NCBI GenBank assembly: GCA_902790595.1
Contig: CADASL010000005.1
Span: 127,672-191,671 of the forward strand
Length of the DNA: 64,000 nucleotides
Direction: 5' to 3'
Origin: an uncultured Bacteroidales bacterium
Lineage (GTDB): Bacteria; Bacteroidota; Bacteroidia; Bacteroidales; SZUA-534
Under the pieces are notes generated by a model that saw nothing but the letters and a program-made list of their open reading frames with translations, did no database searches and was not told the origin of the DNA. Positions 1 through 64,000 of this stretch are shown piece by piece. Numbering within the stretch: the first letter of the stretch is position 1; each line of letters starts with the position of its first letter. Made by a program: the position numbers and the translations under genes.

Positions 1-685
1 GTTTATAATATGGTATAGCGTTCAGTTTTTGCAGTAACTCTTTATCAACCATACCCTTACGGCCAAGCTCACCATTTTTGTCATATTCAAGCCCGATACG
101 GCGCGTCAGCGTGTTGGCAACAATGTTGAGCGGACAAATATCGAACGCAACGCGTTGACCATCAGCATTATCGTATGAAACATTGGCAAAGCCGCCAAGA
201 TTCAGGCAATAATCGTAGCTGCCGAAAAGCAGCTTGTCGCCAATCGGAACCAAAGGGGCGCCATTGCCGCCAAAAGCCACATCCACGGTGCGAAAATCGC
301 AGATGGCATCGATGCCTGACACGGCCGCAATGTGAGCGCCAGAGCCGATTTGCAGCGTCAAGCCTTTCTGCGGCTCGTGAAAAACGGTGTAGCCGTGACT
401 TGCCACGAAAGCAGGCTTGCAATTATTTTCTGCAACAAAATCTTTTACCAGTCCACCAAGAAAACGTCCATAATCGACATCGAGTTGCGCCAAATCGTGC
501 CCCGAAAGTTCGTGGCTATGTTTCAGTCGCTCAAGCATTTCGGCAGGATACGGATAAACTTCTCCGGCATTGGAGACGTAAGACCAGACGCCGCCCGACA
601 GTTTAAATGTGCAACTCACAATGTCAACCCCGTCGAGCGAAGTGCCCGACATCACGCCAATGCAGTTAATATCAACGTCTTGCAT
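1..685 (-). CDS. anmK: Anhydro-N-acetylmuramic acid kinase (5' part; runs off window start)
   Basis: Manual translation from ATG at 685: MQDVDINCIGVMSGTSLDGVDI...ASHGYTVFHEP...LQIG...DFRTVDVAFGGNGAPLVP...LNLGGFANVS...AFDICPLN, the typical AnmK motifs. Absent from the ORF track because it has no stop in the window. ATG overlaps the upstream stop (TAATG). Confidence 0.93.
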   Translation of the reverse strand, partial: MQDVDINCIGVMSGTSLDGVDIVSCTFKLSGGVWSYVSNAGEVYPYPAEMLERLKHSHELSGHDLAQLDVDYGRFLGGLVKDFVAENNCKPAFVASHGYTVFHEPQKGLTLQIGSGAHIAAVSGIDAICDFRTVDVAFGGNGAPLVPIGDKLLFGSYDYCLNLGGFANVSYDNADGQRVAFDICPLNIVANTLTRRIGLEYDKNGELGRKGMVDKELLQKLNAIPYYK

Positions 686-2400
686 TACTGGAATTTGGTT
701 TTGGGGAATTTATACGAATAGTTTGCCACGTTGCCGCAATTGTCGGTTACCATCAGCTCAAACTGGTAAGAATCAGCGGGTTTCAAGTATTCATCGGCCT
801 CGTAGGTGATTGATTTCGTCTTCGGGTCGTACTTCAGCAGAATCCACTCGCCATTGATTGAGGCCGAATACGATTTTATGCCTGCCAAATCGTCGTCGAT
901 AGTGAATTTGAGCACATTAACAGGCTGTTTTGCAACAGGTTTAATGGTTGGCGGAACGCTGTCGGCCTGAATGCGATACGTTCCGAATCCTGACAATGCG
1001 GCCTCAACAAATCCGTTTTTGTACTTGCCGCCAATGCCCGCAACCTTGTCGCCACTCACCGACACCAGAAGCAGTTTCGACGTTGGAACCTTGTCGCCCA
1101 AGCATTTAACCCGCACGTTGAACTCCTTTACAAGCGGAATGGCTGGCGTGCAAATTGTGTAAGTCGGCGAATACGAACCAATTACAATATTTGTATCGAT
1201 TTTCAAATTGAAATAGATGGAATCGAAAAATGTCCGTTTGCCGAAATCGATGGCAATGCCAGCCGTGTCGATTCGGTGCTGGTCTTCCCACGAAAGCAGC
1301 TGTCCCTCAGGCTTTTGAACCGACTTATTAAGCGCCACGCCTTGCAGAAAAGTCTCGAATGTCGATTTGTTGCCATAAGCGTCGTAGGCATCAATTTTCA
1401 CCTTCTTCACCTTGCCCGCCGGCACTGATATCAGACCGCGGTTCTGCATTGTCGGGTAAAGCTCAATGCGGTTGTTGCTCTCGACAAACAGTCTGTAAGC
1501 CACTGTGTTACTGGTCATCAGAGCCTCGTAGTCGGCAATGCTGCTCACATATTTCGTCTGCGAGAACGGCACGCCGTCGATGCGCATTGTGAGCACAATC
1601 TCGTCGCCGTCCCAAACATCGAACTTGTAAACTCCGCAACGGTTGTTTGCGCCGTTCAGATAATCGTCACACTTAATACCAAGTCCCACAGTGCCAAATA
1701 CTTGAATAGTATCGGCACCGACCGGCTTGTACACATTGCCAACCTTCTGCACCCTGACGGTGCTGCGGGCATACTCCCCTCCGACCTGCGAATTGCTGTT
1801 GCCCGGAAACACTGTGAACAGCGACATCCGCGGCGCAATGTCGTCTTTTATGTCGAAGCCAAGAAACAATCCGTTGAGCGGACAGGAATTGCGTGTGTCG
1901 CGAATCTCAAAATGCAGGTGCGGCCCACCCGACGAGCCTGTATTTCCCGACAGACCAAGCACATCGCCCACGCTGACGGGAATCTCGTCGGCCTTCGGGA
2001 ACAAATCAACGGCAAAACTCTTGCGGCTGTACTGTGCATCGCGCACATAGCGCCCAATCTGAATGTTGAACTCGCGCAAATGGGCGTAAAGCGATGTGTA
2101 ACCATCTGGATGAGTGACATATACCGAGTGACCATAGCCTGTTGGCGACACCTTGATGCGCGACACGTAACCGTCTTTCACCGCATACACGCGGAACCCC
2201 TCCTTGCCCTGCGTTTTCATATCGAGCCCGGCGTGAAAATGTCCGCTGCGCAACTCGGCAAAGTTTCCCGAAAGGTAAATCGGAATATGAAGCGGCGATT
2301 TCCAACCCAAAGTGTCGAGCCGGAGCTGAGCCGGAGCGGTGTTGGTGGCCAAAATGATGGTAAAAAGTACAATTATTTTATTCAGATATTTCATTATCAA
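685..2400 (-). CDS. M23 family metallopeptidase, secreted
   Basis: Signal peptide; HxxxD (HAGLD), YAHL and HxH (PHLHFE) motifs; long C-terminal extension. Confidence 0.88.
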   Translation of the reverse strand: MIMKYLNKIIVLFTIILATNTAPAQLRLDTLGWKSPLHIPIYLSGNFAELRSGHFHAGLDMKTQGKEGFRVYAVKDGYVSRIKVSPTGYGHSVYVTHPDGYTSLYAHLREFNIQIGRYVRDAQYSRKSFAVDLFPKADEIPVSVGDVLGLSGNTGSSGGPHLHFEIRDTRNSCPLNGLFLGFDIKDDIAPRMSLFTVFPGNSNSQVGGEYARSTVRVQKVGNVYKPVGADTIQVFGTVGLGIKCDDYLNGANNRCGVYKFDVWDGDEIVLTMRIDGVPFSQTKYVSSIADYEALMTSNTVAYRLFVESNNRIELYPTMQNRGLISVPAGKVKKVKIDAYDAYGNKSTFETFLQGVALNKSVQKPEGQLLSWEDQHRIDTAGIAIDFGKRTFFDSIYFNLKIDTNIVIGSYSPTYTICTPAIPLVKEFNVRVKCLGDKVPTSKLLLVSVSGDKVAGIGGKYKNGFVEAALSGFGTYRIQADSVPPTIKPVAKQPVNVLKFTIDDDLAGIKSYSASINGEWILLKYDPKTKSITYEADEYLKPADSYQFELMVTDNCGNVANYSYKFPKTKFQ

Positions 2401-2539
2401 TCATTTATCAATACAAACAGAATCATCGAACGGAGGTGCAAATTACAAAAAATCGCGTATAAATCGCCATTCAACAAACATCCTTATATATATGGTGCAG
2501 GCATCGGTGAAAAAAATCGCGAAAGCGGCAAAACAAACA

Positions 2540-2570
2540 TTTGCAAAATCAAAATCAATCAGTACTTTTG
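2540..2570 (+). promoter_or_regulatory. Bacteroidota sigma-A promoter for rpsF operon
   Basis: TTTG (2540-2543), 19 nt spacer, TACTTTTG (2563-2570). Confidence 0.75.
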
Positions 2571-2603
2571 CACCTCGATTTTTAACAAATAAAATTAAAT
2601 TTT

Positions 2604-2954
2604 ATGTCAAACAGTTACGAGACCGTTTTCATTGCAAATCCCGTTTTGTCTGCACCACAGATGAAGGAAGCGGTTGACAAATTCAAAGGCGTTATCACCG
2701 ATATGGGAGGTGAAATCGTTTACGAGGAGGACTGGGGCCTCCGGAAATTGGCTTATCCAATTCAAAAGAAATCCACAGGATTCTACTATCTGGTAGAGTT
2801 CAAAGGTGAGGGCAACATCATCGGCAAGCTCGAAACCGAGTACCGCCGCGACGAGCGCATTATGCGTTTCCTCACTATGAAGATGGACAAGTTTGCTGTT
2901 GAGTACGCAAACAAGAAAAGAAGTTTAAAATCTGAAGCTAAGAAGGAGGAATAA
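2604..2954 (+). CDS. rpsF: 30S ribosomal protein bS6
   Basis: YETVFI...[16 protein letters not shown] motif; operon context. Confidence 0.98.
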
Positions 2955-2957
2955 GCC

Positions 2958-3227
2958 ATGTCACAGAATTCATCAGAAATCAGGTATCTTACCCCGCCGA
3001 CAGTAGAAATCAAGAAGAAGAAATACTGCCGTTTCAAAAAGAACAAAATCAAGTACATCGACTACAAGGATCCAGAGTTCCTGAAACGTTTCCTGAACGA
3101 GCAGGGCAAGATTCTTCCGCGTCGCATCACCGGAACATCGCTGAAATACCAGCGCAAGGTGGCCACCGCTATCAAACGCGCCCGCCACTTGGCTTTGCTT
3201 CCGTATGTAACTGATATGCTTAAATAA
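2958..3227 (+). CDS. rpsR: 30S ribosomal protein bS18
   Basis: IDYKD...[10 protein letters not shown]...[19 protein letters not shown]. Confidence 0.98.
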
Positions 3228-3241
3228 TAGGAGGATAGGAT

Positions 3242-3688
3242 ATGGAAATTATTTTGAAACAGAACGTTCCAAATTTAGGATACAAAGACGACATCGTTAC
3301 CGTTAAAGACGGCTACGGACGTAACTATCTGATTCCTCAGGGTATGGCAATTGTTGCTACCAACGCCGCCAAGAAGATCCTGGCTGAGAACAAGAAGCAA
3401 CGCGCCCACAAAGAGGAGAAAATCAAAAACGACGCAATCGCACTGCGCGCACAAATCGAGGCTCTTACCATTGTTATCGGCACAAAAGCCAGCTCGAATG
3501 GTAAAATCTTCGGTTCTGTCAACAACATCCAGCTTGCCGAGGCAATTCAGAAACAGGGTGTTGAAGTTGACCGCAAGTGCATTCTCGTTAAAGGCGACAA
3601 CATTAAAGAACTTGGCAAGTATGTTGCCAAAATCAAACTCCACAAAGAGGTTGAGTTCGAGTTGCCGTTCGAGGTTGTTGCAGAATAA
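3242..3688 (+). CDS. rplI: 50S ribosomal protein bL9
   Basis: MEIIL...LG..DDIVTVKDGYGRNYLIP; GKIFGSV. Confidence 0.98.
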   Translation: MEIILKQNVPNLGYKDDIVTVKDGYGRNYLIPQGMAIVATNAAKKILAENKKQRAHKEEKIKNDAIALRAQIEALTIVIGTKASSNGKIFGSVNNIQLAEAIQKQGVEVDRKCILVKGDNIKELGKYVAKIKLHKEVEFELPFEVVAE

Positions 3689-3711
3689 TCTGAAACACAA
3701 TTCGATAAATG

Positions 3712-3742
3712 AAAGCCGTTCCGCTTGGGACGGCTTTTTTTT
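3712..3742 (+). terminator. Intrinsic terminator of rpsF-rpsR-rplI
   Basis: AAAGCCGTTCC-gctt-GGGACGGC followed by a T-run; recurs at ~4369-4395 and ~4993-5019. Confidence 0.85.
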
Positions 3743-3810
3743 GTGCTATAGCAAATTATTTTCTGAATAACTCATATATTTGTTCCACAAACTACCATTG
3801 GGGACAAAAA
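3715..3810 (+). repeat. Terminator+promoter repeat unit, copy 1
   Basis: Near-identical to 4369-4465; contains TATATTTG -7 box at 3775-3782. Confidence 0.9.
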
Positions 3811-3823
3811 CTATTATACAGCG

Positions 3824-4237
3824 ATGAAAAAGATTATTGATTTTTTTGTAGCGGCATATTTCAGTACAGTTTACAAAAAATATGAAGACCGTTTAGGAAA
3901 CGCCTTGTTGCTTTTAGAAATTTCATTTGCAATCAATGGATTATCCCTGTTTTTTTGTTCTATACCGCTTTTTTGTTCCCTGCCATATGTGGGGAAACAT
4001 ATAAAACTATCATCATCGTTTGCTTATGGGGCTATAATATTTCTTGTATTTATGTTGATCACATATATTGTCAAACATTTTCTTGAAAAATACTATTCTC
4101 AACAATATGATTATATAAAAGCTTATAGTGATAAAATTCCGCGAGTTTTATCAATATTGTTCGTTATAGTTCATTATTTGGGTTCTGCTTTTTTGGGGGT
4201 GTTCTGTATGAAATATACTTTATGTCTTAAACCATAA
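3824..4237 (+). CDS. Small multi-pass membrane protein, paralog of 4478-4870
   Basis: AT-rich ORF with about 3 hydrophobic segments; MKKIIDFFVAAYFS...SDKIPRVLSILFVIVHY. Confidence 0.8.
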   Translation: MKKIIDFFVAAYFSTVYKKYEDRLGNALLLLEISFAINGLSLFFCSIPLFCSLPYVGKHIKLSSSFAYGAIIFLVFMLITYIVKHFLEKYYSQQYDYIKAYSDKIPRVLSILFVIVHYLGSAFLGVFCMKYTLCLKP

Positions 4238-4298
4238 CAAGAAGTTTGGCACTTTGACAATCATCACAGGTGCTTCAGGTAATAACCTTATGGCAGAC

Positions 4299-4465
4299 AT
4301 TTTAAATCCGCAGGAGACCATTTCTTATGGTCTGCCTGCGGATTTTAATCTGTCAATCCGCATCGCACGCCGTTCCGTTTGGGACGGCTTTTTTTGTGCT
4401 ATAGCAAATTATTTTCTGAATAACTCATATATTTGTTACACAAACTACCATTGGGGGACAAAAAA
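4299..4465 (+). repeat. Hairpin+linker+terminator+promoter repeat unit, copy 2
   Basis: AAATCCGCAGG-AGACCAT/ATGGTCT-G-CCTGCGGATTT hairpin, then the terminator and promoter copy (TATATTTG 4428-4435). Confidence 0.9.
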
Positions 4466-4477
4466 AAGCATATGGTT

Positions 4478-4870
4478 ATGAAAAAGATAATTGATTTATG
4501 GGTAGCGGCATATTTTTCTATTTTTAGGAAATATGAGCAAAAAGGAATGATAAGCGGTCTTTATATTCTACAGTTCCTTTGGACTTTTAATATTTTCTCA
4601 ATTATTAGTTATCTGTCACAAATCCTGACAAAACGAATAACAATGAGTTTTTTACCAGTTGCTTTAACAATACTTGCCTTATCAATTTTTATGGGGAGTA
4701 AAATAAGAAATTGGTTGGATAAAATGTATTTTGACAATTGGGAACAAATAATACCAATAAGTGACAAAATACCAAAAACGTTGTCAATACTTATTTTGAT
4801 AGTTCATTATGTGCTAACTATTCTGCTTTTCTTTCTTTGTTTTAGATGTTTTAGATTCTTAGAAAGGTAA
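4478..4870 (+). CDS. Small multi-pass membrane protein, paralog of 3824-4237
   Basis: ATG at 4478 chosen by homology: MKKIIDLWVAAYFS...SDKIPKTLSILILIVHY. Confidence 0.8.
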   Translation: MKKIIDLWVAAYFSIFRKYEQKGMISGLYILQFLWTFNIFSIISYLSQILTKRITMSFLPVALTILALSIFMGSKIRNWLDKMYFDNWEQIIPISDKIPKTLSILILIVHYVLTILLFFLCFRCFRFLER

Positions 4871-4923
4871 TGAAAGAAACGATAGATAAAGATAGTAACC
4901 ATTAAACATAGTATATTCAGTTA

Positions 4924-5020
4924 ATTTTAAATCCGCAGGAACCATTTCTTATGGTCTGCCTGCGGATTTTAATCTATCAACCCGCATCGCACGCCGTTCC
5001 GTTTGGGACGGCTTTTTTTG
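4924..5020 (+). repeat. Hairpin+linker+terminator repeat unit, copy 3
   Basis: Near-identical to 4299-4396. Confidence 0.9.
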
Positions 5021-5122
5021 TTGCCCGTTTGGAACGCAGAATGAACTGATTTTCGCAGATTATTTTCACAGATTTTCTAGAATTTCGCTATTTTAGCTGA
5101 CGAAATAAATAAACAACATATT

Positions 5123-5749
5123 ATGAAAAATGCACTATTAACTTGTTTCGTACTTTTAGTATCATCATCTGTTTTTGCCCAGAATGCCATTATTGAAAAA
5201 GTCAGGCAAGAAACAGTGGCCGGTAAATTCCTTCAAAACACCACTTACTACAAGAGTATCAATGTCTATGAATATTTGGGTAGTGATGTGGAGATATTTG
5301 GCACTGTGCTGATAGACGAAATGGACAAAACGAAAAAAGTCGGCACTATTATGATTGCCGGAGATGGCTACAGTCTCAGTCAAAGCAAAATGCTGATGTT
5401 TACCCGCACTGCCTATTATCTAAATGTCAGCCAAATAGATAGCGTAGTGCTTGTTTTAAGACAGATTTGCGATGACATTACAAATCAAAGTCGGAATTTT
5501 ACAATTAATTATATTGCTGACGGAGGATTAGGATTCTTATACAATAGTCGCAGTAAAAAACTGCTTTTATTGAAATACAGCGTACCTGATTCTAACCCAA
5601 GCAGATATTCATACTATGAGGATTTAAAGCCGAATGGCGTGAACAATCAGAAAGTTGCGGAAATCAAGAATAGTGATATTGCCAAAATTATCACACTGCT
5701 AATTCAGGCCAAGAACAGTGTGGAAAAATATCTGCAAGAGAACAAATAA
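5123..5749 (+). CDS. Hypothetical secreted protein
   Basis: 208 aa, Sec signal peptide ending VFA-Q, AT-rich. Confidence 0.75.
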   Translation: MKNALLTCFVLLVSSSVFAQNAIIEKVRQETVAGKFLQNTTYYKSINVYEYLGSDVEIFGTVLIDEMDKTKKVGTIMIAGDGYSLSQSKMLMFTRTAYYLNVSQIDSVVLVLRQICDDITNQSRNFTINYIADGGLGFLYNSRSKKLLLLKYSVPDSNPSRYSYYEDLKPNGVNNQKVAEIKNSDIAKIITLLIQAKNSVEKYLQENK

Positions 5750-5797
5750 CTATTGGTCAGACACTGTTTAATGAGTTGTATTACATATTCTAATGCT

Positions 5798-6796
5798 ATG
5801 ACAATTCGATTATCTATAATTTTTTTTGTGTTATTCCCTTTACATATAGTCGCTCAGAGTAATGCAAAACTATTAAATGACACTATTTTCTTGCCGTACA
5901 GATATGGCGTGATTATTCAAGAAGATGACACAATAGATATAGTTGAATTAACTACAAGCACTTGTGAACATATTATGGATGTCAGGGCAAAAGATATTGT
6001 TGACTTAACGACAAGCAATTATGGACATATTATGGATGTTAGGGTAAAAGAAAGTAATGATGAAACATATCAAATTTTATATACGCGTACCGGCGTGGAA
6101 TCGATAAAAAAAAGCATAAAATACGCAGTCAAAAGTAATGGTGACATTGTTTTGTCCAATTCGGCAAGCTACGATTCCATTTTTTCTAAAGCGCTGACTC
6201 ATAAAAAGTTTTTGGAATCAGATAAAGTGGATACAATTTACAATTGCATTAACTGGAGTACAAAGATTCCCAAAAATCTGGAATGCAAGATGGACACATA
6301 CCAAGAGTATTACGATTTCATCCGTTACCCGCTTTATGTCAGAAGGTTGTTTTATACATACCACTTACATAAGATGAACGAAAATGCGTTGAATATTGAT
6401 TCCACACCAAAATTACGTGTTTTGTTTCCTGAACATTCTGGTTATCAAGATGAAAAAGTTTATGGATTGACTTTCAGTATATATAACGACAGTATTGTTT
6501 GCACCAACAAAACAATCGACATTTGTGATACTGATTATTATAAAGTTAGCTATCACAAATTGGGTAAAATACACGACAAAAAAATGAGGAATTTGTTAAG
6601 TAGTATATCAGAATATTCGGGGTATGATATGACCAAAACAATAGGATTTGTTTCGAATCCGGTTTTAATTGAATATTTTAACGGAGAAAGCACTGCAACA
6701 TATCTGATAGACAAAGAGTTTGACAAACCAGACAAAAAACTTTGGAATGTATATAATGAGATTTGTCAATTGGCTATGATGATGTTTCAAAACTAA
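5798..6796 (+). CDS. Hypothetical secreted protein with a 19-aa tandem duplication
   Basis: AT-rich ORF; ATG 5798 gives a signal peptide (MTIRLSIIFFVLFPLHIVA-Q); start uncertain. Confidence 0.7.
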   Translation: MTIRLSIIFFVLFPLHIVAQSNAKLLNDTIFLPYRYGVIIQEDDTIDIVELTTSTCEHIMDVRAKDIVDLTTSNYGHIMDVRVKESNDETYQILYTRTGVESIKKSIKYAVKSNGDIVLSNSASYDSIFSKALTHKKFLESDKVDTIYNCINWSTKIPKNLECKMDTYQEYYDFIRYPLYVRRLFYTYHLHKMNENALNIDSTPKLRVLFPEHSGYQDEKVYGLTFSIYNDSIVCTNKTIDICDTDYYKVSYHKLGKIHDKKMRNLLSSISEYSGYDMTKTIGFVSNPVLIEYFNGESTATYLIDKEFDKPDKKLWNVYNEICQLAMMMFQN

Positions 6797-6852
6797 AACG
6801 CCATTTTAAACATTTAGAAAATTCGACGCTTAACATCGGCATTTCTAAACAT

Positions 6853-6883
6853 AAAAAAAGCGCCTTTCGGCGCTTCCTTTTTT
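6853..6883. terminator. Bidirectional intrinsic terminator
   Basis: A-run AGCGCC-tttc-GGCGCT T-run between convergent genes. Confidence 0.75.
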
Positions 6884-6884
6884 G

Positions 6885-7118
6885 TTATGCTGCATATTTT
6901 TTAGTTTTCTCAACTTTTTTGTAACGCTGGTGCATCTTAACGAACACCTCTTCCAAAGCCTGCTTAATGCCTTTGATGGCCGACTCTCCGCCCTTGCCCT
7001 TCTTGGCTTTCTCAAGTTTCTTTTCGAGTTTGCTTGCTTTCATCTGCGACTTGTGCAACTTGCGTTCGGCAATCTCCAACGACTCTTTGCTTCTCAGTTT
7101 GTCTTCTGCGGTTTTCAT
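6885..7118 (-). CDS. Small Lys/Glu-rich helical protein
   Basis: 77 aa, ATG start, ends right at the terminator. Confidence 0.6.
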   Translation of the reverse strand: MKTAEDKLRSKESLEIAERKLHKSQMKASKLEKKLEKAKKGKGGESAIKGIKQALEEVFVKMHQRYKKVEKTKKYAA

Positions 7119-7266
7119 AACTCAAAAATTTAAAAGTTCAACAATCTCTCCTGAGACCTCGTTTCCTTTGGTTTCAGTTCTCTAAAGATATAGCATAAAA
7201 ACCGAAAAAACACATTATTTCTTCAAATATTATTTTCGTATATTGCCGTGTTTTAAACATTTTGAA

Positions 7267-10200
7267 ATGAAATTGAAAAGAACCATATCGGCGGTTCTGT
7301 CAGCATTGATTGTAATCGCTTCATTATCAAACGTATCAGCACAAAAAGTCAAGGGCTATCTGTCCATCAAGGGCACCGTGAAAATCGAGCACGACAACTT
7401 CGCCGTGTCAAAAGTCAAGGTGTTTGTCGATGGCTCGCTCGACAAAATCTACGACGCCGACAAGACCGGACGCTTCAGTTTCAACATCGATTTGAACAAA
7501 CAAGTGGTGCTTGAAATATGCCGCCAGGGCTTCTACAGCAAGCGGCTTGAGTTCAACACCAACGTGCCGGTTGAGGACGTGGGCATCTGGAACTACAAGT
7601 TCAGCATTGAGCTGCTGCCCGAGGTTGACGGTTTCGACGCCTCGATTCTGGACCAGCCCATCGGCAAGATAAAATTTGTGGAAAAGATTGGCGATTTCGA
7701 CTACGACGAGGCCTACACCGCCGAGATGCAGAAGCGCCTGAAAGCGATGATGAAAGACTATGAGCAGAAGCGCCGGGCCACATTCGAGCGGCTGATTGCC
7801 GAAGCCGACGCCCAGTTCAGCCAGGCCAACTACGAAGAGGCCGTGGAGCTCTACACCAAAGCCATCGATGTTGACCCTTACGACCCCTACCCCGACAACC
7901 AGATTTCGGCTATCAAGAAGATTCTGGCAAAGAACCAGAACAACGACAAGAACTACCAGAAGAACATTGCCATTGCCGACGAGTCGTTCAACACTCAGCA
8001 GTACACCAACGCGCAGATTTACTACAAGCGCGCCCTCACCTATAAAGATGACCAGTATCCGAAGGACCAGCTGCTGAAAATCGACCGCATTCTGGCCGAG
8101 CTGTCGGATGCCGACGCCGCATTGGCCGCCAAGGAGAAGGCTTACCGCGACGCCATTGCCGAGGGCGACAAGAACTTCTCGGCCAAGAAGTACGAGGAGT
8201 CGCTGGCACGATTTAGCGAGGCGGCGTCCATCAAGCCTAACGAGCAGTACCCGAAAGACAAAATCACCGAGCTGAACGCCATCATTGCCAAACTCCGGAA
8301 CGACGCGGCCAACCAAGCCGCAATCGACAAGGCTTACGCCGAGGCCATTGCAAAAGCCGACAATCTGTATGGCCAGAACAATCTTGTTGACGCGCGCATC
8401 AACTATGTGAAAGCCAAAGAGATAAAACCAGCCGAGACTTATCCGCAAACACGAATCAACCTCATCGACAAGCAACTGGCTGCCGACAAGGCCAACACCG
8501 AGAAGTACAACGGATTCATAAGCGTGGCCGACAACGCGTTTGCCAAACAAGATTACAACTCGGCCAAATCGGCATACCAGCAGGCCGCGGCGCTGAAACC
8601 TAACGAGGCCTATCCGAAGCAGCGGATTGCCGAAATCGACAACCTGCTGGCTCAACAGAAAGCCGACAAGGCCAACGAGGGCTACAACCGCTTCATTGCC
8701 CTGGCCGACGCGGCGTTCAACAAAGAAGACTGGGCATCGGCAAAGAGCAACTACCAGCAGGCGCAAAGCTTCAAGCCCGAAGAGCAATATCCGGCTCAAC
8801 GCCTTGCCGAGATTGACCGTCTGATTGCCGACCGCGCCGCCAAGCGGAAGCTGTACGACGCCGCCATTGCCAAGGCCGACAAACTCTACGACAAACGCAA
8901 CTGGGAGGAGGCGAAATCGGCCTACAACGAGGCTTTGGCACTCTTCCCCACCGAGGCCTACCCGCAAAGCCGCATAACCGACATCGACAGCCGGCTGCTG
9001 GCAATGAAGAGCGCCGAAGAGCAGAAACGTGCAATTGAAAAAGCTTACGCCGACGCCGTGCGCAAGGGCGACAGCCTGCTCAACCTGAAGCTGTACAACG
9101 AGGCTAAAAACTCATTCAATCAGGCACTTGCAGCGAAGGCTGCCGAAAAATACCCGAAACAGAAGATTGCCGAAATCGACAAGCTGCTGGCACAACAGAA
9201 AGTATTGGATGACAAGTACATAAATCTCATTTCGTATGCCGACGACCAGTTTGCATCGGGCAAATACCCCGAGGCCCGCGGCAACTACGTAAGCGCGTTG
9301 CAGCTGAAGCCCGAAGAGACCTACCCGAAAGAGCGCATTGCTGAGATTGACAAACGTCTGGCCGAGCAAAAGATTGTGGCTGAGAAGATTGCAAAAGACA
9401 ACGCGCAGTATGACAACCTGATTGCCCAAGCCGACGCCAAGTTCAAAGCAGAGGACTTCACTCAGGCCAAGGCTCTCTACAGCCAGGCATCGGCGGTGAA
9501 GCCAAACGAGATGTACCCGAAGAACCAGATTGTGGAGATTGACAATATGATTGCCAAGGCCGCCGAACGCGACCGCAACTACAGTCAGGCTGTTGCAACC
9601 GCCGACGGTTACTTTAGAGAGAAGAAATACGCCGAGGCCATCAACGCCTACAACCAGGCTTTGAGCATAAAGCCAAACGAGGCTCACCCGAAGCAGAGGA
9701 TTGCTGAGGCTCAGGCATTTATCAACGCAGAGAACCAGAAGCGCCAACAATATGCGGCACTTATCACACAAGCCGACAACCTGTTTGCGCAGAAAGACTA
9801 CGCCAATGCGAAGCCTGTCTATCAGCAGGCTCTGCAACTGATGCCCAACGAGCAGCATCCGCAAACGCGCATCCAACAGATTGACAGCTTCTTAGCCGAA
9901 GCCGCGCAACGCAAGGCCGAGCAGGAGAACCAGCTCCGCTCCTACAAGGCGAAAGTGGCTGAAGCCGACCGCGCATTCAACGCCCGCAACTACGACAATG
10001 CCATCGAGCTGTACAGCGCCGCCAAGACCATCAAGCCCGACGAAACTTACCCCGACCAACAGATTGCGCAAATCAGCGCCAACATAAAAGCCGAAAAAGA
10101 GCAAGAGCGTCTGGCAAAAATCGATGCTGACTACAAAAACGCTGTCGCCCAGGCAGATGCGGCATATAAGGCAAAAGACTATTCGGCAGCCATCGGTCTC

Positions 10201-10605
10201 TACCGTTCGGCATCGGCTATAAAAGCCACCGAAAAATATCCGAAAGACCAGATTGAGCTGTGCGAGAAGCTCATCCGCGATAGCAACGCCCAAGCGCAAG
10301 CCGAGGCCGAGCGCCAGCGCAAAGAGCAGCTGGCCGCAGCTCAAAGCTCATTCGACAACAAGAAAGACTTTGATGTGCCGACCGGCCAACGTAGCGACCA
10401 CTTCCTCAACGAGCTGGCAAAACAGTATCCTGAGGGCATCACGGTTGAGAACTACGACAGCAAGGGCAAGAAGGTGAAACGTGTGATTGTGAACCGCGGA
10501 GGCCTTGCCCACGAGTACATTGAGGCAAAATACTCATACGGAACCTACTACTTCCGCGACGGACGAAGCATTTCGTCGCAGGTATTCTATAAAGAAACTA
10601 AATAA
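7267..10605 (+). CDS. Large secreted TPR-like repeat protein
   Basis: Signal peptide, N-terminal beta-rich domain, 14 helical repeats ending in KPxExYP-like motifs, distinct C-terminal domain. Confidence 0.88.
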   Translation: MKLKRTISAVLSALIVIASLSNVSAQKVKGYLSIKGTVKIEHDNFAVSKVKVFVDGSLDKIYDADKTGRFSFNIDLNKQVVLEICRQGFYSKRLEFNTNVPVEDVGIWNYKFSIELLPEVDGFDASILDQPIGKIKFVEKIGDFDYDEAYTAEMQKRLKAMMKDYEQKRRATFERLIAEADAQFSQANYEEAVELYTKAIDVDPYDPYPDNQISAIKKILAKNQNNDKNYQKNIAIADESFNTQQYTNAQIYYKRALTYKDDQYPKDQLLKIDRILAELSDADAALAAKEKAYRDAIAEGDKNFSAKKYEESLARFSEAASIKPNEQYPKDKITELNAIIAKLRNDAANQAAIDKAYAEAIAKADNLYGQNNLVDARINYVKAKEIKPAETYPQTRINLIDKQLAADKANTEKYNGFISVADNAFAKQDYNSAKSAYQQAAALKPNEAYPKQRIAEIDNLLAQQKADKANEGYNRFIALADAAFNKEDWASAKSNYQQAQSFKPEEQYPAQRLAEIDRLIADRAAKRKLYDAAIAKADKLYDKRNWEEAKSAYNEALALFPTEAYPQSRITDIDSRLLAMKSAEEQKRAIEKAYADAVRKGDSLLNLKLYNEAKNSFNQALAAKAAEKYPKQKIAEIDKLLAQQKVLDDKYINLISYADDQFASGKYPEARGNYVSALQLKPEETYPKERIAEIDKRLAEQKIVAEKIAKDNAQYDNLIAQADAKFKAEDFTQAKALYSQASAVKPNEMYPKNQIVEIDNMIAKAAERDRNYSQAVATADGYFREKKYAEAINAYNQALSIKPNEAHPKQRIAEAQAFINAENQKRQQYAALITQADNLFAQKDYANAKPVYQQALQLMPNEQHPQTRIQQIDSFLAEAAQRKAEQENQLRSYKAKVAEADRAFNARNYDNAIELYSAAKTIKPDETYPDQQIAQISANIKAEKEQERLAKIDADYKNAVAQADAAYKAKDYSAAIGLYRSASAIKATEKYPKDQIELCEKLIRDSNAQAQAEAERQRKEQLAAAQSSFDNKKDFDVPTGQRSDHFLNELAKQYPEGITVENYDSKGKKVKRVIVNRGGLAHEYIEAKYSYGTYYFRDGRSISSQVFYKETK

Positions 10606-10613
10606 TCAATAAG

Positions 10614-11531
10614 ATGAAAAGCTTTAAACTCAGTATTGCCGTTTTGCTTGCCGCCGGATTGACGGTGACCAGTTGCGACAAAAAGACCAAAAACATCGAG
10701 GCGTTCACCGACATCGAATGGTATCTCGACTCAACGCTCGTTATCCACAACGACTCGGCCTTCTCATACGCCGCCTACGACACTGTTCTTGAGCAGTTCT
10801 CGAAACCAACGCTGATTCCGCTGCGCCTGACCGACTCGCTGATAACAATCTCGCGCTACAAATCGATTGGCTACTACGACGACAAGCACTCGTTCCACAT
10901 CAAAGGCTGCGAATTGGACACTGACACAGTACGTTACGACATCAAATACATCAACAAGAGGCCGAAGCTGATTATCTACACCGACCCCTTCCCCATCATT
11001 CTTTCGACAAACAAAAGGCTTGAGATGGAGGAAACCAACAATTTTGTGCCAATCAAGTTCCAGATTTCCGATTTCTCGATAGGTGACCAGATTGACCGTT
11101 CGCTGCTCAAAACCGTGGGCGTTTACAACTACCCCAACTACACCATTGAGGATTGCGAGTACATCAACGACAAGAATCTCAGTTTCAAGATTATAGGCTA
11201 CAACCACATCTTCTCAATCGACCGCCGCAAAATTGAGGACTACAAGATTAAGGAGGTGATGAGCGTGGTGTCGGAGAAACTGGGCAACACGCCCGAATAC
11301 CGGCCAATGCGCCAATGGACCAAGGACAGCGACTACGAATATGAGTTCTACCGCTGGTCGACAAACGGCGTCCACATTGACCTGACGCGGAGCAAATACA
11401 TCGGCACCGACTCGTACAAGAAACTGCTGAACAATAAGAACTGGAACCTGTCGTACGACGACGTTGTTCTGCAAGCCATTCTTATTGAGACATTTAAGAA
11501 CGGAAAACCTCACTCATCAATCATAAACTAA
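10614..11531 (+). CDS. Hypothetical lipoprotein
   Basis: Lipobox-like VTS-C after hydrophobic leader. Confidence 0.8.
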   Translation: MKSFKLSIAVLLAAGLTVTSCDKKTKNIEAFTDIEWYLDSTLVIHNDSAFSYAAYDTVLEQFSKPTLIPLRLTDSLITISRYKSIGYYDDKHSFHIKGCELDTDTVRYDIKYINKRPKLIIYTDPFPIILSTNKRLEMEETNNFVPIKFQISDFSIGDQIDRSLLKTVGVYNYPNYTIEDCEYINDKNLSFKIIGYNHIFSIDRRKIEDYKIKEVMSVVSEKLGNTPEYRPMRQWTKDSDYEYEFYRWSTNGVHIDLTRSKYIGTDSYKKLLNNKNWNLSYDDVVLQAILIETFKNGKPHSSIIN

Positions 11532-12019
11532 TGAAAAAACTACTGCTGACACTGCCCTTCTGTGCCGCATTGTCCTGCACCAGCGACAACATTCAGGAAT
11601 CGAACATCAATATGCTTGCCGCCGGCAAATGGTTTCTGAGCGGGGTTATTACCGATTTCACCATAAGCGAGACGGGCGACACTAAGCAAATCAACATTTT
11701 CGACTTGGAGGTCTGCCCCGAGTGTCTGAAAGACGACGAGATTGAAATATCGAGCAACGGCGGCTACGAGATTTCGCTTGGCGAGGAGCGTTGCGACAAC
11801 GATACGCAGATTTTCAAATTCCCGCACAACGGAACGTGGCGGTTCACGGCCGACGAGTCGGACATTGTTTTGAACCCGGGCACGGCCGATTCCATAATGA
11901 TGAATATCACCACATTAACTGAAACAGAGCTGCAACTCACCTACTACGACACCATTCCGCAGCTGCTCTTCAAGAACGATTCGGCCATTCATCCGATAAC
12001 CATTCTTTACCGACACTAA
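11531..12019 (+). CDS. Lipocalin-like lipoprotein
   Basis: ALS-C lipobox; GKW and GTW motifs; translationally coupled (TAATG). Confidence 0.7.
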   Translation: MKKLLLTLPFCAALSCTSDNIQESNINMLAAGKWFLSGVITDFTISETGDTKQINIFDLEVCPECLKDDEIEISSNGGYEISLGEERCDNDTQIFKFPHNGTWRFTADESDIVLNPGTADSIMMNITTLTETELQLTYYDTIPQLLFKNDSAIHPITILYRH

Positions 12020-12040
12020 CCGATTGACACTAACTGCAAT

Positions 12041-12598
12041 ATGAAGTTCAGCAGATTCATTCTGAAACTTTTCGGCTGGCGCATCATCGACAAAGCCCCA
12101 ACCGACAAGAAATTCGTAGTCATTGCTCTCCCGCACACAAGTATGATGGATTTTGTCTGGGGCAAGCTGATTTTTGCGGCCTCCGGATTCTCGCCAAAGA
12201 TTTTCATCAAAAAAGAGATGTTCTTCTTTCCTGTCGGATTGTTGCTCAAGGCTTTAGGTGCGGTGCCAATCAACCGTAGCCGCTCCACTGGAATGGTTGA
12301 GCAGGTTATCGCCTATTTCAACAAACACGAAGAGTTCTGCGTCTGCATCACCCCCGAGGGAACGCGCAAGCTCACCAACAAGCTGAAACGCGGATTCTAT
12401 TTCATTGCAAAACAGGCCAATGTGCCAATCTTTTTGAGCGTTCTCGACTACAAAAACAAAACCGGGCTCATTGGTGAGCGTTTTATGCCAACAGGCGACA
12501 TTGAGGCCGATATGGAATACATTCACCAGTATTATGTGGCGCACAACCCAACGGCCAGGCACCCCAAGCAATTCACAACCGACTGCGTCCGCGTATGA
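12041..12598 (+). CDS. 1-acyl-sn-glycerol-3-phosphate acyltransferase family protein
   Basis: PHTSMMD (HX4D) and ITPEGTR motifs. Confidence 0.88.
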   Translation: MKFSRFILKLFGWRIIDKAPTDKKFVVIALPHTSMMDFVWGKLIFAASGFSPKIFIKKEMFFFPVGLLLKALGAVPINRSRSTGMVEQVIAYFNKHEEFCVCITPEGTRKLTNKLKRGFYFIAKQANVPIFLSVLDYKNKTGLIGERFMPTGDIEADMEYIHQYYVAHNPTARHPKQFTTDCVRV

Positions 12599-13377
12599 CC
12601 GACCTGCTGAATATTGCCTACGTCCAGCCCGACATCAAATGGCACGACATTGAAGGCAATCTGCGCCAATACGACACTATGCTCGACGGCATTTCCGATG
12701 CCGACCTGATTGTGCTGCCCGAGATGTTTGCCACCGGGTTCACCAACCAGCTCGACGGCACCGCCCAGACAATGGACGGACCACTTGCAGATTGGATGCT
12801 GACCAAAGCCGCCGCCAAGAACGCCGCCGTGGCCGGAAGCCAAATAATATACGACAACGGTCACTACTACAACCGTCTGCTTATAGCTATGCCCGACGGC
12901 CGCTTGGAATGGTGCGACAAACGCCATTTGTTCCGTATGGGATGCGAAAACGAGACTCTATCTCCCGGAAATGAACTGAAAATCATTAACTTCAGAGGAT
13001 GGCACATTCGTCCGGTGGTTTGCTACGACCTACGATTTCCCGTGTGGCTGCGCAACACCGGCAACAACTACGACCTTCTGCTCTGCGTCGCTAACTGGCC
13101 CACAGCGCGGCACAGTATTTTTGAGACACTGCTGCGCGCCCGCGCCATTGAAAACCAATGCTATGTGGTGGGCGTGAACCGCGTGGGAACCGACGGCCTC
13201 GGCATCGACTATGCTGGCGGCAGCTCCGTTATCGACATCTACGGCGGCGTAATGAGCCGGCTGCCGGAAAACACCATCGGCATTGGCCGGGCGACAGTCT
13301 CACTCAGCAAACTGAACGCTTACCGCGAAAAATTTCCAACAATTTTGGATGCTGACGGGTTTGAGATTGATATATAG
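12595..13377 (+). CDS. Nitrilase/carbon-nitrogen hydrolase (omega-amidase YafV-like)
   Basis: LPEMF, DKRHLF, VCYDLRFP catalytic E-K-C motifs; ARAIENQ. Confidence 0.9.
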   Translation: MTDLLNIAYVQPDIKWHDIEGNLRQYDTMLDGISDADLIVLPEMFATGFTNQLDGTAQTMDGPLADWMLTKAAAKNAAVAGSQIIYDNGHYYNRLLIAMPDGRLEWCDKRHLFRMGCENETLSPGNELKIINFRGWHIRPVVCYDLRFPVWLRNTGNNYDLLLCVANWPTARHSIFETLLRARAIENQCYVVGVNRVGTDGLGIDYAGGSSVIDIYGGVMSRLPENTIGIGRATVSLSKLNAYREKFPTILDADGFEIDI

Positions 13378-13432
13378 GATGTTGGGTGTTGGGTGTTGGT
13401 TATTAATACCGCATCGGGATTAATCGGGAAAC

Positions 13433-13460
13433 AAAAAAAAGGCGTGTCGCCACGCCTTTT
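13433..13460. terminator. Bidirectional intrinsic terminator
   Basis: AAAAGGCGTG-tcgc-CACGCCTTTT between convergent genes. Confidence 0.8.
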
Positions 13461-13482
13461 ATGCTAATCAATTGATTTTAAT

Positions 13483-14067
13483 TCAATCGTCTTCCTCAAC
13501 CGTAACGTTCATCATCTTGCGCAGATTGATGAGCGCATAACGCATCCGGCCCAAAGCCGTATTGATGCTGACGCCCGTCAGGTCGGCTATCTCTTTGAAA
13601 CTCATATCGTAAACATAACGATATTTGACAATGGCGCACTGCTCGGGCGGCAGTTTGGCAATCATCTGCTTCAAATCGGTGTGCGACTGCTTGGCAAGGC
13701 ACTTGTCCTCAGCGCTCTCGTCGAAAATGCCGATGGTTTTGAAGATGGCCTTCTCCTCGTCATCGCCCGAAACGGTGGGCAGATGCTTGTCGCGACGGTA
13801 AAAGTCGATAATCAGGTTGTGGGCAATACGCAGCACCCAAGGGCAAAACCTGCCATCGTCTTTGTAACTGCCGCTGTCGAGCGAGCGGATTACCTTAATA
13901 AATGTGTCCTGGAAAATGTCCTCGGCCAACTCGCGATCTTTCACCACCATCATAATGTATGAAAAAACGCGGTTTTTGTATTTGTCAATCAAGACTTCCA
14001 GACATTCCGTCTTTCCGTCCATATACTGCCTAATCAACTCATAATCAGACTGACTATGTAGGTTCAT
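13483..14067 (-). CDS. ECF sigma-70 factor
   Basis: AEDIFQDTFIKVI, WVLRIAHNLIIDFYR (region 2); MSFKEIA...SINTALGRMRYALINLRK (region 4). Confidence 0.93.
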   Translation of the reverse strand: MNLHSQSDYELIRQYMDGKTECLEVLIDKYKNRVFSYIMMVVKDRELAEDIFQDTFIKVIRSLDSGSYKDDGRFCPWVLRIAHNLIIDFYRRDKHLPTVSGDDEEKAIFKTIGIFDESAEDKCLAKQSHTDLKQMIAKLPPEQCAIVKYRYVYDMSFKEIADLTGVSINTALGRMRYALINLRKMMNVTVEEDD

Positions 14068-14364
14068 AACTACCTCCTTTTTTGTTTGTTCGAAGTAATT
14101 ATTTCTCGATAAGCAGTTCCTCCTTTATTGGTTTGACATTGTTTTAACACGACAAATATATTAAAATTTGAATTGTGACACCTTTTTTGCGTTCTTTTTT
14201 GGATATAAGGCGCAAATCGAGGGGGTAAATGGGCAGAAAAACGCGCCGTAAGCGTTTTTTTCGTTGACAAAACCGAAACCTTATTGCGGAAATCCGTAAA
14301 CCGGACTAAAATATTTTTAGAAACAATCGTATTTGGTAATTTCGCACCGTCAAAAAAAGTTGCT

Positions 14365-14901
14365 ATGCAGAACGAAGTAACAGTGCACGACAAAAGGTTC
14401 AGAATATCGGTCACGGCCGAAGAGATTCAGGCGCGTGTGGCCGCGATTGCACACCAGATGAACGCCGACCTTGCGGGGAAAGATGTTGTGTTTCTGGGCA
14501 TTCTGAACGGCAGTTTCGTTTTCGCCGCCGACCTTCTGCGCGGAATCGAGATGCCTTGCAAAATCAGCTTTGTGAAGTTCACGTCGTACGAGGGCGTCCA
14601 CTCAACTGGCAATGTCCGCGAGCTTATCGGCTTGAACGAAGACCTTAAGGGCAAGACTGTTGTCATTATTGAGGACATTGTGGACACCGGCAAGACAATG
14701 GTCGATCTGCTCGAATATCTGAAGCGTTTTGAACCGGCCGAGGTCCGCATCGCCACACTGATGTTCAAACCCGAAGCCTGCCGTAAAGATTTGAAAATCG
14801 ACTACTATGGTTTCTCGATTCCGAACGATTTCATTGTGGGTTACGGACTCGACTACGATGGTTTGGGCAGAAACCTGAAAGATATTTATAAGGTGGTATG
14901 A
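14365..14901 (+). CDS. hpt: Hypoxanthine phosphoribosyltransferase
   Basis: VVIIEDIVDTGKT PRPP motif; FIVGYGLDY; ATG 14365. Confidence 0.95.
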   Translation: MQNEVTVHDKRFRISVTAEEIQARVAAIAHQMNADLAGKDVVFLGILNGSFVFAADLLRGIEMPCKISFVKFTSYEGVHSTGNVRELIGLNEDLKGKTVVIIEDIVDTGKTMVDLLEYLKRFEPAEVRIATLMFKPEACRKDLKIDYYGFSIPNDFIVGYGLDYDGLGRNLKDIYKVV

Positions 14902-14970
14902 TTATTGTATAGACTATAAGCGTTTTGAGAATAAGAAACGAATTGATAAAGTATAACAAATTGTAATACA

Positions 14971-15552
14971 ATGTTTAATCTTGTAATTTTTGGCCCTCCG
15001 GGTTCGGGTAAAGGAACCCAATCAGAAAACATCATCAAGAAATACGGACTGAAGCACCTGTCGACAGGCGATATGCTTCGCGCCGAGAAAAGTTCCGGCT
15101 CTGAACTTGGCAACAAGATAAAAGAGCTTATCGACAACGGCAACCTGGTTCCCGATTGCCTTGTTGAGGAAATGGTGAAAAAGAATGTGGCAGAGGAAAA
15201 AGAGTCGGCAGGCTTCATCTTCGACGGTTTCCCGCGCACAAAAGAGCAGGCCGCCTGGCTCGACAATATGCTTGCCGAGCAGGGACAGAGCGTTACTCAA
15301 ATGCTTGCCCTCGACGTTGACGACAACGAACTCCGCACCCGCATCTTGGAACGCGGTAAGGTATCGGGCCGCGCCGACGACCAGGACGAGAGCATCATCA
15401 ACAACCGCATTGCCGTGTATCACAAACAGACTCAGCCGGTTATCGATTTCTATTCGGCTCAAGGCAAGTTTGTGTCGGTTGACGGCATCGGCTCGCTCGA
15501 CGATGTGTTCGGCCGCATCAGCGATGCAATGGACAAAGCAATGCAGAACTGA
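14971..15552 (+). CDS. adk: Adenylate kinase (short LID)
   Basis: GPPGSGKGTQ, HLSTGDMLR, FDGFPRT, GRADD. Confidence 0.96.
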   Translation: MFNLVIFGPPGSGKGTQSENIIKKYGLKHLSTGDMLRAEKSSGSELGNKIKELIDNGNLVPDCLVEEMVKKNVAEEKESAGFIFDGFPRTKEQAAWLDNMLAEQGQSVTQMLALDVDDNELRTRILERGKVSGRADDQDESIINNRIAVYHKQTQPVIDFYSAQGKFVSVDGIGSLDDVFGRISDAMDKAMQN

Positions 15553-15575
15553 AGAGAAGACTCTCAAGAGCACAC

Positions 15576-15609
15576 AAAGCCCGCTGGTTAATTGCCGACG
15601 GGCTTTTTT
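15576..15609 (+). terminator. Terminator after adk
   Basis: AAAGCCCG...CGGGCTTTTTT. Confidence 0.7.
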
Positions 15610-15650
15610 ATTGCCCTCCACACTCTCAGAGGACTGTCCGGCTCCTTCGG

Positions 15651-15698
15651 AAAACAAAAACCGCCGTGCGGCATTTGCTACACGGCGGTTTTGTTTTT
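15651..15698 (-). terminator. Terminator of the giant T9SS gene
   Basis: AAAACCGCCGTG...CACGGCGGTTTT hairpin just past the stop. Confidence 0.8.
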
Positions 15699-15712
15699 CG
15701 GTCGGGCTGCGG

Positions 15713-18700
15713 CTATTCCACCACGAACTTGCTAACCGTCTGACCATTGTCGGTGAACACCTTTATGAGGTAAACCGATGGTTGCAGGTTCCAGTCGGTG
15801 GCATCGATTTGGTACGATGTGGATTCGGCAGTGTTGATGGTGCGGTCGATGAGCGACTGACCGCTCATATCGGCAACCACATAGCGGAACTTGCCTCCAC
15901 TGATACCGCTAACCGAGACTTTGATGTTCTCACACTTGCCCGGATTCGGCACAATGCCCATCATCAGCTGCGGCTGATTGGCGTCTTCAACAACCACTGC
16001 CACCCACTCCGAAGCGATGGTGGTGGTTCCGTCAATGTCGGTCTGATGCAGACGATAGTAGTGCGTGCCAACAGGCTGGTTGATGTGCAAGTAGCTGTAA
16101 TCGGCCCCCTCGCCCGCTCCGCCTTGTGCGGCAACCTCGGCAATCATCTCCGTCACGCCATTGAACGTATGCTCGATGGTGAAGTAGGCGTTGTTGTGCT
16201 CCGACGCGGTGCTCCAGTCGAGACGGACATCGTTGTTGGCGACCGCCTCAGCCGTGAACGAGAAAAGCTCGATGGGGAGAGGGTTGATTTCGTAGGCAGC
16301 CTTATTACCATAAGTAATATTTGTTTCGTTGGCTGCCGCCATAGGCTGAATTCCACCTCTTACCATACTGGCTCGCACCGACCTCATCGAGGAGGCTGTT
16401 GCCTTATAAGCAATATTTACCTTATTGCCCGATTTCACAGAACCTGCACCGTGACGTGTTCCTGCACTGGCTCCATTTCCAGCACTTTTCCATTTCCCTT
16501 CATCAAACACAGCAACACACAATTCCGAAGGTTCGATAATGCCACTAATTGAATCGACTCTCCAATAAAGCGTCACATACGGATTGGCACTACCCGAAGC
16601 TGTCTTAAACATTTTCCAATGCTCCATTATGCTGACATTTGTCACTAATGGGTCGAGCGAATTAATAGATGCCGGACGCGAACGCTGATAGTTCGCCACA
16701 AACGATATTGCGTTAGCTCCCCATTCTGAAATGCCAATTTCTCCCAACACGCCATTCTGTCCCAGAGGGAAAATAAAACCTTGAGAACCTTGTTTCTCCA
16801 TTGGGCCGGTTACATACGAATTGAGACTTGCGCGAGAAGAAGTTGCATCCTTTTCCAATGTCAAACGAGCCGACTCTTTCGATTCAACAACACCTTTGGT
16901 CAATTCGAGGCGTTTTGAAATTTTTGTTGTATTCTGCAATTTAATCTGAGGCGTTGTGGACGCGGAGCTGTTGTTAATCTGCAAAGTTGAAAGGCTTCTG
17001 TTCGGAGCAATGCTTATCCTTTGCTCCCCGCTTCCGTTCAATTCAATTGTGCTAGCACCCGCCAAATCGCCATTGGCGGTGACAGAAAAATCTTTGCCAA
17101 CACTTATTCGCCGATTATTAGCACTAAGTACTGTATAATCGCCAACACTGAGCGAGCCAAATACTTTCACATCCGTAACCAATGTCTTTGTGAAAGTATT
17201 CTTCCTGCCGGCACTGCCACCCTCGAACACTATGCTGTAGCAAGAATCCAACTTCACCGACTGGTTGGCTGTACCACTTATACGCACTTCGGAGCCGGGT
17301 TCCGCTTCCACTATGGCCTCATTAGCCTCAACATCTCGCATAAAATAGATTTTGGCGTTTTGCCCGAGAATAAGTTTTCCGGTGCTCGGTATTGTAGCGT
17401 TTCCGTGGACAGTCAATGTCTTGCCGGCCTCAACTTCAAGAATGCCTCCTTCGTCGATTGTCATATCATAGCAATGACCGTTGGCTCTTACCACAGGATG
17501 ATACACCGCTGTACCATGCACTTTGATATTTGTGGTACTGCTTGGCGAGTACTTGCCCTCCCAGTTGGCTTTTGTTGTATATACATCGTTATCCGGATTT
17601 ATTTTCCATTCTATTGTAGGATATGTGAATCCGAAAGTAATCATACCCGGGGCATCGATGCGTGTCGATGTTGTCACGTAGCCTTTCAACGTATCAATTA
17701 CGTGCCCATCGAGATAATGGACGTTACTCAAAGATGTCTCGCCTTGACGTGTCCAGCGATTTGCATTGTACAACACAACCGACGCAACCTCCAAATCCTG
17801 AAGTCCGCTGTAATTTCTGTTCATCCAATAGAGCGACACTTTCGGTGTACCGGAACCCGAAGCACGCTCAAGTTTCCAGTATTCCTTGGTGCTAATTCGG
17901 TTCACATTGGTGGGCAAACTGTCTTGATAATTAGGTTTGACACTGTAGTAACTGGCCCGATAGACCGCAGAGGCCGACAAATCTGAGATTTCGATTGGCG
18001 CATAACGGTCGGAGCCGCCAATTGGGAACAAGAAGTCATTAGAGCCGCCCTTCTCAACAATTCCGTTAATGTAGGCCGTCTCGCCTCCACCGCTTAATGT
18101 CGCTGAATTGCCCAAATGAATCGGCTGCGACATACTGCCTTGCAAGATTCCCCGTTCGAGCGTCAACACGCCGTTAATGGTAAGCGGATAATTGGTGGTG
18201 AATGCCGGAGCCGCCGAGCTGTTGTTGAACATAACATTGGTGAATTGCTCCTCTTTGCCGATGGTTTGCCTGGTTGTTCCGCAGAAATACACAGTGCCGG
18301 TGCCACCGTTAAAATTATTTCTGTAATTGCCACCGCCCGGCATTTTCCAATCGCCATAGCAACGGATATCGGCTGTATCCGCACTTACTGTTGTGCCTAT
18401 GGTTATCGCCTTTCTTACCTTGATGTCAACATTGATGCTTTTTGTACCCGAACCAGTCAGTTCCAGATTATAGAATTCGAGTTCATCGGGCGAAGTTATT
18501 GTCTGGTTGCCCGAGCCGTTCAGCTTCACGGTACCGTCACCGTGGGCGAATGTGGCACCGCTTTCCTTAATAAAGTTTCCACGGACAACAAGTGTTCCCT
18601 GCTTGCAATCGACGGTTCCGCCGCCTATTGTAAAGTTGTTCTCAACCACAAGAGATTCGCCCCTCTTCATCGAGAATGTTATGGTTGAGCCAGGCTTGTT

Positions 18701-21700
18701 CGAAACCGTGAAATTGTATAACGTATCGCCATTCATTGCAATATCGTAGCTTGAAGCAGATGTCCACTCAACTGTTGACGAGCCTCCGTGGACAAATTTT
18801 CCGGCATTCGACAACTGACCGCCAATTTTGATAGTGCTCAGATTGGTTCCGTCGGATGCTATGAGCTTGCCACCATCGGCAATCGACAATGCGTTACCTA
18901 CATTCAGGTTCTTGCCGCCACCAATAGTCAGCGTCGCTCCGCCGAATATTGTTATGCCTTTTGCCTCCCCGTTATCCCCAGAGTTAAGAACCGGATACAA
19001 GCCTGAACCACCAGCACCGCTAACATTGGGGATGAATACCAATGTTGCGTTGGATGGGACACCAGAGCCTCCGGCCATATCGTCCCAGTTACCCGTATTA
19101 TCCCAACGGGTTCCGTTGGCGTCAATTCCTGCAATTACATTTCCGCCCTTCCAATACAATGTTGGCGATGTATATGACCAGGTGATGCCTCCCGACACTG
19201 CACCCGACTTGCCGGCCACAACATCATCATCTTCAAAATAGTAGCTTGCCACAACTCCAACAGCGTCTTCAAATTGGATTACACCCTGTGCTGATGCTCC
19301 CCTGCGCTTGGCATTGTATCGAGCCCCAGTGTTGAACGACACCCTAGAAATAGTAACAGTGTCATCGGCATTCTCCAAATTATTTTCGAGCCAGAGGTAA
19401 CGTCCGCCAGCAGCACCGCCAACAAACTGGCCGTCCGACATATTGTTTGGCGCGGCGTCGATGTGCGAACCTGCCATCAGGTGCACTCCGTCGGCATTCA
19501 CACGTTCAATCTTGTAATGTTTGGCCGAAATTGTGCCTCCATCGTTGATGTTAAATGCGTATGTGCCCGAGATGTTTTGAGAGGTGACAAGCACTTCATT
19601 GTTCTCGGCTCCAATCATCGATATTTTACCGCCATCGTTAACCGCAATTGTTGCGTTGTTGCCAATTTTGAGCCGCGCATTACTCTGCAAATCGAGCGTT
19701 CCTGAAATATTCAGATAATCAACACCCGACCCGTCACCAGCATTGATGAAGTTGGCGCCAACACGGAGCGTGCCGTCGTTTACATCAAGATTATGGTTGA
19801 CATACAATCCGTTAGTCAACAAAGTGTAAATGCCACTACCATCGATGCTGACATTGTAATACGAGTTGCTGCCGGGTTTGAATGTGTGAGTGCCTGTTCC
19901 TTTCAGACTTAATGTACCCGATTGAGCCAAAAATTTGCCCTTGTTCTCAAAACTGCCGCCAACAGTGAGTTTGTGGTTCGTTGTGGTAACATCAAATATT
20001 CCCTGTTCGATTGTGAAATCTCCGTCAACCGTCAGTGGGGCTTGAATCTGCACCGTACCGTTATTATTGATTACCAGATTCTTAAGATTATAAGTGCGGT
20101 TGTTTATGGTCTTCACACCCACACCTTTTATCTCCACCGTTCCTTGAGTTGCTGTTACACTACCGGTATTTGCCACGTTCCAGTTTCCATAAACCGATAC
20201 TGTCTCATATTCGTGTGTGAATGACAGATTTCCTTTTATATCCATATCAGACATAATAACCAATGAATGGCCCAAATCTTCAGTTTCGCTTGGTATGTTT
20301 ATGGTTAACGACGCGTTCCTTTCGATTGTGAGCTTCTTAGCCTTGGCCGAATCATGTGTTATTACCGGGAATTTTACGTTTATCAACCCACCAGCCAACG
20401 ATGCCGGTATTACAACATTGTTCGATTCGGTTGGAATGTTGTGCGGGACTACACTACCGTTCAGTTTGGCAGTCCAGTTGTTCGGGTCAAACCAGTCTTG
20501 AGTGTTGGCACCCGCTGTCCAAACATACTCCACATCGCCAAGCCAGTTGATTAAGCCATAGGGGTCGTTCTCATACAATGCGCCAGCCATCATACCTGTT
20601 GAGTTGTAAACATCGATTTGTCCCGATGAGTTTTCGGTCTTCTTTATGTTGACTGCGCCGCCGCCGGGATTGTTGGGGAACGAGATATTCGAAATCTGCT
20701 TTCCAGTTCCTGTTCCGTGAAAGCTTTGGCTATTCCTGAAATCGAGGCAAACGCCAGCCGAAACAACATTGCTGAAAATGCCGTTGCTGAAATTATCGTC
20801 TTGGTCGACAATTGCCCCGTTAAAGATTATCAGACCCTGTTTGGCCAAATACGAGAAATTATAGTATTGCGCGGCAATTGTGGCACCGCTTTCAACATTG
20901 AAATAGTAACGGCCCGTGTTGTTGGTCACCTGCGCATAATGCGTCGCATCGCCAACAACCTCGAATCTGCCGCCCGCTTTGACAACAAGTGTGGAAACAT
21001 CGCCTATGCGCAGCACTCCCGACGGAGTGACCTCGTATTGCCCGTAGATGATGATATTGTCTGTTGAATTTCCCAACGTGGCCGTGAAGCCTTTCTGTTT
21101 GAAAATACCTCTCTGCAAAGTGAAGTTACCATATTCAGTGAAATTATCGCTCAATTGGAATACACAATCATCCGTTCCACCATTGATAATCACATCGTTA
21201 AGAATCGAACCATTGGTTTGGATGTTGCAGGTGCCCGACTCACGGTTAAACTCGTAGCATCCCGATTGCGCCACAATACCGTCGCTGCTCACCTGCATAT
21301 CGCCGCCAATAAACACCTTGAAACCATTAGGACAGCTCATTTTTCCGCTTGTGACAGTAAGCGTGTTCCGGATTTCGAGGTTGGCGCCCGACGGAGAGAA
21401 CGTCTGCCCCTCCTCCTTCTGCACTGCAATGTCATAGAACGGGTTCTCAACCGACACTCCCAAATATGCATATTGGGTACCACTGGTGCCGTTGAAAATC
21501 ACACGCCCGGTTCCTGGCACAAATGTGCCCGAATATTGGTTATACCAATGCTGCCCGACAAATATGCTGTGGTTGTTGGCGCACAATGTTCCACCATTGT
21601 CATAGAAATAAATATCCTTCAATATGTCAACATCGCCTTCAAGCCCTTTTTCTGTATCACTATTTAAGTATAGATATCCGTAATTAGCTTTGCGGATGGT

Positions 21701-24700
21701 TTGGTTCATCGGGCCACTGTAATACGATTTGCTTGTTCCGGTCACAGTGTAGTTGCCAAACTTCGGATAGTTGTTGGCTCCGCGCGCATAAATGTTTGAA
21801 CTTGTCCCCATAGCAAATGTACCACTAGTTCCCGCGTCAGGACCGGTTATGTTATTTACCAACATATCGAGTGTGCACGAATATATCGTCAAGTCGCCCG
21901 TGAGCGTAACATCACCATTAATATATTTTGTGCTATTGGTCATCTGCAGATTGTGGAATTTGCCACCATATATATATTGTCCGTGATTGCCGCTAAACAT
22001 CACGGTTCCGTCGCCGGAATGTCCGCCGAGTCCGTCCCAGTAATAACCAGTAAACGTATGAGTCAAACCGCCGTCGTTGAACGTCGCCCCAGCATCAATG
22101 AGCACGTTGCCTGCTATAGTTAAAGCTCCCGACTCAACGGCCAACTCGGCTGTACCCTCAACAATTATAGTCCGGTTGGTTCTTGTGGAATTATTGTATG
22201 TTGCAGAGAACGAATTTTTGAGTGTCTTTGTGCCTGAGTTCGAGAAACGCACACGACTGAATTTTCCGTTAGTGATAACCTGGTTGGTTCCGGCAAAATT
22301 CACAAAGCCCACAACTCTCTGTTTGAAATTTCCGCTTCCGGCTATCTTATAATCACCATAAATGTTATAAACATAACTTTCCGCCGAGGGTTCAACCAAA
22401 CCTTTATTGATTGTGAAATCACCTTTCACATTTATCGGCGACCCCGCTAACATATAGGTTGCTTCTCCGTTGAACTCGATATTGTTGAAGTCCGATTTGC
22501 GCGGATTTATCGAGACACTGCCACCCGGAGCGAGGAAACGCACCGTGCCGTTTTGTGGCACGAAATAGCCTTTGGTGGCAATGCTCCAATCGCCATAAAC
22601 ATCAATTATAGCGTCATCATCAACCGACAGCACGCCTCCATCCTGAACATCAACCGACCCGTGCACAGTGAGTGGCGTTGAAACCACTTCATCTATAGTC
22701 AGCGAACCGTTGGCAATAGTCAGATTCTTACATTCCGCATTGTTTCGATAAATAATTGGCGAATTGGCCGTTAATGGTATCATAACCGACAGTTCTGAGT
22801 TCGGCACTCGGTTTGGTGACCAGTTCCGGGGGTTAAACCAATCGGAGTTGACCGCTCCGGTCCATACTATCTGGGTAATCGGCGGCCATTTTATCTTATG
22901 CGTGATTGGTGTTGTGTGATTGACGTCAGAATTTTTGAAACAGTATCGTTCGAAAGTCTGATAGCCCATATTGCCTGTGATGTTGCCGCCGAGTTTTATA
23001 GTGTCGGCCAACGTTGTGTCGCGCTGAATATTGAAATGCGTACCAATCTTAGGTGTACCGCCATGAATAAACGACAGGTTACGGATTGTATCAGCCACAC
23101 TTTCGGCATTGATTGTTAAATAGACAAATGTATTTACCACAGTCACTTTATCGATAAGCGATGTGAAACTGTTGTCAGTAAACATATTCGACCAGTTGCC
23201 GTTCGACAAGTTGTTGGTTTCGTGAATGTTTGCGCCTCTTTCGATTACAAAACCTGTTGACGCCAAATACTGCACCTGATAGTAATTGGCGGCAATTGTG
23301 GCACCCGGCTTTATATCCACTTCTGTGCCAATACGTTCATGTCCCGAAACTCGACCAATAACGGCGTTTGATGTTGAAGTACCAATCATCGACAGTTTGC
23401 CTTCCACATTCAATTTTGTGTTACCGTCGTTGTGGTCGAACAGCAATGAAGAACCGGCATCAACATACAAATGACCGCCAGGCAGAACGTTGATGTACTC
23501 ACCGGGCGGGCGGAACGGATAAACCGTCGGATTGGGGTCGTCATTACCTACAATCATATCGTTACCGTTCAGTTTTACTGTCGCGTTCTCTCCGATTATC
23601 ATACCGTCTTTCAGCAACATACGGTCTTGCAGACTATAAGTGCTTTCCGACTTGTCGGTTTTATTGAAAACAACAACATTGAACCACGATTCATTCGAGA
23701 GTATCGTTTTGCCATTATCGGCACCGGGTCCTGGCGATTCAAAATATACCGTGTCGGTCTGACTTGTGAATGTTCCCTGGTTATTCCAACTGCCAGAAAC
23801 ATAAACTGTCTTAGCCTCTCCCGCATTAGAACCAACTGAAAATGTTGTGCCGGAGTCGATTGTTACATTTTTCGCACGCAAATCCCCTTTTAGTGTTTTT
23901 GTTCCCGAAGTAGAAATTTGAATGTCCTTACACTGCATTTCTGGCAGACTCTGGTTTCCTCCACGATTGAATACAAAATTCGAGTTTTCCGTAATCCACA
24001 CGCTTGTGGCAGTTTTGTCAATCTGGGTGGAAGCAATCTTATGAGTGAAAGCACCCATATCGAGTTTGGAATTGGTGCCAAGCGTAAACAATCCGTTGTA
24101 CACATTAATGCCATTACCATTAACAATGACAGTATCAGCGTTGTCCACAGCAAAACCATAGAATTGGTTATCGCTGCCCATATAAATGTTATGAGTAGTG
24201 TCGCCAGTAAATGTGAACAAATTTCCATAGTGATAGAATTTGCCCAAATTGGTAATATTCAATCCGCTGAACATAACCGGGTCGTTACAGCTGAAAGTGG
24301 AGTTCTCCCTGATGTTTATGTCACCTGTTATATATACGTTGGTCTCATTTATCTCTTTCGTTCCGGTTCCCGATATTTCCAAATCATTTATATACAATTT
24401 GGTAAAGCTGCCTCCGGCCGTCACACTTTGGTCGCGTTCGGCTTCAAGATAGAGTTTTGCTGTCGGTAAATAATTTCTCAAATCGTTGGAAGCTCCTTTC
24501 AAATGCAAGTTGAACCCGTTGTCAATCAGTTTTATATTATTCTGATTGACAGTAAAATTGTCACGCACGTATGTATTACCGGTAAGCACAACACTCCGCA
24601 CTGCGGTGTTGTTCAGAACCACGCGCCCGTATTCGACACCTGCAAAAAGCTTCTGATTGGTGGCGCCCTCAAGATAAGTCACCGATGACTCATCAAGTGT

Positions 24701-27700
24701 ATAAGTCGCAAAACCTGTTGGGAAAGCTACTCCCAAACTTGAATCTACCTCTGTATGAAGCTGGCAACTTGCCCCCATTGTGAACGATTTGCCAGCAGAA
24801 ACGGTGTCCGGACAATTTATGGTATACCCGCGCATATAAAGCTGCGTCTCACTCAGGAAATCCATATTACCGGTTACCGTCCAATGATTATTGGCACCCA
24901 GATACCCCGTGCCGCGTTTGTAAACATTACAAAAATCAGTAATGTCGGCATCAACATTCCAAGAACCACCAACGTGGATAACCGTACCGTTGGCTCCCCA
25001 TTTGATTTGCTTGCCTTTAGTGGCCATTCCAATTCCACCCGTGAGTGTGATTGTGTGATTATTCACATCAAGAATCGCAAGCGAGTCGTTTATTGTTATT
25101 GAGCCGGTTACAGTTATGTCGCCCTGCAATGTCTTGGTACTGACTTTTTTGCTATTGGGCTTGTATTCGTTGTAGAAATACAATCCGCTGTATGTGGTAG
25201 GGAATACTTTCTGGTCGGCAGAGTCGCGATAATAGACCGTACCTCCGCTCAAATCAATGCTGGCCATATTCTTGGCGAAATTGTCCACACCATATATGTA
25301 GTATCCACCGCCATTCATTTGCAGCGTGCCGACATTTTCACCATCAATTCCACCATCACATGTCACCACGATATTAGTTCCTGCGACAACTTCTATACTG
25401 CCTTTTATGTAAGCAATATCATAAAAATATTTCGAGCCAGAGCCTTGAATCGAAACGTTGTTAAATCTTGTTGGCCCATATCCCGCAGTTGTACTACCTA
25501 TTGCCGCCGCAGTTCCGTTGAAAACAACTGAGCCACCGCCCGTCTGGTCAAATATGCCAGGATTGGCTGACTTGTTCAGCCAGTTGGTTGTTGTTGTTCC
25601 TGTCATATATATATTGTGCGCGCCAGCATTCACAGTCGCAGAATTTTCCTCTATCTGGAATGTGTTAAATACCGACATATTATCCACAATGTTTTTTTGC
25701 GAAGCGTGTTGGAAATAAACACCCCAGAATCGACCACCGTGTATTTTCTGGATTTTTGAGTTGTCATTACCACAGAAATAAACCTTCGACTCCCGAATGT
25801 CGAACACTCCATTGCGCGGAATCCAGTCGCCACCCACTTTTATCGTCGCGTTATTGCCTATGAGTATTCCGCCGTTAAGAACAACACTGTCCTTGACATT
25901 TATTGTTCCCAACATCGACAAACTACCAGGGCCACGGATAATCATCGTGCCTATGGTGTCGTTATCGGGGAATGTCAATTGATGAGTACCAACCGCCGAA
26001 GCGAAAACAACAGGTTGGCCATTCGGTCTATATTTACCTGCGCTTGTCCAAGCGCCACGGAGTATTAATGAATCCCGTTCCGCAACCTGCTCAAGTGTTG
26101 AATTTTGCAGCATATTCAATTTGCCGTTCATAATCAAACCGTAGGCTGATTTCCCATCAACACCCGCTATCCTTAACGTTACCTTTTCATCAATGGTCAG
26201 ATTCTTAACAAAAGCCTGAGTATCAACTGTTACGGTATAAGGTGCGGTTGCCGCGGCGCCAGTTAATTGTGAATGGTCGAGAATGACAACGTCGTTCGCG
26301 CCCGGCACACTTTCCTTGTCCCAGTTGTGTTTGCTATTCCATCGTCCGTCACCCGCATTGCCAGTCCAATAATATCCGTCTATTGTTTGCCATTTAATGA
26401 ATTCTTCGGAATTCTTATTATTCTGATACTGTTTCCCGTAAAATGTGCCATCATAATTTGTAAATGTGATTCTTCCTGTTCCCGAAGTCCGTTCAACATT
26501 ATATGTCGGATATTTTTTGCCGCTCGCAATTCGTGCATTAAACACAATTGTGTCAACCGTAAGGCCTGTGCCTAAATCGATGCCTGAAAGTGTAAGCAAA
26601 GCGTTTCCTGTACCACCCGAGAATGAACCATTCTGCAAATGATTTTCGGCATCAATCGTTCCGCCCCTGATTTCTAGACCGTTGCCTTTCGTGCCCTCAA
26701 TGCTGTAATGGTTGGCTGCAATCTTTCCCCCAAACTGTATCAATTCATAATACCATCCGACCGAAGCCGGTTGAATTTTAGCCGGCGAATCTTTATGGCC
26801 CAACAAATTCAGCGTTCCGTAGTTATGAATATACTTATTTTTATACATCGCCAACACAGCGGCTGAATCGATGGTCAACGTACCATTCGTGTTTATAATC
26901 ACTTTTCCTTGGTCACTATTCATCCTGATTATGTGGTGATTAAGGCATAACTCGCCATTCCGGATATGCAGAAGACTATCCACCGCCGAACCATCCATAA
27001 CGAAATCGTTCATAAGGTCGTATTTTCCACCTCCGCACACTTCTATCTGGCGCACAGTGGATGATGTTCCCGGGTCGAATAAGCAAGAACGCTCAGTACC
27101 GCCTAAATACAGTTTCGCATATTGGCTGTAATGAGAGTTCATCGAGAATGTTCCTCCAAGGTTTCGCAAGTTGCCACCAACAAACATATTATTCCAATAG
27201 GTATAGAAAATACCATTATTGATGGTTAAATCCTTCTTGATATAAATGTCATTTTGTTCTGATTTTATATCGTTCGCGGTTTTATAAATCGGATACAATC
27301 CTGTATAATTCGTTGGCTCCGACAAATTTACAACCACATTATAGAATGCCTTTCCCTGACGGCCCACACCATTAGCATTCAGTGAATCACCGGTATATTC
27401 CCAACTGTTGTTGCCGACAAATGTCACAGTACCCTCACGCGGTTCGAAATAACCGGTCTTCGTATGGTCAGGACTCCAGATATTGTTGTACCAATAGCTG
27501 TTGAGCGTGATATTGTAAGATGTGGCGCCATCGTCGTTACTAACATCGAGTCTGGCTAATGAGTCGATTTTCAACCAACCGGCAACGTTTATGTTACCGC
27601 CAAGCGATTTGGTACCTGTACCACTGAATGTCACATTATTGAATGTCGAACCGCTGATTTCCTGATTCGCACCATCAAAAACAATATCCGATGAATGGTT

Positions 27701-30700
27701 GAACGTTCCTGAGTTCCGCCAGTTACCCGACACATATAATTTGTAACCGCTTGTCACAATAGCATCATCATCAATAATAACATCGCCGTCAATATCGAAC
27801 GCGTTATCGTATGGCCGCTTAACCGCACTACCCGTAAACCGCATTTTCGGATAAATAATGCTTAGATTATAATTGCGGATAAGCTGCTCTGTTGTACTAC
27901 TATTGAAATGCAGCATTGCATCGCCCGTATGCAACAGATTGCAAGTCTGATACATATACAGGTCGCCACCTATTGTTATTGTGTGGTCTTCAATATCAAT
28001 ATGACCTTTTTTGTTGGCTGTCATAAGATTGCCGCCAACCTTAACATCGGTAAGGAAACGGCAAGTGTCGTTCTCGTTCTTCTCAATGTAAATGTTATTG
28101 AACTGGTTATTGTTGACATTGTAAACCGCAATAGTCTGGGTGTTGCCAGTTCCACGCAAATAGAGGCTTCCCGCAAGCTGGTGGAATACACCTCCGCCTG
28201 CATCAATGTTAACAAAATTACCATTAAGATATATTGTGCGATTATCGGCATTCACCTCGCATCCTGCGTGCAACGTCAAGTTTCCGTTAATTGTCATTGT
28301 GCTTTTCAGAGTCTTGACATCGCCACCTTGCATCTCGACATTCGGGAGCGTTGTTTGTACAATTTCCTGAGGCCCGCTTCCATTAAAGAGAACTGTGGCT
28401 CCCGGATTGATATTCACTTTGGCATCTTCGAGCTGCCAGTTGCCCTCTATTTCAATTTGCGCATTCGCATTGTCCACAGTAAACACCGGAGTGTAGCCGT
28501 TATCTTCAATCCATCCCTGGATAACAATGTGAGGATTGTTCGGGTCTAGTCGTTTAACAGTATTGCCATACAAGTAAATATTGCCGTAAGTAACACCCGG
28601 AATCTTTTGTTCAACATCTGTGGCATCGAACTGAACAACACTGTTAGCATTCATATTAACACTGCCGAAAGTGTCCATCATATCCTCAAAATTGTTGGCA
28701 CCGCTCGTTTTTATCCGGCAGTTGTTTCCCAACGAGAATGCGGAGTTCGGTCCTCCCGAAATATTATAGTTGTCAATGTCCAGAGCCAAGCATAGCACCT
28801 CATTGTCACTATTGTTTGACAACGACAATGTTCCATTGACTGTAATGTCGCCTGTTATATATTTTGTTTGGGCGTATTCTGGATCATTGCTTACAAATTG
28901 CAGATTGTTAAACGTATAGGCACCCGCGCCCCGTTTGTAAATGTATTGTGAGCGATTGCCAGAGCATTGCATTATAAGGGTTCCTGTTGATGTAATGTTG
29001 GTCTCGCCGTTCATATTAGGGTCGTCAACAATACAGTTTTTAAGGATATGAGTATGGTTATCCATTTTGACATTCACCTCACCGTTTGTTGCCGGGTATA
29101 CCTCCAAATTGTTCAAAATTGTGGTATTACCCATAAATGTTTTGGTTTTGTACTTAAGATACAGTCCTCCATAAGTTGTGGGGTATATATCCTGGTCAAA
29201 TTCCGAGTCATATACAGCTTTACTTGTCTCACCAAAAACCACATTAATATCCTGCGGGAAATTGTTTTTGCCTCGCATATATAGGTTTGTTCCGTTATTA
29301 ACTGTCAATGTGTGATTGTCATCACCTTTTAAGACTGCCTGATACCAAGTTGTATCACTTCCTTCTACTGTGTAAGAGCCAACCAATACTATATATCCGC
29401 TTTCAATTTCTACATCATTCGACACGTTCAGTGTACCACCACTTCTGATATACACACTACCCGCGACCGTTATTTTACCCGAACCGAGTGAATAATCACC
29501 CAATACGCTTCCGCTCTTATCTGGGTCTGCATTATATTTCCTAAATGTACCACCTGTCAGCCGCATCGGACTTTGCAAATCAATTCCTCCTTCTGCTAAA
29601 CACCCTGAAAAAGAGTGACTGTATGTTGCCGCATCGTCAACAATTCTGGCTTTTCCCCAAGCACGCAACTCCGCAGTAGAATAAATGTTACCATGGAATG
29701 TTTTTGTACCAATTACACCGGATTTACTTCGGCACGATATACCAGCAAAAACCGCATCACCATTTATTGTTATCGTTTGGTCGCCATCAGCCGCACCCAT
29801 CTCATGACCTCGGAAAAAACAAGTAAAACTTGTATTGGTATCATATGTACTGCCTGTATCAACCAGAAAATCGCCACAAAAATGAAGTTCAGTGGAACTG
29901 CTTACTGTCGAGTTACCTGTGATATGAAATTCGTTTCCAACAAATATCTTACTCGAAACAACAATAAAACTTCCGTTGGTTACCGTCAGTTTATTAAACC
30001 AGTTATTATCGCCGACTCCGGAAATTGTCTGCACCTTGCCTCCGTCAAACACAACAGTACCATTCGTGTAGGCAAAATCCTCGGCATTCGGAGCATTCTT
30101 GGTAAAGTTGCCCGCAATATGCATCTCGCGGCTGTTAATATTGAATTTTCCGCCGCTGCCAAGAGTAAATGAACCGTTAATATCCAAATCGACATTTGTT
30201 TTCACCGTTCCTGACGCCACCTCAAAGTTGTTGAAAACAGTAGTGCCAGCACCCGAAATTGTCTGTGTTCCGTCAAACACAACGTTAACCACTTGTATCG
30301 ATGATGTTTTGCGGAAATGAATGGTACCGTTATTTGCAAAACCTCCGGTAATCTTTAGCACGTGTGTTCCTTCTAAAGCCGCAACATCCACCTCTGCTCC
30401 TGCCTGCACTTCAAAACCGTTTTCAACAATAACGGTCTTGTCTTTTCCCGCTTCAGAGCCAAAAATCAGTTTTCCGCCCCCCGAAACTTTCAAATTCTCA
30501 ACTGTGACCGATGTGTCTATAGTCACCGTATGCCCATCCGCTATCACAAACGAATTGTCTCCACTTGTAAAATCACCAACTGAAGGAGTTGGTGTCCACG
30601 TGGATGTTGCCGACCAATTACCGGTAACGACATTCGACGTAAACGTTTTTCCCTGCCCCACTGCCGAAACAGTTGAAACCAACATCACGAACAATCCCAA

Positions 30701-30730
30701 CAATAAATTGTGCAAAATATTCTTATTCAT
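15713..30730 (-). CDS. Giant (5005 aa) T9SS-secreted beta-helix/repeat surface protein, putative adhesin
   Basis: Signal peptide; many VxFxG..Q.I / G.G.K.L beta-helical repeats; PLPIELFSFTA...DW.TASE.NN.YF.IE domain and type-A CTD ending VYLIKV...VSKFVVE. Confidence 0.9.
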   Translation of the reverse strand: MNKNILHNLLLGLFVMLVSTVSAVGQGKTFTSNVVTGNWSATSTWTPTPSVGDFTSGDNSFVIADGHTVTIDTSVTVENLKVSGGGKLIFGSEAGKDKTVIVENGFEVQAGAEVDVAALEGTHVLKITGGFANNGTIHFRKTSSIQVVNVVFDGTQTISGAGTTVFNNFEVASGTVKTNVDLDINGSFTLGSGGKFNINSREMHIAGNFTKNAPNAEDFAYTNGTVVFDGGKVQTISGVGDNNWFNKLTVTNGSFIVVSSKIFVGNEFHITGNSTVSSSTELHFCGDFLVDTGSTYDTNTSFTCFFRGHEMGAADGDQTITINGDAVFAGISCRSKSGVIGTKTFHGNIYSTAELRAWGKARIVDDAATYSHSFSGCLAEGGIDLQSPMRLTGGTFRKYNADPDKSGSVLGDYSLGSGKITVAGSVYIRSGGTLNVSNDVEIESGYIVLVGSYTVEGSDTTWYQAVLKGDDNHTLTVNNGTNLYMRGKNNFPQDINVVFGETSKAVYDSEFDQDIYPTTYGGLYLKYKTKTFMGNTTILNNLEVYPATNGEVNVKMDNHTHILKNCIVDDPNMNGETNITSTGTLIMQCSGNRSQYIYKRGAGAYTFNNLQFVSNDPEYAQTKYITGDITVNGTLSLSNNSDNEVLCLALDIDNYNISGGPNSAFSLGNNCRIKTSGANNFEDMMDTFGSVNMNANSVVQFDATDVEQKIPGVTYGNIYLYGNTVKRLDPNNPHIVIQGWIEDNGYTPVFTVDNANAQIEIEGNWQLEDAKVNINPGATVLFNGSGPQEIVQTTLPNVEMQGGDVKTLKSTMTINGNLTLHAGCEVNADNRTIYLNGNFVNIDAGGGVFHQLAGSLYLRGTGNTQTIAVYNVNNNQFNNIYIEKNENDTCRFLTDVKVGGNLMTANKKGHIDIEDHTITIGGDLYMYQTCNLLHTGDAMLHFNSSTTEQLIRNYNLSIIYPKMRFTGSAVKRPYDNAFDIDGDVIIDDDAIVTSGYKLYVSGNWRNSGTFNHSSDIVFDGANQEISGSTFNNVTFSGTGTKSLGGNINVAGWLKIDSLARLDVSNDDGATSYNITLNSYWYNNIWSPDHTKTGYFEPREGTVTFVGNNSWEYTGDSLNANGVGRQGKAFYNVVVNLSEPTNYTGLYPIYKTANDIKSEQNDIYIKKDLTINNGIFYTYWNNMFVGGNLRNLGGTFSMNSHYSQYAKLYLGGTERSCLFDPGTSSTVRQIEVCGGGKYDLMNDFVMDGSAVDSLLHIRNGELCLNHHIIRMNSDQGKVIINTNGTLTIDSAAVLAMYKNKYIHNYGTLNLLGHKDSPAKIQPASVGWYYELIQFGGKIAANHYSIEGTKGNGLEIRGGTIDAENHLQNGSFSGGTGNALLTLSGIDLGTGLTVDTIVFNARIASGKKYPTYNVERTSGTGRITFTNYDGTFYGKQYQNNKNSEEFIKWQTIDGYYWTGNAGDGRWNSKHNWDKESVPGANDVVILDHSQLTGAAATAPYTVTVDTQAFVKNLTIDEKVTLRIAGVDGKSAYGLIMNGKLNMLQNSTLEQVAERDSLILRGAWTSAGKYRPNGQPVVFASAVGTHQLTFPDNDTIGTMIIRGPGSLSMLGTINVKDSVVLNGGILIGNNATIKVGGDWIPRNGVFDIRESKVYFCGNDNSKIQKIHGGRFWGVYFQHASQKNIVDNMSVFNTFQIEENSATVNAGAHNIYMTGTTTTNWLNKSANPGIFDQTGGGSVVFNGTAAAIGSTTAGYGPTRFNNVSIQGSGSKYFYDIAYIKGSIEVVAGTNIVVTCDGGIDGENVGTLQMNGGGYYIYGVDNFAKNMASIDLSGGTVYYRDSADQKVFPTTYSGLYFYNEYKPNSKKVSTKTLQGDITVTGSITINDSLAILDVNNHTITLTGGIGMATKGKQIKWGANGTVIHVGGSWNVDADITDFCNVYKRGTGYLGANNHWTVTGNMDFLSETQLYMRGYTINCPDTVSAGKSFTMGASCQLHTEVDSSLGVAFPTGFATYTLDESSVTYLEGATNQKLFAGVEYGRVVLNNTAVRSVVLTGNTYVRDNFTVNQNNIKLIDNGFNLHLKGASNDLRNYLPTAKLYLEAERDQSVTAGGSFTKLYINDLEISGTGTKEINETNVYITGDINIRENSTFSCNDPVMFSGLNITNLGKFYHYGNLFTFTGDTTHNIYMGSDNQFYGFAVDNADTVIVNGNGINVYNGLFTLGTNSKLDMGAFTHKIASTQIDKTATSVWITENSNFVFNRGGNQSLPEMQCKDIQISTSGTKTLKGDLRAKNVTIDSGTTFSVGSNAGEAKTVYVSGSWNNQGTFTSQTDTVYFESPGPGADNGKTILSNESWFNVVVFNKTDKSESTYSLQDRMLLKDGMIIGENATVKLNGNDMIVGNDDPNPTVYPFRPPGEYINVLPGGHLYVDAGSSLLFDHNDGNTKLNVEGKLSMIGTSTSNAVIGRVSGHERIGTEVDIKPGATIAANYYQVQYLASTGFVIERGANIHETNNLSNGNWSNMFTDNSFTSLIDKVTVVNTFVYLTINAESVADTIRNLSFIHGGTPKIGTHFNIQRDTTLADTIKLGGNITGNMGYQTFERYCFKNSDVNHTTPITHKIKWPPITQIVWTGAVNSDWFNPRNWSPNRVPNSELSVMIPLTANSPIIYRNNAECKNLTIANGSLTIDEVVSTPLTVHGSVDVQDGGVLSVDDDAIIDVYGDWSIATKGYFVPQNGTVRFLAPGGSVSINPRKSDFNNIEFNGEATYMLAGSPINVKGDFTINKGLVEPSAESYVYNIYGDYKIAGSGNFKQRVVGFVNFAGTNQVITNGKFSRVRFSNSGTKTLKNSFSATYNNSTRTNRTIIVEGTAELAVESGALTIAGNVLIDAGATFNDGGLTHTFTGYYWDGLGGHSGDGTVMFSGNHGQYIYGGKFHNLQMTNSTKYINGDVTLTGDLTIYSCTLDMLVNNITGPDAGTSGTFAMGTSSNIYARGANNYPKFGNYTVTGTSKSYYSGPMNQTIRKANYGYLYLNSDTEKGLEGDVDILKDIYFYDNGGTLCANNHSIFVGQHWYNQYSGTFVPGTGRVIFNGTSGTQYAYLGVSVENPFYDIAVQKEEGQTFSPSGANLEIRNTLTVTSGKMSCPNGFKVFIGGDMQVSSDGIVAQSGCYEFNRESGTCNIQTNGSILNDVIINGGTDDCVFQLSDNFTEYGNFTLQRGIFKQKGFTATLGNSTDNIIIYGQYEVTPSGVLRIGDVSTLVVKAGGRFEVVGDATHYAQVTNNTGRYYFNVESGATIAAQYYNFSYLAKQGLIIFNGAIVDQDDNFSNGIFSNVVSAGVCLDFRNSQSFHGTGTGKQISNISFPNNPGGGAVNIKKTENSSGQIDVYNSTGMMAGALYENDPYGLINWLGDVEYVWTAGANTQDWFDPNNWTAKLNGSVVPHNIPTESNNVVIPASLAGGLINVKFPVITHDSAKAKKLTIERNASLTINIPSETEDLGHSLVIMSDMDIKGNLSFTHEYETVSVYGNWNVANTGSVTATQGTVEIKGVGVKTINNRTYNLKNLVINNNGTVQIQAPLTVDGDFTIEQGIFDVTTTNHKLTVGGSFENKGKFLAQSGTLSLKGTGTHTFKPGSNSYYNVSIDGSGIYTLLTNGLYVNHNLDVNDGTLRVGANFINAGDGSGVDYLNISGTLDLQSNARLKIGNNATIAVNDGGKISMIGAENNEVLVTSQNISGTYAFNINDGGTISAKHYKIERVNADGVHLMAGSHIDAAPNNMSDGQFVGGAAGGRYLWLENNLENADDTVTISRVSFNTGARYNAKRRGASAQGVIQFEDAVGVVASYYFEDDDVVAGKSGAVSGGITWSYTSPTLYWKGGNVIAGIDANGTRWDNTGNWDDMAGGSGVPSNATLVFIPNVSGAGGSGLYPVLNSGDNGEAKGITIFGGATLTIGGGKNLNVGNALSIADGGKLIASDGTNLSTIKIGGQLSNAGKFVHGGSSTVEWTSASSYDIAMNGDTLYNFTVSNKPGSTITFSMKRGESLVVENNFTIGGGTVDCKQGTLVVRGNFIKESGATFAHGDGTVKLNGSGNQTITSPDELEFYNLELTGSGTKSINVDIKVRKAITIGTTVSADTADIRCYGDWKMPGGGNYRNNFNGGTGTVYFCGTTRQTIGKEEQFTNVMFNNSSAAPAFTTNYPLTINGVLTLERGILQGSMSQPIHLGNSATLSGGGETAYINGIVEKGGSNDFLFPIGGSDRYAPIEISDLSASAVYRASYYSVKPNYQDSLPTNVNRISTKEYWKLERASGSGTPKVSLYWMNRNYSGLQDLEVASVVLYNANRWTRQGETSLSNVHYLDGHVIDTLKGYVTTSTRIDAPGMITFGFTYPTIEWKINPDNDVYTTKANWEGKYSPSSTTNIKVHGTAVYHPVVRANGHCYDMTIDEGGILEVEAGKTLTVHGNATIPSTGKLILGQNAKIYFMRDVEANEAIVEAEPGSEVRISGTANQSVKLDSCYSIVFEGGSAGRKNTFTKTLVTDVKVFGSLSVGDYTVLSANNRRISVGKDFSVTANGDLAGASTIELNGSGEQRISIAPNRSLSTLQINNSSASTTPQIKLQNTTKISKRLELTKGVVESKESARLTLEKDATSSRASLNSYVTGPMEKQGSQGFIFPLGQNGVLGEIGISEWGANAISFVANYQRSRPASINSLDPLVTNVSIMEHWKMFKTASGSANPYVTLYWRVDSISGIIEPSELCVAVFDEGKWKSAGNGASAGTRHGAGSVKSGNKVNIAYKATASSMRSVRASMVRGGIQPMAAANETNITYGNKAAYEINPLPIELFSFTAEAVANNDVRLDWSTASEHNNAYFTIEHTFNGVTEMIAEVAAQGGAGEGADYSYLHINQPVGTHYYRLHQTDIDGTTTIASEWVAVVVEDANQPQLMMGIVPNPGKCENIKVSVSGISGGKFRYVVADMSGQSLIDRTINTAESTSYQIDATDWNLQPSVYLIKVFTDNGQTVSKFVVE

Positions 30731-31066
30731 AATATTACAATAATTTCAAATTATCCCCAAAACACTATTTACAGTACTTTTAATAGGTGCGAAAATTAAG
30801 CTATTACCTATATAAATAAGGTTTTTTGTGGCGAAATGCTACTTCTTTTTGACAAATGTCAAGCAGTTTTTTTTATGACAATACGATTAAAACGCCAATT
30901 GCATTTTTTTGCAAGGAACGCGGATTTAGTCTATGGGTAAAATATTAGAAATGTATTAGATAGCATACCGTTTTTTTTCAACATTCACACTGTCGAAAAA
31001 AAACACGATGGCGAACATTCTGTTCCGAATTCGCGACTACCTTCGCCAAACAAAAAAACGAACACA

Positions 31067-33022
31067 ATGGAAGCCGAAAAGGATTTTGAATACGTTATCG
31101 ACCGCTTTGCCGACATCAAGATTATGCGGTACAAAGTGCCTGAATTTGAGAATCTTACACTCAATCAAAAGATATTCATCTACTATCTGAGCCAGGCGGC
31201 GCAGTGCGGACGAGACATTATTTTCGACCAGTTCTACCGCCACAACCTGCTGGTGCGCCGCACCGTGGACGCCATTGTCAGCAGTTACGGCGGCAATCGC
31301 GAAAGCGGTGATTTTAAGCAGTTTATGGTTTACGCTAAACGTGTTTGGTTCAGCAACGGCGTGCACCACCACTACAGTTGCGACAAGTTTTTCCCCGAAA
31401 TTGACGCCGAAACATTTAAGCAACTGATTCTCAATTCCGATTTCGGTCAAATGCCGAAAAACGAAGGCGAATCGGCGGCGGATTTTGCCAATCGGGTAAC
31501 CGAGATAATATACAGCAAATCAGACCTTAAGCGTGTCAGTCTTGACAGCAGCGGCGATGTGGTGAAGGCATCGGCGTGCAATTTCTACAGCGGTGTGAGT
31601 CAGGCCGAAGTGGAAGCGTACAACGCCACTCTGCCCCAACCCGACGCGGCTCGGCCACTGTCGAACGGACTCAACAGCCGCCTTGTGAAAACCAACGGGC
31701 GCATCACCGAAGAAACTTATCGCGTAGGCGGGAAATATGGCAAGGCTATCGAACAGATTGTCAGTTGGTTAACAAAAGCTGCGCCTTACGCTGAAACCGA
31801 CCAGCAGCGCCAATCGATTGAAAAACTCATCAGTTACTACCAAACAGGCGACCTGCGCACTTGGGACGAGTATAACATATTGTGGGTCAGCGACAACGAG
31901 CCGCTAGTGGATTTTGTTAACGGCTTTATCGAAGTGTACGGCGACCCGCTCGGCATCAAGGCCACGTGGGAATCGCTTGTCAACTTCAAAGACCTGACGG
32001 CAACACGCCGAACCGAGACCATCAGCGGCAACGCGCAATGGTTTGAAGACCACGCACCCATCGACAGCCGTTTCAAGAAAAAGAACGTTAAAGGCGTGAC
32101 TGCCAAAGTGATAACCGCTGTTCAACTTGGCGGCGACTGCTACCCGTCGACGCCCATCGGCATCAATCTGCCCAACGCCGACTGGATTCGCAAGGAACAC
32201 GGTTCGAAGTCAGTCACCATCGAGAACATCACCTACGCCTACCATCAGGCGAGCCTTGGCAGCGGAATGCTCGACGAGTTCTGCCACGACGAAGCCGAAC
32301 GCGCCCGCTCGCGCAAATACGGCTACAAATCGAGCAACCTGCACACCGACCTGCACGAGTGTCTGGGACACGGCTCGGGCCAACTGCTGCCTGGCACCAA
32401 CCCCGACGCGCTGAAAAACTACAGTTCGACTCTGGAAGAAGCCCGCGCCGACCTTTTCGCACTCTACTACATTGCCGACCCGAAGATTGTTGAGCTAGGA
32501 TTATTGCCTGACAATGAAGCGTTTAAGGCAGAATACGACTCGTATATCCGCAACGGCCTAATGACGCAACTCACGCGCATCGAGTTGGGCAAGGACCTTG
32601 AAGAGTCGCATATGCGCAACCGCCAACTCATTGCCCGCTGGGCGCTCGAAAAAGGCAAAGCCGAAAATGTGGTTGAACTGCTGAAAATCGACGAAAAAAG
32701 TTACACCCGAATCAACAATTACGCGAAACTGAGAGAACTTTTCGGCAAGTTGCTGGCTGAAATTCAAAGGATTAAATCGGAAGGCGATTTTGAAGCGGGA
32801 AAAGCTCTTGTCGAAACTTACGCCGTGAAAATAGACCGCATACTTCACGCCGAAGTGCTGCAACGCTTTGAGAAACTGAACATTGCGCCATACGGTGGTT
32901 TTGTGAATCCTGTGCTGAAATCTGTTGTTGAGAATGACAAAATTACAGATATAACTATCGATTACACAGAGAGTTACACCGAGCAAATGTTGCGGTACGG
33001 ACGGGAATTTGGGTTTCTATAG
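31067..33022 (+). CDS. Dipeptidyl-peptidase III (peptidase M49)
   Basis: HECLGH zinc motif and EEARAD. Confidence 0.93.
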   Translation: MEAEKDFEYVIDRFADIKIMRYKVPEFENLTLNQKIFIYYLSQAAQCGRDIIFDQFYRHNLLVRRTVDAIVSSYGGNRESGDFKQFMVYAKRVWFSNGVHHHYSCDKFFPEIDAETFKQLILNSDFGQMPKNEGESAADFANRVTEIIYSKSDLKRVSLDSSGDVVKASACNFYSGVSQAEVEAYNATLPQPDAARPLSNGLNSRLVKTNGRITEETYRVGGKYGKAIEQIVSWLTKAAPYAETDQQRQSIEKLISYYQTGDLRTWDEYNILWVSDNEPLVDFVNGFIEVYGDPLGIKATWESLVNFKDLTATRRTETISGNAQWFEDHAPIDSRFKKKNVKGVTAKVITAVQLGGDCYPSTPIGINLPNADWIRKEHGSKSVTIENITYAYHQASLGSGMLDEFCHDEAERARSRKYGYKSSNLHTDLHECLGHGSGQLLPGTNPDALKNYSSTLEEARADLFALYYIADPKIVELGLLPDNEAFKAEYDSYIRNGLMTQLTRIELGKDLEESHMRNRQLIARWALEKGKAENVVELLKIDEKSYTRINNYAKLRELFGKLLAEIQRIKSEGDFEAGKALVETYAVKIDRILHAEVLQRFEKLNIAPYGGFVNPVLKSVVENDKITDITIDYTESYTEQMLRYGREFGFL

Positions 33023-33154
33023 TTTATTATTGAACGCCGATAACGCTGATTGAACTGATTTACATAGTTTTTTCAAAGAAATACAACTACATTTGGCGCT
33101 ATAAAGAGATACTCTTTATAATATTTCGTGAACTTTGCTGATAAATCACTAACT

Positions 33155-34153
33155 ATGAGAACCATATGTTTTTTAACAACATTTGCTTTTACTTTCTTGT
33201 TTAATGCAGCCAACGCAACAAGTCAAACGCTTACAGAACAAATAATTAACTATTACAACAAACTAAATAAAACAGAATATTGCCAAAGTCTTATTGATGC
33301 TTATAAAAAAGACCATTTGAAATTGGCGAAAAGGGAACCGCCATTCGGAAATCCTTCTGATTCATTGTGTTTAGCTGGAGATATAAATTATTTCACAAAT
33401 ATGGTTAATCAACCAGACCCATATTTCGTGTTAAAGTTGAATATCATCAACAATCAATTCGTAATTGACACTCTATCACCTAACTTCGACTTGTATTGGT
33501 TTGGAAAGCAATATGGCTCGAAAGGGAAAAGTGTAGATATTGTAGTTACAGAAAGTCCGAATTTTATACCGCTAACTTGTAATGAATTCTTCTATCAAGC
33601 GACTTCAAAAAAAATTGTAAACAGAGCAGCAAAAGCTATGCGTGAAATCTTAAAGAAAAAGCCATTTTGTCTTTTGTCTTGCGATGAAATTTTAGCATTA
33701 ATATATATGCTTGACGGAAAGATATATGTTTATGATTTGGTTAGTATGAAAGAATACGAAGCCGATTTCTTTTTACAGAATGTATATATAAACTATAAAG
33801 ACAAATTGCATACCCAATCGTATGGTGACACCGAATACGAACAAATTGCCGCAGAAACGAATAATTACAAAGGATTGGGATGCAAGAACTCTAACTATAT
33901 CAAATACTTGCATAGTCATTTTGAATTTGAACAACTATTGAGAACTGACTTGGAAAAAAGAGGAACAATGCGCACAATAGCAGAGGCTGACGGAGTAGTT
34001 AACGCCTATTTCCCTATCAAACAAAGGGTTCATACTGATAATGTCCGAGATTTACAATTCTTCACTGACAAGGTGATAGTACGTTTCAGAATAGGTTCAT
34101 TCAAAACTTCCTCAATGAATAATGATTGGCGTTTCTTTTATATAAAGAAATAA
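33155..34153 (+). CDS. Hypothetical secreted protein, AT-rich insert
   Basis: Signal peptide from ATG 33155; AT-rich relative to neighbours. Confidence 0.7.
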   Translation: MRTICFLTTFAFTFLFNAANATSQTLTEQIINYYNKLNKTEYCQSLIDAYKKDHLKLAKREPPFGNPSDSLCLAGDINYFTNMVNQPDPYFVLKLNIINNQFVIDTLSPNFDLYWFGKQYGSKGKSVDIVVTESPNFIPLTCNEFFYQATSKKIVNRAAKAMREILKKKPFCLLSCDEILALIYMLDGKIYVYDLVSMKEYEADFFLQNVYINYKDKLHTQSYGDTEYEQIAAETNNYKGLGCKNSNYIKYLHSHFEFEQLLRTDLEKRGTMRTIAEADGVVNAYFPIKQRVHTDNVRDLQFFTDKVIVRFRIGSFKTSSMNNDWRFFYIKK

Positions 34154-34236
34154 ATACTCGTTATGCCATAAGAATAGATTTTTCCAAAAATCACAAAATT
34201 ATGCCACCCCAAAAACGCCTAAAATCCAAAGGGAAC

Positions 34237-34273
34237 AATGTTGCGGTACGGACGGGAATTCGGGTTTTTGTAA
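34237..34273 (+). repeat. Duplicate of the DPP-III 3' end (32986-33022)
   Basis: Both copies read MLRYGREFGFL*. Confidence 0.9.
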
Positions 34274-34279
34274 AGATTA

Positions 34280-34438
34280 CGCAAACAAATCGTCAATCAC
34301 CACTCGGTCGCGGCGGTCGATAAGCAGGTCGATTTGCACACGGCGGGTGTCGGTTTCCGAAGTGTCGTCATCGGTTGAATACCAGCACGATTCCTCACTT
34401 AAAACGGCCGAAATGCCGATAGTTTTTTTTCATCTGCG
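34280..34438 (-). pseudogene. Remnant of an AAA ATPase with PD-(D/E)xK-like C-terminus
   Basis: Manual translation: QMKK/(frameshift)IGISAVLSEESCWY...VQIDLLIDRRDRVV-IDDLFA*; resembles the C-terminus of Bacteroidales ATP-binding proteins with an internal deletion. Confidence 0.6.
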
Positions 34439-34452
34439 CAAGTTTTGATTCT

Positions 34453-34590
34453 GTCGGAATCTACAAAAAAAAATACACATTCCGACCAAATCAAACTTTG
34501 AAATTGTCGGAATCTTGTCAAAATAGATAGATTCCGACTAAATCGAAATTCAAGAATATCGAAATTATATCAGATACAGAGAATTACGAC
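34453..34590. repeat. Three tandem palindromic units
   Basis: GTCGGAAT...ATTCCGAC at 34453-34486 and 34506-34538; degenerate third at ~34558-34590. Confidence 0.75.
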
Positions 34591-34608
34591 CAGCACGCAG
34601 AAAGCACA

Positions 34609-34639
34609 TTTGAAGATTTATCGGATTTTTCTATCTTTG
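34609..34639 (+). promoter_or_regulatory. Promoter of the RNA ligase gene
   Basis: TTTG-N19-TATCTTTG. Confidence 0.65.
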
Positions 34640-34697
34640 TAGAAAGCGAAAATTATAGCGCTTCCTGACAACGAATCAATCTTAAAACAAACTGTAT

Positions 34698-35741
34698 ATG
34701 AGAAAATTAGCAAGCATTCAGGTGATTAACGGCGTTGAGCCCATCGAAGGAGCCGACCGTATTGAACTTTGCCACGTTTTGGGGTGGCAGTGCGTGGCGA
34801 ACAAAGGCCAGTTCAAGGTTGGCGACAAATGCGTCTATTTCGAGATTGACAGTTTTCTGCCCGTGAGACCGCAATTCGAGTTTCTGCGCGCCACAAGCTA
34901 CCGCAAGACCAACGTTATGGGCGAAGGTTTTAAAATTAAGACAATGAAGTTCCGCGGACAAATTTCGCAGGGCCTCATCCAACCGCTGAGCGCCTTCAGC
35001 GAACTTGCCGCCGACACCGAAATTGGCACCGACGTGACTGAAACTCTGGGTGTTAAGGAATGGGAAATTGAAGAGCGGGCAACCACTGGTGGCACAATTG
35101 TGGGCCAGTTGCCATACGACGTGCCCCACACCGACGAGACGCGCGTGCAAGCCTGCCCCGAACTCATTCAGGAATTTGCGGGACTGGAATATTACATTTC
35201 GACAAAAATGGACGGTTCGTCGCACTCTATCAGTCTGGACCAGAACGGATTCCACGTCACAGGCCACAACTACGAATATAAAGACGACGACACTTCGGAC
35301 TTCTACAAACTTGTGAAAGAGCGTGGCTACGAGTCGGCCGTTCGCAACTATTTTGAAACCAATGGTTTGCGAACGCTCACCATTCAAGGCGAGTTTTGCG
35401 CGCCTGGAATCCAAAACAACCGCCTGAAACTGCTGAAACCAGAATGGTACGTATTCACCGTGCGCGTGAACGGCCAGCGCGTTGGGCTGCGTAAAATGCA
35501 GGAAATCTGCACCGATTTGAATCTGACAATGGTGCCTATTGAAGAAGTTGACACCGACCTGCCGACCAAATATCCGACTGTGGAATCGCTGCTCGCGCGG
35601 TCCGACGGCCAGTACCCCAACGGCGGCAAAAAAGAAGGTATTGTCATCCGCCCCACCGAGCCAGTTTTCAGCACGCTAATCAGCGCCAGCCTGTCAATGA
35701 AAGTGGTGAACAACAATTATTTGCTAAAAAACGAGGATTGA
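34698..35741 (+). CDS. ATP-dependent RNA ligase, DRB0094 family
   Basis: N-terminal MRKLASIQ...IEGADRIE...GWQCV module; KMDGSS (motif I), QGEF, EGIVIRP, KVVNNNYL. Confidence 0.88.
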   Translation: MRKLASIQVINGVEPIEGADRIELCHVLGWQCVANKGQFKVGDKCVYFEIDSFLPVRPQFEFLRATSYRKTNVMGEGFKIKTMKFRGQISQGLIQPLSAFSELAADTEIGTDVTETLGVKEWEIEERATTGGTIVGQLPYDVPHTDETRVQACPELIQEFAGLEYYISTKMDGSSHSISLDQNGFHVTGHNYEYKDDDTSDFYKLVKERGYESAVRNYFETNGLRTLTIQGEFCAPGIQNNRLKLLKPEWYVFTVRVNGQRVGLRKMQEICTDLNLTMVPIEEVDTDLPTKYPTVESLLARSDGQYPNGGKKEGIVIRPTEPVFSTLISASLSMKVVNNNYLLKNED

Positions 35742-35745
35742 TAAT

Positions 35746-36621
35746 TCACTGCAAACTGCAGAGATAGCCCAACTTGTAAAATCCGAACAGTCGCACTGAC
35801 GGGTTGGCGCTCAGCAAGTTACGCTCAAGCGAGCGGCGCAGCAATCGGAATTTAAACGAGACAAAGCCTGCCAAATGCAGTTTTTGTAACTTGCTGTAAG
35901 TCTGCAACAATTGGCTGTAGCCTTGCAATTCATCGGCGTGGGCTTTCAGGTTTTCGATTCCGCAACGGGTTTTGGCAAGAAATTGTTCCGCGGTGTCGGT
36001 ATCGTCGTGATAGACAGGATTTTGGATATGCAGAATCGGCTCGGCGGCCAACTGCAGTTTCTCACCGAAAAGAGTGTCTTCGTGGCCGTAATCCACAAAC
36101 GTCTCATCGAAGCGGATTTGCTGAGCCAATTTACTATCAATCAGATAGTTTGACGTTTTAAAACTCTTGTACGGACAGGCTTGCCGCTGTTTCAATGTCA
36201 GCACTTCGTGAGTGACGCCGTATTTATAGCGCAACGGATTGACATTCTGCTCGTTGCCACTTCGGTAGGCCAATCCGCCACAAACAACCCGCGCCTGCCC
36301 CATTGCATCGGCGTAGCGTTTCAAGAAATCGGCATCGGCAGGAAAAACATCGGCATCCAAACACAAAATCCATTGATATTTAGCCTCTTGCAACAATCGG
36401 TTGCGCATCTTGGCAATATCAATTCTTACGTCAAGCCGAACAAATCGACAATTGGGCATATTGGCTATTTGGCTGTTTTTCTGCACAATATCAGCATCAG
36501 TCGAAGCATCGTCAACCACAACAATCTCATAAGCCAAATGCAAAGCATCGGCTTGCCGCGACAATTCGGCAACTAACTGATTACAAGCACAATTATATGT
36601 CGGTATCAGAATCGAAAGCAT
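35746..36621 (-). CDS. Glycosyltransferase family 2
   Basis: MLSILIPTYN, VVDDAS, LDAD, YGHEDT. Confidence 0.9.
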   Translation of the reverse strand: MLSILIPTYNCACNQLVAELSRQADALHLAYEIVVVDDASTDADIVQKNSQIANMPNCRFVRLDVRIDIAKMRNRLLQEAKYQWILCLDADVFPADADFLKRYADAMGQARVVCGGLAYRSGNEQNVNPLRYKYGVTHEVLTLKQRQACPYKSFKTSNYLIDSKLAQQIRFDETFVDYGHEDTLFGEKLQLAAEPILHIQNPVYHDDTDTAEQFLAKTRCGIENLKAHADELQGYSQLLQTYSKLQKLHLAGFVSFKFRLLRRSLERNLLSANPSVRLFGFYKLGYLCSLQ

Positions 36622-36879
36622 CTCGCCCGTTTTGGGCAAAGGTAAGAAAATATTGGTGTCGGCATTCGGATTGGCCAAACGTCGGCAATTTGAACAGACC
36701 AATATCAAATTACGTGAAAGTACATCCGCAGGAAACGAATTATCAGCAGATTATTGTTCTGATTTTCAAAACGATAATAAAAACATTAGATAAACCCACC
36801 GTTTTAATAGGTTTATTTGTGGTTGTGAAATAAAAAATCATAAATTTGCGGCCGATAAAAACGTTTAAAAGAAAGAAAA

Positions 36880-37713
36880 ATGAGTTACAAAAGAATCCTG
36901 ACAATTCAAGACATTTCGTGCGTCGGACAGTGCTCGCTCACTGTTGCGCTTCCCATAATATCGGCCTGCGGCGTTGAAACCGCTGTTCTGCCTTCGGCTG
37001 TGCTATCGACTCACACGGGCGGCTTCAAGGGCTTCACCTTCCGCGACCTGACCGAAGATATGCCGCTCATTGAGCAGCACTGGAACAAAGAAGGCATCAA
37101 GTTCGAGGCCATCTACACTGGTTATCTGGGCAGTACAAAGCAAATCGACTACGTTATCAGCATCATAAACTCGACGCTCGAGGCTGGTGCGAAAATCATC
37201 ATCGACCCAGCAATGGCTGACAACGGCACGCTCTACTACGGTTTCGACGACGTGTTTGTGAAAGCAATGGCAAAACTCTGTGCCAAAGCCGATTACGTTC
37301 TGCCGAACATCACCGAGGCCTGCTTCATCACAGGCAGCGAGTACAAAACTGAGTACGACAAGGCTTACATTATGGATTTGCTGCAGAAACTTGTGGCCAA
37401 CGGCTCTAAAAATGTGATTCTTACGGGCGTAAGTTACAAGCCTGAGACCACTGGCGTTGTGGTTTACGAGAACGGCGAATATAAATACTACGAACACAAG
37501 AAGATAGCGCAAGGCAGCCACGGCACTGGCGATGTTTACGCATCGGCTTTTGTGGGCGCACTTATGAACGGAAAACCTGCCTACGACGCTGCAAAAATCG
37601 CCGCCGACTACACTGTGAAATGCATCGAGAACACACAAGACGGCTCGAACCACTGGTACGGCTGCAAGTTCGAAACTGGAATTCCCGACTTACTGAAAAT
37701 GCTTGGGAAATAA
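36880..37713 (+). CDS. pdxK: Pyridoxamine/pyridoxal kinase
   Basis: QDISCVGQCS, LSTHTGG, YTGYLGS, IDPAMADNG, PNITEA, HGTGD; promoter TTTG-N21-TAAATTTG at 36816-36848. Confidence 0.9.
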   Translation: MSYKRILTIQDISCVGQCSLTVALPIISACGVETAVLPSAVLSTHTGGFKGFTFRDLTEDMPLIEQHWNKEGIKFEAIYTGYLGSTKQIDYVISIINSTLEAGAKIIIDPAMADNGTLYYGFDDVFVKAMAKLCAKADYVLPNITEACFITGSEYKTEYDKAYIMDLLQKLVANGSKNVILTGVSYKPETTGVVVYENGEYKYYEHKKIAQGSHGTGDVYASAFVGALMNGKPAYDAAKIAADYTVKCIENTQDGSNHWYGCKFETGIPDLLKMLGK

Positions 37714-37732
37714 CAGGTTGCGAAATCAACAC

Positions 37733-37763
37733 AACGCAAGTCAGAACGGCTTGCGTTTTTTTT
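37733..37763 (+). terminator. Terminator after pdxK
   Basis: AACGCAAG...CTTGCGTT plus T-run. Confidence 0.75.
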
Positions 37764-37825
37764 GCGAAAAATTTAGCAATTTTGGCACGATTTAGAGCGT
37801 TTCAAACAAAAGCACACACACGACA

Positions 37826-38734
37826 ATGTCATTCAAAAATATAATTTCGGCGACGGCTCTACTACTTGTAACCATCTCACTATCAGCGCAAACTTCCGAT
37901 AGCGAGCAGCAGTACAAGGCGGCAATGCAAAATGCAAAAACTGCCTTCGACGCAAAAATGTATTCCGAAGCGCTATACTTCTACCGCGAGGCGCTGAAAA
38001 TCAAACCCGACGCCAAACTGCCACGATATAAGATTGAGGACATCCGCACAATCTACATCGATGACGGGATACGAGAAATTGCTGAAAACAAGCAAATTGC
38101 GCAGGAAGAAGTGAAGAAACAAGCCGAGGCCAAAGCCGATGAGCGCATTGAAAACGAAATTGAACAAGCGCAGAAAGAACTTGAAACTCTGAAAGTTGCA
38201 ACGGTCATCAGCATCGAAGAAGAATCTGTTGTTTATGACGAAAATATTGACATTGCAGACGTGGAACCAACTCTCGAAACGAAACAACCCGAGCCGGAAC
38301 CACAACCAGAACAAATCGAACCAGAACCTATCGTGGCGCAACCAGTTGAGCCCGTCAAAGAAGAGCCAAAACCGATTGTTGAGCCAAAGAAAACAACGGT
38401 AGTGAGCAAGCCACAGCCCATTGTCAGCAAGCCGAAGCCTCGCCCGCAACCGGCAATGACAAGCGAAGAAAAAGAAGCACGCAAAGAGGCTGAAATGCAG
38501 AAACTTAGGGTGCAATATCCCGAGCAAAAAACCGTGCTTGAAATCGACCAACCCGGCAAGCACATCACCCGCGTGATAATGAACGTTGACAACAAAGTAT
38601 CAGTATATCTGAAAGTTAAGCATAGCTGGGGAGCCACCTTCTTCTTCGAAGACGAAATTGGCGAGGACAACCTTCGAAGCATTAGCGAACTGACTTTCAA
38701 CAAAATGACTAATCTTGCGACCTATGGACATTAA
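37826..38734 (+). CDS. Secreted protein: one TPR-like repeat, Pro-rich linker, C-terminal domain shared with 7267-10605
   Basis: Signal peptide; ALKIKPDAKLP repeat; QYPE..T......K...RVI.N C-terminal motif. Confidence 0.8.
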   Translation: MSFKNIISATALLLVTISLSAQTSDSEQQYKAAMQNAKTAFDAKMYSEALYFYREALKIKPDAKLPRYKIEDIRTIYIDDGIREIAENKQIAQEEVKKQAEAKADERIENEIEQAQKELETLKVATVISIEEESVVYDENIDIADVEPTLETKQPEPEPQPEQIEPEPIVAQPVEPVKEEPKPIVEPKKTTVVSKPQPIVSKPKPRPQPAMTSEEKEARKEAEMQKLRVQYPEQKTVLEIDQPGKHITRVIMNVDNKVSVYLKVKHSWGATFFFEDEIGEDNLRSISELTFNKMTNLATYGH

Positions 38735-39110
38735 ATTTTACCAATACATTGAGGGCGAGCCCGCAGACATTTTTATGGCACTCACCAACCCGCGCTCCAT
38801 CGAGCTTTGGAGCAGCCTGCCCGCCGATATGAGCGCCGAAGAAGGTTACGAGTTTTCAATTTTCGATGGCGACATTGTGGGCCGCAATCTTAAAATCATT
38901 GAAAACCAATCAATTGAGCAAGAGTGGTATTTTGGCGACGAAAGCGCCGAGCCGTCAATTGTGACCATCAAACTGCACCCGCACAAAACGGGCACCAACG
39001 TCGAGGTGCGCCACACAAACATTCCCGCCGACGCCTTCGACAACATCAACGAGGGCTGGCACGACTTTTACATTGGCGCAATCAAGCACTTCTTTGAGGA
39101 TGACGAATAA
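38724..39110 (+). CDS. SRPBCC/AHSA1-like domain protein
   Basis: IFMALTNP..I..W, FSIFDGDIVG, H.NIP......INEGW. Confidence 0.8.
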   Translation: MDIKFYQYIEGEPADIFMALTNPRSIELWSSLPADMSAEEGYEFSIFDGDIVGRNLKIIENQSIEQEWYFGDESAEPSIVTIKLHPHKTGTNVEVRHTNIPADAFDNINEGWHDFYIGAIKHFFEDDE

Positions 39111-39145
39111 TCAGTCACTCAAATAGTTAGGATAAAAATTGAATA

Positions 39146-39928
39146 TTATTTCTGTCGCAACAGATAGTATCCTGCCGTTGTGTAGAAATTACGCAGATAT
39201 GGCAGGCTGCGGAAAATCGGCCAAGCGCGGCGCGGCTTCAGACCGAATTTTATCTCATAATTGGGATTAAACAGATACAACTGACGCTCAGCCATTTCGA
39301 AGCCGTTTTTGCGGGCAATGCGCTCAAAACGTTCAATGGTGATTCCGGTGTCTTTAATCTCAATCAAAGCGTCGATTTTGCCCTCGGTCTCCCCTCCCTT
39401 GCGCAGCACCCAACGATAGAGCGAGTACGGCAGCAAATGCAGATACGGAACTTTCGACAACCGGCTTGCGCAAATCTGCTGATGACCGCCAAACGGATTA
39501 TGCCAAGGTGGAAAGCCAAAGAAAATCACACCGTTAGCGGTCATAAAACGTTTCACAAAATCCATAAATCGCTCCTGATTGTGAATGTGCTCAATCACAT
39601 CGCGCAAGATTATTACATCAAACTGAAAATCAGAACGTTGAATATCGTAAATATCAGAAGCGATCAACTCAAGATTTTTGAAATTCGGGTGGTCGCTGAA
39701 ATATTCGCGAGCGTTATTTATCTGGCTTTCAACAATATCAATACCAACACATTTGCAGCCTAAGTCCATAAAAGGCTTCAGGTTGCCGCCCTCGCCACAA
39801 CCAATCTCAAGAACACGAGTCGCAGGTGTTATTTCTATCTGCTTGGAAATGAACGGAATCACATATTTTTGTGTGGTGTATGCCTGCTCCTCAAAATATA
39901 GTTTCCGATTGGTGTGACGCTCCTGCAT
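39146..39928 (-). CDS. Class I SAM-dependent methyltransferase
   Basis: VLEIGCGEGG; FDVIILRDVIEH. Confidence 0.9.
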   Translation of the reverse strand: MQERHTNRKLYFEEQAYTTQKYVIPFISKQIEITPATRVLEIGCGEGGNLKPFMDLGCKCVGIDIVESQINNAREYFSDHPNFKNLELIASDIYDIQRSDFQFDVIILRDVIEHIHNQERFMDFVKRFMTANGVIFFGFPPWHNPFGGHQQICASRLSKVPYLHLLPYSLYRWVLRKGGETEGKIDALIEIKDTGITIERFERIARKNGFEMAERQLYLFNPNYEIKFGLKPRRAWPIFRSLPYLRNFYTTAGYYLLRQK

Positions 39929-39933
39929 AGCTG

Positions 39934-40815
39934 TTATTGATAAATCTTATGCTGACCTGCTAACAGCGTGTTTTTCAGCAAGCTAATAATAGTCATTGGG
40001 CCGACGCCACCAGGAACTGGCGTAATGTAACTGCACAACGGCGCAACCTCGTCAAACTTGACATCGCCTTTGAGTTTGAAGCCCGATTTGGTCTCGGTTG
40101 AAGGCAGACGGTGGATTCCAACGTCGATAACAACGGCGCCTGGCTTAATCATATCGGCAGTCACAAACTCGGGCTTACCGATTGCAACTATCAGAATATC
40201 AGCGCGGCGGCAAATCTCTTTCAGATTTTTCGAGCGGCTGTGGCAAATGGTTACGGTGGCGTTGCCTGGGTTCGATTTGCGCGACATCAACAGACTGATT
40301 GGCGTGCCGACAATGTTGCTACGGCCCAAAACAACGCACTCTTTCCCCTCGGTTTCAATATTATAGCGTGCCAGCAACTCCATAATTCCCGCAGGTGTGG
40401 CAGGCAGAAATGCGGGAAGGCTCATCGCCATACGGCCTGTGTTGATTGGGTGGAAACCATCAACATCTTTGCGATAATCGATTGCCTCGATAACTTTATT
40501 CTCGCTAATATGCTTTGGCAGTGGCAGTTGCACAATCAAGCCATCGACATTCGGGTCGGCATTGATTTCGGCAATTTTGGCAAGCAGTTCGGCCTCGGTT
40601 ATGTCGGCGGGGAAGCGCACATCGGTGGATTCAAAACCCACAGCGTGGCAAGTCTTGATTTTGCTGTTCACGTAAGTGGTGCTGGCACCGTCGTCGCCAA
40701 CCTGAATCACTGCCAGATTGGGGCGTTTCTGCCCATTTTTCACCATCTCCTCAACCTGCTGAAGAATTTCAGCCTGCATTTGCTGGTTTATTGCCTTTCC
40801 GTCAATAAGTTGCAT
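39934..40815 (-). CDS. folD: Methylenetetrahydrofolate dehydrogenase/cyclohydrolase
   Basis: [32 protein letters not shown]. Confidence 0.97.
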
Positions 40816-40930
40816 ACTATTATGTTTTTGTGTAATGTTTAATGTGTAAAGTGTAATGTTGAGAAGGTTGAGAGAGTTGAGCGCTTGCTGTTGGACGAAT
40901 CTTTACTCTTTACGCCTTACTCTTTACTCA

Positions 40931-42280
40931 CTACATTCTTCCTCTCATATTTTTCATCTGGCTCATCATCTGCGCCATTCTTTTTGCGCCGTTGCCGCCG
41001 CTCACCATTTTCATCATCTTGCTGGTGTCTTCAAACTGTTTCATCAGGCGGTTAACTTCCTGAATCGAAGTGCCGCTGCCCGCTGCAATGCGCTTGCGGC
41101 GGCTGCCGTTGATAATGGCGGGGGTTTCGCGCTCGGCGGGTGTCATTGAACCGATTATCGCCTCAATGCCCTTGAAGGCGTTGTCGTCGATATCCATATC
41201 CTTCACGGCCTTACCGATTCCAGGAATCATCGACGCAAGGTCTTTCAGATTGCCCATCTTCTTCACCTGATTGATTTGCGATAGGAAATCGTTGAAATTG
41301 AAGGTGTTTTTGGCGATTTTCTTCTGAATGGCGCGGGCCTCTTCGGCATCGAACTGCTCTTGAGCGCGCTCAACCAACGAGACAATATCGCCCATACCCA
41401 AAATGCGGTCGGCCATACGGTCGGGGTGGAACACGTCGAGAGCGTCCATCTTCTCGCCCATTCCCACAAACTTGATTGGCTTGTTCACCACCGAGCGAAT
41501 CGAAAGCGCTGCACCACCGCGGGTGTCGCCATCGAGTTTGGTGAGCACAACACCGTCGAAATCGAGTCGGTCGTTAAACTCCTTGGCTGTGTTCACCGCA
41601 TCCTGACCCGTCATCGAATCGACCACAAACAAGGTCTCGTGCGGCGTGACGGCCTTCTTAATGGCGGCAATCTCGTCCATCATCTGCTCATCGACAGCCA
41701 GACGGCCCGCCGTATCGACAATCACAAGGTCGAAGCCTTTCTGCTTCGCATATTTGAGTCCGTTGGTGGCAATCTGCACGGGATTTTGGTTGCCTTCCTC
41801 GGTATATACCTCAACGCCAATCTGTTGGCCAAGCACTTTCAATTGGTCGATAGCGGCAGGACGGTAAACGTCGCCCGCAATCAAAAGCGGCATCTTTCCG
41901 CGCTTGTTTTTCAGGCGGTTAGCGAGTTTTCCGCTGAAGGTTGTCTTACCCGAACCTTGCAGACCCGCAATCAGAATAACTGTCGGATTACCCTTCAGAT
42001 TAATGTCTTCGGCCGTCGAGCCCATCAGTTCAACCAACTCGTCGTGGACAATCTTAATCATCAACTGTCCAGGCTTGATTGACGTTAACACATTCTGTCC
42101 CAATGCTTTCTGCTTAACGGTATCGGTGAATGTCTTTGCGGTTTTGTAGTTGACGTCGGCGTCGAGCAGGGCTTTGCGCACCTCTTTGAGCGTTTCGGCA
42201 ACGTTTATTTCGGTGATTTTGCCCTCGCCTTTCAGAATCTTGAAAGAGCGTTCGAGTTTATCTGACAGATTTTCAAACAT
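40931..42280 (-). CDS. ffh: Signal recognition particle protein
   Basis: GLQGSGKTT, DTAGR, TKLDGD, Met-rich M domain. Confidence 0.98.
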   Translation of the reverse strand: MFENLSDKLERSFKILKGEGKITEINVAETLKEVRKALLDADVNYKTAKTFTDTVKQKALGQNVLTSIKPGQLMIKIVHDELVELMGSTAEDINLKGNPTVILIAGLQGSGKTTFSGKLANRLKNKRGKMPLLIAGDVYRPAAIDQLKVLGQQIGVEVYTEEGNQNPVQIATNGLKYAKQKGFDLVIVDTAGRLAVDEQMMDEIAAIKKAVTPHETLFVVDSMTGQDAVNTAKEFNDRLDFDGVVLTKLDGDTRGGAALSIRSVVNKPIKFVGMGEKMDALDVFHPDRMADRILGMGDIVSLVERAQEQFDAEEARAIQKKIAKNTFNFNDFLSQINQVKKMGNLKDLASMIPGIGKAVKDMDIDDNAFKGIEAIIGSMTPAERETPAIINGSRRKRIAAGSGTSIQEVNRLMKQFEDTSKMMKMVSGGNGAKRMAQMMSQMKNMRGRM

Positions 42281-42545
42281 TTTCTTGAATTGTTACTGTT
42301 TTTTAACGAAAGGCAAAGGTAACATAAATTCGTTAACAGAAAGATTGAGCGGGGATTGAATGTGGCAGCAAAACATTCCTTCAAAAAAATGATTCCCTGA
42401 TTTATTTCTCTAACCGATTTTGTCCGATTCAAACAGATTTTTTATTTCTAACCAAACTTATCCAAACTATCCCGAGTTTTATCCACAAGCGGATAATAGG
42501 TGTTCGGACCGCTGCGCGGGAAATTTTTAGAAAATTATTCAGAAA

Positions 42546-42741
42546 ACGTCTGAAAGACGTTAATAATCATAACCGTATGCAAGCGTAGCGCGGCTTACGG
42601 TAAATGTCGCCACTCGGATCTCGCCTGAAAGGCGATACTTTCAGTTTAGTTCCGCCTTTCAGGCGGTTGTGTAGTGCTATTTGGTTCCGTAGGTTTCGCT
42701 TCGCTCAACCCACGGTTATTATTGTTGCCGCCTTTCAGGCG
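42546..42741. repeat. REP/BIME-like composite palindrome, family A
   Basis: CGCCTGAAAGGCG-type palindromes at 42547, 42622, 42653 and 42729 with outer ATAACCGT/ACGGTTAT arms. Confidence 0.75.
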
Positions 42742-42780
42742 ATTTTTGCATTTCCGCCCTAGGATGCGGTTTCAAAAAAA

Positions 42781-42931
42781 ACGCGCCGTAGGTGCGTAAG
42801 ATTGGTAGAATGTGGCATTAATTATAGAATGAGCGTGCCGTAGGTACGCCACATTAAAACGCGTTGCGTACCTACGGCACGCCGTTTTCCTTGTACCACA
42901 TTTCTACCAATCTGTTGTCCCTAACGGGACA
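42781..42931. repeat. REP/BIME-like composite palindrome, family B
   Basis: GCGTGCCGTAGGTACGC / GCGTACCTACGGCACGC perfect inverted repeat, flanked by AGATTGGTAGAA / TTCTACCAATCT. Confidence 0.8.
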
Positions 42932-43039
42932 AATTCCCATTGTTTGTTATAACGATATGATTTTGATTTTTAGAATTTTATAAAATTTTATTTCCAATTT
43001 TTCTTACAATTTCTGTCCGACAGGGCGCGGCAAAAACAC

Positions 43040-43066
43040 GTAGGGGCGAATGATTATTCGCTCCCC
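43040..43066. repeat. GTAG-type REP-like hairpin
   Basis: GTAGGGGCGAAT...ATTCGCTCCCC. Confidence 0.55.
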
Positions 43067-43114
43067 AAAATTTTTATGTTCTAACCGATTTTATCCGATT
43101 CAAACCGTATTATA

Positions 43115-43168
43115 TCAATCGTTTATCATCACACGTTTGGCCACGGTGCCAACCTTCACAATGTAATA
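43115..43168 (-). pseudogene. Orphan 3' tail of a T9SS C-terminal domain
   Basis: Reads YYIVKVGTVAKRVMIND*; matches the type-A CTD ending pattern (YIVKV...K.V); no upstream coding continuity. Confidence 0.55.
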
Positions 43169-43208
43169 TTTAAATGCTATAAGTTTGTAATGGGATATAT
43201 CATTAAAC

Positions 43209-43238
43209 AAAAAGGCAAAAATGTCATTTTTGCCTTTT
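43209..43238 (-). terminator. Terminator after the zinc-ribbon gene
   Basis: AAAAGGCAAAAAT / ATTTTTGCCTTTT inverted repeat. Confidence 0.7.
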
Positions 43239-43272
43239 AATCAAATTATAATCAAGTGATTGCATATTACTT

Positions 43273-43728
43273 TTAACTCAAAAACGAATAAGCCAAATAA
43301 AGTAATATGATTACAATAATTATTGTGCAACCTATTCGTTTTTTATCACTTTTTTCTGCCTGATTGATAGAATTTTGACAATGGTATTCATCTGTAATAG
43401 CTGCATTTAGTTCTCCTGTCGTTCTATTAAAAGAAAGCAAAACCCAATCGTTTGGCGTCACAAAACAATTGGCGGAACGAAATCCGCATTTGAACTGCAA
43501 TTCACATACTTTTTCAACATCAATCTCCATTTTTCCTTTTGGCTCAACTTCTCCAATTTCAACACCGTTTTTAAATACAGAAACAGATGGATTTAATGCA
43601 ATTTTTTCGGTGTAACCAATAATAGTCACTTTACCACTTTTACGTTCAAAACCGCAATGTGGGCATTTGGATGCGAAAGAATCTATTTCATTTTCGCAAT
43701 TGGGACATTTAATAAGAGACATAGACAT
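43273..43728 (-). CDS. Zinc-ribbon membrane protein
   Basis: CPNC...CPHCG at the N-terminus; C-terminal TM helix; AT-rich. Confidence 0.8.
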   Translation of the reverse strand: MSMSLIKCPNCENEIDSFASKCPHCGFERKSGKVTIIGYTEKIALNPSVSVFKNGVEIGEVEPKGKMEIDVEKVCELQFKCGFRSANCFVTPNDWVLLSFNRTTGELNAAITDEYHCQNSINQAEKSDKKRIGCTIIIVIILLYLAYSFLS

Positions 43729-43772
43729 AGTTTTACTATTTAAATTATAAAATCATATTTTGACTAAAGTAT

Positions 43773-44885
43773 TTATTTGAATTTATATGTGGCGCCCCAT
43801 ACAACATCACACCAATTGGGATTCCAATCGCTGTGCCATTTAGAATGCTTTACTTTTGCCTGACAATATATTGTAAGGTTAATGCAGTCTTCAAAGGCAT
43901 TTCGCCCTATGAATGTAACTGTATTTGGAATGGCTATGGATGTCAATTCCTCACAACCCTTGAACGCACCATCATAAATTGCCTTGCATTTTGCGTTTAT
44001 AGTACACGATGTGATTTCTGTTGATTTTGCTTTAACAAGGCATAAATACGGATTTTCTTCGTTACCTATATAGCACGCATTCCCGTATTCGTTGAACTGT
44101 AAATTTTTCAGCTCACTTAATTTTGGGAAGCAATCAAAACCTATTGATACAATGGAATTTGGTATATTGAGTTTATTCAAATTTTCACATTTATAAAACG
44201 CATCTACACCGATGCTTGTAACAGAATTTGGAATTATGAGTGTTCTCAAATCACGGCAATATTTGAACGCACGGGCGGGTACAGTTTGAACATTATCGCC
44301 AATATTTAATGTCGTTAATGAACTACTAAAAGGGTTCCAGGCCCATTGGCAGTTTGTTGCATTGAAGTTCACCGTTGTCAGATTCGTGCACCAATCGAAT
44401 GCATACTCTCCGATGTCCCAAACATTTTCAGGTATTGCGACCGACGTCAGACCACTGCACCCAGCGAACGCATATTTGCCAATCGAAGTTACTGTATTAG
44501 GAATGGTCACCGATGCCAGGCCGCTGCAAACCCTGAACGCATCGCTGCCAATCGAAGTTACTGAATTAGGAATGGTTACCGATGTCAGACCGCTGCAACC
44601 ACTGAACGCACTCTCGCCAATCGAAGTTACAGAATATTCAATCCCATAATTGGTTACTTTTTCAGGAATGACCAAATCTCCTGTTGGTCTAGTATAGTTG
44701 TAATAATTATTATCGTTTGAGTATCTAGGAAATACAACTTGCGCAGTATAGGGTTCTGTGCTACTTGTGATACTGTAGTATAAGGTTTGTCCGCTACTGC
44801 ATACTGCGGAAAAAACAAAATTGTCTGCTGCCCACGCCTGCCACGCAAGCATTGTGGCAAAAATGAATAATAAAATCTTTTTCAT
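43773..44885 (-). CDS. BspA-type leucine-rich repeat surface protein, lacking a T9SS CTD
   Basis: Signal peptide; SGQTLYY N-cap; repeated IPNSVTSIG..AF..C..L units. Confidence 0.9.
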   Translation of the reverse strand: MKKILLFIFATMLAWQAWAADNFVFSAVCSSGQTLYYSITSSTEPYTAQVVFPRYSNDNNYYNYTRPTGDLVIPEKVTNYGIEYSVTSIGESAFSGCSGLTSVTIPNSVTSIGSDAFRVCSGLASVTIPNTVTSIGKYAFAGCSGLTSVAIPENVWDIGEYAFDWCTNLTTVNFNATNCQWAWNPFSSSLTTLNIGDNVQTVPARAFKYCRDLRTLIIPNSVTSIGVDAFYKCENLNKLNIPNSIVSIGFDCFPKLSELKNLQFNEYGNACYIGNEENPYLCLVKAKSTEITSCTINAKCKAIYDGAFKGCEELTSIAIPNTVTFIGRNAFEDCINLTIYCQAKVKHSKWHSDWNPNWCDVVWGATYKFK

Positions 44886-44991
44886 TGTCTGATACACTTA
44901 TTCGTGTCGTGCGCAACTTCTTGTTATACAAAATTTGTGCTTGCGACTCCCCAGTCAGGCAATGAAAAAAACGTTTGTTGGCTACACATAT

Positions 44992-45204
44992 AAAAAAACG
45001 TGGGAATCTTGTTACTCGCTCCCACGATTCAAGGCCTTCGGATGCCCACCACTGTAAGATTGAGCAACGCGAATGCCACGTTTGGCCATATAAAAGACAT
45101 AACACTTGAAACCAAGGTATTATGATTCATATACACCAAAACAGGCGCTCACAATTGCATTCTCTTGACAGTGTTTATTCAAAATGTCCGAAGTTCTGAA
45201 TCGT
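44992..45204 (-). promoter_or_regulatory. Structured 5' leader: long nested hairpin overlapping a terminator (candidate attenuator)
   Basis: Nested inverted repeats 45024-45204; terminator 44992-45026; promoter -7 box TATCTTTG at 45283-45290 (minus). Confidence 0.65.
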
Positions 45205-45366
45205 CAAAGGAAAACGTCAGTAAACGTCTTTCTATATGTCTGCTTGCAAATTATGCTTTACGGCATAAAACGCATAGCAAGACAAAGATATAAAAAGTTG
45301 GTTGGAAAAGGAAAATGTTTTTTTGCGGGAAAAGCATCGCTTTTCGAGCGTTCTCAATAGCCATTT

Positions 45367-45447
45367 TTGCAAAAAGTTACTACTTCAGAGCCAAAAACCT
45401 TGCAAAAAGTTACTACTTTATGGCTAAAAATATTGCAAAAAGTTACT
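45367..45447. repeat. Three direct repeats TTGCAAAAAGTTACT at 33-bp period
   Basis: Copies start at 45367, 45400 and 45433. Confidence 0.9.
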
Positions 45448-45603
45448 GCAATAACAGATAAACAAGCGAATATCAGCAAGTTAATTAAAAACGAAGGAAT
45501 AAACCACAAAAGTGGCATTTATGTAAAGGGCAACCGAAAGCGTTTCTGCTAACGATTGCCCTTCTTTTGAATTACATTATCGACTTAAAGTGCTAACTGT
45601 CAA

Positions 45604-45945
45604 CTAAAAATGCAGTCCTGCCGCAGCAATAAATCCCAACACCATCAGCACCCAGACAACTATGGCAAAGAGCACGGCCACACCGCCCAGACTCAAGCCA
45701 ATAATGCCGCAAATGCGTCCTGCGTTGGCGTTCTTTACTGAAGTTTCGGTGTACCTGTCGGGATTCTCATCGTAGAGCGCCTTGGCCTTTTTGGCATAGA
45801 CAATCGCCAGAATGCCTAACACCAGCCCGACTAACAATCCGACACCGCAGCAAATGCATACAATACTCAAAATGCCCATCACCAGCGTGCCGCTCGAATT
45901 GGGCAGTTGCTCTCTGATACCGTTCACATTATCAATTGTTTCCAT
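45604..45945 (-). CDS. CCC-motif/DUF4190-like membrane protein
   Basis: LPNS...LVMGILSIVCICCG...NANAGRICGIIG. Confidence 0.8.
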   Translation of the reverse strand: METIDNVNGIREQLPNSSGTLVMGILSIVCICCGVGLLVGLVLGILAIVYAKKAKALYDENPDRYTETSVKNANAGRICGIIGLSLGGVAVLFAIVVWVLMVLGFIAAAGLHF

Positions 45946-45948
45946 AAC

Positions 45949-46239
45949 TCAAAATATTTTAATTAAGTAACTCACTGCTATAATGACGACGTTTAAAACA
46001 AAAAGTGACACCAAAATGCGACTTCCGTAACGAAATTTGAAAAATAAATGCAAGGCCAGAAAAACGAACATCAGAATGAGCGGAATCAAGGCGGGAAACA
46101 TTGCAATGCTCTCGCCTATCTTGCCATCAATCAGCAGTTTGAGCGCCCGCTGACTTCCGCAAAACGGACATTCAACGCCCAAATATTTCTTGTAGAGACA
46201 GGGAATGTCGAAATTGTAACCCACACGGAACATACTCAT
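45949..46239 (-). CDS. DUF2752-like membrane protein
   Basis: PCLYK..LGVECPFCGSQRA. Confidence 0.8.
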   Translation of the reverse strand: MSMFRVGYNFDIPCLYKKYLGVECPFCGSQRALKLLIDGKIGESIAMFPALIPLILMFVFLALHLFFKFRYGSRILVSLFVLNVVIIAVSYLIKIF

Positions 46240-46251
46240 TATCTGTGTTTT

Positions 46252-47337
46252 TCACTTCGCTTCGGGCACATTCGTGTTCCTGTTCAGAACTTCGCGCGCA
46301 TCTTTGGCAAACTGACTCAAACGTCCCCAATTATCTGATTGAATGGGCTTTAGCAAACCATTTTCAGCATCGGCCACCGCGACAATATAAAACAGGCGCT
46401 TGTCGCCCACCTTCGGGTAGTGAACGTATGTGAGCAGATAATCGGCTTCGATTTTCGGTTTTTGGCCGCAACGCTTTGTCAGTCTGACGTTTACCATTGC
46501 AGCGCCGTCGCGGGGGGCAGTGCGCTGAGCGCTCACAAAATTGCCCAACGAATAAACGAGCAACTGATTGGCGGCGGTATCCACTTCCATTGGTTGCAAC
46601 ACGTGCGGGTGCGAGCCGATAATCAGGTCAACACCTTGTTTTTTAAGCATTTCGGCCATTTGCATTTGGCTGCGGCTTGGCACCGTGTCGTACTCAATGC
46701 CCCAGTGCATACAGGCCACAATCAAATCGGGGTTCAGCCTTTTCGCTGCCGCTATATCGTTGATAATGTTATTTTTATCGATACGATTCACAACTGTGCC
46801 CTTTGGCGTTGGCAGTTCGTTGGTGCCATAGGTGTAATTCAGAATGGCCAACTTAATTCCCTTAACATCTACAATTAACGGATATTTCTGACGGAATTCG
46901 GTCGAATCGTGGAACGTGCCAGTGTGCGGAATTCGCAGAGAATCAAGCACATCGAGCGTGCGCACCACTCCTTTCCGACCGCCGTCGCAGGTGTGGTTGT
47001 TCGACGTGACCAAGGCATCGAAACCGCAATCTTTCACAGCCACGGCCAACGCATCAGGCGACGAGAACTGCGGATAGCCCTTGAACGGCGGCCCTGCAAG
47101 CGTTACTTCAAAATTGGCAAGGGCAAAATCGGCTTTTTCCACATACGGCTTAATGTAGCGGAAGCAGTCGGTGTAATCGTAGGTTTTGGTGGAATCGTTG
47201 TAGGCGGCGGCAATCTGCGAGTCGTGGCCCATTATGTCACCCGCAAATAGCAGAGTTACAACCGAATCGGCCGTTTGAGCCTTCAAGGGCTGTACGGCAA
47301 TCGCCAACAATGGCACGATTATCGTTTTCAGATTCAT
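46252..47337 (-). CDS. CapA/PGA_cap family metallophosphoesterase
   Basis: FAGDIM, ANFE, SNNHT.D, MHWGIEY, IGSHPHVLQ, YSLGNF. Confidence 0.9.
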   Translation of the reverse strand: MNLKTIIVPLLAIAVQPLKAQTADSVVTLLFAGDIMGHDSQIAAAYNDSTKTYDYTDCFRYIKPYVEKADFALANFEVTLAGPPFKGYPQFSSPDALAVAVKDCGFDALVTSNNHTCDGGRKGVVRTLDVLDSLRIPHTGTFHDSTEFRQKYPLIVDVKGIKLAILNYTYGTNELPTPKGTVVNRIDKNNIINDIAAAKRLNPDLIVACMHWGIEYDTVPSRSQMQMAEMLKKQGVDLIIGSHPHVLQPMEVDTAANQLLVYSLGNFVSAQRTAPRDGAAMVNVRLTKRCGQKPKIEADYLLTYVHYPKVGDKRLFYIVAVADAENGLLKPIQSDNWGRLSQFAKDAREVLNRNTNVPEAK

Positions 47338-47340
47338 AGA

Positions 47341-48405
47341 CTATTTATTTCGATAAATGTTCAGAAATACAGGCAGGTGGTCGCTGTAGCCGCCAAGATA
47401 CTTGTAGCCCGCATAGGTGCGATATGGCTTGAATCCAACGTTGGTATCGTCGGCTTCGAGCAGGAACGGCGGATTGAACACGCGCGCTTCATCCTTGTCG
47501 GTGTAGAGCTCGCCTTGACCATCGAGCAGCGAGCCACTGATAATCATTTGGTCGAGAATGCCCCAAGTGCCATCGTATTTATGTGTGCCCCAACCTTTTA
47601 CAAACTGCATATAGTATGCCAGATTGTATAGCCGCGACTGCTCAATGGTTGAGAAATCGGTCTGCGCCTGCAACTCAACGCAGACGCTGTTGTTGTCGGG
47701 ATAGTCGTTCAAGTCGCCCATTATCAGAATTGCAGCACGCTGATTATCAGCCTGAAGCGAATCAACTTTCAAGCGGACAATCTTTGCCACTTCGCGGCGC
47801 AGTTCGTCGGTTTCGGTCTGTCCGCCCCAGCGCGAAGGCCAGTGGTTGACAAAAACGTGCAGAGTGTCGCCGTGGATTGTGGTGCCCGACGCCATTATTA
47901 TATCGCGTGTCCCGCGGCCGTTTTTGTTCACATACACAGGAATATACGTCACATTGAACGGCTTGAAGCGTTTGGGCTGATAGAGCATCACAACGTCAAT
48001 TCCGCGGCTGTCGGGCGACTCTTTGTGCAGAAATTTATACTCAAAGCGCCGCAGATTCGAACTATTCACCAGACTTTCAACCGCATAGCGCGACTCAACC
48101 TCACAAAGTCCGATAATGTCGGGCGGCGTCCAACCGCCAACGGCGGCTATCACCTTGGCAATCTGCGCCCTTTTAGTGTAGAAACGCTGTTTGGTCCAGT
48201 GTTTTTCGCCGTCGGGCGTGAACTCGTCGTCGTTTTTCTCGGGGTCGTCATCCACATCGAAATAGTTCTCGCAGTTGTAGAACATCACCCGCAGATAACG
48301 CTCTTTTTCAACCACTTGACGCAAATCATCGGGCAGAGCGTCAGTTTGCGGAAAAGCCGCAAACCCAATCAGCGACAATAATAATATGGTCAGTGCACGT
48401 TTCAT
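47341..48405 (-). CDS. Secreted endonuclease/exonuclease/phosphatase family protein
   Basis: FYNCENYFD, LCEVE, NHWPSR, MGDLND, GYSDHLPV. Confidence 0.9.
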   Translation of the reverse strand: MKRALTILLLSLIGFAAFPQTDALPDDLRQVVEKERYLRVMFYNCENYFDVDDDPEKNDDEFTPDGEKHWTKQRFYTKRAQIAKVIAAVGGWTPPDIIGLCEVESRYAVESLVNSSNLRRFEYKFLHKESPDSRGIDVVMLYQPKRFKPFNVTYIPVYVNKNGRGTRDIIMASGTTIHGDTLHVFVNHWPSRWGGQTETDELRREVAKIVRLKVDSLQADNQRAAILIMGDLNDYPDNNSVCVELQAQTDFSTIEQSRLYNLAYYMQFVKGWGTHKYDGTWGILDQMIISGSLLDGQGELYTDKDEARVFNPPFLLEADDTNVGFKPYRTYAGYKYLGGYSDHLPVFLNIYRNK

Positions 48406-49844
48406 TGCTCAATCCTTTCGTATGCGCCCAAATCGGGTAGGCTGTCGCGCTCAACACCATCCAAATCGAGCGGATAATCAATCAGATAGGCAGGATTGCC
48501 ACGGTCTTTTGCCGCCGACAGTGTGTCGAGACGGAAATCACCTTCGGCGGGATTGACAAAACGCGGCAAATCGGTTGGCGCCGACACAATGTTTTTAAAC
48601 AGCGTGGTGTCGTCCATTGCAAAGCGCGGGTCAACCTTCAGCATACAGTTCTCGAACTGGAACTCGAAATGCGTTTTTTCGCCAAGTCTCTCATAGATAG
48701 ATATTTCCGAAGCCAGTGAACCGTGAATTATGCTGTTTGCGAAATGCGCTTCAAAATCGTATAGGTGGTGAACCTCTTTCTCCGTTTCATTCGCTTTATT
48801 TTCAGTATAATAGTTGTTAATCACCAGCGATGGCATCAAATGACGCGCCGCATAGTTGACAAGCGTTGTGTGGACAAATTTGTATTTTCCGCCCAAAGAG
48901 AGCGCCGCAGCATAGTAATCACAATTGTAAATCAACGTGTTATAAACATCAAGATTGGCCGTTTGCGCGTAAATGCCCGAAATCGACATATTGGAAATCA
49001 CAGTGTTCGAGAGTGTCAATGTTGTTTCGTCATCAACGTGATTGTCGATTTGAATACCTTTTGTACCATTTTTTATAATAGCGTAATTAATTGTGTTTCC
49101 GCTACTTCCGTTCATAAAATGAATATTGCCGAAATAATAGGTATTACCTTCGATTTTATAAGTCGCCCCCCACTGTCCCGACTTGTCGGCGTAATATTTC
49201 TCAAGCCTATCGCCCTGAAAAACAATCGGTTCATCTTTAGTACCATTCACGTGAAGCCTTCCTGCGACAATCATACTCGAATTATTGTGAAAATAGATTT
49301 GCACGCCTGGGTCGATTTCGAGCGTGCATAGGCTATCCACCATCACCGAATTATATATAAGGTATGGCTTGTCGGCAACCCAATGGGCATCGCCAATGAG
49401 CGAATCGTTGTAGAAATGCACATCCTGGCCAAAAGCCTGCAGCTTGACATTCTGTACATTACCATTAGTGGTGAATTGAATCGAATCGAGAACCACAAGT
49501 GGCAAATCGCTGTTTTGGGGGTCAATCGTCACTTCAACAAAAATGAAAGCGCTGTCGTTGCCACGAATTTCAAGATTGTCGAGATTGTTGCCGGCAATGC
49601 CATCGACATTAAGCCGATAGCAGCCCTCGCGCAATGAGACCGATGTGCGAACAGCATCTTTGTTCCGATTATATATTCTGAACTGCTTTGTAACCGAGCC
49701 GATTGTGGTGAAAATGGTATCGAACTTGACCGTATCTGTCGAGAATTCAAGGCGCGCCGATGGAGAATCAGTGAATTTTTCAGTATCCTGACACGATAGC
49801 AAAACCACGCCGCACAACAGCAGACCGCATAAGAATATCCTCAT
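48402..49844 (-). CDS. Hypothetical lipoprotein with beta-helix region
   Basis: LLS-C lipobox; STDTVKFDTIFT; C-terminal DLDG..R...PDLGAYE. Confidence 0.8.
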   Translation of the reverse strand: MRIFLCGLLLCGVVLLSCQDTEKFTDSPSARLEFSTDTVKFDTIFTTIGSVTKQFRIYNRNKDAVRTSVSLREGCYRLNVDGIAGNNLDNLEIRGNDSAFIFVEVTIDPQNSDLPLVVLDSIQFTTNGNVQNVKLQAFGQDVHFYNDSLIGDAHWVADKPYLIYNSVMVDSLCTLEIDPGVQIYFHNNSSMIVAGRLHVNGTKDEPIVFQGDRLEKYYADKSGQWGATYKIEGNTYYFGNIHFMNGSSGNTINYAIIKNGTKGIQIDNHVDDETTLTLSNTVISNMSISGIYAQTANLDVYNTLIYNCDYYAAALSLGGKYKFVHTTLVNYAARHLMPSLVINNYYTENKANETEKEVHHLYDFEAHFANSIIHGSLASEISIYERLGEKTHFEFQFENCMLKVDPRFAMDDTTLFKNIVSAPTDLPRFVNPAEGDFRLDTLSAAKDRGNPAYLIDYPLDLDGVERDSLPDLGAYERIEQ

Positions 49845-49890
49845 AACATCGCTTTTTCCGTCAAACGCAATCGGCTCTGCCGATATTGCG

Positions 49891-52182
49891 TCACGCTTCC
49901 TCGCCCAGATTTTGGATAAACGCCGTATAAGAGTACTCGTTCAGAATCTTTGCGCCAGCCAGCATAATAATCACAGGTTTCTCTGTGCCGTCCTTTGCCA
50001 GAATCTGCTCCTCTTTGCGAACGCCAACAACCTTGCGTTTGTCGGGGTGCAGCAGGTTCACCATAAACTCGTCCTCGTCTTGTGTGTAGTTGCGGAAAAG
50101 CATCTTGATGTTCTTGCCCAGCACCTCGGTGCGCGAATAGCCCCAAAGCGTTTCGGCCGCACGGTTGAAGAACTCCACATCGCCAGCCTGGTTGATGGTT
50201 ACTATTGCGTCGTGCGCACCTTCGAGAGTCTTCTCGTTGCGCACTTTTACTCTCTCTATTTCCTGGAATTGAGCCTTCACCTCGCGACGAGCCTCGGCCA
50301 GCTTGGTTTGCAGCTCGTTCTCGTGAGCCTGGATTTCCTGCTCCTGCTTCTTTATCAGCTCGCTTTGCTCTTGCGAGAGTTGCTCCATATTCTTCTGCTC
50401 GGTGATTTCGTGGGCGATGGCCACCACTTTCGAAATCTCGTCTTGCATATTCTTGACCGGAGTGAACGTAACACCAAGCCACTTGATGTCGCCTTTGGCG
50501 GTATGCAGTTTTGCCTGACCGGTAAATGTCTGTCCGTTAACAATTTTGTTCCAAACCGATTCGAAATCGCTCTGCTCGTCCTCTCCCATAAAGGTGAACA
50601 CGCTGTAATCTTTCAAATCATCGAGCGAGTAACCCACAAGGTCAAGGAATTTCTGGTTACCGTTGACCATACGTCCGCTCGGTGCATATTCAACCATCAC
50701 GTCGGAGTTGTTGAGTGCTTTTATTTTGCTCTCAAAATCAAGGCTTTGCTCCTGCTGCGTTGTGGTATCGATGGCAAGCAGAAGAATCTTCACAACCATC
50801 TGCATACTATCGCGCACGCAAGTGAATGTCGACATTGTCCAAACATCACGTCCGTTCTTAGCCAGCAGCTTCATATAACCCTCATAGTGGTGGCCGCCTT
50901 TCACAAGCTCGTCCCATATCTCATTGAACTGGTGACGGTTGCGCTCGCTGATGAACGACGAAATATGATGTCCGTCAACATCGGCGTTCGAAGAGTAGCC
51001 AAGTTTTTTCAAGAACCGCAAGTTGGCGTAAACCAAAATTCCATTTAGGTCGAATTCGGCACGTATCAGCGTGTGGTTCACCGAGTTATTAAAGCTGATG
51101 AACTCCTCGGCCTGCTTTGTGGCCTCTTCCTGAGTTGCCTGAAGCTCCTCCATATTCTGGCGCATCTCCTCCTCCTGTTGCGAGAGGCGGTCGGCCTGCT
51201 CTTGCGAGTCGGCAAGGAGTTTGGTTGTGCGCATATTGATTTTCACCGTTGAAATGGTAGTGGCGATACTCTCGGCAACCTTCTCAACAAAGCTGATAAC
51301 ATACTCTGCAAACGGATGGAACGACGACAGCTCAAGCACTCCGTGAATCTCATCGTTAACCTTGAGCGGAACAATCAGAAGCACGCGCGGATTGGCCTCG
51401 CCCAAACCCGAAGTAACCTCAATGTATTCCTCCGGCACCTCGTCAAGATAAATGGTGTTCTTCTCGTAAGCGGCGCGGCCCACCAAACCCTCCGACAATT
51501 CAACACGTTTCTGGCTGAATTTCTTGCGCCCGTAGGCAAAATGCGCAATCAAGTCGAAGTGTGCGTCATCTTGAATCTCATCGTTCAAAATGAAGAAACC
51601 GCCCTGAACAGCACCTATATATTCACTCAACTGGCTGATAACCTCGAAAGCCAACCGATTGATATCGTTATTGTTGTTACGCAGAATCTCGCCAAATTTG
51701 GCCAAGCCACCGGCTGTCCAGTTGCGTTGCTCGTCCTCCTCTTTGCGTTTAAGCTCCTCCTGACGGTTGTGCTGCAGATTGTCGCGCAGTTCTATCATAA
51801 TGTTTCCCAGTGCGTTACCCTTCTCAGGCACATACTCGCTGTTCAAATTCCCCTTAGACAGTTCTTCGGCAAAATTGAACAGGTTTTTCTGGCTGTTATC
51901 TTTGTAAGTCTCAAGGTCGTAGAGTTTTTCCGCCACGCGATAGGTGTATTTGCCGGCAATCCAGCCAGCCGCCAGAAACACAAGCGGAAGCAGCGTCACT
52001 ATCAGCAGGTGCGGCTTGTCGGCGTGCAGTTTCACTATGTTGCTCAACGTAAAAATCAGCCCGTTTTCCTTCAGAGCCAATATGTAAACAACAACTGCAA
52101 TGGCCAATCCCACCCCAACAGCTATCAGCGAAAATTGAAATACCGTATTGGTTATATTCTTTTTAACTGAATTCTTTTTCAT
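49891..52182 (-). CDS. Membrane sensor with GAF, coiled coil and three PAS domains; no output domain
   Basis: Two TM helices; GAF (EGLVGRAAYEK...IVPLK); QEEEMRQNMEELQATQEE; PAS motifs to the C-terminus. Confidence 0.85.
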   Translation of the reverse strand: MKKNSVKKNITNTVFQFSLIAVGVGLAIAVVVYILALKENGLIFTLSNIVKLHADKPHLLIVTLLPLVFLAAGWIAGKYTYRVAEKLYDLETYKDNSQKNLFNFAEELSKGNLNSEYVPEKGNALGNIMIELRDNLQHNRQEELKRKEEDEQRNWTAGGLAKFGEILRNNNNDINRLAFEVISQLSEYIGAVQGGFFILNDEIQDDAHFDLIAHFAYGRKKFSQKRVELSEGLVGRAAYEKNTIYLDEVPEEYIEVTSGLGEANPRVLLIVPLKVNDEIHGVLELSSFHPFAEYVISFVEKVAESIATTISTVKINMRTTKLLADSQEQADRLSQQEEEMRQNMEELQATQEEATKQAEEFISFNNSVNHTLIRAEFDLNGILVYANLRFLKKLGYSSNADVDGHHISSFISERNRHQFNEIWDELVKGGHHYEGYMKLLAKNGRDVWTMSTFTCVRDSMQMVVKILLLAIDTTTQQEQSLDFESKIKALNNSDVMVEYAPSGRMVNGNQKFLDLVGYSLDDLKDYSVFTFMGEDEQSDFESVWNKIVNGQTFTGQAKLHTAKGDIKWLGVTFTPVKNMQDEISKVVAIAHEITEQKNMEQLSQEQSELIKKQEQEIQAHENELQTKLAEARREVKAQFQEIERVKVRNEKTLEGAHDAIVTINQAGDVEFFNRAAETLWGYSRTEVLGKNIKMLFRNYTQDEDEFMVNLLHPDKRKVVGVRKEEQILAKDGTEKPVIIMLAGAKILNEYSYTAFIQNLGEEA

Positions 52183-52382
52183 ATCGATACGATGTTACTA
52201 ATAGTTAAAATACAAACGTTCAAATTTAATAATTTATCGATTGGTGATGCAGAAAAGTTGCAGATTGAGTGCCGCAAAACGCATTAAATTTTACGCGGTC
52301 GAGCCGAATGTTTTTAAACCGATTGATTTGCAACCAAATAATCGAGCAGCCGCAAACAAAGGCTACTGCCGTTTCTCCGCAT

Positions 52383-52421
52383 AAAAAATCCCCGTCGGAC
52401 ATAAGCCCGGCAGGGATTTTT
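52383..52421 (-). terminator. Terminator after the OmpA-domain gene
   Basis: AAAAATCCC...GGGATTTTT. Confidence 0.7.
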
Positions 52422-52443
52422 GATTATCGAGCGCAAATTGAGC

Positions 52444-53454
52444 CTACTCCAGCACAACAAATTCTGTACGGCGGTTCAATTCACGATGCTCCTTATCTAT
52501 AGGTTCAGAGCTGCCGCGACCTTCTGTTTTGATGCGGTCTTGCTCAATGCCGGCCGAAATCAGATAGTCAGCTGCCACCTTTGCGCGCTCAACTGAGAGT
52601 TTTTGGTTAAACGCCTGCGTGCCGTCGGACGAAGCGTGACCGACAATAAGCAGTTTCACATTGGGATGTTTCTTGAGCATTTCGGCCAAATCGTCGAGCA
52701 CTTTTTTCGATTCATCCGTCAGTTTTGTTTGGGCTGCGGCAAACTGCGCGGCGTTAAACTCTTTTTGGATTGCCTCAACGGTGTCGGCGGGCGCAACGGT
52801 ATCAACAACTGCCGGAGCAACCGGTTCCGGCTCAACCACGGCGGGTTGCTCCTTGTTGCAGCCACGCAGCAGCAATATTATCAATATAATAATGGCGATT
52901 ATCAGCAACAGCCAAAGCCACCAAAGGCATTTTTTCTCCTTCTTTTCCTCGGTTGGGGCTGGTTCCTCCTGTTTGGGAGCAGGTTGCGGCTCCGGTTTGG
53001 CGGCAGGCTCGGCTGCGGCAGATTGTGCGGCTGCGGCAATGGCTGCGGCATCGTACTCAAGCGAGAATCCGCCCTTTTGGAAGCCCTCTATCGGCTTGCA
53101 CTCGACAACCTCAATGCCGTACTGCTTTACCCATTCAACCAACTTGTCGAAATCCTCTTTCTGCCAAAGTTGCTGCATTGCAACCTTTTGGCCGTTTTTC
53201 AACGTCAAAACTTCGTCTTCTTTCTCGAAGAAGAACATCTCATAATTCGATTTGCCCTCGGAATTTGTGAACTTCTCCGCATCGTTGACATCTATAAAAA
53301 TAGTGTCGCAACGGTTTGCTGAGTTCAAACTACCCGGAAACGCCGCGTTCAGTTCGTCGAGCGTAACATCGGGATTAATAATCAGATAGGCGTTGGCGAT
53401 GCCCAAAGCTGTCCGGCTCTGAGCCTTTCCGTAAACTTTAACTTTATTAGGCAT
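52444..53454 (-). CDS. OmpA-like peptidoglycan-binding domain protein with internal TM helix
   Basis: GHASSDG...NQKLS..RA...NRRTEF C-terminal domain; TM after a Pro/Ala linker; no signal peptide. Confidence 0.87.
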   Translation of the reverse strand: MPNKVKVYGKAQSRTALGIANAYLIINPDVTLDELNAAFPGSLNSANRCDTIFIDVNDAEKFTNSEGKSNYEMFFFEKEDEVLTLKNGQKVAMQQLWQKEDFDKLVEWVKQYGIEVVECKPIEGFQKGGFSLEYDAAAIAAAAQSAAAEPAAKPEPQPAPKQEEPAPTEEKKEKKCLWWLWLLLIIAIIILIILLLRGCNKEQPAVVEPEPVAPAVVDTVAPADTVEAIQKEFNAAQFAAAQTKLTDESKKVLDDLAEMLKKHPNVKLLIVGHASSDGTQAFNQKLSVERAKVAADYLISAGIEQDRIKTEGRGSSEPIDKEHRELNRRTEFVVLE

Positions 53455-53860
53455 AACTGTGTGGTTTAGAGTATATTACATTAAAAAGTCATTTTCAAAT
53501 AAAAGTCTGCGAAGCACCACACCATCATTTGTTCAACCTTTGCTCCGCGCGCTAAAATCGAATGGTCGCCAACCATCTGACAATCACACAATAAACGTAG
53601 ATTATTTTTTTGATAAATGCAAATACTCATTTAAATATAATGCGGCAGAAAATAATATGCCGAAATTGACTTTGCCCTATCCGAAAAGGCCTTCGCCCGC
53701 CCCTAAAATCTCGGTTATACATATCTATATGATTATCAGCAAAATAACTAAAAATGATATTTTTTTTGATTTTTTTCGCCGTTACTATTGCGCGAATCAA
53801 AAAATGCCGTACATTTGCATCGCTTTTGAGAAACAAAGCAACCACGTTCTAAAACGTATC

Positions 53861-53938
53861 GGGCGCTTAGCTCAGTTGGTTCAGAGCGTCTGCCTTACAA
53901 GCAGAGGGTCGGGGGTTCGAATCCCTCAGCGCCCACCA
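53861..53938 (+). tRNA. tRNA-Val (TAC)
   Basis: Cloverleaf with anticodon arm TCTGC-CTTACAA-GCAGA, GGTTCGAATCC T-loop, encoded CCA; promoter TACATTTG at 53810-53817. Confidence 0.97.
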
Positions 53939-53969
53939 AGCCTTACAATGAAAATTGTGAGGCTTTTTT
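53938..53969 (+). terminator. Terminator after tRNA-Val
   Basis: AAGCCTTACAAT...ATTGTGAGGCTT plus T-run. Confidence 0.75.
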
Positions 53970-54025
53970 GTTTCCCAATCGCGCATTTGTAGTTACTTTG
54001 CCATCAATTTAAAAAACAACAAAAA

Positions 54026-54922
54026 ATGAAACCTACATTACTGATACTGGCCGCCGGAATGGGCAGCCGCTACGGCGGGCTGAAGCAGCTCGACCACCTT
54101 GGAACATCGGGCGAGACAATTATGGACTACTCGGCCTTCGACGCAATGCGCGCCGGATTTGGCAAAGTGGTGTTCGTCATCCGCCGGAGTTTTGAAAAGG
54201 AGTTCCGCGAGATGTTTGTGGACAAGATGAAGGGCAAAATCGACATTGAGCTTGTCTTCCAAGACATTGAGAATATTCCGGCTGGCTTCAGTGTTCCGGC
54301 CGACCGCACAAAACCCTGGGGCACCGGCCACGCAATTCTGATGGCGAAAGATGTCATCAAAGAGCCTTTTGCTGTTATCAATGCTGACGATTTCTATGGC
54401 GCTGAGGCATTCAAAGTGATGGCCGACTACCTGACCAACGGCGTGAGCGACAGCGAGTACGCAATGTGCGGCTATCAGCTCTGCAAAACGCTATCTGACT
54501 TTGGTTCGGTGGCTCGCGGCATCTGCTCGGTTGACGCCAACGGCTTCCTGACCGACATTAAAGAACGCACCAGCATCGAGCGCAAAAACGGCAAAATTGT
54601 CTTCACCGAGAACGACACGGAAACCGAACTCGACGAGAATGTTCCCGTGTCGATGAATTTCTGGGGCTTCGCTCCCAACCTCTTCAAGCATCTTGAGGAA
54701 AAATTCGTGACATTCCTGAAGGCAAACGCATCGAAACCGAAATCGGAGTTTTACATTCCGATGGTTGTTGGCGAGCTGATGAATGAAGGCAAGGTGAAAA
54801 CCAAAGTGCTTCCGGCCAACGCCACCTGGTTTGGCGTAACCTACAAAGAGGACCGTCCCACAACAGTTGCCAAAATCGCCGACCTGGTGAAAAAAGGCCT
54901 GTATCCGGAAAAACTCTGGTAA
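54026..54922 (+). CDS. Sugar-phosphate nucleotidyltransferase
   Basis: LAAGMGSRYGGLKQ, KPWGTGHA, INADDFYG, VSMNFWGF. Confidence 0.88.
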   Translation: MKPTLLILAAGMGSRYGGLKQLDHLGTSGETIMDYSAFDAMRAGFGKVVFVIRRSFEKEFREMFVDKMKGKIDIELVFQDIENIPAGFSVPADRTKPWGTGHAILMAKDVIKEPFAVINADDFYGAEAFKVMADYLTNGVSDSEYAMCGYQLCKTLSDFGSVARGICSVDANGFLTDIKERTSIERKNGKIVFTENDTETELDENVPVSMNFWGFAPNLFKHLEEKFVTFLKANASKPKSEFYIPMVVGELMNEGKVKTKVLPANATWFGVTYKEDRPTTVAKIADLVKKGLYPEKLW

Positions 54923-54968
54923 GAAACGTGAATGGTTGGGCGGATTTGAGTCTGCCGACACACCTATA

Positions 54969-55006
54969 ATAAAAAACTTCAGCCCGCACGGACTGAAGTT
55001 TTTTTT
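54969..55006. terminator. Bidirectional terminator
   Basis: AAAAAACTTCAG...CTGAAGTTTTTT. Confidence 0.8.
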
Positions 55007-55007
55007 G

Positions 55008-55079
55008 TGATTCCATAGGGAGTCGAACCCTAATCGTCAGAACCGGAATCTGATATTCTATCCATTGAACTATGGAACC
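55008..55079 (-). tRNA. tRNA-Arg (CCG)
   Basis: GGTTCCA/TGGAATC acceptor, anticodon arm TCAGA-TTCCGGT-TCTGA, GGTTCGACTCC; CCA not encoded. Confidence 0.95.
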
Positions 55080-55185
55080 GAATCGGGCGCAAATGTAATA
55101 AAGATTTAGGATTTAGGAATCAAGAGTTAGGATTTACAAAGAATGAAGGTGTTTTGCGGGAACGCGAAACCGCACGCACGTGTTT

Positions 55186-55626
55186 CTATGCCCTTTTCTC
55201 ACTGAAAACCACCCTTTTACGTACAAAAAAGTTGAAGAAGAAGACCGTTATTTGCGCTATTGTATTGCTTATCAGAAAATAAACGCCGCAGCGGTTGGTG
55301 AGCACGGTGGTGATGCCAATGTTGATGGCCAGTCCGGCTGCGCCAATGAGCGTGAAGACGGCAAACTGCACAAGGCTCTTGCCCGCGCCGCCGGCTTTCT
55401 TGTGAAACACCCAGATGGTGCAGAGTCCGTAGTTGAGCAATCCGGCCAGCAGCGACGCCACAAAGGTTGAAAACGCCAGCCAGTCGGGGCCGAGTAGTCG
55501 CTCGTTAAGGTACCAGAGAATGGCGATGTTGGTTAGATAGCGAATGCCCTCAACCACAGCGTTGCGCACGATTTGCACGGTTGTGCTGTCGGTTTTGCCG
55601 AAAAGTTTTGCCCTGAGGTTTCCCAT
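55186..55626 (-). CDS. GtrA family membrane protein
   Basis: Four TM segments; NY...IWVF and NF...VF motifs; ATG 55626. Confidence 0.8.
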   Translation of the reverse strand: MGNLRAKLFGKTDSTTVQIVRNAVVEGIRYLTNIAILWYLNERLLGPDWLAFSTFVASLLAGLLNYGLCTIWVFHKKAGGAGKSLVQFAVFTLIGAAGLAINIGITTVLTNRCGVYFLISNTIAQITVFFFNFFVRKRVVFSEKRA

Positions 55627-55630
55627 CGCC

Positions 55631-56509
55631 TTAATTCCGTTTGTCGGCACCCCACATCAGTTTGTTGCGCAGGGTTGAGAAGAATCCGTGGCCGTCGAGC
55701 TTAATCACACTCACGCTCCGCTCCGATTTCCGAACGGTTATCTCGGTGGGATTGCTGAGCACCACCGATGTTGAATCGAGCGAAAGCATATAGTTCGGCT
55801 CGCGGCTTTCGACATTGATGCGAATGGTGCTGTTGTCGGGAATGACGAGCGGCCGCACCGTCAGATTGTGCGAGGCAATGGGCGTGATGATGATGTTTGG
55901 TGCGTTGGGCGACAAAATCGGGCCACCGGCGCTCATTGAGTAGGCCGTCGAACCTGTCGGAGTTGCAATTATCAGTCCGTCAGCCCAATAACTGGCAAGA
56001 TAGCTGTCGTCGATATATGTGTGGATGACAATCATACTCGAGCTGTCGCACTTGTGCACCGTCACCTCGTTAAGTGCGAACGGGTGCTTAATCTCGGCAA
56101 TGCCGGGCAGCAGTTCAAGCAGAGGACGCTGCTCAACAAGAAACTGACGGGCGGCCAGCGCATTGATGGCGTTCTCAACATCGTCGGGCTTAATGTCGGC
56201 CAAAAAGCCCAGGCGCCCGGTGTTGATGCCGACAAACGGAACTTTCAGATGCTCCAACTCACTGATTGCCTTCAAGAAACTGCCATCGCCACCCAACACA
56301 ATAATATAATCGAGATTGCCGGGCAAGTTTCCCGACGCATCGACATTGGAATAGACAAAATCTCCGTTCTGCTGCCAAAGGTTGAAAACCGGCGCAAACA
56401 ACGGGTGCAGCCAAATATGGGCCTTGTGGCGCTGGAGTGCGTCGAACAGAACCTTGAGCAACGGCTGATGCTGAGACCCGAACAGCTGACTGTAGATGGC
56501 AATATTCAT
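55631..56509 (-). CDS. nadK: NAD kinase
   Basis: GGDGSFL, GINTGRLGFL, ALNE, DGLIIATPTGSTAYS. Confidence 0.95.
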   Translation of the reverse strand: MNIAIYSQLFGSQHQPLLKVLFDALQRHKAHIWLHPLFAPVFNLWQQNGDFVYSNVDASGNLPGNLDYIIVLGGDGSFLKAISELEHLKVPFVGINTGRLGFLADIKPDDVENAINALAARQFLVEQRPLLELLPGIAEIKHPFALNEVTVHKCDSSSMIVIHTYIDDSYLASYWADGLIIATPTGSTAYSMSAGGPILSPNAPNIIITPIASHNLTVRPLVIPDNSTIRINVESREPNYMLSLDSTSVVLSNPTEITVRKSERSVSVIKLDGHGFFSTLRNKLMWGADKRN

Positions 56510-56517
56510 CGGACTGA

Positions 56518-57327
56518 TTATTCGAGAGTTACAATGAAGCTGCCGCTAAAATCGGTCAGTTTCTTATTGAAATGTTCGGCCTTTTCGCGCGTCTCAAACG
56601 GACCGGCAATGATTCGGTAAACCTTAACACCGTCCTTATCGCCGATTTGAATCATTATATCTTTGTTAATCAGCGATTTGATTTCAGCGCAACGCTTAAC
56701 CAGATTAGCGGCCTCCTGGAACGATGCCAGCTGCACACCAAACCCTTTCGGATGAATGGGTGTCGATTCTATCTTGAAATACTCGTTGGCAGGAGCCGCC
56801 ACCTCAGTAACCTGAGTCTGACGCACCGGTGCCGATTCGGCCTCCGCAGCCGGCTTTTCGACAGCCGGTTCCGCTGCTACCGGCGGCTCTGCGGCAGGCT
56901 GTTGTTTACCAGGCCAGGCCGGCGACGAGCTGCGCTTCACTTCTGTTGCCGTTGCGGCATTCGATTCCGGCAGAGTCAAAACCTCAACTTTAACGCTGGC
57001 AGTGCCTTTTCCGATGAATTTCAGTTTTTCGGCGGCAGCCTTCGACAAGTCGATGATGCGCTTCTCGACAAACGGGCCGCGGTCGTTGATGGTGACATCG
57101 ACCGACAGATTGTTGTCGAGATTGGTGACGCGGACCACCGTGCCAAACGGCAGAGTGCGGTGGGCGGCGGTCATCTTCTTCTGGCTGAAAGTCTCGCCGC
57201 TGGCGGTCATCCGGCCGTCGAACTTATCGGCGTAGAACGATGCCAGTCCAACTTCAGTTATCTGTGCCGAAACGGAGCCTGCCAACGCAAGCAACAAAGT
57301 GGCCAATGCCAGTTTAACTCTTTTCAT
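56518..57327 (-). CDS. rlpA: Septal ring lytic transglycosylase RlpA family (DPBB + SPOR)
   Basis: GLASFY...TASGE...TAAHRTLPFGT...INDRGPF...RIIDLS; C-terminal SPOR-like domain. Confidence 0.9.
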   Translation of the reverse strand: MKRVKLALATLLLALAGSVSAQITEVGLASFYADKFDGRMTASGETFSQKKMTAAHRTLPFGTVVRVTNLDNNLSVDVTINDRGPFVEKRIIDLSKAAAEKLKFIGKGTASVKVEVLTLPESNAATATEVKRSSSPAWPGKQQPAAEPPVAAEPAVEKPAAEAESAPVRQTQVTEVAAPANEYFKIESTPIHPKGFGVQLASFQEAANLVKRCAEIKSLINKDIMIQIGDKDGVKVYRIIAGPFETREKAEHFNKKLTDFSGSFIVTLE

Positions 57328-57359
57328 AATCTTCTGAATATCTTTTAAATAATTATTGT

Positions 57360-58310
57360 TTACGAATTAGCGGTTTGCGGCAGTGCGGCGCGATTATTCT
57401 CGTGCGCCGCCTGAATACTCAAGTTCAGCTCGAAGCCCAAAAGCAGAATATTGGAATTAATGTTAAGCCAGACGAGTATCGCGATAAGCGTGCCTATTGA
57501 ACCGTATAACGCATTGTAATTGCTAAAGTTAGCTAAATAATAACCGAATCCTGCCGAAGTGGCCAGCAAAAGCATCGTGGCCATCACCGAGCCTGTCGAA
57601 ATAAAGCCCATATGAGTGCGTTTGGCAGGTGCGAAATAATAAATCACCGACACGCTTACTATGCAGAGCGACAATATTATAAGCCACTGAACCACATAGA
57701 ACATCACGGTTGAGAAGGTGCCGAAAAGTATGCGTTTGGCGATGAGATAGGCCAAAATTGTGCGGCCGAAAATGAGCAACGCAATGGCGGTGGCCAAAAG
57801 CACGGTTATGAGCCCAACCATAATGAGCGACGACACCCGCAGATTGACAAACGAACGCGTTTCGTGAACGTTGATTGATGAGTTGAAAGCGCGGATGACG
57901 GCCGTCACACCATTCGACACAATGATAATGGTGGTGATGCAACCTATTGACAGCAAACCACTTCGCGGATACATCACAATATCGGCAAGTGTTTCCTCAA
58001 TGGTCTCGAACGTGTCGGACGGAATGAGCTGCTCGAGCAAATCCATCAGCTCGGTTTGGAAATTGGGAATCGGAATGTAAGGGATAAGCGTTGACAGGAA
58101 CAGCAGGCCCGGGAACACCGCCAAGAAGAAATTGAAAGCAATGGAAGCCGCCCGGATGCCCAATGTGCCGTTCGACATTCCTTTGACGAAAAACGAGCCC
58201 ACCTCGAAAATCGACAGACGGCCGAAACCAGGTACGGTATGGCGTTTGGTCCATTCGAGAACGACATTGAGCCGCGCCTTCCAATTATCAATTATCTTCT
58301 TAAACTTCAT
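57360..58310 (-). CDS. YihY/BrkB family membrane protein
   Basis: AASIAFNFFLAVFP; YNALYGSIG..I..L.W...ILLLG.ELN. Confidence 0.9.
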   Translation of the reverse strand: MKFKKIIDNWKARLNVVLEWTKRHTVPGFGRLSIFEVGSFFVKGMSNGTLGIRAASIAFNFFLAVFPGLLFLSTLIPYIPIPNFQTELMDLLEQLIPSDTFETIEETLADIVMYPRSGLLSIGCITTIIIVSNGVTAVIRAFNSSINVHETRSFVNLRVSSLIMVGLITVLLATAIALLIFGRTILAYLIAKRILFGTFSTVMFYVVQWLIILSLCIVSVSVIYYFAPAKRTHMGFISTGSVMATMLLLATSAGFGYYLANFSNYNALYGSIGTLIAILVWLNINSNILLLGFELNLSIQAAHENNRAALPQTANS

Positions 58311-59158
58311 TATTTTATAGCTTTCAAACTCAAATCGAGACTACGAATTTGGTGAGTAAGCGCGCCAACCGAAATAAAATCGACTCCGGTTGCAGCATAA
58401 TCGCGCAGGTTAGCATCGGTGATGCCGCCCGAAGCCTCGGTTTCGTATTTACCGCCAATCATCTCAACGGCCTTCTTGGTGTCGGCAATCGAGAAGTTGT
58501 CTATCATAATGCGGTCGATGCCGCCGATTTCCATAATCTGCCTGATTTCGTCGAACGAGCGGGCCTCAACCTCAATCTTCAGGTTTTTGCCCTTGGCTTT
58601 CAGGTAGTCTTTGGCCCGGTTGATGGCCTGCGGAATGCCTCCGGCATAGTCGATGTGGTTGTCTTTGATGAGAATCATATCGTAGAGACCGATGCGGTGG
58701 TTCTGTCCGCCGCCCATCACAACAGCCATTTTCTCGAAGACGCGCATTCCCGGAGTGGTTTTGCGGGTGTCGAGAATTTTGGTGTGAAGGCCTTTCACAA
58801 GCTCAACGTAATGGCTTGTCTGAGTGGCGATTCCGCTCATACGCTGCATAAAGTTGAGCACAAGACGCTCGGTTTGCAGGATTGAGAGTTCGCGTCCTTC
58901 GACGATGAATGCCACATCACCCTTCTTCACGGGTGTGCCATCGGTGATGAAAGTGGTCATTTTCAAATCTTTGTCGAATGTTTCGAAAACCATTCGCGCA
59001 ACCTCAACGCCAGCCAAAATACCGTCTTGTTTTACAAGCAATTGCGCTTTTCCAATCTGCTCGGGCGGAATGCAGCTGAGTGATGTGTGGTCGCCGTCGC
59101 CAACATCCTCACGAATGGCGCGTGCGATAAAGTCTTTTATGTACTCCTGATTATCCAT
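58310..59158 (-). CDS. nadC: Nicotinate-nucleotide diphosphorylase (carboxylating)
   Basis: EDVGDGDHT, DTRKTTPG, LIKDNH, EASGGI, ISVGALTH. Confidence 0.97.
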   Translation of the reverse strand: MDNQEYIKDFIARAIREDVGDGDHTSLSCIPPEQIGKAQLLVKQDGILAGVEVARMVFETFDKDLKMTTFITDGTPVKKGDVAFIVEGRELSILQTERLVLNFMQRMSGIATQTSHYVELVKGLHTKILDTRKTTPGMRVFEKMAVVMGGGQNHRIGLYDMILIKDNHIDYAGGIPQAINRAKDYLKAKGKNLKIEVEARSFDEIRQIMEIGGIDRIMIDNFSIADTKKAVEMIGGKYETEASGGITDANLRDYAATGVDFISVGALTHQIRSLDLSLKAIK

Positions 59159-59159
59159 T

Positions 59160-59594
59160 TTATTCTATAGTGAATTGATATACAAACTGTTGATTCGACT
59201 GCTGACGTGTCAGAAAACTGACACGGAAACGTTGTTCGCCGCTGTTGAGCGTTCCGCTGACAAAGAAACCATCCTGTCCCTCGTTCTGCGCCAGAACGGT
59301 GAACTGCGTGGGATTGTTTTGCGCAAAGAACTGTCGCAGAATCATTCTTGCCTGATTGCGGCTGCTAACAAGCGAGTAGTCGGGCAGTGACAGCTCGACG
59401 CGCTGATTGAAAAAGGTGGCCAACGAGTCGGCATTGCCCACGGCAATCATATTGGTGATGCCGCACACAACCGAATCGACCACAATCTCCTGCGCATAAG
59501 TTGTTGTGCCGCAAAGCGATGTGGCGGCCACAACCAACGCGGCAGCAATTGCCTTTCGTGCCGAAACAAATCTCCGATTCATTTTTATTGACAT
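59160..59594 (-). CDS. DUF4783-like secreted protein
   Basis: Signal peptide; GNAD.LA..F...VEL...QA..IL..FF; start uncertain. Confidence 0.7.
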   Translation of the reverse strand: MSIKMNRRFVSARKAIAAALVVAATSLCGTTTYAQEIVVDSVVCGITNMIAVGNADSLATFFNQRVELSLPDYSLVSSRNQARMILRQFFAQNNPTQFTVLAQNEGQDGFFVSGTLNSGEQRFRVSFLTRQQSNQQFVYQFTIE

Positions 59595-59721
59595 TGGTGC
59601 AAATGTAATCATTAATTGAATGATTGAAACTGAATGCGCGAAGGCAAGTTGAATTGTTTTGGTTTGCTTTTGAATGGCACAAAGTTTGCCTTAAATTTGG
59701 AACGGAAATATTCGTAACAAT

Positions 59722-60195
59722 ATGAAAACCATTCTCTACGCCATCGGCAAGACCGACGATGAATATCTGAACACCGGCATCAGCAAATATTGCCAGCGGA
59801 TTGTGCGGTACACGCCGTTTGAGTTCACTGCCCTGCCCGACATCCGCAACTCGAAAAATATGAGCGAGGCGGTGCAGCGCGGCAAGGAAGGCGAGCTGAT
59901 TCTGAAGCAGTTGGAACAAGGCGACTACGTGGTGCTGCTCGATGAGCGCGGCCGCGAGCTGACATCGGTTGGTATGGCCGAATGGATGGGCGGTGTGTTT
60001 GCGCAAGGCCACAAGCGGCTGGTTTTTGTGATTGGCGGCCCCTACGGATTCTCGGAAGATGTGTACTCTCGTGCAAACGCAAAAATTTCGCTATCAAAAC
60101 TCACTTTTCCGCACCAATTGGTTCGATTATTGTTTGTTGAACAATTGTACCGATGCCATACAATACTGAAAGGCGAACCGTACCACCATATTTAA
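59722..60195 (+). CDS. rlmH: 23S rRNA m3Psi1915 methyltransferase
   Basis: LDERG, FVIGGPYG, LS.LTFPHQLVR...EQLYR...GEPYHH. Confidence 0.96.
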   Translation: MKTILYAIGKTDDEYLNTGISKYCQRIVRYTPFEFTALPDIRNSKNMSEAVQRGKEGELILKQLEQGDYVVLLDERGRELTSVGMAEWMGGVFAQGHKRLVFVIGGPYGFSEDVYSRANAKISLSKLTFPHQLVRLLFVEQLYRCHTILKGEPYHHI

Positions 60196-60365
60196 ACGAT
60201 AACTATAAACGATAACACTGACGCTACAGAAAGAATAAAGAGTAATGATTAATGAGTAAAGTGTAAAGATTGAACTTGTTCAACCTGTTAAACATTAAAC
60301 TCTAAACACTTACCTCTAAAACTTTAACTTAAAACTTCGAAAACTTATAACTCCTAAACCTCAAA

Positions 60366-63300
60366 ATGCACTTCCTTGCCCGCCACCGGTTACTCATCTA
60401 CGCAATAATCTGCTTTGTGGTGGGTTTGAAAATTCTGAACACCGACCGCAGCGCAAAGATAATTGAGCCCGAGCGGCAGAAATTCATACAAAGTCTGCAC
60501 GAGAAGGACCTTTTGGCCGAACAGCTTGCCGACACGCTTTTTGAATACGCGCAAAGCGACCGCCTGCCGGAATTCGCCAACAGCGCCGAGCACAAGCCCG
60601 ACCGATTATTCGACCGCTACGGTATTATATTATATGTGTACTCTGGGCGGAATCTCGTCTATTGGACCAACAACTCCATAGCCATTCCCGAGGGCACGCT
60701 CTGGTACAAAACGCCATTTGTGAACACCGGCAACGCCTGCGTGATTCCGCACTACAAAACCAACAAACGGCAGACGGTGGTGAGCGCCATTGTGGTGAAA
60801 ATGGACTTCACCTACGAGAACGAGTTCCTGAAAAACGAGCTGCACCCGTCGTTCGACATCACAAGCAGCCTGAGCCTCACAACCGACGACAAGACATCGG
60901 AGAACGCCATCTACAGTTCCGACGGCAACTATCTGTTCTCGTTCAACTTCGACAACGTTGACAACATTGAGCAACGGCGCAGCGTGGCATTCCCACTGCT
61001 GATGCTGGCTCTGGTGCTGCTGATGCTCTACGCCCAGAAAGGTATCAGAAAGAACCGGCTGAGCAATCGCAAATTCTTCATAATCACCTTTGTGGCCATT
61101 ACGGTACGCATCGGAATACAGATTTTTTTCCCGCAGGAGCTCTACACGCATTTATCCATATTCTCGCCGCAGCACTTTGCCGCGTCGGTGGTTTTCCCGT
61201 CGCTTGGCGATATGCTGATAAGCGTTGTGATGCTGGTTTACCTGATTTTCGTCTATTCGTTCAAGGTGCACCTTCAACGGCTCGACCGCTTCAGCCCTTT
61301 CCGCCGCATTCTTCTGTCGGCAATTTGGGTGGTGGTGCTGATGGTCTATTACGCCTTCCTCACCTACACGCTCAACGTGCTGATTCACGACTCCAGCTTC
61401 CCATTCGGCATTTATGAGATTACCAACCTCGACATCTACGGATTGTTAGGCTATCTGATTTTGGTTCTGGCACTTGTGGGATTTCTGCTTTTGCTCGACA
61501 AGGCCATCATCCAGCTGCTGAAAACGTTCAGTTTCTGGTGGGCTACGCTCATTATTGTGCCAATCACGGCAGCAGCATCGGCACTGCTGCTGTTCCACTT
61601 TCCAAGTGCGCCTTACGTGCAAATGTGCCTTTCTTTCTTGATACTCACCGAGTTATGGCTATTCCTACGTTCAGTCAACCGCGTCAACTACGCATCAACG
61701 GTGGCTGTTATCGGCCTGATGGCATGGTATATGACCATCTTCACCCTCATTGAGACCGAAAGGCGCCAGACCGAGGAGAGCGAGATGATGTGCGTGAACC
61801 TCTCGCAGATGCAGGACCCGGCCGCCGAGGTGGTGATTGCCGACATTATTGATGACATAAAAGCCGACGGGCAGATAATCGATATTCTGTCGGGGGTGAG
61901 CTACGACTACGACTATTTGTGCCGATACATTCAGAATAAATATTTTAACGGTTACCTGAGCCGCTACAACTTCAGCCTCGACGTCTGCACATCGCACGAC
62001 GAGCTTAGCTTCGGCTCCGACCCAAACCAGCAGAACTGCCATCAGTATTACAACCGATACCTGCGCCGCTACGGCTCGCAGACAAAGGTTGCCGGGCTTT
62101 TCAGCATCAAAAACGCGGCTGAGGAAACAAGCTACCTTATCCGCCTCACCGTGCCAAAACTCTCCGGCGCCTCAACAACGCTGTTTTTCAGCCTCTCGCC
62201 CAAAACCAACTACGAGGTGCTGGGCTACCCCGAGCTGCTGCTCGAAAAGCCGCTCCGCACCGACCGCTACAAACAGCACATCAACTACGCAAAATACCAG
62301 AACGGCAGGCTTACGGCTCACTCGGGCACCTTCCCCTACGCTTTCGATAATCAGGTGTACGGCCATAACAACGGCGAGTTCAGCCACTTCAGAATGGAGC
62401 GCTACGACCACGTGATGTTCAACTCGGGCGACATCAGCGTCATTGTCAGCACGCCGGCAATCACCGCCTTCAACATTCTGATTTCGTACACCTATATGTT
62501 CATTTTCTTCCTGATAATCACCACATTGCTTCTGGCGCTCGGCAACCCGTACACCAAAATGTTCGACATCAGGTTCACAATCCAGAACAAGGTGCTGTTT
62601 TCAATTCTGTCGATTCTGATTCTCTCAACCATCTCGGTGGCGGGCGGCGTGGTTTACTACACCATCGACCACTACAAACGGTCGCAGAACGAGATTATGT
62701 CGAGCAAGGTGCAGTCGGCGCTGATGGAGATTGAGCAGCGCTACAGCAGCATCAACGATATCAAGAAGATACCCGCCGACGAGCTGAACTCGCTGATGGC
62801 GTCGATATCGAACACTCTGCTCACCGACATCAACCTCTACGACCAGACGGGCAACCTGATTGCAACATCGCGCCGTGAGCTATACTCGCGCAAGCTGACC
62901 AGCGAAAAGATGAACGCCACAGCCTTCCGCGAGCTGGAGATGAACAAAAAATCGCGTTTCCTGCAAAAGGAAAACATCGGGCGGATGAGCTACTACTCGG
63001 CCTACGTGCCGTTCATCAACTCGCGCAACAAGCCGCTGGCCTACATCAACCTGCCGTATTTTATCAAGCAAACACCTCTGCGACAAGAGCTTACGAGCGT
63101 TTCTGTGGCCGTAATCAACATCTATGTGGTGCTGGTGGTGCTGAGCGTGATAATCGCCATCTACCTGTCGAAGCGCATCACAAAACCAATTGTCGATGTT
63201 CAGGAGCGAATCCGCAGCATCGACCTTGGCAAGAGCAACCAACGCGTTGAGTATAAGGGCGATGACGAGATTGCCGAGCTTGTGAACGAGTACAACCTGA

Positions 63301-64000
63301 TGCTTGAGGAGCTGAGCATCAGCGCCACGAGGATTGCCAAATCGGAACGCGAGAGCGCCTGGCGCGAGATGGCCCGGCAGGTGGCGCACGAAATCAAGAA
63401 CCCGCTCACGCCGATGAAGCTGAGCGTTCAGCTGTTGGAGCGCTCGCAGCGCAACGGCGACCCAGATTTCAACGAGCGGTTCGAGAACACGGCTCGCACG
63501 CTCATCGAGCAAATCGACAGCCTGTCGTCGATAGCGTCGGAATTCTCGCAGTTTGCACGTATGCCCGAGGGCCGCATTGAGCTGGTGAACCTCAACGAGC
63601 GCATCAACCAGAGCGTGGAGCTGTTCCGCGACACAACTACCACAAAAATCAATTTCTCGGAGCCGGCCGGCCGCACTGTTACCATTATGGCCGACAACGA
63701 ACGGATGCTGCAGGTGTTCAACAACTTGATTAAGAACGCCATACAAGCCATTCCGAAGAAACGCAAGGGCCACATCGACATATCGCTGCGCTGCTTCAAA
63801 GGCCGCGCCGTGGTTGAGGTATGCGACAACGGCACCGGCATCTCGCCCGAAACCGAGAAGAAGCTGTTCCAGCCCAACTTCACCACCAAAACTAGCGGAA
63901 CCGGCCTTGGCCTGGCCATTGTGAAAAACATTGTGGAGGACGCCGGCGGCGCCATCTGGTTCTACTCGAAAGAGGGCAAAGGCACGTCGTTCTTTGTGTC
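60366..64000 (+). CDS. Large multi-TM HAMP sensor histidine kinase (NtrY-like; runs off window end)
   Basis: ATG 60366 is in frame with the H-box AWREMARQVAHEIKNPLTP (His codon 63387), N-box QVFNNLIKNA, DNGTG and GTGLGL. Absent from the ORF track, consistent with no stop in the window. Confidence 0.92.
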   Translation, partial: MHFLARHRLLIYAIICFVVGLKILNTDRSAKIIEPERQKFIQSLHEKDLLAEQLADTLFEYAQSDRLPEFANSAEHKPDRLFDRYGIILYVYSGRNLVYWTNNSIAIPEGTLWYKTPFVNTGNACVIPHYKTNKRQTVVSAIVVKMDFTYENEFLKNELHPSFDITSSLSLTTDDKTSENAIYSSDGNYLFSFNFDNVDNIEQRRSVAFPLLMLALVLLMLYAQKGIRKNRLSNRKFFIITFVAITVRIGIQIFFPQELYTHLSIFSPQHFAASVVFPSLGDMLISVVMLVYLIFVYSFKVHLQRLDRFSPFRRILLSAIWVVVLMVYYAFLTYTLNVLIHDSSFPFGIYEITNLDIYGLLGYLILVLALVGFLLLLDKAIIQLLKTFSFWWATLIIVPITAAASALLLFHFPSAPYVQMCLSFLILTELWLFLRSVNRVNYASTVAVIGLMAWYMTIFTLIETERRQTEESEMMCVNLSQMQDPAAEVVIADIIDDIKADGQIIDILSGVSYDYDYLCRYIQNKYFNGYLSRYNFSLDVCTSHDELSFGSDPNQQNCHQYYNRYLRRYGSQTKVAGLFSIKNAAEETSYLIRLTVPKLSGASTTLFFSLSPKTNYEVLGYPELLLEKPLRTDRYKQHINYAKYQNGRLTAHSGTFPYAFDNQVYGHNNGEFSHFRMERYDHVMFNSGDISVIVSTPAITAFNILISYTYMFIFFLIITTLLLALGNPYTKMFDIRFTIQNKVLFSILSILILSTISVAGGVVYYTIDHYKRSQNEIMSSKVQSALMEIEQRYSSINDIKKIPADELNSLMASISNTLLTDINLYDQTGNLIATSRRELYSRKLTSEKMNATAFRELEMNKKSRFLQKENIGRMSYYSAYVPFINSRNKPLAYINLPYFIKQTPLRQELTSVSVAVINIYVVLVVLSVIIAIYLSKRITKPIVDVQERIRSIDLGKSNQRVEYKGDDEIAELVNEYNLMLEELSISATRIAKSERESAWREMARQVAHEIKNPLTPMKLSVQLLERSQRNGDPDFNERFENTARTLIEQIDSLSSIASEFSQFARMPEGRIELVNLNERINQSVELFRDTTTTKINFSEPAGRTVTIMADNERMLQVFNNLIKNAIQAIPKKRKGHIDISLRCFKGRAVVEVCDNGTGISPETEKKLFQPNFTTKTSGTGLGLAIVKNIVEDAGGAIWFYSKEGKGTSFFV

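Follow-up and report, generated by a model that had tools for sequence, protein, structure and literature searches.

Two genes behind rplI in a ruminant-gut Bacteroidales bacterium are most likely leftover antidotes of an Rhs locus, stacked at a repeated terminator after deletion of the toxin

Introduction

In Rhs and CDI systems, orphan toxin-immunity modules reportedly lie downstream of the main rhs or cdiA gene, as is said to have been described by Poole in 2011 and Koskiniemi in 2014. There, as at the Rhs locus studied here, a constant 5' part is joined to a variable 3' part made of toxin and immunity gene, and displaced modules are strung together through a short conserved toxin-gene sequence. 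In the Vibrio cholerae T6SS clusters, orphan immunity arrays were attributed to sequential effector displacement (Kirchberger et al., 2017, PMC5361080, in whose accessible text Koskiniemi is cited). According to that part of the paper, a change of toxin module leaves the old immunity genes in place downstream, strains differ in their arrays and the exchange is homologous recombination in conserved flanks without a dedicated recombinase, features that we also find or propose for the present locus.

Three further systems are close to it. The rAID-1 arrays of gut Bacteroidales have as their defining feature a XerD-like recombinase gene at the array 5' end (Ross et al., 2019, 10.1101/471110) and, in the available sections of the two reports on rAID-1 and AID (10.1101/471110; PMC12247911), are made like our locus of low-GC, co-directional, short orphan immunity genes with repeated intergenic sequence; how rAID arrays grow is stated as an open question in the accessible text of PMC12247911. 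Polyimmunity loci are described, in the portion of the paper at hand, as tandem distant paralogues of one immunity type ('homogeneous') that vary between strains, again as seen here, and they were proposed to act in pre-emptive defence (Zhang et al., 2012, PMC3482391). Integron cassettes share with our locus variable genes that are stacked one way with a hairpin-forming element behind each.

In this paper we looked at a stretch of 64,000 nucleotides from an uncultured Bacteroidales bacterium (the window), in which two membrane-protein genes adjoin rplI. Based on the comparisons below, these genes are most likely the leftover antidotes of an Rhs locus, its toxin deleted, stacked at a repeated terminator.

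Results

Layout and repeat units behind rplI

The locus reads rplI-T-P-ORF1-H-L-T-P-ORF2-H-L-T, and repeat alignments find every unit where the first-pass annotation had placed it. The features are given below; G002, G010 and G011 denote genomes of the same genus.

3242..3688, + strand: rplI (ORF list), last gene of rpsF-rpsR-rplI, conserved and anchoring the variable locus on its left; the name is our assumption from an earlier reading and the usual rpsF-rpsR-rplI gene order
3715..3742, + strand: T1, intrinsic terminator of rplI and constant unit at the junctions (repeat alignment, terminator scan, folding)
3743..3791, + strand: 5' part of P1, leader/promoter region, homologous to the Rhs operon leader of G002 and G010
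3775-3782, + strand: TATATTTG box in P1, candidate promoter
3799..3840, + strand: Rhs toxin relic, last 13 codons and stop (WGQKLLYSDEKDY, stop), overlapping the ORF1 start
3824..4237, + strand: ORF1, 137-aa helical membrane protein with three hydrophobic segments, of the subtype of G002 position 1 and G010 position 2
4299..4368, + strand: H1 hairpin (4299-4350) and L1 linker (4351-4368), conserved 3' module of the island
4369..4396, + strand: T2, terminator copy separating the two cassettes (repeat alignment, terminator scan)
4397..4494, + strand: P2, second leader copy (box at 4428-4435), behind which stands a frame-broken relic of the toxin 3' end at 4452-4494
4478..4870, + strand: ORF2, 130-aa membrane protein of the other deep clade (tree, identity to G002)
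4924..5020, + strand: H2-L2-T3, right end of the array; T3 (4993-5020) bears the right flank of the empty site
5021..5749, + strand: leader and 208-aa secreted-protein gene, a second cassette type behind T (G011 comparison)
5753..6796, + strand: 347-aa low-GC gene with a hydrophobic N-terminus (ORF list, genome comparison)

T, about 29 nt long, consists of a hairpin with a T-run behind it and is present in three copies, all of which were called in a terminator scan (six sites found against 0.9 expected). T1 and T2 differ by one mismatch and one gap next to 26 matches, and T2 equals T3 across the 27 bases compared. At this length T is short for RecA-type exchange. The larger units stand head to tail with spacings of 654 and 624 nt, and the near-identity claimed for the non-coding copies holds: the T-P units (3715-3810 and 4369-4464) align with 93 matches, 2 mismatches and 2 gaps and the H-L-T units (4299-4396 and 4924-5020) with 95 matches, 2 mismatches and 1 gap, so that paired non-coding units are 96-98% identical. 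The cassettes lie within an islet (3700-7200) of ~27-36% GC in a genome of 48.6% GC.

H forms a bulged 18-bp hairpin (z-scores of -8.0 and -4.6; 0 of 200 shuffles fold equally well), and the H-L module also closes the arrays in G002 and G010, while the equivalent module of G011 keeps L-T and lacks H. No Rfam family matched positions 2400-7400, H included, at E <= 1. We also considered L or H as a diverged rplI 3' end with its spacer; the local alignment scored 14 (shuffle mean 12.4), a value equalled by 531 of 2000 shuffles, thus only T was duplicated from the rplI end. H-L as a relic of an Rhs gene was likewise dropped, since tblastn with the G002 Rhs protein found nothing there. P and H have no copies elsewhere in the bacterium's own 3.34-Mb genome.

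The two membrane proteins and their family

ORF1 and ORF2 had been said to resemble each other only at their two ends, yet the proteins are homologous along their full length (31% identity, 123 aa, E 6e-17), the N-terminus and the SDKIP..LSIL..IVHY stretch being merely the best-kept parts. The DNA of the ORF bodies (3862-4237 against 4516-4870) gives 230 matches, 90 mismatches and 91 gaps and is far less alike than the flanks, in line with the earlier claim. In the family tree, which is midpoint-rooted, the two genes fall on opposite sides of the deepest split (support 96/96). Both have nearer relatives in other genomes, with near-identical copies elsewhere. For example, ORF2 is 99.7% identical in nucleotides to the gene at position 3 of G002, while the right flank is 76% identical to that genome. 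Between ORF2 and position 4 of G002 dN/dS is 0.28, which indicates purifying selection and no runaway change.

The structure model of ORF1 is helical and confident (pLDDT 87.8). Neither ORF has a match in Pfam or NCBIfam, the ORF1 matches in the protein atlas were all unnamed Bacteroidota clusters, and Foldseek of the models of ORF1 and of the toxin domain described below gave no match in the PDB at E <= 0.001, the best rows for both being unrelated helical proteins with TM-scores of 0.17-0.47. The family is rare: it was found in only 21 clusters among 5.8 billion proteins, and of the 16 genomes of the genus 3 carry it (three species, a small sample for comparison), ORF1 and ORF2 being its only members in their own genome. 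Among 17 genomes of other genera of the taxonomic family there was one weak partial match (G022, E 1e-4), and in the JGI metagenome contigs scanned none of 289 pattern matches was confirmed.

Variation of the site

Variation between relatives in the region downstream of rplI had been put forward as a check, and the genomes bear it out. A further genome, G014, has an empty site, in which rplI is followed by a single T and then the next gene; its flanks are 97-100% identical to the window, and its rpsF, rpsR and rplI are 98.4-100% identical in nucleotides. Against G002, rplI is 98.9% and rpsF and rpsR are 100% identical. At this site we counted no family gene in G014, two in the window's genome (G000), four in G002 and two in G010, the last two genomes also having a toxin gene, and G011 has other cassettes at the same T junctions. 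The sequences found to the right of T are P, the leader of the 208/244-aa genes, the leader of a 162-aa gene, the Rhs operon leader, the region of a 77-aa gene of G010 and unknown sequence. Unlike cassettes share only the ~29-nt T and the ~100-nt T-P and H-L-T blocks.

Four variant arrangements were also seen in ruminant-gut short-read contigs from four metagenome runs, placed at 90% likeness, a level at which a contig joint may stem from a repeat or another organism. One contig (X8) reads rplI-T-P-ORF1-H-L-T and continues into other DNA. In another (X4) the order is reversed, T-P and an ORF2-like gene being followed after 52 nt by ORF1-H-L-T. A third (X3) has toxin 3' coding sequence directly before ORF1 and joins ORF2-H-L-T to the leader of the 162-aa gene of G011. 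X8 and a further contig (X2) part from the window at 5750; window parts left uncovered by the four runs are no evidence of absence.

The Rhs toxin island in relatives

Homologues beside Rhs toxins had been suggested as a check, and they were found in G002 and G010, where an SpvB/FG-GAP/RHS toxin operon occupies the same site behind rplI. Its proteins match RHS, FG-GAP, SpvB and Por_Secre_tail, and in both genomes the toxin gene is split over contig ends. The full island opens with a small protein that ends in a T9SS sorting tail, then come the large SpvB/FG-GAP/RHS toxin, a putative cognate three-helix membrane immunity gene at the toxin end, and then further family genes, each behind a toxin 3' end. 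The toxin stop overlaps the start of the adjoining, co-directional family member by 17 nt in both genomes. The family genes farther downstream would be older immunity genes, each with the remains of the toxin gene that it once served.

Behind the RHS repeats (RHS_repeat, 1.7e-23) and the core (Rhs_assc_core, 2.1e-18) the toxin ends in a domain of ~260 aa without any family match, which is helical, glycine-rich and hydrophobic. The domain matched 30 representative clusters among 1.84 billion proteins; every match ends within ~10 residues of the protein C-terminus, several lie directly behind the Rhs core end, and one member of 2164 aa carries SpvB, TcdB_midN and RHS. A toxin of this kind with a small membrane immunity protein resembles the pore-forming colicin pairs in style only: the domain has no Pfam match to the colicin pore domain PF01024, and its colicin and glycine-zipper leads in the protein atlas reach 0.89, below the 0.9 line.

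Co-folding of the G002 toxin domain with the adjoining immunity protein gave a weak score of 0.39, the best of three controls having 0.00. Of 157 solved complexes 116 pass this mark, as do 2 of 215 mismatched pairs; among those that pass, a score of 0.60 or under belongs to only 18 of the 157 complexes and to both mismatches, counts that are only rough for our pair because it was folded with our own alignments. At least 91% of the contacts are shared between the runs, and the partner has a pLDDT of at least 74. Where the matching rows name a source, the toxin-immunity pair comes from ruminant-gut samples.

The matching toxin is absent from the window's own genome, which is 98.6% complete, with a location in a gap conceivable; a six-frame search of its 13 contigs found only a 42-aa relic (E 0.045). 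Rhs cores are present at other places in this genome.

Leader and toxin relic in unit P

The 5' part of P is identical to the Rhs operon leader in 30 of 36 positions and has the same offset from T, a score that 0 of 2000 shuffles reach. Its 3' part matches the toxin 3' end (tblastn E 3.8e-4 upstream of ORF1). Comparable relics precede three orphan genes of G002 (E 4.7e-8, E 0.038 and, at position 4, a weak E of 1.8) and one of G010 (E 1.6e-6), so that all six orphan genes examined, three in G002, one in G010 and two in the window, have a toxin relic upstream, the one before ORF2 being frame-broken and the match at position 4 of G002 weak. P thus looks like a junction of the toxin operon leader with what is left of a deleted toxin gene, its last ~13 codons, which would make it a deletion scar.

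P had been read as a block with a promoter of its own. A promoter-like box is there, at 3775-3782 (TATATTTG), and by the consensus it is a candidate promoter, which may be active; the sigma-70 scan that we ran has Bacteroidota outside its coverage. The idea of a free-standing cassette promoter does not fit, since P appears to be the scar of leader and relic.

Discussion

Origin of the array

We consider it probable that the array consists of orphan Rhs-immunity genes and arose when the toxin was lost and T and its flanks underwent general recombination. In this genus of Bacteroidales from the ruminant gut, the site behind rplI would act as a hotspot of an Rhs-type polymorphic toxin island. Deletion of the toxin genes in the window's lineage would have joined the operon leader directly to the final ~13 toxin codons with the immunity gene, and the T-P-immunity-H-L-T units would then have been stacked through unequal or flank-anchored general recombination. 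In such a pathway the non-coding units would be near-identical because they are recent recombinational copies, and the ORFs would be old alleles formed by a toxin-immunity arms race. The gene position, the overlap with the toxin stop and the relics together suggest an immunity function for ORF1 and ORF2, and most likely they protect the cell from membrane-active Rhs toxins of co-resident relatives. The first-pass annotation had compared them to stockpiled immunity genes, which agrees with homologues that adjoin an Rhs toxin.

Could the cassettes be loaded by a dedicated machinery instead? It is possible to imagine an integron-like platform: T or H would serve as attachment site, and circular, self-expressing immunity cassettes would be captured and shuffled behind rplI by a recombinase from another locus. 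Junctions between unlike cassettes all lie at T, with several different right-hand neighbours; the hairpin at every cassette's 3' end recalls attC sites; and rAID-1 arrays of Bacteroidales are described, in the accessible text, with integron-like intergenic repeats (10.1101/471110). Yet genes of G002, G010 and the X4 contig are joined through toxin 3' relics without T, H is missing from the G011 module that keeps L-T, and the cassettes have their own leaders, which integron cassettes lack. The earlier statement that the window holds no recombinase proved right: none is near the locus, and the only two tyrosine recombinases of the genome (PF00589; contigs C1 and C11) are on other contigs in housekeeping contexts. 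We therefore regard such a platform as unlikely. It seems slightly more doubtful still that the 29-nt rplI terminator, with or without H, is the attachment site of a recombinase-poor, terminator-anchored, integron-like platform that would load self-transcribed immunity genes behind a ribosomal operon through a host Xer-type or still unknown enzyme in trans. General unequal, flank-anchored recombination with toxin displacement or deletion fits better than an integron-like self-mobile cassette; the original proposal that cassettes were swapped at repeats is supported in its variable content and T junctions, and a self-mobile element fits less well.

Another mechanism, tandem duplication in place with fast divergence of the coding parts and gene conversion that kept the flanks alike, would agree with the head-to-tail spacing and the homology of the proteins. 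The first-pass annotation had judged plain duplication a poor fit, and rightly so: the position of ORF1 and ORF2 on two sides of the deepest midpoint-rooted split excludes plain in-place duplication. Each has closer kin in other genomes, ORF2 is almost identical to another species' gene in a different context, the X4 contig has both genes in reverse order and the dN/dS value speaks for purifying selection, so that even the version with gene conversion is very improbable. Another hypothesis is that the proteins do not confer immunity, being toxin accessories (for export, activation or in a holin-like role) or phage-exclusion proteins, and that the array is a decaying remnant without function. 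The lack of a family or fold match, the weak co-folding score and the decay scars at the locus (broken relics here, Rhs repeat fragments in G011) would agree with it. But an accessory is useless without its toxin, and both genes are intact with their own leader and terminator; ORF2-type genes are under purifying selection between genomes; and divergent paralogues stacked behind one toxin are a known signature of immunity, as far as the available texts describe it (PMC3482391; PMC5361080). We give this hypothesis little chance.

Comparison with described systems

The locus, read as leftover Rhs immunity genes, is a fresh example of a defensive strategy that is already known. It differs from the V. 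cholerae arrays, as these appear in the accessible part of PMC5361080, in that the toxin is of the SpvB/FG-GAP/RHS type and not a T6SS effector and is wholly gone in the window, and in that terminator-plus-leader scars give each cassette its own transcription signals, with a ribosomal-protein operon as the anchor. Unlike in the Rhs/CDI orphan modules, only ~12-37 toxin 3' codons are left and no usable tip, so the orphans here can supply immunity and not new toxins. The four co-directional genes at the locus have about 27-38% GC, the rAID-1 criterion being two or more genes at 41% or lower. In contrast to rAID-1 as defined in the available text, the gene upstream is rplI and no XerD-like recombinase is found, and neither PF00589 gene of the genome is followed by at least two low-GC genes. 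Moreover, the array occupies the place where the toxin itself once stood, with repeats traced to terminator, operon leader and toxin relics, which sets it apart from rAID-1 and AID as described in those sections. Polyimmunity loci were suggested to give a single polycistronic message (PMC3482391, in its accessible part), whereas here each gene has a leader and a terminator, and there are two genes only, of an unnamed and very rare family. Integrons differ by their integrase, attI and common promoter, none of which is found here, where the cassettes have their own leaders and some junctions lie in toxin relics.

In our reading, a weapon locus was probably turned into a pure shield: the toxin deleted, the operon leader kept and the neighbours' antidote genes stacked, with scars that are unusually readable. 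As all repeats can be traced, to the terminator, the operon leader and the toxin 3' end, the locus would be a clear natural record of array growth without a dedicated recombinase. It also defines a rare pair, a putative membrane-active Rhs toxin domain and its presumed three-helix immunity protein.

Neighbouring cassettes and similar sites

The right-hand neighbours show that T is followed by more than one cassette type. In G011 the same L-T, leader and ~25 signal-peptide codons precede a 208-aa gene and an unrelated 244-aa gene. In G002, G014 and G013 the site lacks the 347-aa gene, whose sole homologue in the genus, in G011, lies in two parts at two contig ends with unrelated genes next to it.

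Terminators that resemble T, at 2-3 mismatches, occur in the window's own genome at C8:106560, C12:91166 and C12:93494. On contig C12 there is a second locus of similar appearance, an insertion flanked by a direct repeat whose end is a T-like terminator, which hints that terminator-anchored capture, should it exist, may be general.

The array behind rplI

The array is a real feature of this DNA and its first reading is supported. The first-pass annotation had laid out a series of terminators, leader units and hairpins around two small membrane-protein genes (ORF1 and ORF2) behind rplI, and every unit was found where it had been placed:

3242-3688, rplI
3715-3742, T1, rplI intrinsic terminator
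3743-3810, P1, promoter-like leader unit
3824-4237, ORF1, 137 aa
4299-4350, H1, hairpin
4351-4368, L1, linker
4369-4396, T2, terminator copy
between T2 and ORF2, P2, second leader unit
4478-4870, ORF2, 130 aa
4924-4974, H2, second hairpin, then linker L2
4993-5020, T3, terminator copy

A terminator scan makes three intrinsic-terminator calls at T. H is a bulged 18-bp hairpin (0 of 200 shuffles fold as well), and an Rfam scan of the array region matched no family. Within the 3.34-Mb genome P and H are unique to the rplI locus, and three further places hold T-like terminators (2-3 mismatches). The islet that holds the cassettes (3700-7200) has a GC content of ~27-36%, against 48.6% for the genome.

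The contrast between near-identical non-coding copies and divergent genes was borne out: the two T-P units show 2 base differences and 2 gaps over 97 columns and the two H-L-T units 2 base differences and 1 gap over 98, whereas the ORF bodies align at the DNA level with 230 matches, 90 mismatches and 91 gaps. The claim that the ORFs match at their ends only has to be dropped, as protein alignment gives homology over the whole length (31% identity, E 6e-17).

The same site in related genomes

When 60 related genomes were searched at the DNA level for the cassette and its flanks, cassette DNA was found only in G002 and G010, two same-genus MAGs from sheep abomasum and rumen with records labelled 'Salinivirgaceae bacterium'; the flanks occur in several others. 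In G014, of the same genus, rplI-T is followed directly by the 208-aa gene that stands behind T3 in the window, with flanks 97-100% identical to the window; this is an empty site. In G002, a leader comes after rplI-T, then a 158-aa protein that bears a T9SS sorting tail, and then an SpvB-like start that runs into the contig end; the next contig holds an FG-GAP/RHS protein of >1517 aa and four ORF1/ORF2-family genes, with H-L-T-P between the last two, and the array is closed by H-L-T, behind which stands the 208-aa gene. G010 carries a toxin of the G002 type, then two family genes and H-L-T. The same-genus genome G011 has different genes at the rplI site, with L-T again as the boundary. Two comparisons proposed in the first-pass annotation came out in its favour: the content downstream of rplI differs among relatives, and homologues lie directly behind an RHS toxin in G002 and G010.

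A putative orphan immunity family

The ORF1/ORF2 family comprises 21 clusters among 5.8 billion proteins. Three of the 16 same-genus genomes carry it, and 17 other-genus genomes of the taxonomic family gave a single weak partial match (G022). The ORF1 model has three long helices and short ones (pLDDT 87.8), in agreement with its three hydrophobic segments, and ORF2 compared with its 82% identical G002 relative has a dN/dS of 0.28.

The toxin tip behind the Rhs core matched no known family and is predicted to be all-helical with two hydrophobic glycine-rich segments. Among 1.84 billion proteins it matched only 30 representative clusters; all matches reach within ~10 residues of the protein C-terminus, several stand directly behind the Rhs core-end motif, and one full-length protein carries SpvB, FG-GAP, TcdB_midN and RHS domains. 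Weak support came from co-folding the G002 tip with the putative immunity protein encoded next to it, on custom alignments. The pair scored 0.39, and the highest score among 3 controls was 0.00. In the calibration, 116 of 157 solved complexes passed the mark, as did 2 of 215 mismatched pairs; at scores of 0.60 or less the passes comprise only 18 of the 157 complexes and both of these mismatches, and with custom alignments all such counts are approximate. Contact agreement between the runs was at least 91% and partner pLDDT at least 74.

Position, overlap, co-variation and stacking form the standard signature of polymorphic-toxin immunity genes (Zhang et al., PMC3482391). The proposal that these small proteins resemble stockpiled immunity genes agrees well with family genes that overlap and stack behind an Rhs toxin, and a role outside immunity is improbable. 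Elsewhere the window's genome does hold Rhs cores. In searches of it the toxin tip turned up only as a relic and the family only as ORF1 and ORF2, which are therefore putative orphan immunity genes.

Family proteins resemble mosaics: P0003 is the same as P0002 at either end and differs in the middle helix, and P0007 combines the N-terminus of P0009 with the C-terminal portion encoded by the G002 position-2 gene, which suggests recombination within the putative immunity genes themselves.

Toxin relics and the origin of P

In G002 and G010 the last toxin codons (..NWGQKLLYNDEKDY, then stop) run 17 nt into the first family gene, and a dead copy of this toxin end stands upstream of each further family gene. 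In G002 the relic GLGVTIDKASDNWGHKLLYSDEKDN (stop) precedes the gene with 99.7% identity to ORF2 (tblastn E 4.7e-8), and the relic of G010 is IIDKASNNWGQKLLYGDEKDN (stop; tblastn E 1.6e-6). In the window, WGQKLLYSDEKDY (stop) precedes ORF1 at 3799-3840, and the relic upstream of ORF2 is frame-broken. The 5' part of P aligns with the leader behind rplI-T of G002 and G010, at equal distance from T, with 30 of 36 bases identical (0 of 2000 shuffles as good), and the alignment takes in a TATATTTG box, which fits the Bacteroides -7 consensus. Given this leader homology and the toxin-end relic in its 3' part, P is a deletion scar that joins the operon leader to the last ~13 toxin codons. P had been described as the promoter block of a cassette; the box stands, but the origin of the block lies in a toxin-operon leader and a toxin-end scar. 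Both P copies of the window and the DNA ahead of the last G002 gene carry this same junction, which apparently arose once and later spread to three different immunity alleles.

How the array was assembled

A tree of 26 members of the family places ORF1 and ORF2 on opposite sides of its deepest split (midpoint-rooted; support 96/96), and either gene is much closer to homologues from other genomes or samples than to its array neighbour. This speaks against duplication in place, which the first-pass annotation had already doubted because of the near-identical non-coding units and which we regard as very improbable. ORF1 and ORF2 would rather be old alleles recently brought together, with the flanks as the recombination substrate. 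Between the window's genome and G002, rpsF and rpsR are 100% and rplI 98.9% identical, and their operon supplies a long left-hand homology anchor. ORF2 and its G002 counterpart are 99.7% identical, whereas identity in the 77-aa and TPR genes on the right is only 76-77%. For the 208-aa gene the two genomes are 95.7% identical, and left synteny stops near 2540. The contrast between 2604-3688 and 6885-8500 suggests a recent recombination tract across the ribosomal genes and the island.

Four ruminant-gut metagenome runs add further arrangements, from short-read contigs placed at 90% likeness, in which some joints can be artefacts. X8 has rplI-T-P-ORF1-H-L-T and X4 has T-P, an ORF2-like gene, 52 nt and ORF1-H-L-T, each followed by other DNA; the gene order in X4 is the reverse of that in the window, with H-L-T-P missing between the genes. 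In X3, toxin 3' coding sequence takes the place of P before ORF1, and ORF2-H-L-T is fused to the leader that stands behind rplI-T in G011. In X2, L-T-P precedes an ORF1-like gene. Over all sources T has several unrelated right-hand sequences and three left-hand ones; junctions elsewhere pass through the toxin relic rather than T. The empty site and these variants at T favour the earlier view that cassettes may be swapped by recombination at conserved repeats.

An integron-like site-specific system could also shuffle units between repeats, and is unlikely: no recombinase was found near the array, as had been noted for the window, and the genome's two tyrosine recombinases lie on other contigs beside housekeeping genes. 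The locus was rejected as an integron. The simplest mechanism, a probable one that needs no dedicated recombinase, has three steps. Recombination replaces toxin-plus-immunity modules and pushes old immunity genes downstream with toxin relics, as these relics show; toxin genes are deleted between leader and toxin end, as the scar shows; and unequal or flank-anchored exchange between loci at T, T-P or H-L-T would add or remove whole units, as the empty site and variants suggest.

Relation to known systems

Orphan modules of Rhs and CDI loci are among the closest descriptions. The closest is the 'sequential displacement' model of Vibrio cholerae orphan immunity arrays (PMC5361080), and the locus fits the 'homogeneous polyimmunity locus' of Zhang et al. 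(PMC3482391). It shares low GC, a common direction and repeated intergenic DNA with rAID-1, yet is not rAID-1, since the 5' recombinase that defines it (10.1101/471110, PMC12247911) is missing. Three features are new: the toxin-tip and immunity family, which is very rare; a locus that seems to have lost its weapon and kept its shield; and junction units with an origin readable base by base, which supply each orphan gene with its own leader and terminator.

Neighbouring and look-alike loci

Beyond the window, a 170-nt direct repeat (contig C12 of the window's genome, 91022-91191 and 93350-93519) flanks a 2.3-kb insertion with an AT-rich gene of >418 aa. Each copy of the repeat consists of the final ~115 nt of an EF-G-like gene, then a spacer, then a T-like terminator, and the right copy differs from the left mainly in the coding part; like the rplI locus, it has foreign DNA between copies of a housekeeping-gene terminator.

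The 208-aa secreted-protein gene behind T3 (5021-5749) is a cassette type of its own. In G011 (locus L033, 3369-5342), the same L-T, 100-nt leader and first ~25 codons (signal peptide) precede two genes, a 208-aa one and an unrelated 244-aa one, inside a ~380-nt repeat. A 3' cassette module repeated there (4146-4295 and 5193-5342) carries two Rhs-repeat coding fragments, MIKPYTYDANGYLT and YSFDGATGNLK, which match residues 929-946 and 1000-1010 in the toxin of G002. What is left there is an rhs gene that suffered heavy deletion and was copied together with the cassettes.

A low-GC 347-aa gene with a hydrophobic N-terminus (5753-6796) had no family match and occurs within the genus only in the window's genome and, at a different place, in G011. 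The X2 and X8 contigs part from the window exactly at 5750. The conserved right border of the variable locus is a gene for a 1120-aa protein (7243-10605, + strand) with many ~35-aa repeats (motif ..YP..RI.EID..), overlapped by a long antisense open frame.
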